32,000 bases of DNA, from the NCBI GenBank assembly GCA_021650915.1, contig CP091279.1:360001-392000 (forward strand). Direction: 5' to 3'. The DNA is from Candidatus Brocadia sp. Lineage in GTDB: Bacteria; Planctomycetota; Brocadiia; Brocadiales; Brocadiaceae. Within the stretch, counting starts at the first letter, position 1. Each line of letters opens with the position of its first letter. Under the pieces are notes generated by a model. The model was given only the letters and a program-made list of their open reading frames with translations, was not told the DNA's origin and ran no database searches. The position numbers and the translations under genes were made by a program. This document shows positions 1-32,000 of this stretch, piece after piece.

Positions 1-1583
1 GTAAACTTAGCCAATACTGTACCTAATGACTGACTTGCTTTCTCATGTGCCTCCAATTGCCTCTCAGCAGCATGCAATAAAACGGTAAGAACAGCCGGAC
101 CAGGGTCTTTGCCGTCTATTTTTGATAAGCATTCAATTTCTGAGCGGGCTTCCTGATAGCACCCCAAACGTATCTGGGAAAGAATGCGCAGCGTCAAGAC
201 CTTGGCTTTATCAGTCATTTCCTCGCGAGACAGTTTTTGCAACAGGATCGATGATTTTTCAAGAAGCAAGACGTCTTTCTCCAATGCATAATAACATTCC
301 AGTTCCAGGAGTTGCAGACGCAGCCCGGTTTCTTGCCTGCCTTCCAGGACTGAAAGCATTGACAACGCATCCTCATACCGCCCAGTCAAAGATATGATTT
401 CGGCGCGGGTAGCGTCAAGAATCGTTTTTGTTTGAGAAGAGACGGGACATTGATTCAGGATAGCCAACCCTTTTGCGGGCATTTCCCGATAGGTATACAG
501 AATTGCCAGTTTTGCCATCAGATAAACTTCAGGGACATATGCGGTATCGGACACAATTTTTTCGAGGGTATCCGATGCGGCAGCCAGTTTTCTCTGGGAA
601 AGGAATTTGTCTACGATCTTCAGGGAAGAAGCACGCCACGTATCGGACCCCTTGGTAATTGAATTCCAAATCCCCATTGCCTTTTCTGATTCCCCCACGG
701 ACAGATACGCCTCGACTAAAAGGGATCGGATATCATCGGTAATTTCAATCTTGTCCCGTCCTGCATGCACGGTATCCAGAAGCAATGGCCATTTCTGCGC
801 CCACGCCGATACCCTGATCAGCTGAGACCACAGGTCCCGGTTATCAGGAAACTGCCGAATCAGCATTTGGTATTTTTCAATTGCCGCTTCGTAGTTTCCC
901 GACCATGCATCAATATCAGCGGAAAGTTGCTGTAATTTCCCCCTGATTTCTTCGTCCGTGACTTTCGCGATTGCAGCCTTCGCCTCATCGTATCTCTTCA
1001 AACCGACGAGCAGATTAATTTTAAGCGTTGTGACTCCCCCATGTTGCGGATTATGCAATAAAATCTTTTCGCAAAGTTCAAGGGCTTTCGCCTCTTTCCC
1101 CTGTCCGGCAAAGACACCCGCTGCTTCCTCAGCAACCGCCAGATCATCCTCGTCTATTGATAAAGCCTGCAGGTAATACGTAATGGCATGATCAACCTTC
1201 TTATTTTTAATTGCATTTCTCGCCGCATTGAGCGTGAGTTTTTTTGCAAAGTCGTCCTTCCGTCCAGTTGTTATCCCTGTCTTCTGTATTAATTCATCGT
1301 AATGAGTTGCAGCTCCAGGGTAGTATCCGCTGTCCTGCAAATAATCGGCAAACTCCAACTCAACCAGATGATCTTCAGGATTGGTTTTGAGGTAGTTTTC
1401 ATAGCGTCGGATGGCTTTTTTGGTTAATCCTGCTTTCGCTGCGTTCCGGGCAGCCATCAGGAAGAGTACCGACTCGTCTTCCTTCTTTTCCTGTGCGGTA
1501 AGAGATGTGGTGAGACTCAAAAAGACTGAAATTCCCACGACAAAAAATATCCGTATTTTTTTCGCTATTTCTGCTTTTTGCAT
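1..1583 (-). CDS. Secreted TPR-repeat protein; the 3' end lies outside the window
   Basis: ATG at 1583..1581. My manual reverse translation is open to position 1, and spot checks of the frame found no stops. N-terminus MQKAEIAKKIRIFFVVGISVFLSLTTSLTAQE looks like a signal peptide. Repeated helical A/L/Y-rich TPR-like units follow. It is missing from the ORF track only because its stop is off-window. Confidence 0.6.
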   Translation of the reverse strand, partial: MQKAEIAKKIRIFFVVGISVFLSLTTSLTAQEKKEDESVLFLMAARNAAKAGLTKKAIRRYENYLKTNPEDHLVELEFADYLQDSGYYPGAATHYDELIQKTGITTGRKDDFAKKLTLNAARNAIKNKKVDHAITYYLQALSIDEDDLAVAEEAAGVFAGQGKEAKALELCEKILLHNPQHGGVTTLKINLLVGLKRYDEAKAAIAKVTDEEIRGKLQQLSADIDAWSGNYEAAIEKYQMLIRQFPDNRDLWSQLIRVSAWAQKWPLLLDTVHAGRDKIEITDDIRSLLVEAYLSVGESEKAMGIWNSITKGSDTWRASSLKIVDKFLSQRKLAAASDTLEKIVSDTAYVPEVYLMAKLAILYTYREMPAKGLAILNQCPVSSQTKTILDATRAEIISLTGRYEDALSMLSVLEGRQETGLRLQLLELECYYALEKDVLLLEKSSILLQKLSREEMTDKAKVLTLRILSQIRLGCYQEARSEIECLSKIDGKDPGPAVLTVLLHAAERQLEAHEKASQSLGTVLAKF

Positions 1584-1858
1584 CTTCACAGAATATTATA
1601 CCAGGGAAGGAATCCCTGATGGCGCTCCATCAGGATTGATGCTATATTTTTGCCATTCCGTTCAAGAAAAAAAGGGACATCCTGGCAAACAGAGTTGATA
1701 GAATATCTGAAATATTTTAGGATTTCAAGGATTTTATGTAAATACGTGTGAGAAGAAAGGACGAACAAAAACGGCACGGGGGAAAGCGCCTTAACAAACT
1801 AATCAGAGTGATTCCCAAATCACTTGCACATAATGATAGGTCTCATCTTGGAACTACC

Positions 1859-2752
1859 TTATTTCCCAAAAAACAGACGAAAGGTGCCTGCCTCTTTTTC
1901 AATACTTTCAGCCAACACCTGTTGCAGCCTGTGCAGGACAGACGCATCCCATTTTATTCCGTACGCTTGAACAAGCTTGATAATATCAGCATAAAGACTT
2001 GCTATCTCAAGAGAAACATCATCTTCAACCACTGGTTGCATCTCGTATATATGAACCAATATATCAGCAATGTGTACAATGGCTGGCAAAAGAGTTTTTT
2101 GGTCTGTCTCCTGAAGGCGATGATGAAATCCAATAGCTGTCAGCAAGTTTTCCGGAAACATCCATTTTTTCAGAAGCTTCATTCCAACTTCGTCATGAGC
2201 CATTCCAATTATTTCTTTTTCTGCCTCAAACGCCCTGAATTTCCATTTCAAATGTCCTGTCGTTTCAATCAGTTTTATAAATTCATTAGGTAAAGTAAGA
2301 TAGATAACCAGCTTCCCTATATCGTGAATGAGACCTGCTACAAAAAACTCATTGCTCTCTTTTTTTAGATCCGTTGCAATAATCTTTGCTGCAAGACCGC
2401 ACATGAATGAATGTTTCCAGAATTTTCCAATGTCATAATTTCCATTTTTTTCAATTTTCGTAAAACTTTCAAAGACAACTGCGGATATAACCAGGTTTCT
2501 CACCTCTTTAAAGCCCAAAACCGTTATCGCGTGTTGCAGGGTGGCAACTCTCCTTATTGCGCCAAAAAATGGGGAATTGGCCATCTTAAGCAGCTTGGTG
2601 GTAAGGGATATATCAGAAACAATAACTTCTGTAAGGTCATTTGCAGAACTGTTTGGATCAGCAGTAATTTCTATGACCCGACACGCCACGGTTGGCAAGG
2701 CTGGCAAAGAACTTATTCTGGAAATAAGTACAGAAATTTTATCAAAACTCAT
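1859..2752 (-). CDS. HDOD domain signalling protein
   Basis: 297-aa ORF. N-terminal LPALPTVACRVIEITADPNSSANDLTEVIVSDISLTTKLLKMANSPFFG...TLQHAITVLGFKEVRNL is the typical HDOD signature. A degenerate HD-like region follows (GLIHDIGK, GMAHDEVG). Confidence 0.8.
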   Translation of the reverse strand: MSFDKISVLISRISSLPALPTVACRVIEITADPNSSANDLTEVIVSDISLTTKLLKMANSPFFGAIRRVATLQHAITVLGFKEVRNLVISAVVFESFTKIEKNGNYDIGKFWKHSFMCGLAAKIIATDLKKESNEFFVAGLIHDIGKLVIYLTLPNEFIKLIETTGHLKWKFRAFEAEKEIIGMAHDEVGMKLLKKWMFPENLLTAIGFHHRLQETDQKTLLPAIVHIADILVHIYEMQPVVEDDVSLEIASLYADIIKLVQAYGIKWDASVLHRLQQVLAESIEKEAGTFRLFFGK

Positions 2753-2804
2753 ATGAAATGCTTCTTTTTTCGTAATTGACGGTCCCGATGTTATTACCTC
2801 AGAA

Positions 2805-4451
2805 CTAAGAATTAACCATGGACTTTCTCACTTTTTCCTTTGCCTTCATGAAAACTGTTTCTGGAAGGGAAAACACTTGTTGTTTTTCAATAATATCAAA
2901 AAGTATAAAAACCAGTTTGGGATCAAACTGACTTCCGGCACTATCAGCAAATTCTTCAATAACCTTTTCGGGCGGAAGGCTTTTTCTAAAAGGTCGTTCA
3001 GATAACATAGCAACCATTGCATCTACTATGGCAAATATCCTGGCGCCCAGAGGTATTTCATTCCCTTTGAGCCCCGCGGGGTAACCAGATCCATCAAAAT
3101 TTTCATGATGGTGCTGAAGGATCGATCTTTCATTGGCAAAAAAGTCGAATAATCCGGTTAATTCCGCCATCATATCGGGATAGCTTTCAATCTCCAGCTT
3201 TTCGCTGGTATTCAATCCTTTGTTTTTACTTTTCAATGTTTTATCCAACAGGACTTTGAAGTTGTCATGAATCAATGCGGCATTTTTAAAAGCCTCTATA
3301 ACACGCGGGGGAAGATTAAATCTTTCCCCCACGAGTTCAATATATTGTATGACTTGCTGGTTATGCTTCCGATGTTCAGAGGCCACTAAGGTCCGAACCA
3401 TGTAACTCAAAGATTGGACAGACGCATTTCTTATTTTTTCCAAAACGGATGAAATGGTTTCCTTTAGGTACCTGAAATCTTTGCTTTCGCTAACCTTGTC
3501 GTCTGCGGATTGCATTGAGGAATCTTTCAGGTAAACACTAACTCTATTTCTCCCTTCTGCCTTGGATCGATAAAGAGCCTTGTCTGCAAATGCTATAAGT
3601 TCTTTACTTTCCGATGGCTGATGATGTTTCAGCGATGCCACGCCGACGCTCACGGTTGTAATTGTTGAATTGGTTCCATCTGTATATGTTTTTGATTCGC
3701 AGATAGCGCGAATCTTTTCTGCCACACTCTGTGCCCCCTCAATGCTTGTGTTGGGAAGAAGCACCAGGAACTCTTCTCCCCCATAGCGGAAAACGAAGTC
3801 ATACTTCCTTGCCCCTAATTTTAAAGAGGCAGAAAATTCACGTAATACTAAATCGCCGAAGGCATGTCCAAAAGTATCATTAATGATTTTGAAATAATCT
3901 ATATCGAGCAGCAGGCAGGATAAATCAGTTTGATGTCTTAATGCACGGGAATACTCATTCTCAAGGATCTCCGACATATAGTAACGATTATGTAAACCGG
4001 TCAGATCATCATAAATTACTTTTTTTCGTAAGGCATCGCGTGTATCCAAAAGCTCCTTATTCATTTCAACAATCCGCCTTCCGGCGCTGAGACGCACCCT
4101 GAGTTCATTTTGGTTGAATGGTTTGGTGATATAGTCGTCCGCACCCGCTTCCATTCCGGTGACAATATCCTCATCCTCGTTTTTTGAGGTAAGCAGGAGG
4201 ATATACGTGTAAGGTTCTCTGGCTTGTTGCCGAACCCTGCGGCATATCTCCAGGCCACTCATCTCTGGCATCATCCAATCGAGAATGAGAAGGTTTGGCG
4301 CATTTTCAGACTGGATGACCTCCCAGGCATCGAGGCCATCTTTGCACGATATGACCTCATATTTCATATCTTCCAAAAACTTCTCTAATCTGCAACGTGA
4401 GATATTATCGTCTTCCGCTATTAATACTTTCATATTGCACACTTTCAACAT
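2805..4451 (-). CDS. Response regulator with REC, GGDEF (diguanylate cyclase) and HD-GYP (phosphodiesterase) domains
   Basis: REC: MKVLIAEDD...LLILDWMMPEMSG. GGDEF: RYGGEEF preceded by an I-site-like RKYD five residues upstream. HD-GYP: ALIHDNFK ... HHHENFDGSGYP. The true start may be the ATG at 4433 (MKVLIAEDD). Confidence 0.85.
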   Translation of the reverse strand: MLKVCNMKVLIAEDDNISRCRLEKFLEDMKYEVISCKDGLDAWEVIQSENAPNLLILDWMMPEMSGLEICRRVRQQAREPYTYILLLTSKNEDEDIVTGMEAGADDYITKPFNQNELRVRLSAGRRIVEMNKELLDTRDALRKKVIYDDLTGLHNRYYMSEILENEYSRALRHQTDLSCLLLDIDYFKIINDTFGHAFGDLVLREFSASLKLGARKYDFVFRYGGEEFLVLLPNTSIEGAQSVAEKIRAICESKTYTDGTNSTITTVSVGVASLKHHQPSESKELIAFADKALYRSKAEGRNRVSVYLKDSSMQSADDKVSESKDFRYLKETISSVLEKIRNASVQSLSYMVRTLVASEHRKHNQQVIQYIELVGERFNLPPRVIEAFKNAALIHDNFKVLLDKTLKSKNKGLNTSEKLEIESYPDMMAELTGLFDFFANERSILQHHHENFDGSGYPAGLKGNEIPLGARIFAIVDAMVAMLSERPFRKSLPPEKVIEEFADSAGSQFDPKLVFILFDIIEKQQVFSLPETVFMKAKEKVRKSMVNS

Positions 4452-4520
4452 TCATTGAACCGTCTGTTGCCCCTGCTAATTGTCCGCGCTTGTAATACAA
4501 TCAAAGCCAAAATACAAGTA

Positions 4521-4919
4521 TTATTTGGATTTGGCAAATTTCTTTAACGCATGCATGAGACGCTCTGCTTCTCTCGTCAAAGCCCCATAAGTTTCTTCAA
4601 CATCGTCCCATCTGTTTTCTCTTCCCATCGCCTCCAGGTTTAATACCGCTCTATATACAATATTTTTCCCAAAATTGGCAACTGCCCCCTTCAGTTTATG
4701 TGCTGATTTTTCCAAGGCATTACTATCACGACTGTTAACCGCCTTCTTTACCAATGATATTTGCTCAGGAAAGTCATCAATAAACATTTCCGCCAGTTCT
4801 TTGAGAAATTCCTCTTCATTGCCATTTATTTCGAGGGCCTCATCCTTGTCAAAGACCGTCTCGTCATTTTGCCACCTTTCTTTCCTACAGCCAGAGATAT
4901 CATTTGCACTTGCTTTCAT
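4521..4919 (-). CDS. Hpt histidine phosphotransfer protein
   Basis: 132-aa ORF with the Hpt phospho-histidine motif SAHKLKGAVANFG. It sits between the hybrid kinase and the response regulator. Confidence 0.75.
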   Translation of the reverse strand: MKASANDISGCRKERWQNDETVFDKDEALEINGNEEEFLKELAEMFIDDFPEQISLVKKAVNSRDSNALEKSAHKLKGAVANFGKNIVYRAVLNLEAMGRENRWDDVEETYGALTREAERLMHALKKFAKSK

Positions 4920-5124
4920 GCTAAAATTCCTCCTTACATTTTCATTTGAAAATTAGGCTGCCTTTGGCAGCGACCTTTCGTTGCTTGTTCCCAAACAGAT
5001 GCTTCAACTGGCTCAGCACATGGTTTGGGAACGAGCCGCAAATCCATACGTGTTAAGTTAAACATCTATAATTACCCCCCCAAACGCCTTGTTCTGGCAA
5101 AGACGCCTCGCCGGTTCATCTTCA

Positions 5125-5300
5125 CTTGTCCCCCGCTGGCGGGGGGTAGGGGGGTGGACCGGACAGTCCGATCGCGTCTACCACCTTTTCAATCCTCTGT
5201 ATAACACCGCTCATATTCTTCAATACATCTTCGTCTGTAAGCCTGATTATGATAAATCCAGCGCTTTCAAGCGCCCGGGACTTCTGCTTATCTTTCTCCC
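5125..5300 (-). pseudogene. C-terminal remnant of a DUF559 / Vsr-like endonuclease-domain gene
   Basis: Only KSRALESAGFIIIRLTDEDVLKNMSGVIQRIEKVV resembles the conserved C-terminus of DUF559 proteins (LE..G..vlRf.n.dVl.n...Vl..I). The roughly 100-aa N-terminal catalytic part is absent. The upstream part of ORF 5122..5463 is low-complexity. Confidence 0.4.
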
Positions 5301-5378
5301 CAGTTTCATCGGCTTTTGGTTTTTCCTGCATTGTTTTCGTGTTCCTTTTCCACCCCCTGCCCCCGCCAGCGGGGGACA
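5127..5378. repeat. Perfect 19-bp GC-rich inverted repeat pair flanking the DUF559 remnant
   Basis: TGTCCCCCGCTGGCGGGGG at 5127-5145 is the exact reverse complement of CCCCCGCCAGCGGGGGACA at 5360-5378. Confidence 0.8.
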
Positions 5379-5492
5379 GTCGCCACCCATACCTACAGGA
5401 TTTTAAACCGTGGAGTTTGCAAGAAAGCACGGGCAAACAAGTTTGTCGTTCGACTGAGCTCACGACGAAGTCCGTGCCATCCCAAGACCAGC

Positions 5493-8400
5493 TTACCTTG
5501 ATGGCGAATCCGATGAGGGTTGATGCTCTGTTCCATCATGGAGGTTCCGCTTGATTACATCGGCAAGTACCTGCATGTTAACCGGTTTGGTGACATAATC
5601 GTTCATGCCTGCCTCAAGACACTTCTCGCGGTCGCCTTGCATAGCGTTGGCAGTCATGGCTATTATCGGAATATTATGATTTCTAACCGATGAGTTCTCA
5701 TCACGGATGATCCGGGTAGCCTCATAACCGTCCACATCGGGCATCTGACAGTCCATCAGAACAAGATTATAATCCGATCTCTCCAACGACTCTACAGCCT
5801 CCTTTCCATTCGTAACGACATCTGCATTATATCCGAGCTTTTTCTCCAAAATACGCAAAATAACCTTCTGGTTAACAACGTTGTCCTCTGCCACGAGGAT
5901 ACGAAGACGTCGCTTCTGAGCCTCGGATATAGAGTAACGAGTTACGATCTGATTTGGAGTATCCTTCCCGACGCCTGCAGTTTTTCCGGTAATAATGCTG
6001 AGACATTCAAGCAACTGTGACTGTTTTACCGGTTTGAGCAGATACGCCGCAAATCCAAGCCTTTTAAAATGCTCGGCATCCCCACGCATGCCAGCCGAAG
6101 TCAGCATCACCAGGATCAGGTCTTTGAGTTGCGGATCTGCCTTGATTTCCTTGCAAAGTGATTCTCCATCCACCTTTGGCATACAACGGTCAAGCAAGGC
6201 AATCTGAAACGGATTACCGTCACTGATGGCCTCATGAAGCTTTTTCATCGCCTCCACAGCAGAGGCAGCCTCTTCAACCTTACAGCGCCACGATTCGAGG
6301 TAAGCCCTAAAGACAAGTCGGTTCGTATGGTTATCATCAACAACCAGCACACGCATATCCTCGATGACGCATGGCTCATCTGTCACCCTTTGCTGAGCAG
6401 AAGGTTGTTTTTTCAACACTACGGTGAACCAGAACGTTGATCCCTTACCCTCTTCGCTTTCCACACCTATTTGGCCTCCCATTAACTCAGTAAGTTGTTT
6501 TGAAATCGCCAATCCCAGCCCGGTGCCGCCATACATTCTGGTGGTAGAAGAATCTACCTGAGAAAATGACTGGAACAACTTCTTTACGCTACCGGCAGGA
6601 ATGCCGATGCCGGTGTCTCTGACAGCAAACCGCAAGGTTATCTGCAAATCAGCTTCTTTGACCATGGTCACGCTGATTGCTACCTCACCGGCTTTCGTGA
6701 ATTTTATGGCATTATTACCAAGATTAATTAACACTTGCCGCAATCGGCCAGGGTCTCCACGCAGACGCGACGGCACTTCCGAATCGATAAAACAAGAGAA
6801 CTCAAGACCTTTCTTCTCTGCCCCGAAGGCCAGGATGTCGATGATACTTTCCACCGTAATACGCAGGTCAAAGTCAATGTTCTCTATCTCCAGCTTACCA
6901 GATTCTATCTTGGAAAAATCCAGGATATCATTGATAATAGACAGCAAGGAGTCTGCGCTAGTGCGAATTGTCTCTGCATAACCATGCTGCTCCTGAGTCA
7001 ATTCCGTGCCTAACAACAGATCCGTCATACCGATAACGCCATTCATTGGCGTGCGTATCTCGTGACTCATGTTGGCAAGGAATTCACCTTTGGCGCGGCT
7101 GGCCTCATCCGCCAATTTCTTTGCCTTTTCCAACGCTTTATTCTTTTCTTCAACATTCCTTTTTTGTATTTCAAGTTCTTCATAGTACTGTAATAACACC
7201 TGATGTTTCAACTGCAGTTCTTCCTCAACTTGCTTTAGATGGGTAATATCATCAAAAATCTCCAAAAATGCCTTTTTACCCTGGTATACTAAACCAACAT
7301 GAGTTATCTGAAATACCTTCCCGCCTAAAATACCTTCTGATTCAATAGTTTTTGTTTTTTTGGTTCTCGTGCGTTCTTTCAGGCAGCAATTCTCACATTG
7401 CTTTTTGTTGTCACGATAAATATTCCAGCATTTTTCCCCTATTACTTTTTTACCCAGAATGGCTCCAAATTTTTCGCTTACATAGAGGATATTGCCTTCC
7501 TCGTCCACAATATCCATGCCAAAGGGAAGAGAGTCGACAAGGGTTTGATTGAAATTGCTAAACTCTCGTAGTTCTTCCTCTGCTTTTTTACGTTTGGTAA
7601 TGTCTTCTTTAATTGCAAGAAAATGTGTGATCTCCCCATCCTGATTCTTTATTGGTGAAATGAAGGCATACTCCCAAAACGTTTGTCCATCTTTCTTCTT
7701 GTTAAGAAATTCTCCTGCCCATTCCTTGCCGGTGTTAATGGTTTCCCAAAGCTCTTTGTATTCATCAGGGTTTTTTTTATCTGATTTTAGTATTCTGGGG
7801 TTCTTTCCTATAGCCTCTTCAGAAGTGTACCCGGTTATCGTGGTAAATTTTTTATTAACATATTCAATATTGCCCTTCGTATCGGTAATGACAATAGAAG
7901 CCGGGCTTTGTTCTACGGCATGAAACAAGGATCTGATTTGGTCATTCTGTTGTTTTTGCTCAATTACAGAAGCCAGTATATTCGCTACTGATTGTAAAAA
8001 GTTGGCTTCATTTATATCAAATTCCCGTGTTCTGGTCGTATGTACACCAATAACTCCAAATGGCTTTTTTGCACCCTTTCCATAAATAACAGCGCTCATG
8101 CCACTAATTACTCCATGTTCGTGGAGCAATGGCGGACAACCGAATCTCGTTTCCGTTCGAAGGTCTTTGACAATCACTGGTTCTTTGGAAATGAGGGTGT
8201 AACCAGCTTGTGAGTCAAGTCCCGTGCTGACCGTTGCTTTTCCCATTAATTCTTTCCTCCATCCTACTCCTGCACGTAACAGCAGGCTCTTTCCGTCTGG
8301 AAGGAGTTCTAATATTTTGCCGTATTCCACATCGAGGGTTTGAGAAGTTTTTTCAACGATTAAATTCAATAACGTAGAAAGGTCATATTCTCCCAAAGCC

Positions 8401-8855
8401 TTTTGCCCTATGAAAGCAACAACTTCTTGTTGCAATGCCCACTGCTTGATTTTATCATCATGTAGTTTACGTTCAGCGCTGTTCCTTAAAAAGACATAAT
8501 TGACCTCCCTGTCATGCAACGTGGCAGAACTAACGTTTACTTCAACAGGTATTCTCTGTCCGCTTTTGTGTTCAATATATGTATCTTGATCAAGACACGC
8601 TCCTTCGTTTGTGCATTCTTCGGAGTTCTCTATGGAAGGTTGCAATTTACTTTTGAGGTAAATGTCTGTTTCATTCTTGCCAATAATTTCTTTTCGGGCA
8701 TAACCGAATAAATATTCTGCCCTCTTATTTGCGTCGATAATTGTTCCTGACGTTGTATCGACAATAAAAATGGCTTCATGAAAAGCATCAAAGATCTTTT
8801 GATATTTTTCCTCTGAATCACGAAATGATTTCTCTTTTTTTTTATTTCTTTGCAT
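5493..8855 (-). CDS. Hybrid sensor histidine kinase (PAS-GAF-PAS-PAS-HisKA-HATPase-REC-REC)
   Basis: 1120-aa ORF. H-box is SHEIRTPMNGVIGM. The ATPase has N, G1 and G2 boxes (NLGNNAIKFT, DTGIGI, GGTGLGL). Two receiver domains are present (VLVVDDNHTNR...LLDRCMP and ILVAEDNVVNQ...VLMDCQMPDVDG). The N-terminal part has PAS-like modules and a GAF-like module. Confidence 0.9.
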   Translation of the reverse strand: MQRNKKKEKSFRDSEEKYQKIFDAFHEAIFIVDTTSGTIIDANKRAEYLFGYARKEIIGKNETDIYLKSKLQPSIENSEECTNEGACLDQDTYIEHKSGQRIPVEVNVSSATLHDREVNYVFLRNSAERKLHDDKIKQWALQQEVVAFIGQKALGEYDLSTLLNLIVEKTSQTLDVEYGKILELLPDGKSLLLRAGVGWRKELMGKATVSTGLDSQAGYTLISKEPVIVKDLRTETRFGCPPLLHEHGVISGMSAVIYGKGAKKPFGVIGVHTTRTREFDINEANFLQSVANILASVIEQKQQNDQIRSLFHAVEQSPASIVITDTKGNIEYVNKKFTTITGYTSEEAIGKNPRILKSDKKNPDEYKELWETINTGKEWAGEFLNKKKDGQTFWEYAFISPIKNQDGEITHFLAIKEDITKRKKAEEELREFSNFNQTLVDSLPFGMDIVDEEGNILYVSEKFGAILGKKVIGEKCWNIYRDNKKQCENCCLKERTRTKKTKTIESEGILGGKVFQITHVGLVYQGKKAFLEIFDDITHLKQVEEELQLKHQVLLQYYEELEIQKRNVEEKNKALEKAKKLADEASRAKGEFLANMSHEIRTPMNGVIGMTDLLLGTELTQEQHGYAETIRTSADSLLSIINDILDFSKIESGKLEIENIDFDLRITVESIIDILAFGAEKKGLEFSCFIDSEVPSRLRGDPGRLRQVLINLGNNAIKFTKAGEVAISVTMVKEADLQITLRFAVRDTGIGIPAGSVKKLFQSFSQVDSSTTRMYGGTGLGLAISKQLTELMGGQIGVESEEGKGSTFWFTVVLKKQPSAQQRVTDEPCVIEDMRVLVVDDNHTNRLVFRAYLESWRCKVEEAASAVEAMKKLHEAISDGNPFQIALLDRCMPKVDGESLCKEIKADPQLKDLILVMLTSAGMRGDAEHFKRLGFAAYLLKPVKQSQLLECLSIITGKTAGVGKDTPNQIVTRYSISEAQKRRLRILVAEDNVVNQKVILRILEKKLGYNADVVTNGKEAVESLERSDYNLVLMDCQMPDVDGYEATRIIRDENSSVRNHNIPIIAMTANAMQGDREKCLEAGMNDYVTKPVNMQVLADVIKRNLHDGTEHQPSSDSPSR

Positions 8856-8934
8856 CCTCTTTATCTCAACTATTTTATAGAATCAAAACCGGTACCTGTC
8901 CTGAAAATTCTTTTCATCATCAGATTTTCTTTTT

Positions 8935-9375
8935 TCAGTGATATTCAGGGTATTTCCGGAGCGAATCCTTACTGCTTTTCCTCAGGAGCACAACAAAATG
9001 TTTCTCTGCCTCTCTGTACCTCTGCTGATTATGAAGTTCAATGGCCAGCCACAAACGGATATTCATATCTTCCGGCGTTATTTTTATCATGGTATTCAGG
9101 ACTTTTACCGTCTCTTTGCGCTTTCCAGCCCTTGTCAGAATTTTCCCAAGGCAATAGTATGAACCGATATCCTGCTGGCTGGGTACTTTTTTTATCATAG
9201 CGTTGTAGAGCATCATGACCTTTTCAGCGTCTGGGGAGGCCGTACTCTTGAAAAGCGATTGCAAAAGGATCTCATTTTTATAAACCCATTGAAAAGAACC
9301 CCAGCATATTCCAAAAAAGAAGAGGAAGAAGGTTGCCAGGAACCACGTGCTGCGAATGATTTTCTCTGAACTCAT
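8935..9375 (-). CDS. Small membrane-anchored TPR-like protein
   Basis: 146-aa ORF with an N-terminal TM helix (WFLATFFLFFFGICWGSF) and then TPR-like helices. It lies directly downstream of the synthase gene on the same strand. Confidence 0.5.
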   Translation of the reverse strand: MSSEKIIRSTWFLATFFLFFFGICWGSFQWVYKNEILLQSLFKSTASPDAEKVMMLYNAMIKKVPSQQDIGSYYCLGKILTRAGKRKETVKVLNTMIKITPEDMNIRLWLAIELHNQQRYREAEKHFVVLLRKSSKDSLRKYPEYH

Positions 9376-9539
9376 AAGGAATGTTTTTTCTCCTGTGCAT
9401 CGGCAAGAGGTGAATGGATTGCATCAGAATCCTTAGAAATATCGGCGAATTTAATACGTGAAAAATGGGAATGCGCGGTCACAATTTTCCTTGAAATAAG
9501 AATGATTGCGACCTGATATTTTATTTGTCTGGTTTGCAT
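9372..9539 (-). CDS. Possible 55-aa small ORF between the synthase and the TPR-like gene
   Basis: ATG at 9539..9537. Its TGA stop overlaps the ATG of the 8935..9375 gene in an ATGA arrangement. It is below the ORF-track length cutoff, I recognise no homology and the RBS is weak. Confidence 0.2.
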   Translation of the reverse strand: MQTRQIKYQVAIILISRKIVTAHSHFSRIKFADISKDSDAIHSPLADAQEKKHSL

Positions 9540-9560
9540 CTTTCCGTACACCGGATCTAT

Positions 9561-11804
9561 TCAACTCTTTCCCTTTGGGAATGTTTTCAGCCATCGGTTA
9601 AGGCTCGCCTGATCATCCTTTTCGACACTCCGCACCCGAATATCCTCTGCACGATCATATAAATGAGAAAATTTAACTCCGATGAAATAAGAATTTTCAG
9701 CCACAATTTCTCTCACTTGTTTTATCTCTCCTTCCGCAAAGAACTTTCCAAACGGCGTAAAGATCTCCATATTCAGAATAGCTCCTAATTCCATAGGGGT
9801 ATAAGTCGTAAAAGAAAGGCCAGATGCGCTGACATCATTGCTAACCACCGGAAAAAGAGGTTTGCCATTTCTGTAAATAATGACCGGAATGGTTATTTTT
9901 TTTCTGACGTGTTTTCGAAACCTTTCGTGATTATAAAACTTAAACATTATTCGAATAAAGACGGATGCTTTTTTTCCATACCGTTGAAGAAACCTGGGGA
10001 GGATGGTATTAAAGCAATACATACTAATAACGTCCATTTCCTCTCTGCTTAAACCTTCAAACTTCAGACCATGAATAAACATTTTTCCCTGGAGGTGACG
10101 GTACGGATTGCCTGAGTGGGCTGTATAAAGAACGGTGGCGCGACACGTCACAATTTTTTCGTTCAGGTAAAGGGAAAGCAGGATTTTTGTATCGATCGGC
10201 AAATGAATAAAGGTGATCAGGGAGATACCATTCTCATTAAGGTCTCTGCTGATCCCCACGCTGCTTGCGGAACCTACATTTGACATCACAGCAAATTGCA
10301 CCGGGATGGTGCCAATGAACCGGAATTCTTTGCGTTTAAAGTAGGGCCTTGTTACCAGCTCAATCCCTGACATGGCCAAAAATCCATTCACGAAGCTCCA
10401 GAAGATAGCGACGCCAATACCCAAATAATCTGATGATATACCATACCAGAGCTTTAACCCCCCCCATGCTATTCCGGCAAAACAGATGAGACAGAGGAAA
10501 GTTTGAGGAATAATCTCTAACATGGTGGTTGAAGTCTGCATCCCTTTCCCGGTAACCTTGAATATCGATTTTTGTCTCAGCATGTTCTTCAAAGCAGCCT
10601 TTATGAAGATAAAGAAATTCATCATAAGGTAGGATTCGTCATATCGTATTTTTCCGTATCCCCGGCAGGCAAACTTGAATCCAAAGAGAATTACACCAAG
10701 AAACATCACATATCTCCATACAAAGGAGAAATCAAACGATCCGATAGGATAACCACCTGAAAGGATCATAACGGGTGGTAAAATAAAGTAGATAAATTTC
10801 GGGAAACCGATAAGCCAGCCGAAAATGACGGAAAAAAAACAGATCCTCTGAGGAATCGTTAACCCTCTGACAAACAAGGGATTATTCACAAAAAGCAACC
10901 CGATATTCCCCTCTGCCCAGCGAAGAAGCTGGGTATGGTAGTTTTTCAGATCCTTTGCAGCAAGCCCGTTTGACAGGACTTCGTTATGATAAATTCCCTT
11001 CCAACCACGGGAATAAAGCAGGATTGTGGTATTGATGTCCTCCGTAATGTTTCCGGTAACCATACCACCAATATCTTCCAGGGCCTGTTTCCTGAATACG
11101 GCAGCGCTACCAGCGAAAAAGGCGGCGTTCCAATAATCTTTGCATGGCATCATGAGCCGGTAAAAGATGTCCTGTTCGTTCCAGGATTGCTCTTTTTTCT
11201 TGTTAATCCTGAATTGAAACGAATCAATATTATAATAGTTGTGAGGGGTTTGGACGAAGGCGACCTTTGGATCCCTAAAATAACCTATCGTCTTGTCGAG
11301 AAAATTCGGTTGAGGAACGAAATCTGCATCAAAGATAGCGACATAGTCTCCATCAGTACAGCGAAGCGCATTATTTAAATTCCCTGCCTTGGCATCTTTT
11401 CTCTCCTTCCTGGTAATGTATTTACAACCCCATTTCGCAGCCTCTTTCGCCAATTCAGGACGATTCCCATCGTCCAGGATATACGTTGTATGCGGGTATC
11501 GCATATTGACACAACCAAGCGCCGTTTTACGCAAGATTGAAATATCTTCATTATACGTAGGGATATATACATCTACTGATAATCCTGGGTTAGACGGAGG
11601 CGCTTTTCTCTCTGCAGGCTGCCATATCTGAAAGAAAAAGAGAGATAGGGCAAGAAACCCATGCGCCTCTGCATAAAAAAAACCCAGGGAAAGAATCAGA
11701 GATTCCGGATTGATCGTGTAACGAACCCGATAAATCAGATAATACAGGTATACCCCTATGGTGATAATAATAGCTGCCTGATATGGTATGTGCCGAATTT
11801 TCAA
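9561..11804 (-). CDS. Processive family-2 glycosyltransferase (cellulose-synthase-like) with two C-terminal PilZ domains
   Basis: 747 aa. The GT2 processive motifs are ILDDGN, FDADF, ITED and QLLRWAEG (QxxRW), with multiple TM helices. PilZ 1 is RKEFR ... DLNENG. PilZ 2 is RKHVR ... DVSASG (RxxxR plus D/NxSxxG). Confidence 0.85.
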   Translation of the reverse strand: MKIRHIPYQAAIIITIGVYLYYLIYRVRYTINPESLILSLGFFYAEAHGFLALSLFFFQIWQPAERKAPPSNPGLSVDVYIPTYNEDISILRKTALGCVNMRYPHTTYILDDGNRPELAKEAAKWGCKYITRKERKDAKAGNLNNALRCTDGDYVAIFDADFVPQPNFLDKTIGYFRDPKVAFVQTPHNYYNIDSFQFRINKKKEQSWNEQDIFYRLMMPCKDYWNAAFFAGSAAVFRKQALEDIGGMVTGNITEDINTTILLYSRGWKGIYHNEVLSNGLAAKDLKNYHTQLLRWAEGNIGLLFVNNPLFVRGLTIPQRICFFSVIFGWLIGFPKFIYFILPPVMILSGGYPIGSFDFSFVWRYVMFLGVILFGFKFACRGYGKIRYDESYLMMNFFIFIKAALKNMLRQKSIFKVTGKGMQTSTTMLEIIPQTFLCLICFAGIAWGGLKLWYGISSDYLGIGVAIFWSFVNGFLAMSGIELVTRPYFKRKEFRFIGTIPVQFAVMSNVGSASSVGISRDLNENGISLITFIHLPIDTKILLSLYLNEKIVTCRATVLYTAHSGNPYRHLQGKMFIHGLKFEGLSREEMDVISMYCFNTILPRFLQRYGKKASVFIRIMFKFYNHERFRKHVRKKITIPVIIYRNGKPLFPVVSNDVSASGLSFTTYTPMELGAILNMEIFTPFGKFFAEGEIKQVREIVAENSYFIGVKFSHLYDRAEDIRVRSVEKDDQASLNRWLKTFPKGKS

Positions 11805-11960
11805 ACGCTCTTGCTTTCTTTTTAAACGCGTTTTCGAATAAATTGTTTATTAGTTATTCAAAATGAAATACAATTCATAGCGGCGTCTATTTAATTACGC
11901 AAATAGAAGTCCTAAACTCCATGTATGCGGATAGCCAAGTCTATTTCGCTTAAATAGTAG

Positions 11961-12085
11961 CAATCTAGCTTTTTGAAAAATTCTCTCCATAAATAATATC
12001 GTCTTGATAGGGGCAGGTTTCAAACCTGCTCCTACACGGTATGGTAAACATCGCCTTTATTGGGATTTTTCAAAAAGCTACATTG
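11961..12085. repeat. Nested palindromic element (outer 21-bp inverted repeat enclosing a GTAGG..CCTAC-type hairpin)
   Basis: Outer arms are CAATCTAGCTTTTTGAAAAAT (11961-11981) and ATTTTTCAAAAAGCTACATTG (12065-12085), with one mismatch. The inner hairpin is TAGGGGCAGGTTTCAAACCTGCTCCTAC (12008-12035). Confidence 0.65.
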
Positions 12086-12156
12086 TTACCTTAAATATAA
12101 ATATGATAGAAAAAAGGAGCGTTTTATCTTATACTCTTAGGCGAACATTATGATTT

Positions 12157-12310
12157 TGTAACACTTTAGTTTTTTTGAAAAATTACCATAATAACGATGT
12201 TGCCGCACGGTGTAGGGGCGAAGCATTTGCCATACACTGGCATACATGCATTCACACCCCAAGCAGGCAAATGCTTCGCCCCTACCTTTTCAAAAAACTA
12301 AAGTGTTACA
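12157..12310. mobile_element. MITE-like 154-bp nested palindromic element with a candidate 6-bp target duplication
   Basis: Terminal inverted repeats are TGTAACACTTTAGTTTTTTTGAAAA (12157-12181) and TTTTCAAAAAACTAAAGTGTTACA (12287-12310). A perfect inner 20-bp inverted repeat is GTAGGGGCGAAGCATTTGCC (12212-12231) with GGCAAATGCTTCGCCCCTAC (12266-12285). TGATTT occurs immediately on both sides (12151-12156 and 12311-12316). Confidence 0.55.
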
Positions 12311-12397
12311 TGATTTTACGTTACGCTGGAAATTCATCTTGCCGTGCCCTGCCGGAACTTTTGCAATTCCGCAATAGAAAACAGGAGATATCTTTCA

Positions 12398-13453
12398 TTG
12401 GTATTGGAATACGACGTGGTCGTTGTAGGCGCCGGGCCATCCGGCGCAGCCGCAGCCAGAGGACTGATAAATGCAGGACTCAAAGTCCTCGTCATTGAAA
12501 AAAAGAAACTGCCTCGTTACAAGATCTGTTCCGGCATTATCTTCAAAAAATCGCAGGAACTAACCACAAAATATTTTGGTGACATTCCGCCTTCAGCGTA
12601 CGTAACTCCAAATTTTTTAAAAGGGGTGCGGTTCTGGGACCAGCATGGACACTCTACCGATTGGCCATTTAGCAAGGATGGCGATGGCGCACCTAACATA
12701 TGGCGGTCTGAGTATGATTCCTGGCTTATCAAAAATTCGGGGGCAGAAGTCTGGGATTGCTGTAACCTGAAGGGATTTACCACTTCAGCCGACCACGTAT
12801 CACTGGAATGTTATCGTGCCACCAGGAACGAAAAAACGGAAATAAAATGCACGTACTTAATCAGCGCAGAAGGCAGCAGGTCATTCATCAGGGCCACCCT
12901 TGACCCATCGTTTGAAAAAAGCCTGAAATGGTTTGTTGCATACCAGAATTACTATGAGGGACACTCCGATGTGGATCCTTATTTTTACCATGGTTTTCTC
13001 GACCCTCAATACGGTGACGTTTACGCATGGTTTAATGTAAAGGATGGCTTGCAGATTTTTGGCACCGCGGTGAAAATGGGTAAAAAACTCTCTTCCTGCC
13101 TGAACCACTACACAAAAATGCTGGAAAATAAATTTGGCTTACGGCTCACAAAACTGGTGAGAAAGGCCGGCTGCCTGGGAAATGATATGTGCACAACAGG
13201 CAGGTTTTATTTGGGAAGGGGAAATATACTCCTGGTTGGGGAGGCAGCGGGATTTCTCAATGCCTTTGGCGAGGGGATTTCGTGCGCATTATCAACCGGT
13301 CTGGCTGCGGCAGAGGCAATCAGTAAAGGCAAACCATCAGGAGGCGATGCGTTCGCATTATATACCGAGTTAACAAAGCTGGAGAGAAGGCAGACCACGC
13401 TGTCGTGGAAATTGGGCGCCAGGATTGCCGGCAGAAATCTGATGCCCTTATAA
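12398..13453 (+). CDS. FAD-dependent oxidoreductase, geranylgeranyl reductase family
   Basis: N-terminal dinucleotide-binding motif is YDVVVVGAGPSGAAAA. The C-terminal family motif is LLVGEAAGFLNAFGEGISCALSTG. The start is uncertain: TTG at 12398 is preceded by AGGAGA, while the ORF track uses GTG at 12344. Confidence 0.65.
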   Translation: MVLEYDVVVVGAGPSGAAAARGLINAGLKVLVIEKKKLPRYKICSGIIFKKSQELTTKYFGDIPPSAYVTPNFLKGVRFWDQHGHSTDWPFSKDGDGAPNIWRSEYDSWLIKNSGAEVWDCCNLKGFTTSADHVSLECYRATRNEKTEIKCTYLISAEGSRSFIRATLDPSFEKSLKWFVAYQNYYEGHSDVDPYFYHGFLDPQYGDVYAWFNVKDGLQIFGTAVKMGKKLSSCLNHYTKMLENKFGLRLTKLVRKAGCLGNDMCTTGRFYLGRGNILLVGEAAGFLNAFGEGISCALSTGLAAAEAISKGKPSGGDAFALYTELTKLERRQTTLSWKLGARIAGRNLMPL

Positions 13454-13500
13454 TACTTTACATATCACGGATTAATTTAAATTATCAGAGGAAATAACAA

Positions 13501-14274
13501 ATGACGTATCCAGAAGCGCTGATCCTTGCGATTATCGAAGGGATTACCGAGTTTTTACCAATTTCGTCCACCGGCCATATGGTCATTGCCTCTACCTTTA
13601 TGGGTATCGGCAATAATGCACTTACCAAGAATTTTGTAATCGTCATTCAGCTTGGCGCAATTTTGTCCGTGGTGGTATTGTACTGGCGAAGATTTCTCGC
13701 CTCTTTCCGGTTTTATGTGAAACTCGTCTTTGCCTTCCTCCCTGCCGCAGTTGCAGGCTTTTTCCTGGAAGATTATATTGATCTTTTGCTCGCAAATATC
13801 TGGGTAGTCGTCGCCTCACTGATTTTGGGAGGAATTATCCTGATCTTTACCGATCGATGGTTTCGGCATGCCGAAGGAACAAAAGAACAGGAGGTATCAT
13901 GGCTCCAGGGCTTTAAAATCGGCTGTTTTCAGTGCATTGCCATGATCCCCGGCGTATCCCGTGCCGCGGCAACGATTATTGGCGGGATGACGGTAGGGCT
14001 TAACCGGAGAACCGCCGCTGAATTTTCTTTTTTTCTTGCCGTTCCAACCATGCTGGGGGCAAGCGCAAAGAAGATGATGGATTCTTATCAGACAATCCAG
14101 GATCACGATCTTGCTATCCTTGCCTTTGGAAGTCTCGTGGCATTTCTTGTGGCCATGGTTGCCATCAGGGCATTTATCGGCTTCCTGAAGCAACATGGTT
14201 TTAAATGGTTTGGCTATTATCGCATCGTCTTTGGAATGGCAATAGCTCTTATTGCACTTCTCATGAATCTTTGA
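13501..14274 (+). CDS. uppP: Undecaprenyl-diphosphate phosphatase
   Basis: 257-aa polytopic membrane protein. The N-terminus AIIEGITEFLPISSTGHM is the canonical UppP/BacA motif, and a PGVSRAAATI motif is also present. Confidence 0.9.
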   Translation: MTYPEALILAIIEGITEFLPISSTGHMVIASTFMGIGNNALTKNFVIVIQLGAILSVVVLYWRRFLASFRFYVKLVFAFLPAAVAGFFLEDYIDLLLANIWVVVASLILGGIILIFTDRWFRHAEGTKEQEVSWLQGFKIGCFQCIAMIPGVSRAAATIIGGMTVGLNRRTAAEFSFFLAVPTMLGASAKKMMDSYQTIQDHDLAILAFGSLVAFLVAMVAIRAFIGFLKQHGFKWFGYYRIVFGMAIALIALLMNL

Positions 14275-14305
14275 TGCAGGGCAAACGTGTCACCAGCACC
14301 GCAAG

Positions 14306-14542
14306 CTACAGGGATTCAATCCTGCCATAAATGTCCGAGAGAGGAGTCGATGGTTCCGGCCCGATTATGGAAAGATTTGCCTGCGCTTCATCTTCCCGGT
14401 GAGGAGTGAATTTCTGCCTGCTGATGTCTTTTTTTCCCTCTGGGACAACCGCCTTTTTCTTCATCCAGTCCGTAAACCTCTTTACCCTCGTAACTACCGG
14501 TAAAAATATTTCTCCCATATGCTTTATTAACTCCATTTCCAT
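14306..14542 (-). CDS. Hypothetical small protein
   Basis: 78-aa ORF with no recognisable motif. It is followed by a roughly 320-bp AT-rich non-coding stretch. Confidence 0.25.
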   Translation of the reverse strand: MEMELIKHMGEIFLPVVTRVKRFTDWMKKKAVVPEGKKDISRQKFTPHREDEAQANLSIIGPEPSTPLSDIYGRIESL

Positions 14543-14865
14543 AACAATTTATTGGAACACCCAATCGTAACGATACATTACTCTCAAAAGGCTACACAAA
14601 GAGGCTATCGACTCATTAGCGATAGGTATACCTGTTATGGTATAAAGTAACAAATAATTTGTAACAGATATTTTTTAAAATGACTTATGACAATAAACAA
14701 AAATTGCCAGATATATGAAACGGCAGATATCCGATGGAGGGTGTTGTTAATTCCACAATTTCGTTGCAGAATTAAACAGCAGATTTTCAGCAGGAGTTGA
14801 TCAGAATTATGGCATGCATTCGACCAGGCAGGCACTCTGGCAATTTGCTGCAGTGAAGTGATACA

Positions 14866-15282
14866 TTACTCATCCATGCTAAACGGATCGTCAGTTATTT
14901 TGCCATGGAATTTTTCCTCGTGGGTAAGGGCATCCTGGCGCTGCTGGAAGACATGGATGCGGTTGTCATTCGTCTCGTTTGTGACCAGCTCACTCTCAAC
15001 AAAATAGGCCATGAATGAGTCAATCTTTTTGCCCCTGATTTCATCGGTAACGATAACATGGTCAATCATCTGATTATTCTTTTTGAACCATTGTACGGCG
15101 CAGTAGATTGAACAAAATTTCTTTACCGAACGATCCTTGAGGACGATATCCACCTCATAAATCGGCGGCACAGCAGAACCGTCGAAGGCACAGCGTGGAC
15201 TTTTTAAGAATTTTTGGTACGCCACCCCGGTAAATGCAACCGTGATACTCAAAACGAGTCCGATCCAGAATTTATTTTTCAT
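14866..15282 (-). CDS. Membrane-anchored NosL-like / TRASH-like putative metal-binding protein
   Basis: I place the start at the ATG at 15282, which overlaps the upstream stop as ATGA. It has an N-terminal TM helix (FWIGLVLSITVAF). The pattern C.FDG...KKFCSIYCAVQW...VIVTDEIRGKKIDSFMAYFVES...VF...FHGK resembles the NosL family layout. Confidence 0.5.
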   Translation of the reverse strand: MKNKFWIGLVLSITVAFTGVAYQKFLKSPRCAFDGSAVPPIYEVDIVLKDRSVKKFCSIYCAVQWFKKNNQMIDHVIVTDEIRGKKIDSFMAYFVESELVTNETNDNRIHVFQQRQDALTHEEKFHGKITDDPFSMDE

Positions 15283-16304
15283 GTGAATATCAGATGTATC
15301 GTTACCATCATAAGGGAGGCCAGCAGGCAAAAGGCAGACAAGCCATTGACCTTCTTTATAAGATGCTCAGTGACAGATTGCGTTTCCGCCTGCATGCAGA
15401 GCATGCGCAGGATGCCCATCCATCCCATGGCAAAGGTGCCAATCACAAACAATCCGAGCATAATCGGTGCATCAGGCACCACTCCTTTTCCCATAAAGCA
15501 ATAAATACAATGATGATAAGGAAGCTGCATGAGCCTTGGTATTATATTTTCAATGAATGCATAAATAACTACCGGAATATTGACAACCCCTGTTACCGCC
15601 AGACTGAAAAGGAGAATCTTCCTGGTATGCGCTGTGAAGAACAGCCATTTTTGGGAAAGTATTACAAACAGGGAAACAATTAAAAAGATATTTGTCAGAT
15701 AATAGAGAACAAACAAAATCACCTGAAAATGCCTGCCGAAGATGGCCTGCGGGATCATGGCTGAAGGTCGCATGGGCACATCGAAAAACGTGGCACAGCA
15801 GGAGACGGACATCAGAGGCTTCATCCGGAGCACATAAGAGATGTCGGTGATACTATCAACAAGCAGTACGACGCATGCAATGAGAAGAAAATACCCGTTC
15901 CTCCGGGCAAGCGGCGACGTGGGCACAGATTTATCAACATAATAACACAGCAGCCAGCCGCCCATGATGAAAAAAGAGATGGGTTTTATGATCTGTAAAA
16001 AGGTAACCGTAGCGGGGAGAATTTGCGTAACACCAAACATACACATTGCCCCGGGCACCTCAGGCACAAAACTCTGAAGCATGAAATAGAACCACGGCCA
16101 GGCAAGCATTCTCACCGACAAAATCACGCATGCCAGGAGAAATACCAGATAGCCCTTCTGTTCGTAGGCGCTTTTTGTCTCTAACGGTATCGTTGATTTA
16201 AAACCAGGAATCATCATGATCACGGCGTAAAATAAAAATCCGCCGAGAAAAAGAGACAGAAAGGCAACAAACAACATGATCAGGGTGTAAATATTTATAA
16301 TCAT
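15279..16304 (-). CDS. Polytopic membrane protein of unknown family with conserved Cys/His/Met clusters
   Basis: 341 aa with about 9-10 predicted TM helices. Motifs are GAMCMFGV, SVSCCATFFD and PYHHCIYCF. ATGA overlaps occur at both ends (16301-16304 and 15279-15282). Confidence 0.6.
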   Translation of the reverse strand: MIINIYTLIMLFVAFLSLFLGGFLFYAVIMMIPGFKSTIPLETKSAYEQKGYLVFLLACVILSVRMLAWPWFYFMLQSFVPEVPGAMCMFGVTQILPATVTFLQIIKPISFFIMGGWLLCYYVDKSVPTSPLARRNGYFLLIACVVLLVDSITDISYVLRMKPLMSVSCCATFFDVPMRPSAMIPQAIFGRHFQVILFVLYYLTNIFLIVSLFVILSQKWLFFTAHTRKILLFSLAVTGVVNIPVVIYAFIENIIPRLMQLPYHHCIYCFMGKGVVPDAPIMLGLFVIGTFAMGWMGILRMLCMQAETQSVTEHLIKKVNGLSAFCLLASLMMVTIHLIFT

Positions 16305-16963
16305 TCAAGCCTGCCGTTTTTCATTTTGTAGACGGTATCAGCAATCTTTTCAAACATCGCATCGTGAGTAGCAATGAGAATGGTTACGCCACGGGCCTTG
16401 AGTTCGCCGAGAAATTGGAGTATACGTGAGCTGGTTTCGTCGTCAATATTTGATGTTGGTTCGTCAGCAATAATAATTTCAGGATTATTTATCAGCGCCC
16501 GCGCAATAGCCACACGTTGCTGCTGTCCTCCGCTGAGTTCCTCTGGCGTGTGACTTAAACGGTCGCCAATCTCCATCCTTTCCAAAAGAAATTTTGCCCT
16601 TTCAAAACGCTCCTTTAAACCGATCCCTAGCGGAATAAGCGGATAAGCAACATTCTCCCAGCTTGTAAGCCTTGGGATCAGATGAAAGTACTGAAAGATA
16701 AAACCGATCTTTTCACGTCGCAGCCTTGCCAGGGCAATATCGGAAAACACGGTAATCTCCCTGCCATACATAAATACCTTACCGGTACTCGGTCTGTCCA
16801 GGGTGCCAATAATATTTAGCAGGGTCGTCTTCCCGGAACCAGAGGGGCCATTGAAAACCACAACGCTGTTTTTTGAAATTTTTACTGTAATATCAGAGAT
16901 GGCGCGTACCTCGTACTGTGAAGAATGGCTATAGAATTTACCAAGACGCTCCGTCCGTATCAT
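16301..16963 (-). CDS. ABC transporter ATP-binding protein (MacB/LolD-type)
   Basis: Walker A is GPSGSGKTT, the signature is LSGGQQQRVAIARAL and Walker B is IIIADEPT. I place the start at the ATG at 16963 (MIRTERLGKFY), which overlaps the permease stop as ATGA. Confidence 0.85.
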   Translation of the reverse strand: MIRTERLGKFYSHSSQYEVRAISDITVKISKNSVVVFNGPSGSGKTTLLNIIGTLDRPSTGKVFMYGREITVFSDIALARLRREKIGFIFQYFHLIPRLTSWENVAYPLIPLGIGLKERFERAKFLLERMEIGDRLSHTPEELSGGQQQRVAIARALINNPEIIIADEPTSNIDDETSSRILQFLGELKARGVTILIATHDAMFEKIADTVYKMKNGRLE

Positions 16964-18111
16964 GATTTCATCGACACAACCGGCGACACCGTTGATGCCC
17001 TCCACGTAGAATAGACGCTTCCAACCATGGTCAGGAGAAAGGCAACGAAGAAACTGAGCAGGCACGGCAGGGGAAGAAACCTTGCCGGCAGGGTAAATGC
17101 GGGCAGCATCGGCATCTCAGCAATAAAAAACGGCGCAATGAACACCCCATGAAAGATTTTAATCCAGAAAAGAGACAGAACAATGGCAATACTGGCCCCC
17201 AGTAAGCTGATAAGGAATTGCTCAAAGGAGATGAGTTCCAATACCTCCAGGGTCTGCCAGCCGGTCGCCTTCATGATGCCGATCTCCTTTTTGCGCTCGG
17301 ACAATCCAAAACCAGAGGCAACCAGGATGGCAGGCACACCCAGGGCAAAGGCAACGACATACAGGGCGCTAAAGATGCCTTCCTTGAGCATAAATCCTTT
17401 TTTGACATATAACTCAATTATCTGTTTGTCTTGCAGCCGGTATGCTTCATGCTGAAAGATATCATACAAATCCGTCGCAATCGCCGAATTATGCCCCGGC
17501 AGAGTATGGAGTTGTATATCCGTCGCAACATCCTGTTTCCCGAACAATGCCCCTGCGTCGTTAAAAGACATACCTATCAATGACGCCCCCCAGATGCCGG
17601 AATCAGCGGAAAAGATACCCACGACGGTAAAGACCTTGCGCTGCTGACAACGCATGCTGAACTGATCGCCCGGATTCAGGCGGAAGTGTCTTGCCAATTC
17701 ATGACCGATAACCACCTCGCCTGCATTTTCAAAGACCCTGCCTGAAATGAAGGATACAGACTCGGGAATATCTTCTTTGTTGATGCCAATGATAATCGCC
17801 AGCTTATTTTGCAAATACCCCCGTCCGATAATGCGCGGGATCGCCCGGGTAACTCCGTAGACTTTTTTAATCTCATCCAGGTGCTTCAAGGGAATAGCCG
17901 AGTTCCTGCCAAACTCGTCAAAGGTCAGATAGAGGTCGGCGCCGGCATTGACGGAGATGAGCGATTGCTCCCGTACACCCTCAGAAATGGCAATGGCGGT
18001 TATAAAAGGTGTCAGGATGGCAATAATACAGAGACAGACCACAACAGACTTTGTCCCGTGCCGCAACAAATTTTCCGTGGCTAAAAGAAGCAAATTGATG
18101 TGTTTATTCAT
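16960..18111 (-). CDS. ABC transporter permease, FtsX/MacB-like
   Basis: 383 aa. The layout is an N-terminal TM helix, a roughly 220-aa periplasmic domain and three C-terminal TM helices (ERKKEIGIMKATGW...), typical of the FtsX/MacB permease fold. Confidence 0.8.
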   Translation of the reverse strand: MNKHINLLLLATENLLRHGTKSVVVCLCIIAILTPFITAIAISEGVREQSLISVNAGADLYLTFDEFGRNSAIPLKHLDEIKKVYGVTRAIPRIIGRGYLQNKLAIIIGINKEDIPESVSFISGRVFENAGEVVIGHELARHFRLNPGDQFSMRCQQRKVFTVVGIFSADSGIWGASLIGMSFNDAGALFGKQDVATDIQLHTLPGHNSAIATDLYDIFQHEAYRLQDKQIIELYVKKGFMLKEGIFSALYVVAFALGVPAILVASGFGLSERKKEIGIMKATGWQTLEVLELISFEQFLISLLGASIAIVLSLFWIKIFHGVFIAPFFIAEMPMLPAFTLPARFLPLPCLLSFFVAFLLTMVGSVYSTWRASTVSPVVSMKS

Positions 18112-18198
18112 GAAATATCTTTGACCACTCCTTTTCTACTTCCATCATTTTTACAAGTATTCCAAGGCGTACTGTACAGGCCATGAAGGAGAGGTTCA

Positions 18199-18609
18199 TC
18201 ATGCTGATTGTTCCTCATATCCCTGGTAAAATTTAAAATCTACAAACTCTTGAATTCTCAGAAAATCCTTTCTATTATTGGTAATTACGATTGCGCCGAT
18301 CCTGCGGGCGGAGGCAGCTATCAGGACATCATGGGTAATTTTCGACAAAAAGATGTCTTCAAATCCGTACTTTTTCCCAATTTTTGCTATTACCTTGCCT
18401 GCCCCTTGCCAATCAGCGGCTTCGGGCACAAGTAACCGGTTGAGATTTTTGAAGGTTTTGTACAAGGTATCGAGAAGCTTTATCGATTGGGTATCAAATG
18501 CACCGGCATAGAGTTCTTCCATAACAACTACGCTCATATAAAGCATGTGTTTCCCAAAATCAGCATGGAGATTACCGGTTGGATATGCAATACCATCATT
18601 GACAAACGG
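18199..18609 (-). pseudogene. vapC: vapC (PIN-domain toxin), 3' portion separated from its 5' end by an IS insertion
   Basis: The frame is open from 18609. Translation IPFVNDGIAYPTGNLHADFGKHMLYMSVVVMEELYAGA...THDVLIAASARRIGAIVITNNRKDF has the PIN acidic residues and C-terminal motif. It joins in frame with 20467-20520 once the IS and one target-duplication copy are removed. Confidence 0.75.
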
Positions 18610-18615
18610 TATGTA

Positions 18616-20466
18616 GTGTCTGAACGAAAACGCACTTTTTGTAAAAGTGCGAGGTCGATTTTCTATTTACCAATAGATAATTTTAAGATTTGAGATTAGG
18701 GTTTTTGGCAAAAATACTGTTCTTTTACATATTTCCCTTGTTTTCCCCTTTATTTTAGCCTTGTCTGGGCGTACCTGCCTCCCGGCAGACTGTTTTTCTT
18801 CGTGTTTTTTGCTTGCTTAGGCGGCTTTTCGCAACTTTTCGCACTGCTTCCGTGCCTTCTCCTGCAGCACGTTTCCCAGCTTGTGCAAATTCGCAGCTAA
18901 CACGCCCATTGCACAATATCTTTTAAAGGCATGCAGCCCTTTGTCCGGACACCTATCCAAGCCGTGATGCTCCAAACGATTGATATCCGATTCTACCGCC
19001 GAGTGCTTGTGCCTTAGCTTCTTAAATGTCTTACCCGATTCCTCTTCCTGTTCCGCCTTATTCTTCTTGCCCTTCTTGGGAAGGATTACCTCTGGTATAT
19101 ACAAACTCAGCAACTCTTTATTCTCTTTCTTGTAAAAACCTTTATCAAAACTTATACTCTTTATTGTGCCTTCTCCGTAACGGCTCAACAACCTATCTGC
19201 CAATGGAATTACCAACGATACATCCGCCTGTTTTTCTCCTACCACATGGTCCACGATGAAACCCCACTGATCGCTTGCTACCAGAATATTATGTCCCAAC
19301 TCTACCCTTTTGTTTGACTTGCCTTTGTACAGCCACTCCGTATGCGGCTCAAACAACGAATGAACCTTTTCTGCCGCCGGTATTACCTCATCCCGGATCA
19401 CCCTTCTCTCCACCAGGTCTATCTGTTTATTCAACATCCCGTGAAAATACTCCAGTGTCCCTATTTTCCCTGCATGCTTGTCTACCTGGTTCGTCGTTAG
19501 CACCTTTTCGTAGATGGCTAACAGACTCGCTCCTATCTTTTCACTCAAACCCCTCGATAATTCCAAGTAACTCCTCACATGCTCTTCCTTGTTTTTCCCC
19601 CCCGCTGCTTGACGCCTTTGCGCTTATCCTCATCAGCTTTTTTAACTCTCTCCTCCAATATTTGCTCTTGCGCCATCCTTTCCCCGCCAGGATGCCTTCC
19701 TCTATTGCATCCTCTATCATGTCCAGACTCTTGCGTCCCGCATCCCACAATAAATTCATATCGGTCGGAAAGTGTACATTCGTCTCTAACACATACGTAT
19801 CCACCTTAATACACAGTCCTTCGTCCTTTTTTTTAACCAACTGATGCCCCGATGATATCACCACTTCATTTATCTGCCTGAGGGTCTCCTCATCCAACAA
19901 TCTTATATTGTCCTTGATGCTCTGCATCGAAAAAACCTTCGCCTCTCCAAATGCCGTCTCAACCCCCATTATCTGCCTGATAAGTTTGTGATGGTTGGCA
20001 AAATCCTCCAACCTGTCATAATCGGCATCTAACCCTAATCTTACCACCGACAACACCAAAATATGCCATAAATCCATCCCATATCTTCCCGTCTTTTTTC
20101 TTCCCCTTCGTTACCTTCGCCTCTAATATCCGGAATACCTCCTCGTTCAACTCCGGTGTAACATAGATATGTTGCAACGCCCTCAGTATCGGTGGTAGCT
20201 CATCTCGACTCTTTATTGGCAGTTTTACCCCTGAAATGGGTATGATGCCAAGCTTCAATTGCTGCTCAAATCTCTTTCTCATCTTCTATCGAATGTCCTT
20301 TGGCTAGTGGGTTAATGAACCGAATATTTGGACTCTTTATACCCAGAATCCCTTCATTTTCGCCATATTTTACCCTTTTACCCGAAAAAATTCAATGACT
20401 TTCATGAACATTTTTCACCAGCTTCTCCTTACTTTACAGGGCTCTGGGGGGTTTCCGTTCAAACAC
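18616..20466 (-). mobile_element. IS element copy 1 (DDE transposase, ISNCY/IS5-like), 1851 bp, inserted in vapC
   Basis: It matches 28440-30289 except for one extra T in a T-run (20094-20099). Terminal inverted repeats are GTGTCTGAACGAAAAC and GTGTTTGAACGGAAAC (reverse complement). The 6-bp direct repeat TATGTA lies at 18610-18615 and 20467-20472. Confidence 0.85.
18817..20282 (-). pseudogene. Transposase of IS copy 1, broken into three ORFs
   Basis: ORFs 20016..20282, 19541..20077 and 18817..19578. The extra break relative to copy 2 comes from an A6 run versus an A5 run (plus-strand T-run 20094-20099). Confidence 0.75.
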
Positions 20467-20520
20467 TATGTAGATTGAGGTATCGAAAATGACTTTAACC
20501 GGTAACCCTGTGGTAGACAT
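20467..20520 (-). pseudogene. vapC: vapC 5' portion (first 18 codons)
   Basis: ATG at 20520..20518 overlaps the end of vapB by 26 nt. Translation MSTTGLPVKVIFDTSIYI contains the conserved N-terminal PIN aspartate motif (FDTS). Confidence 0.65.
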
Positions 20521-20704
20521 CCTTTATCTTCCCTTTTCCCCGTATCGATACCAGCGCTTTTTCTAGTTTACTGTTTGCTATTACCGTATCCAAAGCCTTA
20601 TTGATCGCCTCAGTGTCTGTCTTTGCCTTTGTGATCATTTTTACGGCTTCTATCTTTGCCGGATCAAGAATAAATTGCTTTCTTACTTTTAACGCCACCT
20701 TCAT
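20495..20704 (-). CDS. vapB: VapB-type antitoxin
   Basis: MKVALKVRKQFILDPAKIEAVKMITKAKTDTEAINKALDTVIANSK is typical of small VapB antitoxins found upstream of PIN toxins. I chose the ATG at 20704 because a GGAGGAAGG RBS and a sigma70-like promoter lie inside the longer ORF-track version. Confidence 0.65.
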   Translation of the reverse strand: MKVALKVRKQFILDPAKIEAVKMITKAKTDTEAINKALDTVIANSKLEKALVSIRGKGKIKDVYHRVTG

Positions 20705-20723
20705 TTTACCTTCCTCCGTGTGT

Positions 20724-20752
20724 ATTGTATTGACTGGTATACACATTGTCAA
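20724..20752 (-). promoter_or_regulatory. Sigma70-like promoter of vapBC
   Basis: On the minus strand the sequence reads TTGACA, then a 17-nt spacer, then TACAAT, followed by GGAGGAAGG and the ATG. The spacer and -10 region contain the palindrome TGTGTAT..ATACACA, a candidate operator. Confidence 0.5.
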
Positions 20753-20845
20753 ACGGTATATTGAAAATGATCACTGTGTATGTTACAGACTTATGCCGAT
20801 TTTGGCTTGACACGCATCATGGCATACGATACCATGCCGTTAAAT

Positions 20846-20885
20846 CGATAAAATAAATGTTGCGTCGGTAAAATAAATGTTGCGT
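20846..20885. repeat. Tandem 20-bp direct repeat, two copies
   Basis: GATAAAATAAATGTTGCGTC is followed directly by GGTAAAATAAATGTTGCGTA. The pair lies about 100 bp upstream of the vapB promoter. Confidence 0.7.
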
Positions 20886-20929
20886 AAGAATAACCTAGCG
20901 CAGCACAGCCGCAACCAAATTTCCTTTAT

Positions 20930-21040
20930 GAAAGTGGGGAGATTGCTTCGGAAAAGGCCCTCGCAATGACAGCGACCATGCACTTTTTGATGGCACACTG
21001 CACGTTGTCATTGCGAGTGAAGCGAAGCAATCTTTCACTC
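20930..21040. repeat. Imperfect palindromic element (GATTGCTTCG..CTCGCAATGACA / TGTCATTGCGAG..CGAAGCAATC)
   Basis: The arms are AGATTGCTTCGGAAAAGGCCCTCGCAATGACAGCG and CGTTGTCATTGCGAGTGAAGCGAAGCAATCT, separated by about 35 nt. Confidence 0.55.
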
Positions 21041-21118
21041 ATAAAAACGGTACCTCTTGAAAGGGGGTTGTAAAATAATGCAAAAAGAGAAGATTTTATA
21101 AGATAATACTATACGTAA

Positions 21119-21319
<201 letters not shown>

Positions 21320-21393
21320 GCAGGTAGGTGGGCAATACCCAACTTACATTAAGGATATGAGATGAAAAATCTAAAAATCAGGAAGGAATCAAA

Positions 21394-21618
21394 ATGAAAC
21401 AGTTTAAGATTATCGTAGAAAAACATCCGGATGGTTACGTAGCTTACCCCTTGGGGCTTAAAGGTGTTGTTGTTGGACAGGGAGATACATATGAGGATGC
21501 CCTTTCGGATGTGAAATCAGCAATCCGTTTTCACATGGAAAGCTTTGGAGAAGCTGTGCTGGATATTGAGCCACCAATACTTGAGGCATTTATCGCTGAA
21601 GCGGGAATTGAAGTCTGA
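21394..21618 (+). CDS. hicB: HicB-like antitoxin (UPF0150 fold)
   Basis: 74 aa. FKIIVEKHPDGYVAYPLGLKGVVVGQGDTYEDALSDVKSAIRFHME is typical of the HicB N-terminal domain. Its stop overlaps the hicA start (TGATG). Confidence 0.7.
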   Translation: MKQFKIIVEKHPDGYVAYPLGLKGVVVGQGDTYEDALSDVKSAIRFHMESFGEAVLDIEPPILEAFIAEAGIEV

Positions 21619-21857
21619 TGACAAAATTCCCTGTTGATGCGCCTAAACGAAAAGTAATCAAAGCACTGGAGATTTTGGGTTTCCAAATGGTACGAGAAAG
21701 AGAACACATTTCTATGATGCGTGAGAACGTTGATGGAAGCAAAACTCCTTTGACTATGCCCAATCACCCAAAGATAAAAGCTTCTACTCTAAGAACGATT
21801 TGTGCTCAAGCTCGTATAACCAGGGATGAATTCTTGGAAGCTTATGAGAAAGCATAG
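21618..21857 (+). CDS. hicA: HicA-like mRNA interferase toxin
   Basis: 79 aa. KRKVIKALEILGFQMVREREHISM...TMPNHPKIKASTLRTICAQARITRDEFLEAY matches the HicA/YcfA family pattern. It appears intact. Confidence 0.75.
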   Translation: MTKFPVDAPKRKVIKALEILGFQMVREREHISMMRENVDGSKTPLTMPNHPKIKASTLRTICAQARITRDEFLEAYEKA

Positions 21858-21859
21858 CC

Positions 21860-22381
21860 ATGAAAAGGACAGATAACAAAGCTCTTCACCTGATTGCAGT
21901 TCCGCCGTCTGAAAAGGCGCTTAGTCAGACAATTGGCGAAGCGCATCGGCGTTACACGCGTCGCATAAACTTCCGGGAAGGCTGGAGAGGACACCTATGG
22001 CAAGGACGTTTTGCCTCTTTTCCCATGGACAAAACCCATCTGTACGTAGCCGCACGCTATGTTGAACTGAATCCCGTAATGGCAAATTTGGTTAAGAAAC
22101 CACAGGATTACCGATGGAGCAGTGCATCTGCACACATTGCTGGGCGAGATGATCGACTTGTGCATGTAGCTCCGTTGCTTGAAATGTTTGGCGAGTTGGG
22201 TGATTTTCTTTCCAGAGGCCTATCAGACGAAGAAGTCGAAAAGTTTCGATGTCACGAGCGAACCGGAAGACCTCTGGGCACTAACCGTTTTATAGCCAGG
22301 CTTGAAAATGTTCTTGGAAGAATGCTCAATAAGCAGAAACCCGGCCCAAAGGCGCTTCAAAAGAAAAATAAGAATCTCTAA
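21860..22381 (+). pseudogene. N-terminally truncated HUH/Y1 transposase-like gene (COG1943 / RayT-like family)
   Basis: HLIAVPPSEKALSQTIGEAHRRYTRRINFREGWRGHLWQGRFASFPMDKTHLYVAARYVELNPVMANLV..YRWSSASAH matches the family from the HUH strand onward. The first roughly 70 residues are absent. NKALHL stands where the HUH motif (NHVHL) is expected. The ORF starts 2 nt after the hicA stop. Confidence 0.65.
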
Positions 22382-22398
22382 AATTAAGTATGGTGTCC
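22382..22398 (+). repeat. Left half of the 32-bp repeat (copy X) split by the group II intron
   Basis: AATTAAGTATGGTGTCC here joins CCGGAATTCCAAC at 24385-24397. The joined sequence matches the reverse complement of 26384-26415 (AATTAAGCATGGTGTCCCCCAGAATTCCCAAC). Confidence 0.75.
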
Positions 22399-22893
22399 GT
22401 ACGCAGTAACATTTGTTTATTCTTACGGGTTAAAGTCCCGTCCGGGAATTATCCGTTCACCCCGGTAGTTCAAGGGAGCGGCGTCTGAGCAATCAGGGGT
22501 CGTAAGTTCCCAATTGGCAAAACCGCAGGCTGCAGCGCAAGCGAACCTACAAGTAGCCTCGTCAATACAAATTGAAGATGCCGACCCCGTGGACACGTGG
22601 GGAAGGCCGAAGATTGCAGACTCAGGCAACGGAAGGAGTCTGTAATATCTTCCGGGGTAGCAGGGGCGGCATGCAGTGGAAGATAAACAGACCAGTGCTG
22701 GAGACCCTATGCAGTAATGTTTGAGGGGCATAAACCGCTCTGTATAAGGAAACGAAATCACAGCGGGCTGTATAGGGAGTCGGAGGGGTTCATGATACCG
22801 TTTGAGGACAAGGGACAACAAAACCCTGTTCGAGGAAAGGAACCCTGCTTTGTTCATGCAACCGAAGAGTAGAGGAAAAGGGAGATTGCAGAA

Positions 22894-24210
22894 ATGCTAA
22901 CAACCCCGGAAAAGATCAGGATACTACAGAGGAAGCTATACCGAAAGGCCAAGCAAGAACCAACCTACCGCTTCTACGCCCTCTATGACAAGGTATTCCG
23001 GGCAGACATCCTCAGTCATGCTTACACCCTTGTCCGTGCCAACAAAGGGAGCGCCGGGATAGACGGCGTAACCTTCGAGGCCATCGAGGAAAGAGAAGGG
23101 GTATCCGCCTTTCTGGCGGAACTGCAAGAAGCACTCAGGAGCAAGACCTATCAAGCAAGCCCTGTAAAACGAGTAATGATACCCAAGACGGACGGAACGG
23201 AACGCCCGTTAGGCATTCCCACCATCCGTGACAGGGTAGCGCAGATGGCCGTAAAACTGGTCATAGAACCCATTTTTGAAGCCGATTTCTGCGAATGTTC
23301 ATACGGGTTCAGGCCGAAGAAATCTGCCCACGATGCCGTAGATGACGTAGCATATACCCTCAACAAGGGATATACCGAAATCATAGACGCCGACCTGTCC
23401 AAATACTTTGACACCATCCCCCATGCCAAGCTTATGGCTGTGGTAGCAGAGCGCATCAGTGACGGTGAGATACTGCACCTGATAAAGACGTGGCTCAAGG
23501 CTCCGGTCATAGAAAAAGGCAGAGACGGAAAACAAAGGAACATCGGCGGAGGTAAAGGGAACCGGAAAGGCACACCTCAAGGAGGAGTAATCTCACCGTT
23601 ACTAGCCAATCTCTACCTGCACCTCCTGGACAGGATATGGGAGAGACATCGACTGGAGAAGAAACTCGGAGCCAGATTAGTACGCTTTGCCGATGACTTT
23701 GTCGTACTGTGCAGGCAAGGAACTGAACAGCCAATGGCGATAACAAAGCGGGTGCTGGACAAACTGGGACTGACGTTAAACGAGGCAAAGAGCCGTGTAG
23801 TAGACGCCATGAAAGAGGGATTTACCTTTCTTGGGTTTGAACTTCAAAAGAGGAAGAATTGGCGCACGGGGAAGAGTTATCCCCATGTTCAGCCGTCGAA
23901 GAAATCTCTCAAGAAGATAAAAGACCACATTACGGCACTTACCAGCAGGAACAGGTCCCCTCTACCGTTTGAAGCGATAGTCAAAGAGGTGAATACGGCA
24001 CTGATAGGATGGACAGGATACTTCCATTATCGCAATTGCAGCAGAGTCCTCAAGCAAGTAAGAGAACACGCTCAATTCCGGCTTCGGATACACCTGTACA
24101 GACGTCATAAAATCAGAGACAGGAAGACAGGGCTTAAGCGATACACAAACAGCATGTTATATGAGAGATATGGTCTTTACAAAGTGCCGACCACAGCGGT
24201 ATGGAGATAG
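22894..24210 (+). CDS. Group II intron reverse transcriptase/maturase
   Basis: 438 aa. RT motifs include RPLGIPTIRDRVAQ, YGFRPKKSAHDA, the VRFADDFVVL (YADD-type) box and PQGGVISPLLANLYL. The maturase X-domain motifs are GWTGYFHY and ..RYGLYKV. There is no HNH/En domain. Confidence 0.9.
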   Translation: MLTTPEKIRILQRKLYRKAKQEPTYRFYALYDKVFRADILSHAYTLVRANKGSAGIDGVTFEAIEEREGVSAFLAELQEALRSKTYQASPVKRVMIPKTDGTERPLGIPTIRDRVAQMAVKLVIEPIFEADFCECSYGFRPKKSAHDAVDDVAYTLNKGYTEIIDADLSKYFDTIPHAKLMAVVAERISDGEILHLIKTWLKAPVIEKGRDGKQRNIGGGKGNRKGTPQGGVISPLLANLYLHLLDRIWERHRLEKKLGARLVRFADDFVVLCRQGTEQPMAITKRVLDKLGLTLNEAKSRVVDAMKEGFTFLGFELQKRKNWRTGKSYPHVQPSKKSLKKIKDHITALTSRNRSPLPFEAIVKEVNTALIGWTGYFHYRNCSRVLKQVREHAQFRLRIHLYRRHKIRDRKTGLKRYTNSMLYERYGLYKVPTTAVWR

Positions 24211-24238
24211 CGCATGCCTTATGGTGAAGGGCATCGGA

Positions 24239-24272
24239 AAGCCGTGTGCGGGAAAACCGCAAGCACGGTTTG
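24239..24272 (+). ncRNA. Group II intron catalytic domain V
   Basis: AAGCCGTGTGCGGGAAAACCGCAAGCACGGTTTG has the AGC triad, a two-part helix with a bulge and a GAAA tetraloop. It aligns position by position with the domain V consensus (GAGCCGUAUGCGAUGAAAGUCGCACGUACGGUUC). Confidence 0.8.
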
Positions 24273-24384
24273 ATGAGGGAGGACTGGCGAAATAGCATGG
24301 TGAGGCTACTGAGGCACTGCCAGACGAAAGGGGCAGAAACAGATAGGCCAACCTAAACTATAGATAGCCAGTTCCCTACTCTAC

Positions 24385-24397
24385 CCGGAATTCCAAC
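24385..24397 (+). repeat. Right half of the 32-bp repeat (copy X)
   Basis: CCGGAATTCCAAC lies immediately after the intron 3' end. See 22382-22398. Confidence 0.7.
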
Positions 24398-24398
24398 T

Positions 24399-24692
24399 AT
24401 GAATCCAAGAGTAAAAGCAGTAAAGGCAAGAGATGACTATAAACTCGAGATAACCTTCTCAAATGGTGAGGTTGGCATGTACGATTGCAGTCCTTTGCTT
24501 AATTTCGGTGTATTCACCGAGTTGAAAGACAAAATTTATTTTCAACAGGCGAGGGCGGCACATGGAACTGTCGTATGGCCGCATGAGCAGGATATATGTC
24601 CCGACACGTCATATTTAGATTCTGTAAAAATAAAAAAGTCTCCTAACAAATCACTCCAGCGAACTGGCACAAAAAGCCGTGCCAGCCACTGA
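24399..24692 (+). CDS. DUF2442 family protein (cassette 1)
   Basis: MNPRVKAVKARDDYKLEITFSNGEVGMYDCSPLLNFGVFTELKDKIYFQQARAAHGTVVWPHEQDICPDTSYL matches the DUF2442 pattern. The last roughly 17 codons (SPNKSLQRTG...) are read-through into the attC-like site. Confidence 0.7.
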   Translation: MNPRVKAVKARDDYKLEITFSNGEVGMYDCSPLLNFGVFTELKDKIYFQQARAAHGTVVWPHEQDICPDTSYLDSVKIKKSPNKSLQRTGTKSRASH

Positions 24693-24707
24693 GTTTTGTC
24701 GTTCAGC
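24641..24707 (+). other. attC-like recombination site A (67 bp)
   Basis: R'' is TCCTAAC, followed by a 5-nt spacer and L'' ACTCCAGC..CTGGCAC. This pairs with L' GTGCCAG..ACTGAGT, followed by a 6-nt spacer TTTGTC and R' GTTCAGC. There is an extrahelical C in L'' and a spacer asymmetry of 5 versus 6 nt. Confidence 0.6.
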
Positions 24708-24720
24708 CAAATAAATATTG

Positions 24721-24969
24721 ATGAAATACCTCGTTTAATTAAAACCGAAAGCAATTAAAGATTTGAAAAACATTCCCAAAGCAGATGGGAAGAGGATCGT
24801 TGAAAAGCTGAAGCTTCTTGAAGATAATCTTCAGGGAGACGTAAAGAAATTGACCAATCATACTCCAGAGTATAGAATGCAAGTTGGAGACTGGCGCATT
24901 CTTTTCGAGGTAGAGGAAGAAAAAATAATCATTTATCGTACTCGCCATCGAAGAGAAGCATATAATTAG
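24721..24969 (+). pseudogene. RelE/ParE-family toxin gene with an in-frame TAA at codon 6 (cassette 2)
   Basis: It reads ATG AAA TAC CTC GTT TAA TTA AAA CCG AAA GCA ATT AAA GAT..., giving MKYLV*LKPKAIKDLKNIPKADGKRIVEKL...YRMQVGDWRILFEVEEEKIIIYRTRHRREAY. This matches the RelE family across the stop at 24736-24738. Confidence 0.7.
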
Positions 24970-24978
24970 GAGACGGTC

Positions 24979-25173
24979 ATGACCCTTCATCCACAAATTA
25001 TTGAAAAAGACGGTAAAAAAGAATTTGTTGTTTTGTCCTATGAGGAGTTTTTGCAAATCGAAGAAGCATTAGAAGATTTTGAAGATCTAAAAGAGCTGAG
25101 AAAAGAAAAAGAAGAATCAAAGGACCAGCCGACTACTCCTCTTGATAAGGTTGCTAAAGAGCTTAATCTATAA
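24979..25173 (+). CDS. Phd/YefM-type antitoxin (downstream of its toxin)
   Basis: MTLHPQIIEKDGKKEFVVLSYEEFLQIEEALEDFEDLKELRKEKEES is typical of Phd/YefM-like antitoxins. An AGGAGA RBS precedes the ATG. Confidence 0.7.
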   Translation: MTLHPQIIEKDGKKEFVVLSYEEFLQIEEALEDFEDLKELRKEKEESKDQPTTPLDKVAKELNL

Positions 25174-25177
25174 AAAA

Positions 25178-25233
25178 GCATAACAAATCAGCCTGGTAGG
25201 GTGCGCATCGCGCACCTTTCACAGCGGTTGGCA
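25178..25233 (+). other. Possible degenerate attC-like site (56 bp) or GC-rich hairpin repeat
   Basis: GCATAAC is followed by AAATC, and the segment ends in GTTGGCA. The central perfect hairpin is GGTGCGC-ATC-GCGCACC. Pairing of the flanking arms is poor, so the call is tentative. Confidence 0.3.
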
Positions 25234-25264
25234 ATATGCGGCCGAAAGGCTTTTCCACCAACCG

Positions 25265-25358
25265 GCTTAACAAGCCGCTGCACCGGACCCGCGCCCAACG
25301 GCGGCGCTTATTGCTTCCGGGCTCGGTGTGCGCAGGCCGGTGAGCTTGGTCGTTAGAT
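25265..25358 (+). other. attC-like recombination site B (94 bp)
   Basis: R'' is GCTTAAC, followed by the spacer AAGCC and L'' GCTGCACCGG. This pairs with L' CCGGTGAGC (extrahelical G), followed by the spacer TTGGTC and R' GTTAGAT, which fits GTTRRRY. Confidence 0.6.
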
Positions 25359-25383
25359 GAAAATAACAATATGGAGGTAAAAA

Positions 25384-25605
25384 ATGAAGGAGATAACAAC
25401 AACAGACATCCTTGCATTGTCAATACCTGAAAGAATTCAGCTCGTAGAGGACATTTGGGATACTATTGCCAACGAACCGGAGGCGATAGAATTAACAGAG
25501 GAGGAAAAAAAGATAATTGATGAACGATTGGAGGCTTACCATAGAAATTCTGATTTAGGTTCTCCATGGGAAGATGTTTACAGAAGGATAGTGACTAAGC
25601 AGTGA
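25384..25605 (+). CDS. Addiction-module antitoxin (putative addiction module component family)
   Basis: ILALSIPERIQLVEDIWDTIANEPEAIELTEEEKKIIDERLEAYHRN matches the family usually paired with ParE/RelE toxins. It overlaps the downstream toxin gene as GTGA. Confidence 0.65.
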   Translation: MKEITTTDILALSIPERIQLVEDIWDTIANEPEAIELTEEEKKIIDERLEAYHRNSDLGSPWEDVYRRIVTKQ

Positions 25606-25894
25606 AATACAAAGTTATAATCAGACCTGAAGCCGAAAATGACTTGAAGGAAGCGTTTTCCTGGTACGAAGACAAAAGGCTGGAGTTGGGATATGACTTC
25701 CTGCTGCAGGTCGATGCGGGCCTTAAGTTCATAGAGAGAAATCCAGAAGTCCATTCGTTTCGTTGGAATATAAAGGAACAAGAAAACACCTCATCAAAAG
25801 GTTTCCATACAAAATTATTTATCTTGTTGAAAAAGAAAAGACAATAGTCCTTACTGTAATTCATGAATTCATGGCAGGAGAAGCCCTGCTTTAA
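25602..25894 (+). pseudogene. ParE/RelE-family toxin gene with a frameshift (cassette 3)
   Basis: The first frame gives MKYKVIIRPEAENDLKEAFSWYEDKRLELGYDFLLQVDAGLKFIERNPEV, then nonsense ending at 25847. The conserved C-terminus KHLIKRFPYKIIYLVEKEKTIVLTVIH continues in the -1 frame to the stop at 25892-25894. The frame switch lies at about 25745-25770. Confidence 0.7.
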
Positions 25895-25914
25895 TAAAAA
25901 AGAGGATAGAGGGC

Positions 25915-25972
25915 ATCTAACAAGTCGTTCCAGCGGACGGGCTTCGCCTGCTGCTGAACTTTGTCATTAGAC
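25915..25972 (+). other. attC-like recombination site C (58 bp)
   Basis: ATCTAACAAGTCGTTCCAGCGGACGGGCTTCGCCTGCTGCTGAACTTTGTCATTAGAC. R'' is ATCTAAC. L'' GTTC(C)AGC pairs with L' GCTGAAC. R' is ATTAGAC. As I recall it, the first half closely resembles the class 1 integron aadA 59-be (TCTAACAATTCGTTCAAGCCGACGCCGCTTCGC). Confidence 0.7.
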
Positions 25973-26005
25973 GAAACAACAAACCAAACAAAAGGAGGTA
26001 CCACG

Positions 26006-26377
26006 ATGATCCCGGAAAAACTGCTGGAAATTATGAAAAAGGATGGTGTCGTTGCCATTGCGACCGTGGGAAAGGATGGACCGCATATGGTCAACACCTG
26101 GAATAGCTACATCAGAATATCATCAGACGGACGATTGTTTATTCCGGCAGGTTACATGCATAAAACAGAGGCTAACATTGCCTACAACCCCAATGTGCTG
26201 ATTACGCTGGGAAGCAGCAAGGTTAAGGGCTTGCATGGCGCAGGTGCCGGTTTCTTAATCAAGGGAAAGGCGACGTTCATAACATCCGGACCAGATTTTG
26301 ATTTCATGAAGGAGAAATTCAGCTGGCTGCGTGCCACATTGGCCATTACCATCGATTCCGCGACTCAAACCTGGTAA
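26006..26377 (+). CDS. Pyridoxamine 5'-phosphate oxidase-like FMN-binding split-barrel protein (cassette 4)
   Basis: The ATG at 26006 is preceded by AAGGAGG. MIPEKLLEIMKKDGVVAIATVGKDGPHMVNTWNSYI...NIAYNPNVLITLGS...GFLIKGKATF fits the PNPOx-like family. The ORF-track TTG start at 25961 lies inside attC site C. Confidence 0.65.
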   Translation: MIPEKLLEIMKKDGVVAIATVGKDGPHMVNTWNSYIRISSDGRLFIPAGYMHKTEANIAYNPNVLITLGSSKVKGLHGAGAGFLIKGKATFITSGPDFDFMKEKFSWLRATLAITIDSATQTW

Positions 26378-26383
26378 AGATAA

Positions 26384-26415
26384 GTTGGGAATTCTGGGGG
26401 ACACCATGCTTAATT
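26384..26415 (-). repeat. Uninterrupted copy Y of the 32-bp repeat, inverted relative to copy X
   Basis: The plus strand reads GTTGGGAATTCTGGGGGACACCATGCTTAATT. Its reverse complement AATTAAGCATGGTGTCCCCCAGAATTCCCAAC matches the joined intron flanks. Confidence 0.75.
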
Positions 26416-26491
26416 ATTGACATTAATTTTAAAATAGTTAAGATGTATGCATACTACTATTCATCAACTTCTTGTTTTTTCTGAGTGTTTT

Positions 26492-28048
26492 TCATGCAGC
26501 CATTTCCGTAAGCGCTTTAATATCAAGGGCTGAAGCAGTCATCAGCGAACAAGGGAACTTCTGGCCTTTCTCCGTCAAGACATAGCGGTTGGCCCGTGGA
26601 ACTTTGCGGATTAGGCCGTGTGCCCGCAGCAGCTTTATCCGTCGGGCCGTACGACCGGAATACTTCTTTTGCTGATCCTTGCCGGCTTGTTCTGATTCCC
26701 GGTAAAGCCACTTACGCAAATCATGGTTGCGGAATCCGTTTATCGCGTTCTCACCTTTGGACAGGAACATCAGCATCCGGTAATCATCCTGCTGCCAGGG
26801 ATTCAAACCCCGATACCTCTTGCCCTCTTTGACAACCTTGTTACAAGCGCCGCACACCACTTCCTTCAGTTTCTCCTCCACCTGAGCCGCCGCTAAAGCA
26901 TCCCCATAACGATCGTTGCATTGCTGGCTCACCTCACACCGTCGATGAAGATCGCTCACGCCCTTACGCATCTTCTGCCATGACGCCGGTTTGCCTTCAT
27001 CATCATTGGGACTCCGAAAGACCTTAAAGTCCCGCGTATTATTGATCGTTGTCTCAATACGCAAGAGACTGCCGCTCTTGTTATACATCTTCACTGAATT
27101 ATAATTCACCCTGTGCTTAACCCGTATACCTTCATAGCGTCTTCGGTAGTCGCTGATAACCTCATCAGGAGCACTGCCTCCAAGGCTACGCCTACCCAAA
27201 TACTTCATCACCGAAGGACTGTCGCAAACCCGCATCGCATGATGAACAAACGACGGAAACAATTCCTCCAATGTCGCAACCGATTTAAACATGATGTCCG
27301 TCGCCCACTCCGTCTCATCCGCCGACCAGTAATACTCCGGTTCCAACGGACGAAGAACCTGCGACAATGCCGGGCAACTGCCCAACGCAAGACCGTTCAG
27401 CAGCTTCGCCCAGTCAGTCTTAAGCTGCTCATGGAGCAGTCCCTGCGCAGCCGCAATATCCTCTATGCGCACAAAACAGTTGCCGTCCTTAACATAATCA
27501 ATACCCTGCTTCTGAAGTTGCCGCTCCAGCCAGTGACGTCCGTTAAGACAAATGAAGATGTTGAACGGTACCCAACTCTGAATCCGGACATGACCAAAGC
27601 CAAACACCGGATCGTTAAAATAATGATACACAAAGACACACTTGCGGGGCTCCATCACCAACTTGAGCTTCTTGCTGGCCTTGTTGCCCTTAACCTTCGG
27701 CGCAATACAAGGCTCTACCACACTCAACAGACAGATGGAGCCTTCTGTAATCCTCTTGTCCTTCGCAATCTGGCGAGCCAGCTTATCCTTATCAACACCG
27801 CTGCTTGCCAAATATCTCACCTCAATACCCAAATCTTTCGCCCGCGATTCACAACTCTCCCGCACCTGTGCCGTAAGACCATTGACCCAATCGGAAAAAT
27901 CCTTCAGCAAAATCCTCGCATAACTCATGTATGTGCTCAGCCCCCGCTCACTGGCCAACCACCTCAATGTCCCTCGAAAACGAATCCTGTCCAGACCGCT
28001 TATTGCACCCATGATTCTGTCTCGATATAATTCCATCAACTTCTTCAT
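26492..28048 (-). CDS. Conserved hypothetical protein, 518 aa, possibly associated with a mobile element
   Basis: Long ORF with strong coding character; the 305-aa antisense ORF is low-complexity. I recognise no catalytic motif. The C-terminus RRIKLLRAHGLIRKVPRANRYVLTEKG looks like a winged-helix segment. It lies between the cassette array and IS debris. Confidence 0.55.
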   Translation of the reverse strand: MKKLMELYRDRIMGAISGLDRIRFRGTLRWLASERGLSTYMSYARILLKDFSDWVNGLTAQVRESCESRAKDLGIEVRYLASSGVDKDKLARQIAKDKRITEGSICLLSVVEPCIAPKVKGNKASKKLKLVMEPRKCVFVYHYFNDPVFGFGHVRIQSWVPFNIFICLNGRHWLERQLQKQGIDYVKDGNCFVRIEDIAAAQGLLHEQLKTDWAKLLNGLALGSCPALSQVLRPLEPEYYWSADETEWATDIMFKSVATLEELFPSFVHHAMRVCDSPSVMKYLGRRSLGGSAPDEVISDYRRRYEGIRVKHRVNYNSVKMYNKSGSLLRIETTINNTRDFKVFRSPNDDEGKPASWQKMRKGVSDLHRRCEVSQQCNDRYGDALAAAQVEEKLKEVVCGACNKVVKEGKRYRGLNPWQQDDYRMLMFLSKGENAINGFRNHDLRKWLYRESEQAGKDQQKKYSGRTARRIKLLRAHGLIRKVPRANRYVLTEKGQKFPCSLMTASALDIKALTEMAA

Positions 28049-28110
28049 TGTAGTACCCTCTAAATTGTCTGATTACTATTTACGAGGATAATACTATACC
28101 TTATAATAGA

Positions 28111-28320
28111 CTAAAAATCACACTTTGGTTGCGGCCAAAGGCCGCGCCAAGATGTCCCTATATCTCTGGCCACCTTTTGCACCTGTTCCCCCTCAAGTAG
28201 CTTTTTAATGATTCTGGCGCGCTCAACAAGCCGCCATTCCATACCCCGACTATTGACCCACTCATATAGAGTCTGCCAATCACTCTCGGAACAATAAGGT
28301 ATTGGTGCTTTTCTTGCCAT
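28111..28320 (-). pseudogene. N-terminal HTH fragment of an IS630-family-like transposase
   Basis: MARKAPIPYCSESDWQTLYEWVNSRGMEWRLVERARIIKKLLEGEQVQKVARDIGTS resembles the HTH N-terminus of IS630-type transposases. The reading frame then runs into a GC-rich hairpin repeat (TTGGTTGCGGCC-AAA-GGCCGCGCCAA, 28124-28150) and stops. No DDE domain follows. Confidence 0.5.
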
Positions 28321-28640
28321 TGTAGTCCCCCTTTGTAAGAAATAAAACAGAGTCTACAATATTTAAGTTATTTATGCAAGTAAACACTAGTATACAGACA
28401 TATTAATTACGAATTATATATTGTGGACAATTATAATTAGTGTCTGAACGAAAACGCACTTTTTGTAAAAGTGCGAGGTCGATTTTCTATTTACCAATAG
28501 ATAATTTTAAGATTTGAGATTAGGGTTTTTGGCAAAAATACTGTTCTTTTACATATTTCCCTTGTTTTCCCCTTTATTTTAGCCTTGTCTGGGCGTACCT
28601 GCCTCCCGGCAGACTGTTTTTCTTCGTGTTTTTTGCTTGC

Positions 28641-29402
28641 TTAGGCGGCTTTTCGCAACTTTTCGCACTGCTTCCGTGCCTTCTCCTGCAGCACGTTTCC
28701 CAGCTTGTGCAAATTCGCAGCTAACACGCCCATTGCACAATATCTTTTAAAGGCATGCAGCCCTTTGTCCGGACACCTATCCAAGCCGTGATGCTCCAAA
28801 CGATTGATATCCGATTCTACCGCCGAGTGCTTGTGCCTTAGCTTCTTAAATGTCTTACCCGATTCCTCTTCCTGTTCCGCCTTATTCTTCTTGCCCTTCT
28901 TGGGAAGGATTACCTCTGGTATATACAAACTCAGCAACTCTTTATTCTCTTTCTTGTAAAAACCTTTATCAAAACTTATACTCTTTATTGTGCCTTCTCC
29001 GTAACGGCTCAACAACCTATCTGCCAATGGAATTACCAACGATACATCCGCCTGTTTTTCTCCTACCACATGGTCCACGATGAAACCCCACTGATCGCTT
29101 GCTACCAGAATATTATGTCCCAACTCTACCCTTTTGTTTGACTTGCCTTTGTACAGCCACTCCGTATGCGGCTCAAACAACGAATGAACCTTTTCTGCCG
29201 CCGGTATTACCTCATCCCGGATCACCCTTCTCTCCACCAGGTCTATCTGTTTATTCAACATCCCGTGAAAATACTCCAGTGTCCCTATTTTCCCTGCATG
29301 CTTGTCTACCTGGTTCGTCGTTAGCACCTTTTCGTAGATGGCTAACAGACTCGCTCCTATCTTTTCACTCAAACCCCTCGATAATTCCAAGTAACTCCTC
29401 AC
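28641..29402 (-). CDS. IS transposase C-terminal part (orfB), +1 frame relative to orfA
   Basis: 253 aa. Homology continues across the orfA/orfB junction if one nt is skipped in the G7A5 run at 29415-29427 (..SSGGKNKEEHVRSYLELSRGLSEKI..). The C-terminal part carries SFDKGFY and HSAVESDINRLEHHGLDRC motifs. Confidence 0.75.
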   Translation of the reverse strand: MRSYLELSRGLSEKIGASLLAIYEKVLTTNQVDKHAGKIGTLEYFHGMLNKQIDLVERRVIRDEVIPAAEKVHSLFEPHTEWLYKGKSNKRVELGHNILVASDQWGFIVDHVVGEKQADVSLVIPLADRLLSRYGEGTIKSISFDKGFYKKENKELLSLYIPEVILPKKGKKNKAEQEEESGKTFKKLRHKHSAVESDINRLEHHGLDRCPDKGLHAFKRYCAMGVLAANLHKLGNVLQEKARKQCEKLRKAA

Positions 29403-30105
29403 ATGCTCTTCCTTGTTTTTCCCCCCCGCTGCTTGACGCCTTTGCGCTTATCCTCATCAGCTTTTTTAACTCTCTCCTCCAATATTTGCTCTTGCGCCAT
29501 CCTTTCCCCGCCAGGATGCCTTCCTCTATTGCATCCTCTATCATGTCCAGACTCTTGCGTCCCGCATCCCACAATAAATTCATATCGGTCGGAAAGTGTA
29601 CATTCGTCTCTAACACATACGTATCCACCTTAATACACAGTCCTTCGTCCTTTTTTTTAACCAACTGATGCCCCGATGATATCACCACTTCATTTATCTG
29701 CCTGAGGGTCTCCTCATCCAACAATCTTATATTGTCCTTGATGCTCTGCATCGAAAAAACCTTCGCCTCTCCAAATGCCGTCTCAACCCCCATTATCTGC
29801 CTGATAAGTTTGTGATGGTTGGCAAAATCCTCCAACCTGTCATAATCGGCATCTAACCCTAATCTTACCACCGACAACACCAAAATATGCCATAAATCCA
29901 TCCCATATCTTCCCGTCTTTTTCTTCCCCTTCGTTACCTTCGCCTCTAATATCCGGAATACCTCCTCGTTCAACTCCGGTGTAACATAGATATGTTGCAA
30001 CGCCCTCAGTATCGGTGGTAGCTCATCTCGACTCTTTATTGGCAGTTTTACCCCTGAAATGGGTATGATGCCAAGCTTCAATTGCTGCTCAAATCTCTTT
30101 CTCAT
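29365..30105 (-). CDS. IS transposase N-terminal part (orfA)
   Basis: 246 aa. MRKRFEQQLKLGIIPISGVKLPIKSRDELPPILRALQ...GMDLWHILVLSVVRLGLDADYDRL...DTYVLETNVHFPTDMNLLWDA is typical of ISNCY/IS5-like DDE transposases. Confidence 0.75.
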   Translation of the reverse strand: MRKRFEQQLKLGIIPISGVKLPIKSRDELPPILRALQHIYVTPELNEEVFRILEAKVTKGKKKTGRYGMDLWHILVLSVVRLGLDADYDRLEDFANHHKLIRQIMGVETAFGEAKVFSMQSIKDNIRLLDEETLRQINEVVISSGHQLVKKKDEGLCIKVDTYVLETNVHFPTDMNLLWDAGRKSLDMIEDAIEEGILAGKGWRKSKYWRRELKKLMRISAKASSSGGEKQGRACEELLGIIEGFE

Positions 30106-30385
30106 CTTCTATCGAATGTCCTTTGGCTAGTGGGTTAATGAACCGAATATTTGGACTCTTTATACCCAGAATCCCTTCATTTTCGCCATATTTTACCCTT
30201 TTACCCGAAAAAATTCAATGACTTTCATGAACATTTTTCACCAGCTTCTCCTTACTTTACAGGGCTCTGGGGGGTTTCCGTTCAAACACTAATTATATCG
30301 CGCCGCAAAACAGTATTTATATGTTTCGTTATTAATATGTCTCTACGCTAGCTTTTTAAGGAATGTCAGACCCGGTGTGTGGTCG

Positions 30386-31195
30386 TCAATTTGTAAAGGT
30401 TGCCTGGATGATCTTGAGTATCTCATGCTGAATTCCCTTCGTACCAGCGACGATATTGCCGGTTTTTAAATAACGGCTACCACCCTTGAAGTCTGTGACC
30501 ACACCGCCCGCTTCTGTCACCAGAAGCGCACCCGCAGCTACGTCCCATGGCGAGAGGGCGCATTCGAAAAAACCGCCAAAGATCCCCTCTGCGGTATAAG
30601 CCAGGTCAAGGCAGGCGGAACCTCCCCTCCTGATGCCACGGGCGCGCAGAAAACAATCTTTTAATACCCTGAGGTAGGAATCGATAATGTCTTTTATCCG
30701 AAAGGGAAAGCCCGTTGCGATCAGGGCAGAAGCCATGGTTTCCGCGCGGGAGACATGGATACGGTTGTTGTTTTTAAAAGAGCCTTGTTCCCGTATTGCA
30801 GAATAGATATTTTCTCTCAGCGGTTCGTAGATAAGACCCATTGCGAGATTCCCCTCGATCTCTAAGGCGATGGAAACGGCAAAACCCGGCAGACCGTGAA
30901 TATAGTTCATAGTGCCATCCAGGGGGTCTATGATCCACAAAAATTCAGACGAATTTCTTTCTGCCAGGGATTCTTCCGCCAGGATGTCATGGTTCTTGAA
31001 ATGAGACTTGATGTAACTTTTAATGATGTCTTCAGATTTTTTGTCTACATCAGTGACGTAATCGTTTTTGGCCTTTTCATTGATCATGGAAGCGCTTACC
31101 TTTCCGAAGTGCTCTTTTAAAATAACCCCTGCCTTCAGGGCGGCCTCGCGCGCAATATTACAATAGTTCTGTAAATCGTGTGGAGTTGTTTGCAT
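30386..31195 (-). CDS. suhB: Inositol monophosphatase family protein (SuhB-like)
   Basis: The IMPase motifs are WIIDPLDGTMNYIHGLP and the distal WDVAAG. The ATG at 31195 is preceded by GGAAGGAAAG, while the ORF-track start at 31219 is a TTG. Confidence 0.85.
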   Translation of the reverse strand: MQTTPHDLQNYCNIAREAALKAGVILKEHFGKVSASMINEKAKNDYVTDVDKKSEDIIKSYIKSHFKNHDILAEESLAERNSSEFLWIIDPLDGTMNYIHGLPGFAVSIALEIEGNLAMGLIYEPLRENIYSAIREQGSFKNNNRIHVSRAETMASALIATGFPFRIKDIIDSYLRVLKDCFLRARGIRRGGSACLDLAYTAEGIFGGFFECALSPWDVAAGALLVTEAGGVVTDFKGGSRYLKTGNIVAGTKGIQHEILKIIQATFTN

Positions 31196-31223
31196 GAGTG
31201 GGATTCTTTCCTTCCGCAAGAGC

Positions 31224-32000
31224 CTACAACAGATTTTGTCCCGTCAGGGCTTTGTAGGCATTGAGGTATTTTTCTGAAGTCTTTTGGATAATTTCGGGTG
31301 GGAGCGTTGGTGCCGGTGGTTTCTTGTCCCAATGGACGCTCTCAAGGTAGTCACGGATAAACTGTTTGTCATAAGAGTGCTGGGGTTTTCCCGGCACATA
31401 GCCGTCTTGTGGCCAAAAGCGTGAGGAATCTGGCGTAAGCGCCTCGTCGATGAGTATCGTTGTATTCTTCTCTGTAATACCCCATTCAAACTTGGTGTCG
31501 CAGATAATAATGCCCCGGTCAAGCGCATAGTCGCGGGCGAGGAGATACAGTTTCATGCTTTTTTCTTTCAATTCTTCGGCGAGATTTTTACCAATCATGT
31601 CGGTAACTTTTGAAAAAGTGATATTTTCATCGTGTCCAATGGTCGCCTTCGTGGATGGAGTAAAGATAGGCTCAGGAAGCGGATCCGATTCTTTGAGCCC
31701 CGCCGGCAGTTTTATGCCACAAATGGAATGGGTTTTTTGGTACTCCTTCCATCCGGAGCCTGCCAGATAACCGCGAACGACACACTCTACGGGAATGACC
31801 TTCACTTTCTTTACCAGCATAGCCCTGCCTGCCAGGATGTCTTTGTGCCGCGATATTACCGGGTTGCCCATTTGTTCTATGTGAGTGGTAATCAAGTGGT
31901 TTTCTATGATACGAGAGGTATAGTTGAACCAGAATTCAGAGAGTCCGGTAAGTACCTGTCCTTTGTAAGGAATGCCGCTGGGCAGGATAACATCAAAGGC
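31224..32000 (-). CDS. purC: Phosphoribosylaminoimidazole-succinocarboxamide (SAICAR) synthase; the 5' end lies outside the window
   Basis: VIPVECVVRGYLAGSGWKEYQ...FTPSTKA..GHDENI...ICDTKFEWG are PurC motifs. The frame stays open upstream of the first Met to the window edge (..FDVILPSGIPYKGQVLTGLSEFWFNYTSRIIENHLI..). Confidence 0.85.
   Translation of the reverse strand, partial: AFDVILPSGIPYKGQVLTGLSEFWFNYTSRIIENHLITTHIEQMGNPVISRHKDILAGRAMLVKKVKVIPVECVVRGYLAGSGWKEYQKTHSICGIKLPAGLKESDPLPEPIFTPSTKATIGHDENITFSKVTDMIGKNLAEELKEKSMKLYLLARDYALDRGIIICDTKFEWGITEKNTTILIDEALTPDSSRFWPQDGYVPGKPQHSYDKQFIRDYLESVHWDKKPPAPTLPPEIIQKTSEKYLNAYKALTGQNLL

Follow-up and report, generated by a model that had tools for sequence, protein, structure and literature searches.

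The closest described relatives of the intron reported here are the group IIE/IIF introns, exemplified by Ge.ur.I1, Pe.th.I2, D.a.I1 and Cl.be.I2 (Nagy et al. 2013, PMC3753933; Toro & Martinez-Abarca 2013, PMC3552965). They are recognized by a 5-nt ζ′ loop in domain V, an α′ element that caps a stem-loop of domain Id3, the lack of a D/En domain in the encoded protein and a ribozyme of 450–700 nt once the ORF is removed (PMC3753933). Self-splicing is all that has been characterized in this group, for which the part played by EBS2 is left open (PMC3753933), and an anammox intron, c-Ku.st.I1, has been grouped with the class F members (PMC3552965). A second system is RmInt1 of Sinorhizobium meliloti (PMC1802570, PMC8914252), an En-less class D intron that homes into the insertion sequence ISRm2011-2. 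On the side of the target, the elements to compare are the putatively mobile TIRtrons (Di Nocera, De Gregorio & Rocco 2013, PMC3733652), for which a GGGGWSAS motif was described in the terminal inverted repeats (TIRs). Two further groups bear on individual features, i.e., the B.c.I4-type class B introns with their 3′ extension, domain VII (Stabell et al. 2009, PMC2691827), and the IIC-attC and IIB introns of integrons (Sonbol & Siam 2021, PMC7923331), among which IIB introns co-oriented with the cassettes are known in CALINs, the attC clusters without an integrase.

The locus at hand, from an anammox bacterium, very probably represents a mobile, En-less, IIB-like intron of the IIE/IIF type that reached the right TIR of a TIRtron by retrohoming, amid toxin–antitoxin cassettes. 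It lies in the window (the whole stretch of 32,000 nucleotides that was analysed) on the plus strand at 22399..24384, and at 1986 nt it is complete. The presence of a group II intron, proposed in an earlier note made from the letters of the window, was upheld by two Rfam ribozyme matches, both above the gathering score, and by the RVT_1/GIIM ORF between them: group-II-D1D4-6 (RF02005) matched 22432-22667 with 73.9 bits, and Intron_gpII (RF00029), which covers domains V–VI, matched 24237-24384 with 47.7 bits. The ORF (22894..24210, plus strand) encodes a protein of 438 aa with a reverse transcriptase and a maturase (X) domain (RVT_1, 124 bits; GIIM, 53 bits; TIGR04416, 397 bits against a cut-off of 300), which ends 21 aa past GIIM and in which a profile search found no DNA-binding/endonuclease (En) domain. 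Its relatives, of which roughly 575 were retrieved, include proteins from Geobacter and Rhodocyclaceae. The comparison with solved reverse transcriptase structures, which were of the IIC, CL and ML proteins only, gave the IIC enzymes no more than about 194 bits.

The traits of the ribozyme place the intron in the same group. Without its ORF it measures 669 nt (495 + 174), much as the roughly 670 nt of the IIB-like IIE/IIF ribozymes. Domain V (24239..24272, plus strand) is 34 nt long, contains the AGC triad and ends in the tip GCGG-GAAAA-CCGC, in which the GAAAA at 24252-24256 is a 5-nt ζ′ loop. The α sequence (UCCGUU, 22452..22457, plus strand) pairs with α′ (AACGGA, 22628-22633), located in the terminal loop of the domain Id3 hairpin, and the relatives carry compensatory versions of this pairing (UCCG/CGGA, CUCG/CGAG, UUCG/CGAA, UGCG/CGCA and GGUAG/CUACC). 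Together with the absence of D/En, a protein made of reverse transcriptase and X only, a dominant EBS1–IBS1 pairing beside a weak EBS2, and relatives in Geobacter, Desulfuromonadales and Rhodocyclaceae, these traits make it an IIE/IIF-type intron, of either class E or class F. The compact pre-ORF ribozyme of 495 nt and the En-less reverse transcriptase had been correctly read from the sequence, but they were wrongly held to be unusual, since both follow the published IIE/IIF pattern (PMC3753933); the spacing from the domain I match to the ORF is the same in the relatives as in this intron. The splice ends offer a similar case. The intron begins with GUACG and ends with ...CUAC, and the GUGYG consensus of the 5′ end is thus absent, as had been pointed out. 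The view that this is an oddity did not hold, since all 54 distinct relatives begin with GU(A/U)YG (GUACG, GUAUG, GUUCG or GUUUG), and GUACG is best understood as a lineage-wide variant and no defect, even though it sets the lineage apart from the IIE/IIF introns with their GUGYG. As an element, the intron is of a known kind, and the oddities flagged at the outset are normal for its lineage, except for the domain VI insertion, which is structured and swappable.

The limits of the intron were obtained from the rest of the genome. Both further copies of the intron and filled and empty copies of the repeat around it, for which a search had been suggested, were found: there are seven full intron copies (~100% identical) and one 5′-truncated copy, and every full copy stands in the context ...AAGTATGNTGTCC / intron / CCRGAAT. 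The same 17-mer precedes all seven (in the window AATTAAGTATGGTGTCC, the 5′-exon half of the right TIR, 22382..22398, plus strand), and CCRGAAT stands immediately after the 3′ end of each of the eight introns (in the window as part of the 3′-exon half, CCGGAATTCC, 24385..24394, plus strand), while the empty sites run through uninterrupted, e.g., AATTAAGTATGATGTCC-CCGGAATTCC at 3907893(-). The near-identical copies and the empty sites bear out the limits first given, 22399-24384, to within ±1 nt, a residual ambiguity caused by the C with which the 5′ exon and the intron alike terminate. These genome-wide sites fix the junction to the base, and the spliced exons are predicted to read ...GGTGTCC-CCGGAATT... 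The empty copy inside the window (26384-26415, minus strand) could not have done so alone because of an extra C at its junction. It had been said to differ from the joined flanks at two or three positions, a count that needs correction to two substitutions and two single-C indels, and an ungapped search for the joined flanks with up to 3 mismatches does not find it.

Domain VI (24275..24381, plus strand) holds the most distinctive feature of the intron. A consensus fold of 20 sequences agrees with the helix, the bulged A and the enclosed 78 nt that the earlier note had drawn: strand 24275-24288 pairs with 24367-24381 in a basal helix of 13 pairs, which is 99% paired in 20 relatives, three with changes on both sides, and sliding the partner strand by 1–3 columns as a control leaves at most 56% paired. 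The predicted branch point, A24378, stands 7 nt from the 3′ end ...CUAC, in keeping with the bulged A at 7–8 nt from an AY end by which group II introns are judged. In place of the domain VI loop there is a structured insertion of 78 nt, the “type 1” module (24289..24366, plus strand), which has two inner helices (24307-24310/24347-24350 and 24320-24324/24335-24339), carries C(GAAA)G as its tip (24328-24333) and includes CAUGG ... CCUAAA, which loosely resembles an 11-nt receptor. Both inner helices show compensatory changes from CG to UA, in 10 and 4 of the 20 sequences, respectively, and long invariant loop sequences are retained among relatives whose proteins are only 60–75% identical. Of 73 relatives, 21 carry the type 1 module and 15 others are short forms without any insertion. 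Large domain VI insertions, carried by two thirds of the lineage, go unmentioned for the IIE/IIF introns in PMC3753933 and PMC3552965; type 1, a different (type 2) or no module are interleaved on the protein tree of the related introns. A permissive Rfam scan of the whole intron gave no further family at the insertion, and a literature search returned no paper on a domain VI insertion of this kind. The nearest parallel is domain VII of B.c.I4 (PMC2691827), likewise a structured extra module (about 55 nt) at the 3′ end with an internal loop like the 11-nt receptor and a patchy, non-monophyletic distribution among related introns. It lies downstream of domain VI, however, and displaces the 3′ splice site over 53–56 nt (PMC2691827), whereas the module described here is inside the domain VI loop and leaves the spacing of branch A and 3′ splice site canonical. 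With its natural series of none, type 1 and type 2, the lineage is suited to the question of how the distal structure of domain VI bears on branching versus hydrolysis.

Whether the copy in the window is still active is a separate matter. Its protein has FADD as the active-site motif (nt 23686-23697) where 118 of the 120 closest homologues have YADD, and two changes in domain I are private to this copy, i.e., the loss of one G from the run 22444-22446, which removes a base pair, and a T at 22531; on these grounds the window copy could be impaired. Taken further, it might be a decaying relic that neither splices nor moves any longer and whose domain VI insertion is neutral baggage without function, given that the 15 short-form relatives manage without one. 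Against this stand the intact ORF, which all seven full copies share without a difference and which therefore implies recent activity of the FADD form, and the module itself, since compensatory helix changes and invariant loops in diverged relatives argue for selection; such a relic seems unlikely, and the module may have some function.

The repeat that the intron occupies, described at first as a 32-bp repeat, can be identified as the ~27-bp TIR of a RAYT-like tyrosine-transposase element, or TIRtron. The full element measures ~790 bp and consists of TIR, promoter, Y1 gene and TIR, the inverted repeats at its two ends being without self-complementarity, unlike REP palindromes. Only one intact transposase gene (225 aa) exists in the genome, outside the window, with an HUH motif and a catalytic Tyr, the motifs NHVHL and YVELNPV being visible; it scores 55 bits with Y1_Tnp (cut-off 23) and 66 bits with REP_Tyr_transpos, below the cut-off of 80. 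Upstream of the intron, at 21860..22381 (plus strand), lies a 5′-truncated and dead gene of this kind (TIRYT), identified by profile matches and by the other genomic copies: its homology to the full copies starts at about 21887, within the HUH motif, its Y1_Tnp match is confined to profile positions 54–119, REP_Tyr_transpos gives 39 bits, and it is 90–95% identical to six other copies in the genome. A second, truncated element has left its unoccupied solo left TIR at 26387..26415 (minus strand), with the equivalent insertion point between 26399 and 26398, followed at 26416..26446 (plus strand) by a promoter-like stub (TTGACA, 16 nt, TAAGAT), seen by comparison with the full elements, to which the homology ends at the transposase start codon. 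The element thus shares with the published TIRtrons (PMC3733652) the RAYT-like gene with HUH and catalytic tyrosine, the non-palindromic inverted repeats with a GGGGWSAS-type motif (here GGGGACAC) and the occurrence of solo copies. Introns are unmentioned in that paper; the intron in the window splits GGGGWSAS between GG and GGACAC. This genome holds empty TIRs of the same family, as do 35 of 46 related genomes, and the same intron junction recurs in the TIRs of seven further genomes, which belong to five other genera of the bacterial family. In other phyla, too, transposase homologues flank relatives of the intron (L010, 62% identical; L024, L025, L040 and L077).

It could be argued that the intron did not home on its own but travelled with the transposase element in a single composite unit, through transposition or segmental duplication, since the same transposase 3′ end lies upstream of five of the seven copies. 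This is very unlikely: the full introns differ at ≤5 positions while the flanking transposase genes are only 90–95% identical between loci, which points to independent insertion of the intron copies, and these genes are cut off at different points. Moreover, two copies sit in left TIRs with another upstream context, all the 3′ flanks differ, and there are the empty TIRs of the same family just mentioned.

The EBS1 sequence (GGACAC, 22591..22596, plus strand) in a hairpin loop of domain I is complementary to IBS1 (GTGTCC, 22393-22398, plus strand), with which the 5′ exon ends, and the two covary: across 52 distinct relatives EBS1 pairs with its own exon over 5.75 bp on average, against 3.93 ± 0.16 with permuted exons, a value that none of 500 permutations reached. 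Targeting would thus be by EBS1–IBS1 pairing. IBS3 is C24385, within 24385..24394 on the plus strand, position +1 being a C in nearly all relatives. A candidate EBS2 (AUAC, 22565..22568, plus strand) is complementary to GUAU at exon positions -11 to -8, i.e., to the candidate IBS2 (GTAT, 22388-22391, plus strand), although across relatives the best EBS2–IBS2 pairing, at 3.98 bp, does not differ significantly from that with permuted exons (3.79 ± 0.11). Among 14 TIR sites in the genome, those with intact GTAT..NTGTCC/C comprise seven filled and one empty, and those mutated there none filled and six empty (Fisher p about 0.002). Two of the empty TIRs deviate from the filled ones at position -10 (T to C), the one in the window being changed there as well as having the extra C after the site; position -10 may have a role in recognition. 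The TIR site at 3907893 is a full match yet empty. The intron is absent from all 294 unoccupied GTGTCCC sites of the genome, of which nearly all lie outside TIRs. Taken together, filled, empty and mutated sites give an unusually clean, base-level definition of the homing site of an IIE/IIF-type intron. As a side observation, the relatives that target ...TTGACC are inserted after a short GTCAA...TTGAC inverted repeat.

Retrohoming into the right TIR may be pictured as follows. The EBS1 of the intron RNA would pair with the terminal GUGUCC of the 5′ exon, EBS3 probably with the C that opens the 3′ exon, and the GUAU at -11 to -8 would probably be read by a weak EBS2 or by the intron-encoded protein; the RNA would then reverse-splice into the DNA between TCC and CC. 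Since the protein is without an endonuclease, cDNA synthesis would presumably be primed from a host replication primer, as in RmInt1. A test for strand bias, in which GC skew located the origin of replication at about 3.08 Mb and the terminus at about 0.75 Mb, showed none, with three copies co-oriented and four counter-oriented with replication, and at this small number lends no support to priming at the fork. RmInt1 is also comparable in being En-less, in having its natural homing site within another multicopy mobile element and in reaching many copies per genome. The two belong to different intron classes, however, and RmInt1 enters the transposase gene of a DDE-type IS, whereas the present intron enters the non-coding TIR, at either end, of a Y1 (HUH) element.

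The neighbourhood of the intron had suggested a comparison with the attC-targeting IIC introns. The adjacent genes are small, of toxin–antitoxin type and on one strand (HicA, DUF2442, Unstab_antitox, PNPOx), and between them lie imperfect palindromes whose ends read AAC...GTT (e.g., 24646-24706, which folds with z = -2.5 to -3), some of which look attC-like; simple attC scans gave nothing or noisy matches. These genes look like cassettes. The integron introns of PMC7923331 are similar in lying among cassette-like toxin–antitoxin genes and near an HUH (IS200-like) element, and the IIB intron UHB.I2 is co-oriented with its cassettes, as is the present intron. The co-orientation claimed for the intron is correct, but the contrast drawn with attC-targeting IIC introns falls away, since the repeat is the TIR of a Y1 element, has no hairpin and is not an attC site. 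IIC introns insert directly after a hairpin (a terminator or the bottom strand of attC) and have a short EBS1 and no EBS2 (PMC3753933); here, the 5′ exon and the empty site are unfolded (MFE -0.8 to -0.9 kcal/mol, z about +1), and hairpin-guided, IIC-like targeting was rejected for this intron. That the intron nevertheless targets attC as part of an integron, as an unusual counterpart, in the same orientation, to the IIC-attC introns, is very unlikely, for all that the one-strand genes, their palindromes and the co-oriented IIB introns of CALINs speak for it, because the repeat is unfolded (-0.8 kcal/mol) and flanks the transposase gene as an inverted repeat, all insertions are in this TIR even at loci with other neighbours, no intact integron integrase was found, the only sequences suggestive of one being TIGR02249-like fragments broken by stop codons at 3.86 Mb, away from the window, and the ribozyme combines a covarying EBS1 of 6 bp and a domain V of 34 nt with the AGC triad and the IIE/IIF traits.

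Beyond the TIRtron-inserted intron of the window, a wider reading can be offered tentatively, its two parts together being possible but on the doubtful side: the lineage as a whole would be a dedicated parasite of TIRtron ends across several bacterial phyla, and its domain VI insertions would be exchangeable modules for tertiary contacts. Because the intron splits the conserved GGGGWSAS tip of the TIRs, the lineage would probably disable its host elements, and if it does specialize on the end repeats of tyrosine-transposase elements, it would be the parasite of a parasite and could help to explain the decay of TIRtrons. The modules, with a GAAA tetraloop tip and a receptor-like loop, may be gained, lost and swapped by recombination among related introns, and may help to position the branch helix where the protein is without a C-terminal domain. 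Neither the parasite reading nor that of exchangeable modules was met in the literature searched; the top matches for group II introns together with RAYT contained, by title and abstract, none on the targeting of TIRs by introns.

By sequence comparison, the intron appears to be a well-defined, recently active group II intron of IIE/IIF type that homes into the terminal inverted repeats (TIRs) of TIRtrons, RAYT-like tyrosine-transposase elements. The group II identity claimed in the earlier note was confirmed by an Rfam covariance-model scan of the window, in which domains I–IV matched RF02005 at 22432-22667 (73.9 bits) and domains V–VI matched RF00029 at 24237-24384 (47.7 bits). Between the two matches lies an ORF (22894-24210) whose 438-aa product contains RVT_1 and GIIM with no domain beyond, and reaches 397 bits with TIGR04416, the model for group II RT/maturases. 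The protein's closest public relatives indicate an anammox planctomycete of the Brocadia/Jettenia group. A search of the complete 4.05-Mb genome, of which the window is 360001-392000, located seven full-length copies of this 1986/1987-nt element and one 5′-truncated copy, together with empty sites. All full copies are preceded by ...AAGTATGNTGTCC, all eight copies, the truncated one included, are followed by CCRGAAT, and the uninterrupted target was found at other sites by a 17-mer search, e.g., AATTAAGTATGATGTCC-CCGGAATTCC at 3907893 on the minus strand. Given these common junctions and uninterrupted sites, the intron spans 22399-24384, as had been claimed, with a 1-nt ambiguity because C terminates both exon and intron; the GU...AC ends and the EBS1 (exon binding site 1) pairing favour this span over the shifted alternative. 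The empty copy reported in the window does exist, but instead of the stated 2–3 differences it carries two substitutions and two 1-nt indels, one being an extra C at the junction, and it was missed by the ungapped search at up to three mismatches.

The nature of the target was evident from its flanks. Upstream of five intron copies is the 3′ end of one gene family, 90–95% identical between loci and with differing truncation points, and upstream of two copies there is a different, promoter-like context. The single intact gene copy encodes 225 aa with HUH and Tyr motifs; its profile matches are to Y1_Tnp (55 bits) and REP_Tyr_transpos (66 bits, under that model's cut-off). In a complete element of ~790 bp, the gene and its promoter (TTGACA/TAAGAT type) stand between a left and a right TIR, the TIRs being ~27-bp inverted copies of AATTAAGTATGGTGTCCCCGGAATT; they include GGGGACAC, which fits the GGGGWSAS motif of TIRtron TIRs, and the architecture agrees with that described for TIRtrons and their transposase gene, TIRYT (Di Nocera et al. 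2013, PMC3733652). In the window, a dead, 5′-truncated transposase gene copy (21860-22381) has its right TIR filled by the intron, whereas a solo left TIR with the promoter stub of another element copy (26387-26446) is empty. No folding of the TIR was predicted (−0.8 kcal/mol, z about +1), which rules out an attC site, a REP palindrome or a terminator; the 32-bp repeat of the earlier note is the TIR of a tyrosine-transposase element and not an attC or cassette feature. Immediately beyond the stub, a minus-strand 518-aa ORF (26492-28048) matched no Pfam family and gave only a faint NCBIfam match. The truncated intron copy (genome positions 351367-352589, 8.6 kb ahead of the window) keeps the 3′ 1223 nt. 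Three CCAGAATTCA-like units stand in tandem after it, as though the outer TIR half had been reiterated; a double CCAGAATTCA-like unit also lies 3′ of the intron copy at genome position 1596436.

The seven full introns have only five variable positions in total and identical ORFs, while their flanks have diverged by 5–10%, their 3′ flanks all differ and TIRs of both orientations are occupied, which argues for a separate, recent entry into each TIR. The only two private changes occur in the window copy, a G lost from a domain I stem and T22531. The intron protein has FADD at the active-site motif (23686-23697, residues 265-268), a motif that is YADD in 118 of the 120 closest homologues, and just one other protein, 96% identical, has FADD; the identical ORFs in the seven copies argue for present or recent activity of the FADD form, unless it was mobilised by another intron's protein. 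With a junction probe, the TIR|GTACGCAGTAAC junction was detected in seven further genomes, which represent five other genera of the family; of 46 genomes, 35 have empty TIRs. TIRYT homologues adjoin the intron in distant relatives (loci L010, in a Nitrospirota genome, 62% identity, L024, L025, L040 and L077), and TIR pairs of the form GGGGACA...TGTCC stand at the end of several relatives' 5′ exons. In two genomes of the same family (G028, G009), a TIR-inserted copy (L104, L105) has an internal deletion from intron position ~27 to ~350 that takes out most of domain I.

EBS1 was located in a hairpin loop (22591-22596, GGACAC) complementary to the six terminal exon bases. In a comparison of 52 distinct relatives, this loop covaries with the exon (GGUCAG/CUGACC, GGACGU/ACGUCC, GUGCGU/ACGCAC, CUACA/UGUAG), with a mean pairing of 5.75 bp versus 3.93 ± 0.16 in permuted exons, and none of 500 permutations reached this value. 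A candidate EBS2, AUAC (22565-22568), is complementary to GUAU at exon positions −11 to −8; its pairing across relatives was not significant in the exon-permutation test. Genomic TIRs with an intact GTAT..NTGTCC|C were filled in seven cases and empty in one, and those altered in IBS1 (the intron binding site) or at −10 were all empty (six of six). Since none of the genome's 294 unoccupied GTGTCCC sites, nearly all non-TIR, contains the intron, there must be a determinant besides EBS1/EBS3, be it a weak EBS2 or contacts made by the protein. In five relatives (L011, L019, L024, L027 and L037) EBS1 reads GGUCA(N) and insertion is after ...TTGACC, ahead of which stands a short GTCAA-N8-9-TTGAC inverted repeat or, as in L019, a full TIR pair; with TIRYT-like genes upstream of L024 and L040, the same intron lineage seems to target a second TIR family.

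Two features that had been called unusual are present but typical of the relatives. The 5′ end is GUACG, and none of 54 distinct relatives has GUGYG (GUACG 21, GUAUG 18, GUUCG 14, GUUUG 1). The ribozyme without the ORF measures 669 nt, of which the compact 495 nt precede the ORF and 174 nt follow; this size and the En-less protein follow the IIE/IIF pattern (450–700 nt, no En domain; PMC3753933), and the spacing from domain I match to ORF is equal in relatives. The intron also has two diagnostic IIE/IIF traits, a 5-nt domain V loop and a clearly covarying α′ in the terminal loop of domain Id3. Membership of class F is likely, as a Kuenenia (anammox) intron groups with class F members (Toro & Martinez-Abarca, PMC3552965).

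The domain VI helix and bulged branch A proposed earlier were recovered in a consensus fold of 20 relatives, along with two further inner helices showing compensatory changes; 98.2% of cells were paired, with both-side changes at 7 pairs, compared to at most 56% in controls where the partner strand was slid by 1–3 columns. Among 73 relatives, domain VI was short and canonical (36–41 nt) in 15, medium (~55 nt, with a single 106-nt case) in nine, carried the window intron's type 1 module (112–117 nt) in 21 and an unrelated type 2 module (100–114 nt) in 25; in three the 3′ end was not located. These forms interleave on a quick protein tree, on which well-supported branches require at least five changes for type 1, suggesting that the modules were repeatedly gained, lost or exchanged. 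The 78-nt insert in domain VI matched no Rfam family and no description of such insertions was found in the literature searched; these modules and the pairing of the intron with the TIRtron deserve specialist attention. The type 1 tip is a conserved C(GAAA)G, and type 1 loops resemble the 11-nt tetraloop receptor (CCUAAG...UAUGG, PMC2691827), the window copy being only a loose match (CAUGG...CCUAAA); the likeness is a lead, not a finding.

The small genes around the intron (HicA, DUF2442, antitoxin/toxin pairs and a PNPOx-like gene) all lie on the plus strand, some separated by attC-like palindromes, and no integron integrase was found near the window. The intron does share the strand of these cassettes, as had been observed, but the contrast drawn with attC-targeting IIC introns does not apply, the repeat being a TIR and no attC site. 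The TIR, not the cassettes, sets the intron's orientation; near IS200-type elements, co-orientation with cassettes has already been described for IIB introns (PMC7923331). Far from the window (genome positions 3858791-3859655, minus strand), three adjacent integron-integrase-model pieces (80, 54 and 78 bits), broken by TGA stops, are probably a broken integron integrase. The cassette run, the intron and both TIRs lie between two identical ~1.8-kb DDE-transposase insertion sequences in direct orientation, 9.8 kb apart (18614-20394 and 28438-30297), which have 24-bp inverted ends (28432-28455 and 30274-30297). A near-perfect 165-nt palindrome between small ORFs (20909-21073; DNA fold −32 kcal/mol, AAC...GTT ends) is a possible miniature inverted-repeat element or long attC-like site. 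The non-coding stretch at 11957-12310, upstream of an ORF at 12344-13453, holds a cluster of interlocking inverted repeats (five listed pairs, arms of 20–30 nt, 80–100% complementary).

Follow-up and report, generated by a model that had tools for sequence, protein, structure and literature searches.

Is the run of small genes at positions 24385-26383 of a Candidatus Brocadia chromosome a cluster of integron cassettes and, if it is, where is the integrase? The region lies in a 32,000-nt stretch of forward strand (GCA_021650915.1, contig CP091279.1, positions 360,001-392,000), which we refer to as the window. The original prediction read it as an array resembling a CALIN; by definition (Cury et al. 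2016, PMC4889954), such an element has at least two attC sites and lacks an integron integrase. In the light of matches to an attC covariance model, complementarity between R' and R'' boxes, the occurrence of the same cassettes in other arrays and a missing integrase, this reading held up, and we consider it very probable that the array is a CALIN, i.e. a short integrase-less cluster of integron cassettes in the chromosome of an anammox planctomycete. Elements of this kind are known, and our data demonstrate no new mechanism.

Architecture of the attC sites

The three sites that separate the cassettes are genuine integron attC sites. They share the + strand and fall within 1.33 kb, compared with the 4 kb within which at least two attC sites define a CALIN, and direct reading bore out both their predicted positions and their predicted architecture. 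Site A (24641-24707) is composed of R'' TCCTAAC, spacer AAATC, L'' ACT[C]CAG..., spacer TTTGTC and R' GTTCAGC; site B (25265-25358) of R'' GCTTAAC, spacer AAGCC, L'' GCT[G]CACCGG..., spacer TTGGTC and R' GTTAGAT; and site C (25915-25972) of R'' ATCTAAC, spacer AAGTC, L'' GTT[C]CAGC..., spacer TTTGTC and R' ATTAGAC. The R'' and R' boxes thus correspond to RYYYAAC and GTTRRRY with their AAC and GTT triplets, the GTT being gone in site C only, where ATT stands for GTT and the crossover G has been mutated to A. As predicted, a single base of L'' stays unpaired in all three sites, always the fourth, and the spacers measure 5 nt on one side as against 6 nt on the other; a bulged imperfect hairpin appears in the folds of both strands, with modest z-scores (-1.4 to -2.6). 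Sites A and B combine a good fold with an intact GTT. The lengths of the sites are heterogeneous (58, 67 and 94 nt), and the short gap expected between R' and the next start codon amounts to 14, 26 and 34 nt. The motif YTAACAARYC occurs three times in the window, each time at one of these sites, against about 0.77 matches expected; three matches were reached in 1 of 100 shuffles.

An attC covariance model, the check proposed together with the prediction, gave significant matches at exactly these three sites. The model (R1) was built from 11 class 1 integron attC sites cut from plasmids, with the window sites left out; MAFFT misaligned the long sites when run on all 15 reference attC, hence the use of the 11 that aligned cleanly. 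Site B (25265-25358) scored 46.2 bits (E 1e-9) and site C (25915-25972) 42.8 bits (E 8e-9), while site A (24641-24708) reached only 20.0 bits (E 5.5e-3), all on the + strand, the E-values being rough given 11 sequences and a shortened calibration. For comparison, three of the four long reference sites served as held-out controls, and these genuine attC sites (dfrA12, 37.1 bits; dfrA5, 28.9 bits; arr-3, 26.2 bits) score below sites B and C. Over 64 kb of searched strand R1 found no attC beyond the three, the next best match having an E-value of 8.9.

The boxes also obey the rule for cassette boundaries, under which the hexamer that follows the G of R' is part of the next cassette and is complementary to the R'' found there, not to the R'' of its own site. 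The R' bases TTAGAT of site B and R'' ATCTAA of site C are complementary at 6/6 positions, and TTCAGC of site A and R'' GCTTAAC of site B at 5/6, compared with only 3/6 between R' and R'' of the same site. The rule holds equally in the reference arrays L013 and L019 and in two further arrays, L251 and L252. Moreover, site B and the estX attC of L019 have identical L boxes, GCTGCACCGG and CCGGTGAGC.

A weak fourth site at 25178-25233, which had been proposed to delimit a mini-cassette devoid of an ORF, did not survive scrutiny. It has no R1 match at E <= 10, its bottom strand folds as an internal GGTGCGC hairpin only, with R/L pairing absent, and its candidate R' TTGGCA agrees with the complement of the site B R'' at 3/6 positions. 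A single 181-nt attC spanning 25178-25358 was likewise rejected, the outer boxes remaining unpaired in the fold.

The likeness of site C to the aadA 59-be, pointed out in the original prediction, proved real when set against the aadA1 attC of plasmid JF274991.1: 43 of 60 positions are identical (72%; 58 vs 60 nt), with an alignment score of 24 where shuffles average -9.1 (sd 4.1). Site C shares with aadA1 and aadA2 attC the layout of R'', 5 nt, L'' and L', 6 nt, R', and with aadA1 the extrahelical C16 and A23 (top strand), the latter being its second bulge, as well as the CTTCG apical loop. It differs from both in its spacers (AAGTC and TTTGTC vs AATTC and TCAAGC), in its R' (ATTAGAC vs GTTAGAT) and in being linked neither to intI1 nor to a resistance gene.

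Cassettes and their counterparts in other arrays

The prediction of four small cassettes separated by three attC sites stands as far as the sites are concerned, but two of the cassettes are complete and two are truncated. All are read on the + strand. Cassette 1 (24395-24701) is truncated at its 5' end: the DUF4160 gene is lost, and what is left is a DUF2442 gene (24399-24692; Pfam DUF2442, E 4e-12) closed by site A, where the crossover falls between G24701 and T24702. Cassette 2 (24702-25352) is complete and comprises a ParE toxin pseudogene (24721-24969), a Phd/YefM antitoxin gene (24979-25173) and site B, with the crossover between 25352 and 25353. Its toxin gene is interrupted by an in-frame TAA at 24736-24738; read through the stop, it covers positions 1-89 of the ParE_toxin profile, compared with 30-89 only for the ORF after the stop. 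Cassette 3 (25353-25966), also complete, is closed by site C and carries an Unstab_antitox antitoxin gene (25384-25605) followed by a frameshifted ParE-like toxin gene (25602-25894), which matches ParE_toxin only after repair of the frame (profile positions 1-85 of 89). Neither ParE toxin gene is intact, both being pseudogenes. Cassette 4 (25967-26383) is truncated at its 3' end, with a PNPOx-like gene (26006-26377; Pfam PNPOx_N) and its attC missing. These Pfam matches agree with the cargo that had been predicted, i.e. DUF2442, two toxin-antitoxin pairs and a PNPOx-like protein, and none of the cassettes carries a resistance gene.

Species-representative genomes contain 98 loci with the attC sub-family pattern, of which about five are estimated to be chance matches; 88 are positive with the model, many are same-strand arrays, and in five a full-length IntI is encoded in the canonical divergent arrangement. 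The full version of cassette 1 is found in L251, where TTAGGC, DUF4160 and DUF2442 precede an attC whose R'' is GCCTAAC; the window becomes homologous about 4 nt before the DUF2442 ATG. This array adjoins an integron integrase (TIGR02249, 339 bits vs a cut-off of 265), a call of 265 aa that covers profile positions 119-315 only, and the integrase gene itself may be truncated. Site A has orthologues in the IntI-linked L251 (47.8 bits) and in a further locus, L241 (32.5 bits); relative to the L251 site, that of the window differs by two mismatches in the stem and one compensatory pair. For cassette 4 the full version is that of L252, which starts with TTAGAC as the window copy does and carries, 77 nt past the stop codon, the very R'' that had been predicted, GTCTAAC, homology to the window stopping a few nt after the PNPOx stop codon.

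The same comparisons bear on how the cassettes may have been assembled. A locus of Brocadiaceae S40-1 (L112) matches the window with 89% identity as far as 24703, in the GTT of site A, and is unrelated beyond; in four site A orthologues conservation (92% mean column identity) likewise extends to the GTT, the last four bases differing. Such divergence of orthologous cassettes exactly after GTT suggests, indirectly, that IntI may once have recombined the folded bottom strand at these sites. The cassettes would have been gathered singly by an integron integrase acting on folded bottom-strand attC hairpins, between the G and the TT of R', and the array would have been assembled in a complete integron of an ancestor or donor. 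The cassettes are common to integrase-bearing arrays of other environmental bacteria, which attests to past gene flow by the integron route, and anammox planctomycetes (Ca. Brocadia, Brocadiaceae) join the hosts of integron cassettes; our literature search found no publication on integrons in Brocadia or anammox bacteria.

The missing integrase and the state of the array

That no intI lies within the 32 kb, as originally stated, is confirmed by two approaches: none of the 39 ORFs scanned, every non-nested ORF of at least 90 aa among them, has a Pfam Phage_integrase domain, and tblastn of the 32 kb with IntI1 and six other IntI queries gave a best E-value of 1.3. A syntenic contig (L021), which extends 4.5 kb past the right end of the window, adds housekeeping genes only and no integrase. 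Neither an intI gene nor a pseudogene was thus found within 10 kb of the array, and since no intI or remnant of it appears in the 32 kb or in the 4.5 kb further right, the CALIN label stands. The combination of intI, attI and Pc beside the array that marks a complete integron is absent from the 32 kb, where promoter-like sites occur at chance level only.

The best of the alternatives is that we are looking at the distal part of a still-functional integron, whose intI and attI lie elsewhere in the genome, split off by rearrangement, and whose cassettes are still reusable. About half of the published CALINs reside on a replicon that also encodes IntI (PMC4889954), several sub-family attC sites are present in Brocadiaceae (L076, L094, L106, L107, L111, L112 and L117), and sites A and B have kept the GTT and a good fold. 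However, the Brocadia and Brocadiaceae loci that we examined hold remnants of intI and no intact gene: in Brocadia sp. WS118 a 5' remnant is divergent from GNAT and PNPOx cassettes, and in Brocadiaceae S40-1 a 3' remnant lies near attC sites. Both toxins in the window are pseudogenes and site C has ATT; the outer two cassettes each want one boundary and so are not excisable; and the order of the cassettes is invariant across related Brocadia sequences, where this order and the attC sites are the same but for three 1-nt differences in four NCBI assemblies and five read-set contigs. We regard a functional integron as unlikely.

Under the preferred reading, that of a CALIN, the cluster would be an eroded, probably immobile remnant. 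Judging from the sequence, the fragment appears to be decaying, with its toxin pseudogenes, the lost crossover G of site C and the stem mismatches of site A, and at most the two internal cassettes would still be excisable, given an integrase provided in trans. After its assembly the array would have been parted from intI and would have lost sequence at either end; both cuts fall beside a copy of a RAYT-associated repeat box, the two copies being inverted relative to each other. It resembles published CALINs in having non-resistance cassettes that include toxin-antitoxin pairs and in the IS elements nearby; it is unlike them in being cut at both ends against inverted boxes and in its pseudogenised toxins, its attC without a crossover G and its anammox planctomycete host (PMC4889954). 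With sedentary chromosomal integrons such as the Vibrio superintegron it has in common a chromosomal location, toxin-antitoxin and small unknown genes, and fixation across relatives; unlike them it has no intI, attI or Pc, its attC sites are three in number and heterogeneous, and it is decaying. As such, with trimmed ends, dead toxins and eroding attC sites, it offers a clear example of a CALIN in late decay.

Repeat boxes at the ends of the array

Instead of ending at an attC site, the array had been described as ending at a 32-bp repeat on the right. This repeat is real, and it has an inverted partner on the left, which was overlooked in the original prediction because a group II intron splits it. 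The left box (+ strand) starts at 22382-22398 and resumes past the intron at 24385-24394 with CCGGAATTCC, which adjoins the remnant of cassette 1. The right box (26388-26415, - strand) is an inverted, diverged copy; with flanks, 29 of 33 positions match the left one, and the window holds no third copy. The intron (22399-24384, +/-1 nt, + strand; Rfam RF02005 and RF00029) encodes a reverse transcriptase/maturase (ORF 22894-24210; TIGR04416, 397 bits) and is precisely absent from an intron-less allele (L020), in which the left box is contiguous. Immediately upstream of the left box lies the remnant of a RAYT-like (Y1/IS200-like) transposase gene (21860-22381, + strand), which matches Y1_Tnp and NF047646 below the cut-off and over the C-terminal part only; the left box is its 3' repeat, and homologues of the gene in metagenome loci have this box after them as well.

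In metagenomes the 27-nt box is found, exact, in more than 120 contigs. Of 127 boxes in metagenome loci, 11 follow a RAYT-like ORF on its 3' side, at a distance of -1 to +79 nt, and most such genes have an inverted box some 590-960 nt away, commonly about 725 nt; a Y1 gene between inverted, dispersed short repeats, the hallmark of REP/RAYT systems, is thus seen in these loci. The likeness to REP/RAYT concerns the flanking repeat only, i.e. the RAYT-like gene with a 3' box and an upstream inverted copy and the many solitary copies of the box. There are differences too: the box appears not to be palindromic apart from GGAATTCC, the only self-complementary part of the 27-mer, in which direct reading reveals no evident stem-loop; it is exactly conserved although the RAYT proteins of the contigs share only 47-73% identity with that of the window; and in the window 2 kb of cassettes separate the two copies, which face each other.

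This arrangement suggests an alternative: part of an integron array would have been picked up by a REP/RAYT system and brought to this location as a unit of box, cargo and box, much like a REPIN with 2 kb of cargo. On the left the truncated end adjoins its box directly and on the right 10 nt of unassigned sequence intervene, the inverted similarity runs about 6 nt past the generic box (AACTAT vs AACTTAT), and another gene occupies the space between convergent boxes in metagenome contigs. If true, this would amount to integrase-independent relocation of cassettes and would explain some CALINs that lie far from intI. However, neither a second location nor an empty site was found, the four assemblies with the unit all have it at the same position, of the adjacent RAYT gene only a truncated remnant is left, the right box has diverged, and Brocadia CP091278.1 has a RAYT remnant beside a DUF2442 cassette with no box. 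We hold transposition of such a unit to be very improbable. Scarcely credible, finally, is the notion that the sites are generic GC-rich hairpins, be it terminators or a local repeat family after small genes: hairpins do follow the ORFs and their fold z-scores are modest, but the attC model matches these sites and nothing else, R' and R'' are complementary across cassettes with homology breaking at GTT, orthologous sites occur in IntI-linked arrays, and the stems are followed by no T-tract, a terminator scan being at chance level.

Several other origins were considered for the ends of the array. The boxes do not mark the end of the neighbouring element that encodes a 518-aa protein: this element (about 26452-28152) is 36 nt off, and 120 box-bearing contigs contain no homologue of the protein; nor did PDB sequences or PHROGs yield a match to it. 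Insertion by IntI at a secondary GTT within the box doublet (CCAAC ... GTTGG) was rejected as well, as no attC precedes the right GTTGGGA and the left side has no TTRRRY cassette start. Nor is the intron of the group IIC-attC type, as its target is a RAYT-associated box instead of an attC and it shares the strand of the cassettes; in the class 1 integron L016 the group II intron reverse transcriptase/maturase gene (ltrA) is opposite in strand to the cassettes. The box resembles ...CGGGGACACCA; its origin as a tRNA 3' end or attachment site was rejected, the window yielding no tRNA with ARAGORN. None of the 98 attC-bearing genome loci contains the box, which has no match in the searched literature or in Rfam; being exact in so many metagenome contigs, it may merit a study of its own.

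Architecture and scoring of the attC sites

Direct reading of the sequence bore out the three attC sites of the original prediction, in position as well as in architecture. In each of them an R'' box ending in TAAC is followed by a 5-nt spacer (AAATC in site A, AAGCC in site B, AAGTC in site C), an L'' arm in which one base, the fourth, is unpaired, a variable centre, the L' arm, a 6-nt spacer (TTTGTC in A and C, TTGGTC in B) and an R' box (GTTCAGC in A, GTTAGAT in B, ATTAGAC in C). The unpaired L'' base and the 5 versus 6 nt spacers, which had also been predicted, are present in all three sites, and the folds agree: either strand of each site forms a bulged imperfect hairpin. The motif YTAACAARYC occurs three times in the window, only at sites A–C, with ~0.77 occurrences expected by chance.

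We scored the sites with an attC covariance model. Thirteen class 1 integrons were retrieved (the IntI1 query being 100% identical to plasmid records), 15 attC sites were excised by hand, and the model was built on 11 cleanly aligned class 1 sites, specifying no pairs other than those of R and L. It was searched against both strands of the window with filters off; calibration was shortened, so that the E-values are rough. Three forward-strand sites were recovered: site B (25265-25358, 46.2 bits, E 1e-9), site C (25915-25972, 42.8 bits, E 8e-9) and site A (24641-24708, 20.0 bits, E 5.5e-3). Genuine attC sites outside the training set scored 37.1 (dfrA12), 28.9 (dfrA5) and 26.2 bits (arr-3), and the remaining matches in 56 kb of plasmid DNA were two attC sites echoed on the opposite strand and a single match of 13 bits. 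By these held-out controls sites B and C rank with good attC sites, and site A with weak ones. On both strands of the window the model found nothing beyond sites A–C, the next match having E = 8.9; a weak fourth site proposed at 25178-25233 is thus the sole part of the earlier interpretation that is not upheld. That exception aside, the integron cassette array is real and had been correctly interpreted.

Site C had been likened to the aadA 59-be, and comparison with the reference aadA1 attC of plasmid JF274991.1 confirms the likeness: 43/60 aligned positions are identical, with an alignment score of 24 versus -9.1 ± 4.1 for shuffled sequences. Furthermore, the two sites share an unpaired C at position 16, an unpaired A at position 23 and a CTTCG loop. 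The array adds a new instance to a well-known class of elements; our literature search found no report on integrons in the host group, the anammox planctomycetes.

Cassette boundaries and related arrays

In an integrated array, the six bases that follow the R' G are supplied by the next cassette and hence complement that cassette's R''. The rule can be seen in reference arrays: the R' of aadB (GTTAGAC) is followed by the R'' of aadA2 (GTCTAAC), and the R' of estX (GTTAGCG) by the R'' of psp (CGCTAAC). In the window, TTAGAT of site B is the exact complement of ATCTAA of site C (6/6), and TTCAGC of site A matches the complement of GCTTAA of site B at 5/6 positions; within each site, the match between R' and R'' is only 3/6. 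The same rule predicts the missing ends of the two truncated outer cassettes, namely a start TTAGG(A/C) for cassette 1 (DUF2442) and a GTCTAAC start for the lost attC of cassette 4 (PNPOx-like). Both predictions hold in related sequences. A complete DUF2442 cassette lies in locus L251, in an array of at least 9 attC sites that adjoins an integron-integrase gene (TIGR02249, 339 bits versus a cut-off of 265); it runs from a TTAGGC start through DUF4160 and DUF2442 to an attC with R'' GCCTAAC, and the window retains it only from ~4 nt before the DUF2442 start codon. The PNPOx cassette of locus L252 has the same TTAGAC leader and carries GTCTAAC 77 nt past the stop codon, and the homology of cassette 4 to it ends a few bases after the stop codon.

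The sub-family pattern of these attC sites was found at 98 loci in one-genome-per-species contigs, with ~5 chance matches estimated; 88 of the 98 are positive with the attC model, many of them being same-strand arrays, and nine of the positive loci come from Brocadia or other anammox bacteria. Five loci (L025, L037, L068, L074 and L119) encode a full-length integron integrase, arranged divergently in the canonical way. These enzymes are 46-53% identical to IntI1, and the two scanned against NCBIfam matched TIGR02249 at 421 and 439 bits.

Comparison of related sequences reveals cassette shuffling. In locus L112 (Brocadiaceae S40-1), 89% identity to the window begins inside the DUF2442 gene, runs to 24703, the GTT of site A, and gives way to unrelated sequence. 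Four orthologues of site A have a mean column identity of 92% up to the GTT and then continue with CGAT, ATGT, ATTG and CAGC.

The 123-aa PNPOx-like protein of cassette 4 (26006-26377) is 85-94% identical to homologues P0121-P0240 in contigs assigned to Desulfuromonadales, Thermodesulfovibrionales, Omnitrophica, Kiritimatiellaceae, Verrucomicrobiota and a Methanomassiliicoccales archaeon. Such cross-phylum conservation fits a recent spread as a cassette.

Another Brocadia species (locus L241, CP091278.1, 9650-10000) likewise has a remnant of a RAYT (REP-type tyrosine transposase) gene immediately upstream of the DUF2442 cassette, there without the repeat box. The same locus holds a DUF4160 gene with an internal deletion and a solitary attC, after which comes a gene for a Tc toxin of 2,453 aa. 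The junction between remnant and cassette therefore seems to be older than its present contexts.

Repeat boxes, intron and surrounding elements

The less expected item is a repeat box that flanks the array, its copies standing in place of the two array ends. The '32-bp repeat' described at the array end (26383) is real (26388-26415, reverse strand); what had been missed is its inverted partner at the left end (22382-22398 and 24385-24394). This left copy is split in the window by a group II intron of 1,986 nt (22399-24384, forward strand) and is intact in the intron-less L020 allele (...AATTAAGTATGGTGTCCCCGGAATTCC|AACTATG...). Flanking bases included, it agrees with the right copy at 29/33 positions. 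The core 26-mer is exact in >120 metagenome contigs among the matches listed; its borders are sharp, with one more conserved A upstream. Across the window copies and loci L121-L240 the resulting 27-nt box reads A-ATTAAGYATGGTGTCCCC-R-GAATTCC, often followed by tandem CCGGAATTCC copies; it found no match in the literature or Rfam.

As in the window, 11/127 (about 9%) of the listed boxes lie directly 3' of a RAYT-like gene. Most of these genes have a second, inverted box upstream, ~590-960 and commonly ~725 nt away. This is the layout of REP/RAYT systems, which argues that the repeat belongs to the REP/RAYT world and not to the integron. The inverted similarity of the two boxes extends ~6 nt past the generic box, on the left into cassette-derived sequence, a thin hint at an inverted duplication of the left junction.

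The intron is inserted between ...ATGGTGTCC and CCGGAATTCC of the box, with the junction ...ATGGTGTCC|GTACGC, and encodes an RT/maturase without an endonuclease domain. It is precisely missing from L020, which is otherwise 98-99% identical. As a contrast case we used plasmid NZ_CP038280.1 (L016, 3628-5650), where the cassette array of a class 1 integron includes a group II intron RT/maturase gene (ltrA) in the opposite orientation to the cassettes.

The region as a whole is bordered by ordinary chromosomal genes, with an ABC transporter, BacA and a cellulose-synthase-like gene on the left and inositol monophosphatase and SAICAR synthase on the right. Contig LAQJ01000112.1 (assembly GCA_000987375.1, which we take to be Ca. 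Brocadia fulgida) is 99.9% identical to the window, contigs of three further assemblies are 95-99% identical, and close homologues of the window's proteins carry the NCBI names Candidatus Brocadia or Brocadiaceae. Mobile-element debris fills 8 kb around the array: a PIN fragment, a hicBA pair, a truncated RAYT-like gene, the group II intron, two DDE insertion sequence (IS) copies, an IS-like element encoding a 518-aa protein, and an HTH_23 fragment resembling the N-terminus of an IS630-type transposase.

The two near-identical IS copies encode a DDE_Tnp_1 transposase. That at 18617-20459 is missing from L020 and that at 28440-30289 from L021 and L022, which makes each of them a recent insertion in this genome. 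The 518-aa protein (26492-28048, reverse strand, in an element at ~26452-28152) matched nothing in Pfam, NCBIfam, PHROG or PDB sequences and has >4,000 homologues, the best 120 of which show 71-94% identity and come nearly all from 1.7-2.6 kb contigs. Such short contigs are the pattern of an assembly-breaking repeat, and the element is therefore probably an uncharacterised IS family. It interrupts a helix-turn-helix fragment at 28111-28320. A palindromic repeat at 20880-21060 (gattgcttcgg...ctcgcaatgac / gtcattgcgagtgaagcgaagcaatc) is probably another dispersed repeat family, as a 39-nt piece of it has a 90% identical counterpart in a Brocadiaceae contig (L076, 5915-5953). Nested inverted repeats, whose arms of 20-30 nt are 80-100% complementary, cluster at 11957-12310 between glycosyltransferase and FAD-oxidoreductase genes, and a G/C-rich 26-nt inverted repeat pair, 200 nt apart, lies at 5127-5378.

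Integrase status and decay of the array

The predicted lack of intI in the 32 kb was confirmed in two ways: no tyrosine-recombinase domain turned up in the 39 scanned ORFs, which include all non-nested ORFs of at least 90 aa, and tblastn with IntI1 and six environmental IntI proteins gave a best E of 1.3 in the window. The syntenic contig L021 extends 4.5 kb past the right end through DnaJ, FtsX, chorismate synthase and EF-Tu genes, with no integrase there. Over the window and these 4.5 kb, the array is a CALIN by the published definition.

Two relatives retain pieces of intI: a 34-residue N-terminal piece in Brocadia sp. WS118, divergent from GNAT and PNPOx cassettes, and a 33-38-residue C-terminal piece among attC sites in Brocadiaceae S40-1. 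These remnants show that the lineage has had integrons, which are eroding. The degenerate WS118 integron lies on PHFX01000152.1 (L253), with the intI remnant at 5098-5199 on the reverse strand and the element reaching to 6484. The attC of its GNAT cassette is reduced to GGCTAAAC-GTTAGCA, and the R'' of the PNPOx cassette that follows, TGCTAAC, matches that cassette's TTAGCA start.

From its sequence, we take the array to be a fixed remnant in decay. Codon 6 of the ParE gene in cassette 2 (ParE/Phd) is an in-frame TAA, the ParE-like gene in cassette 3 (Unstab_antitox/ParE-like) is frameshifted, and both toxins match the full ParE profile only when their sequences are repaired. Two stem mismatches of site A are absent in the integrase-linked orthologue, and site C has an A instead of the crossover G in every copy examined. 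Across four NCBI assemblies and five read-set contigs, the cassette order and the attC sites are the same except for three 1-nt differences.
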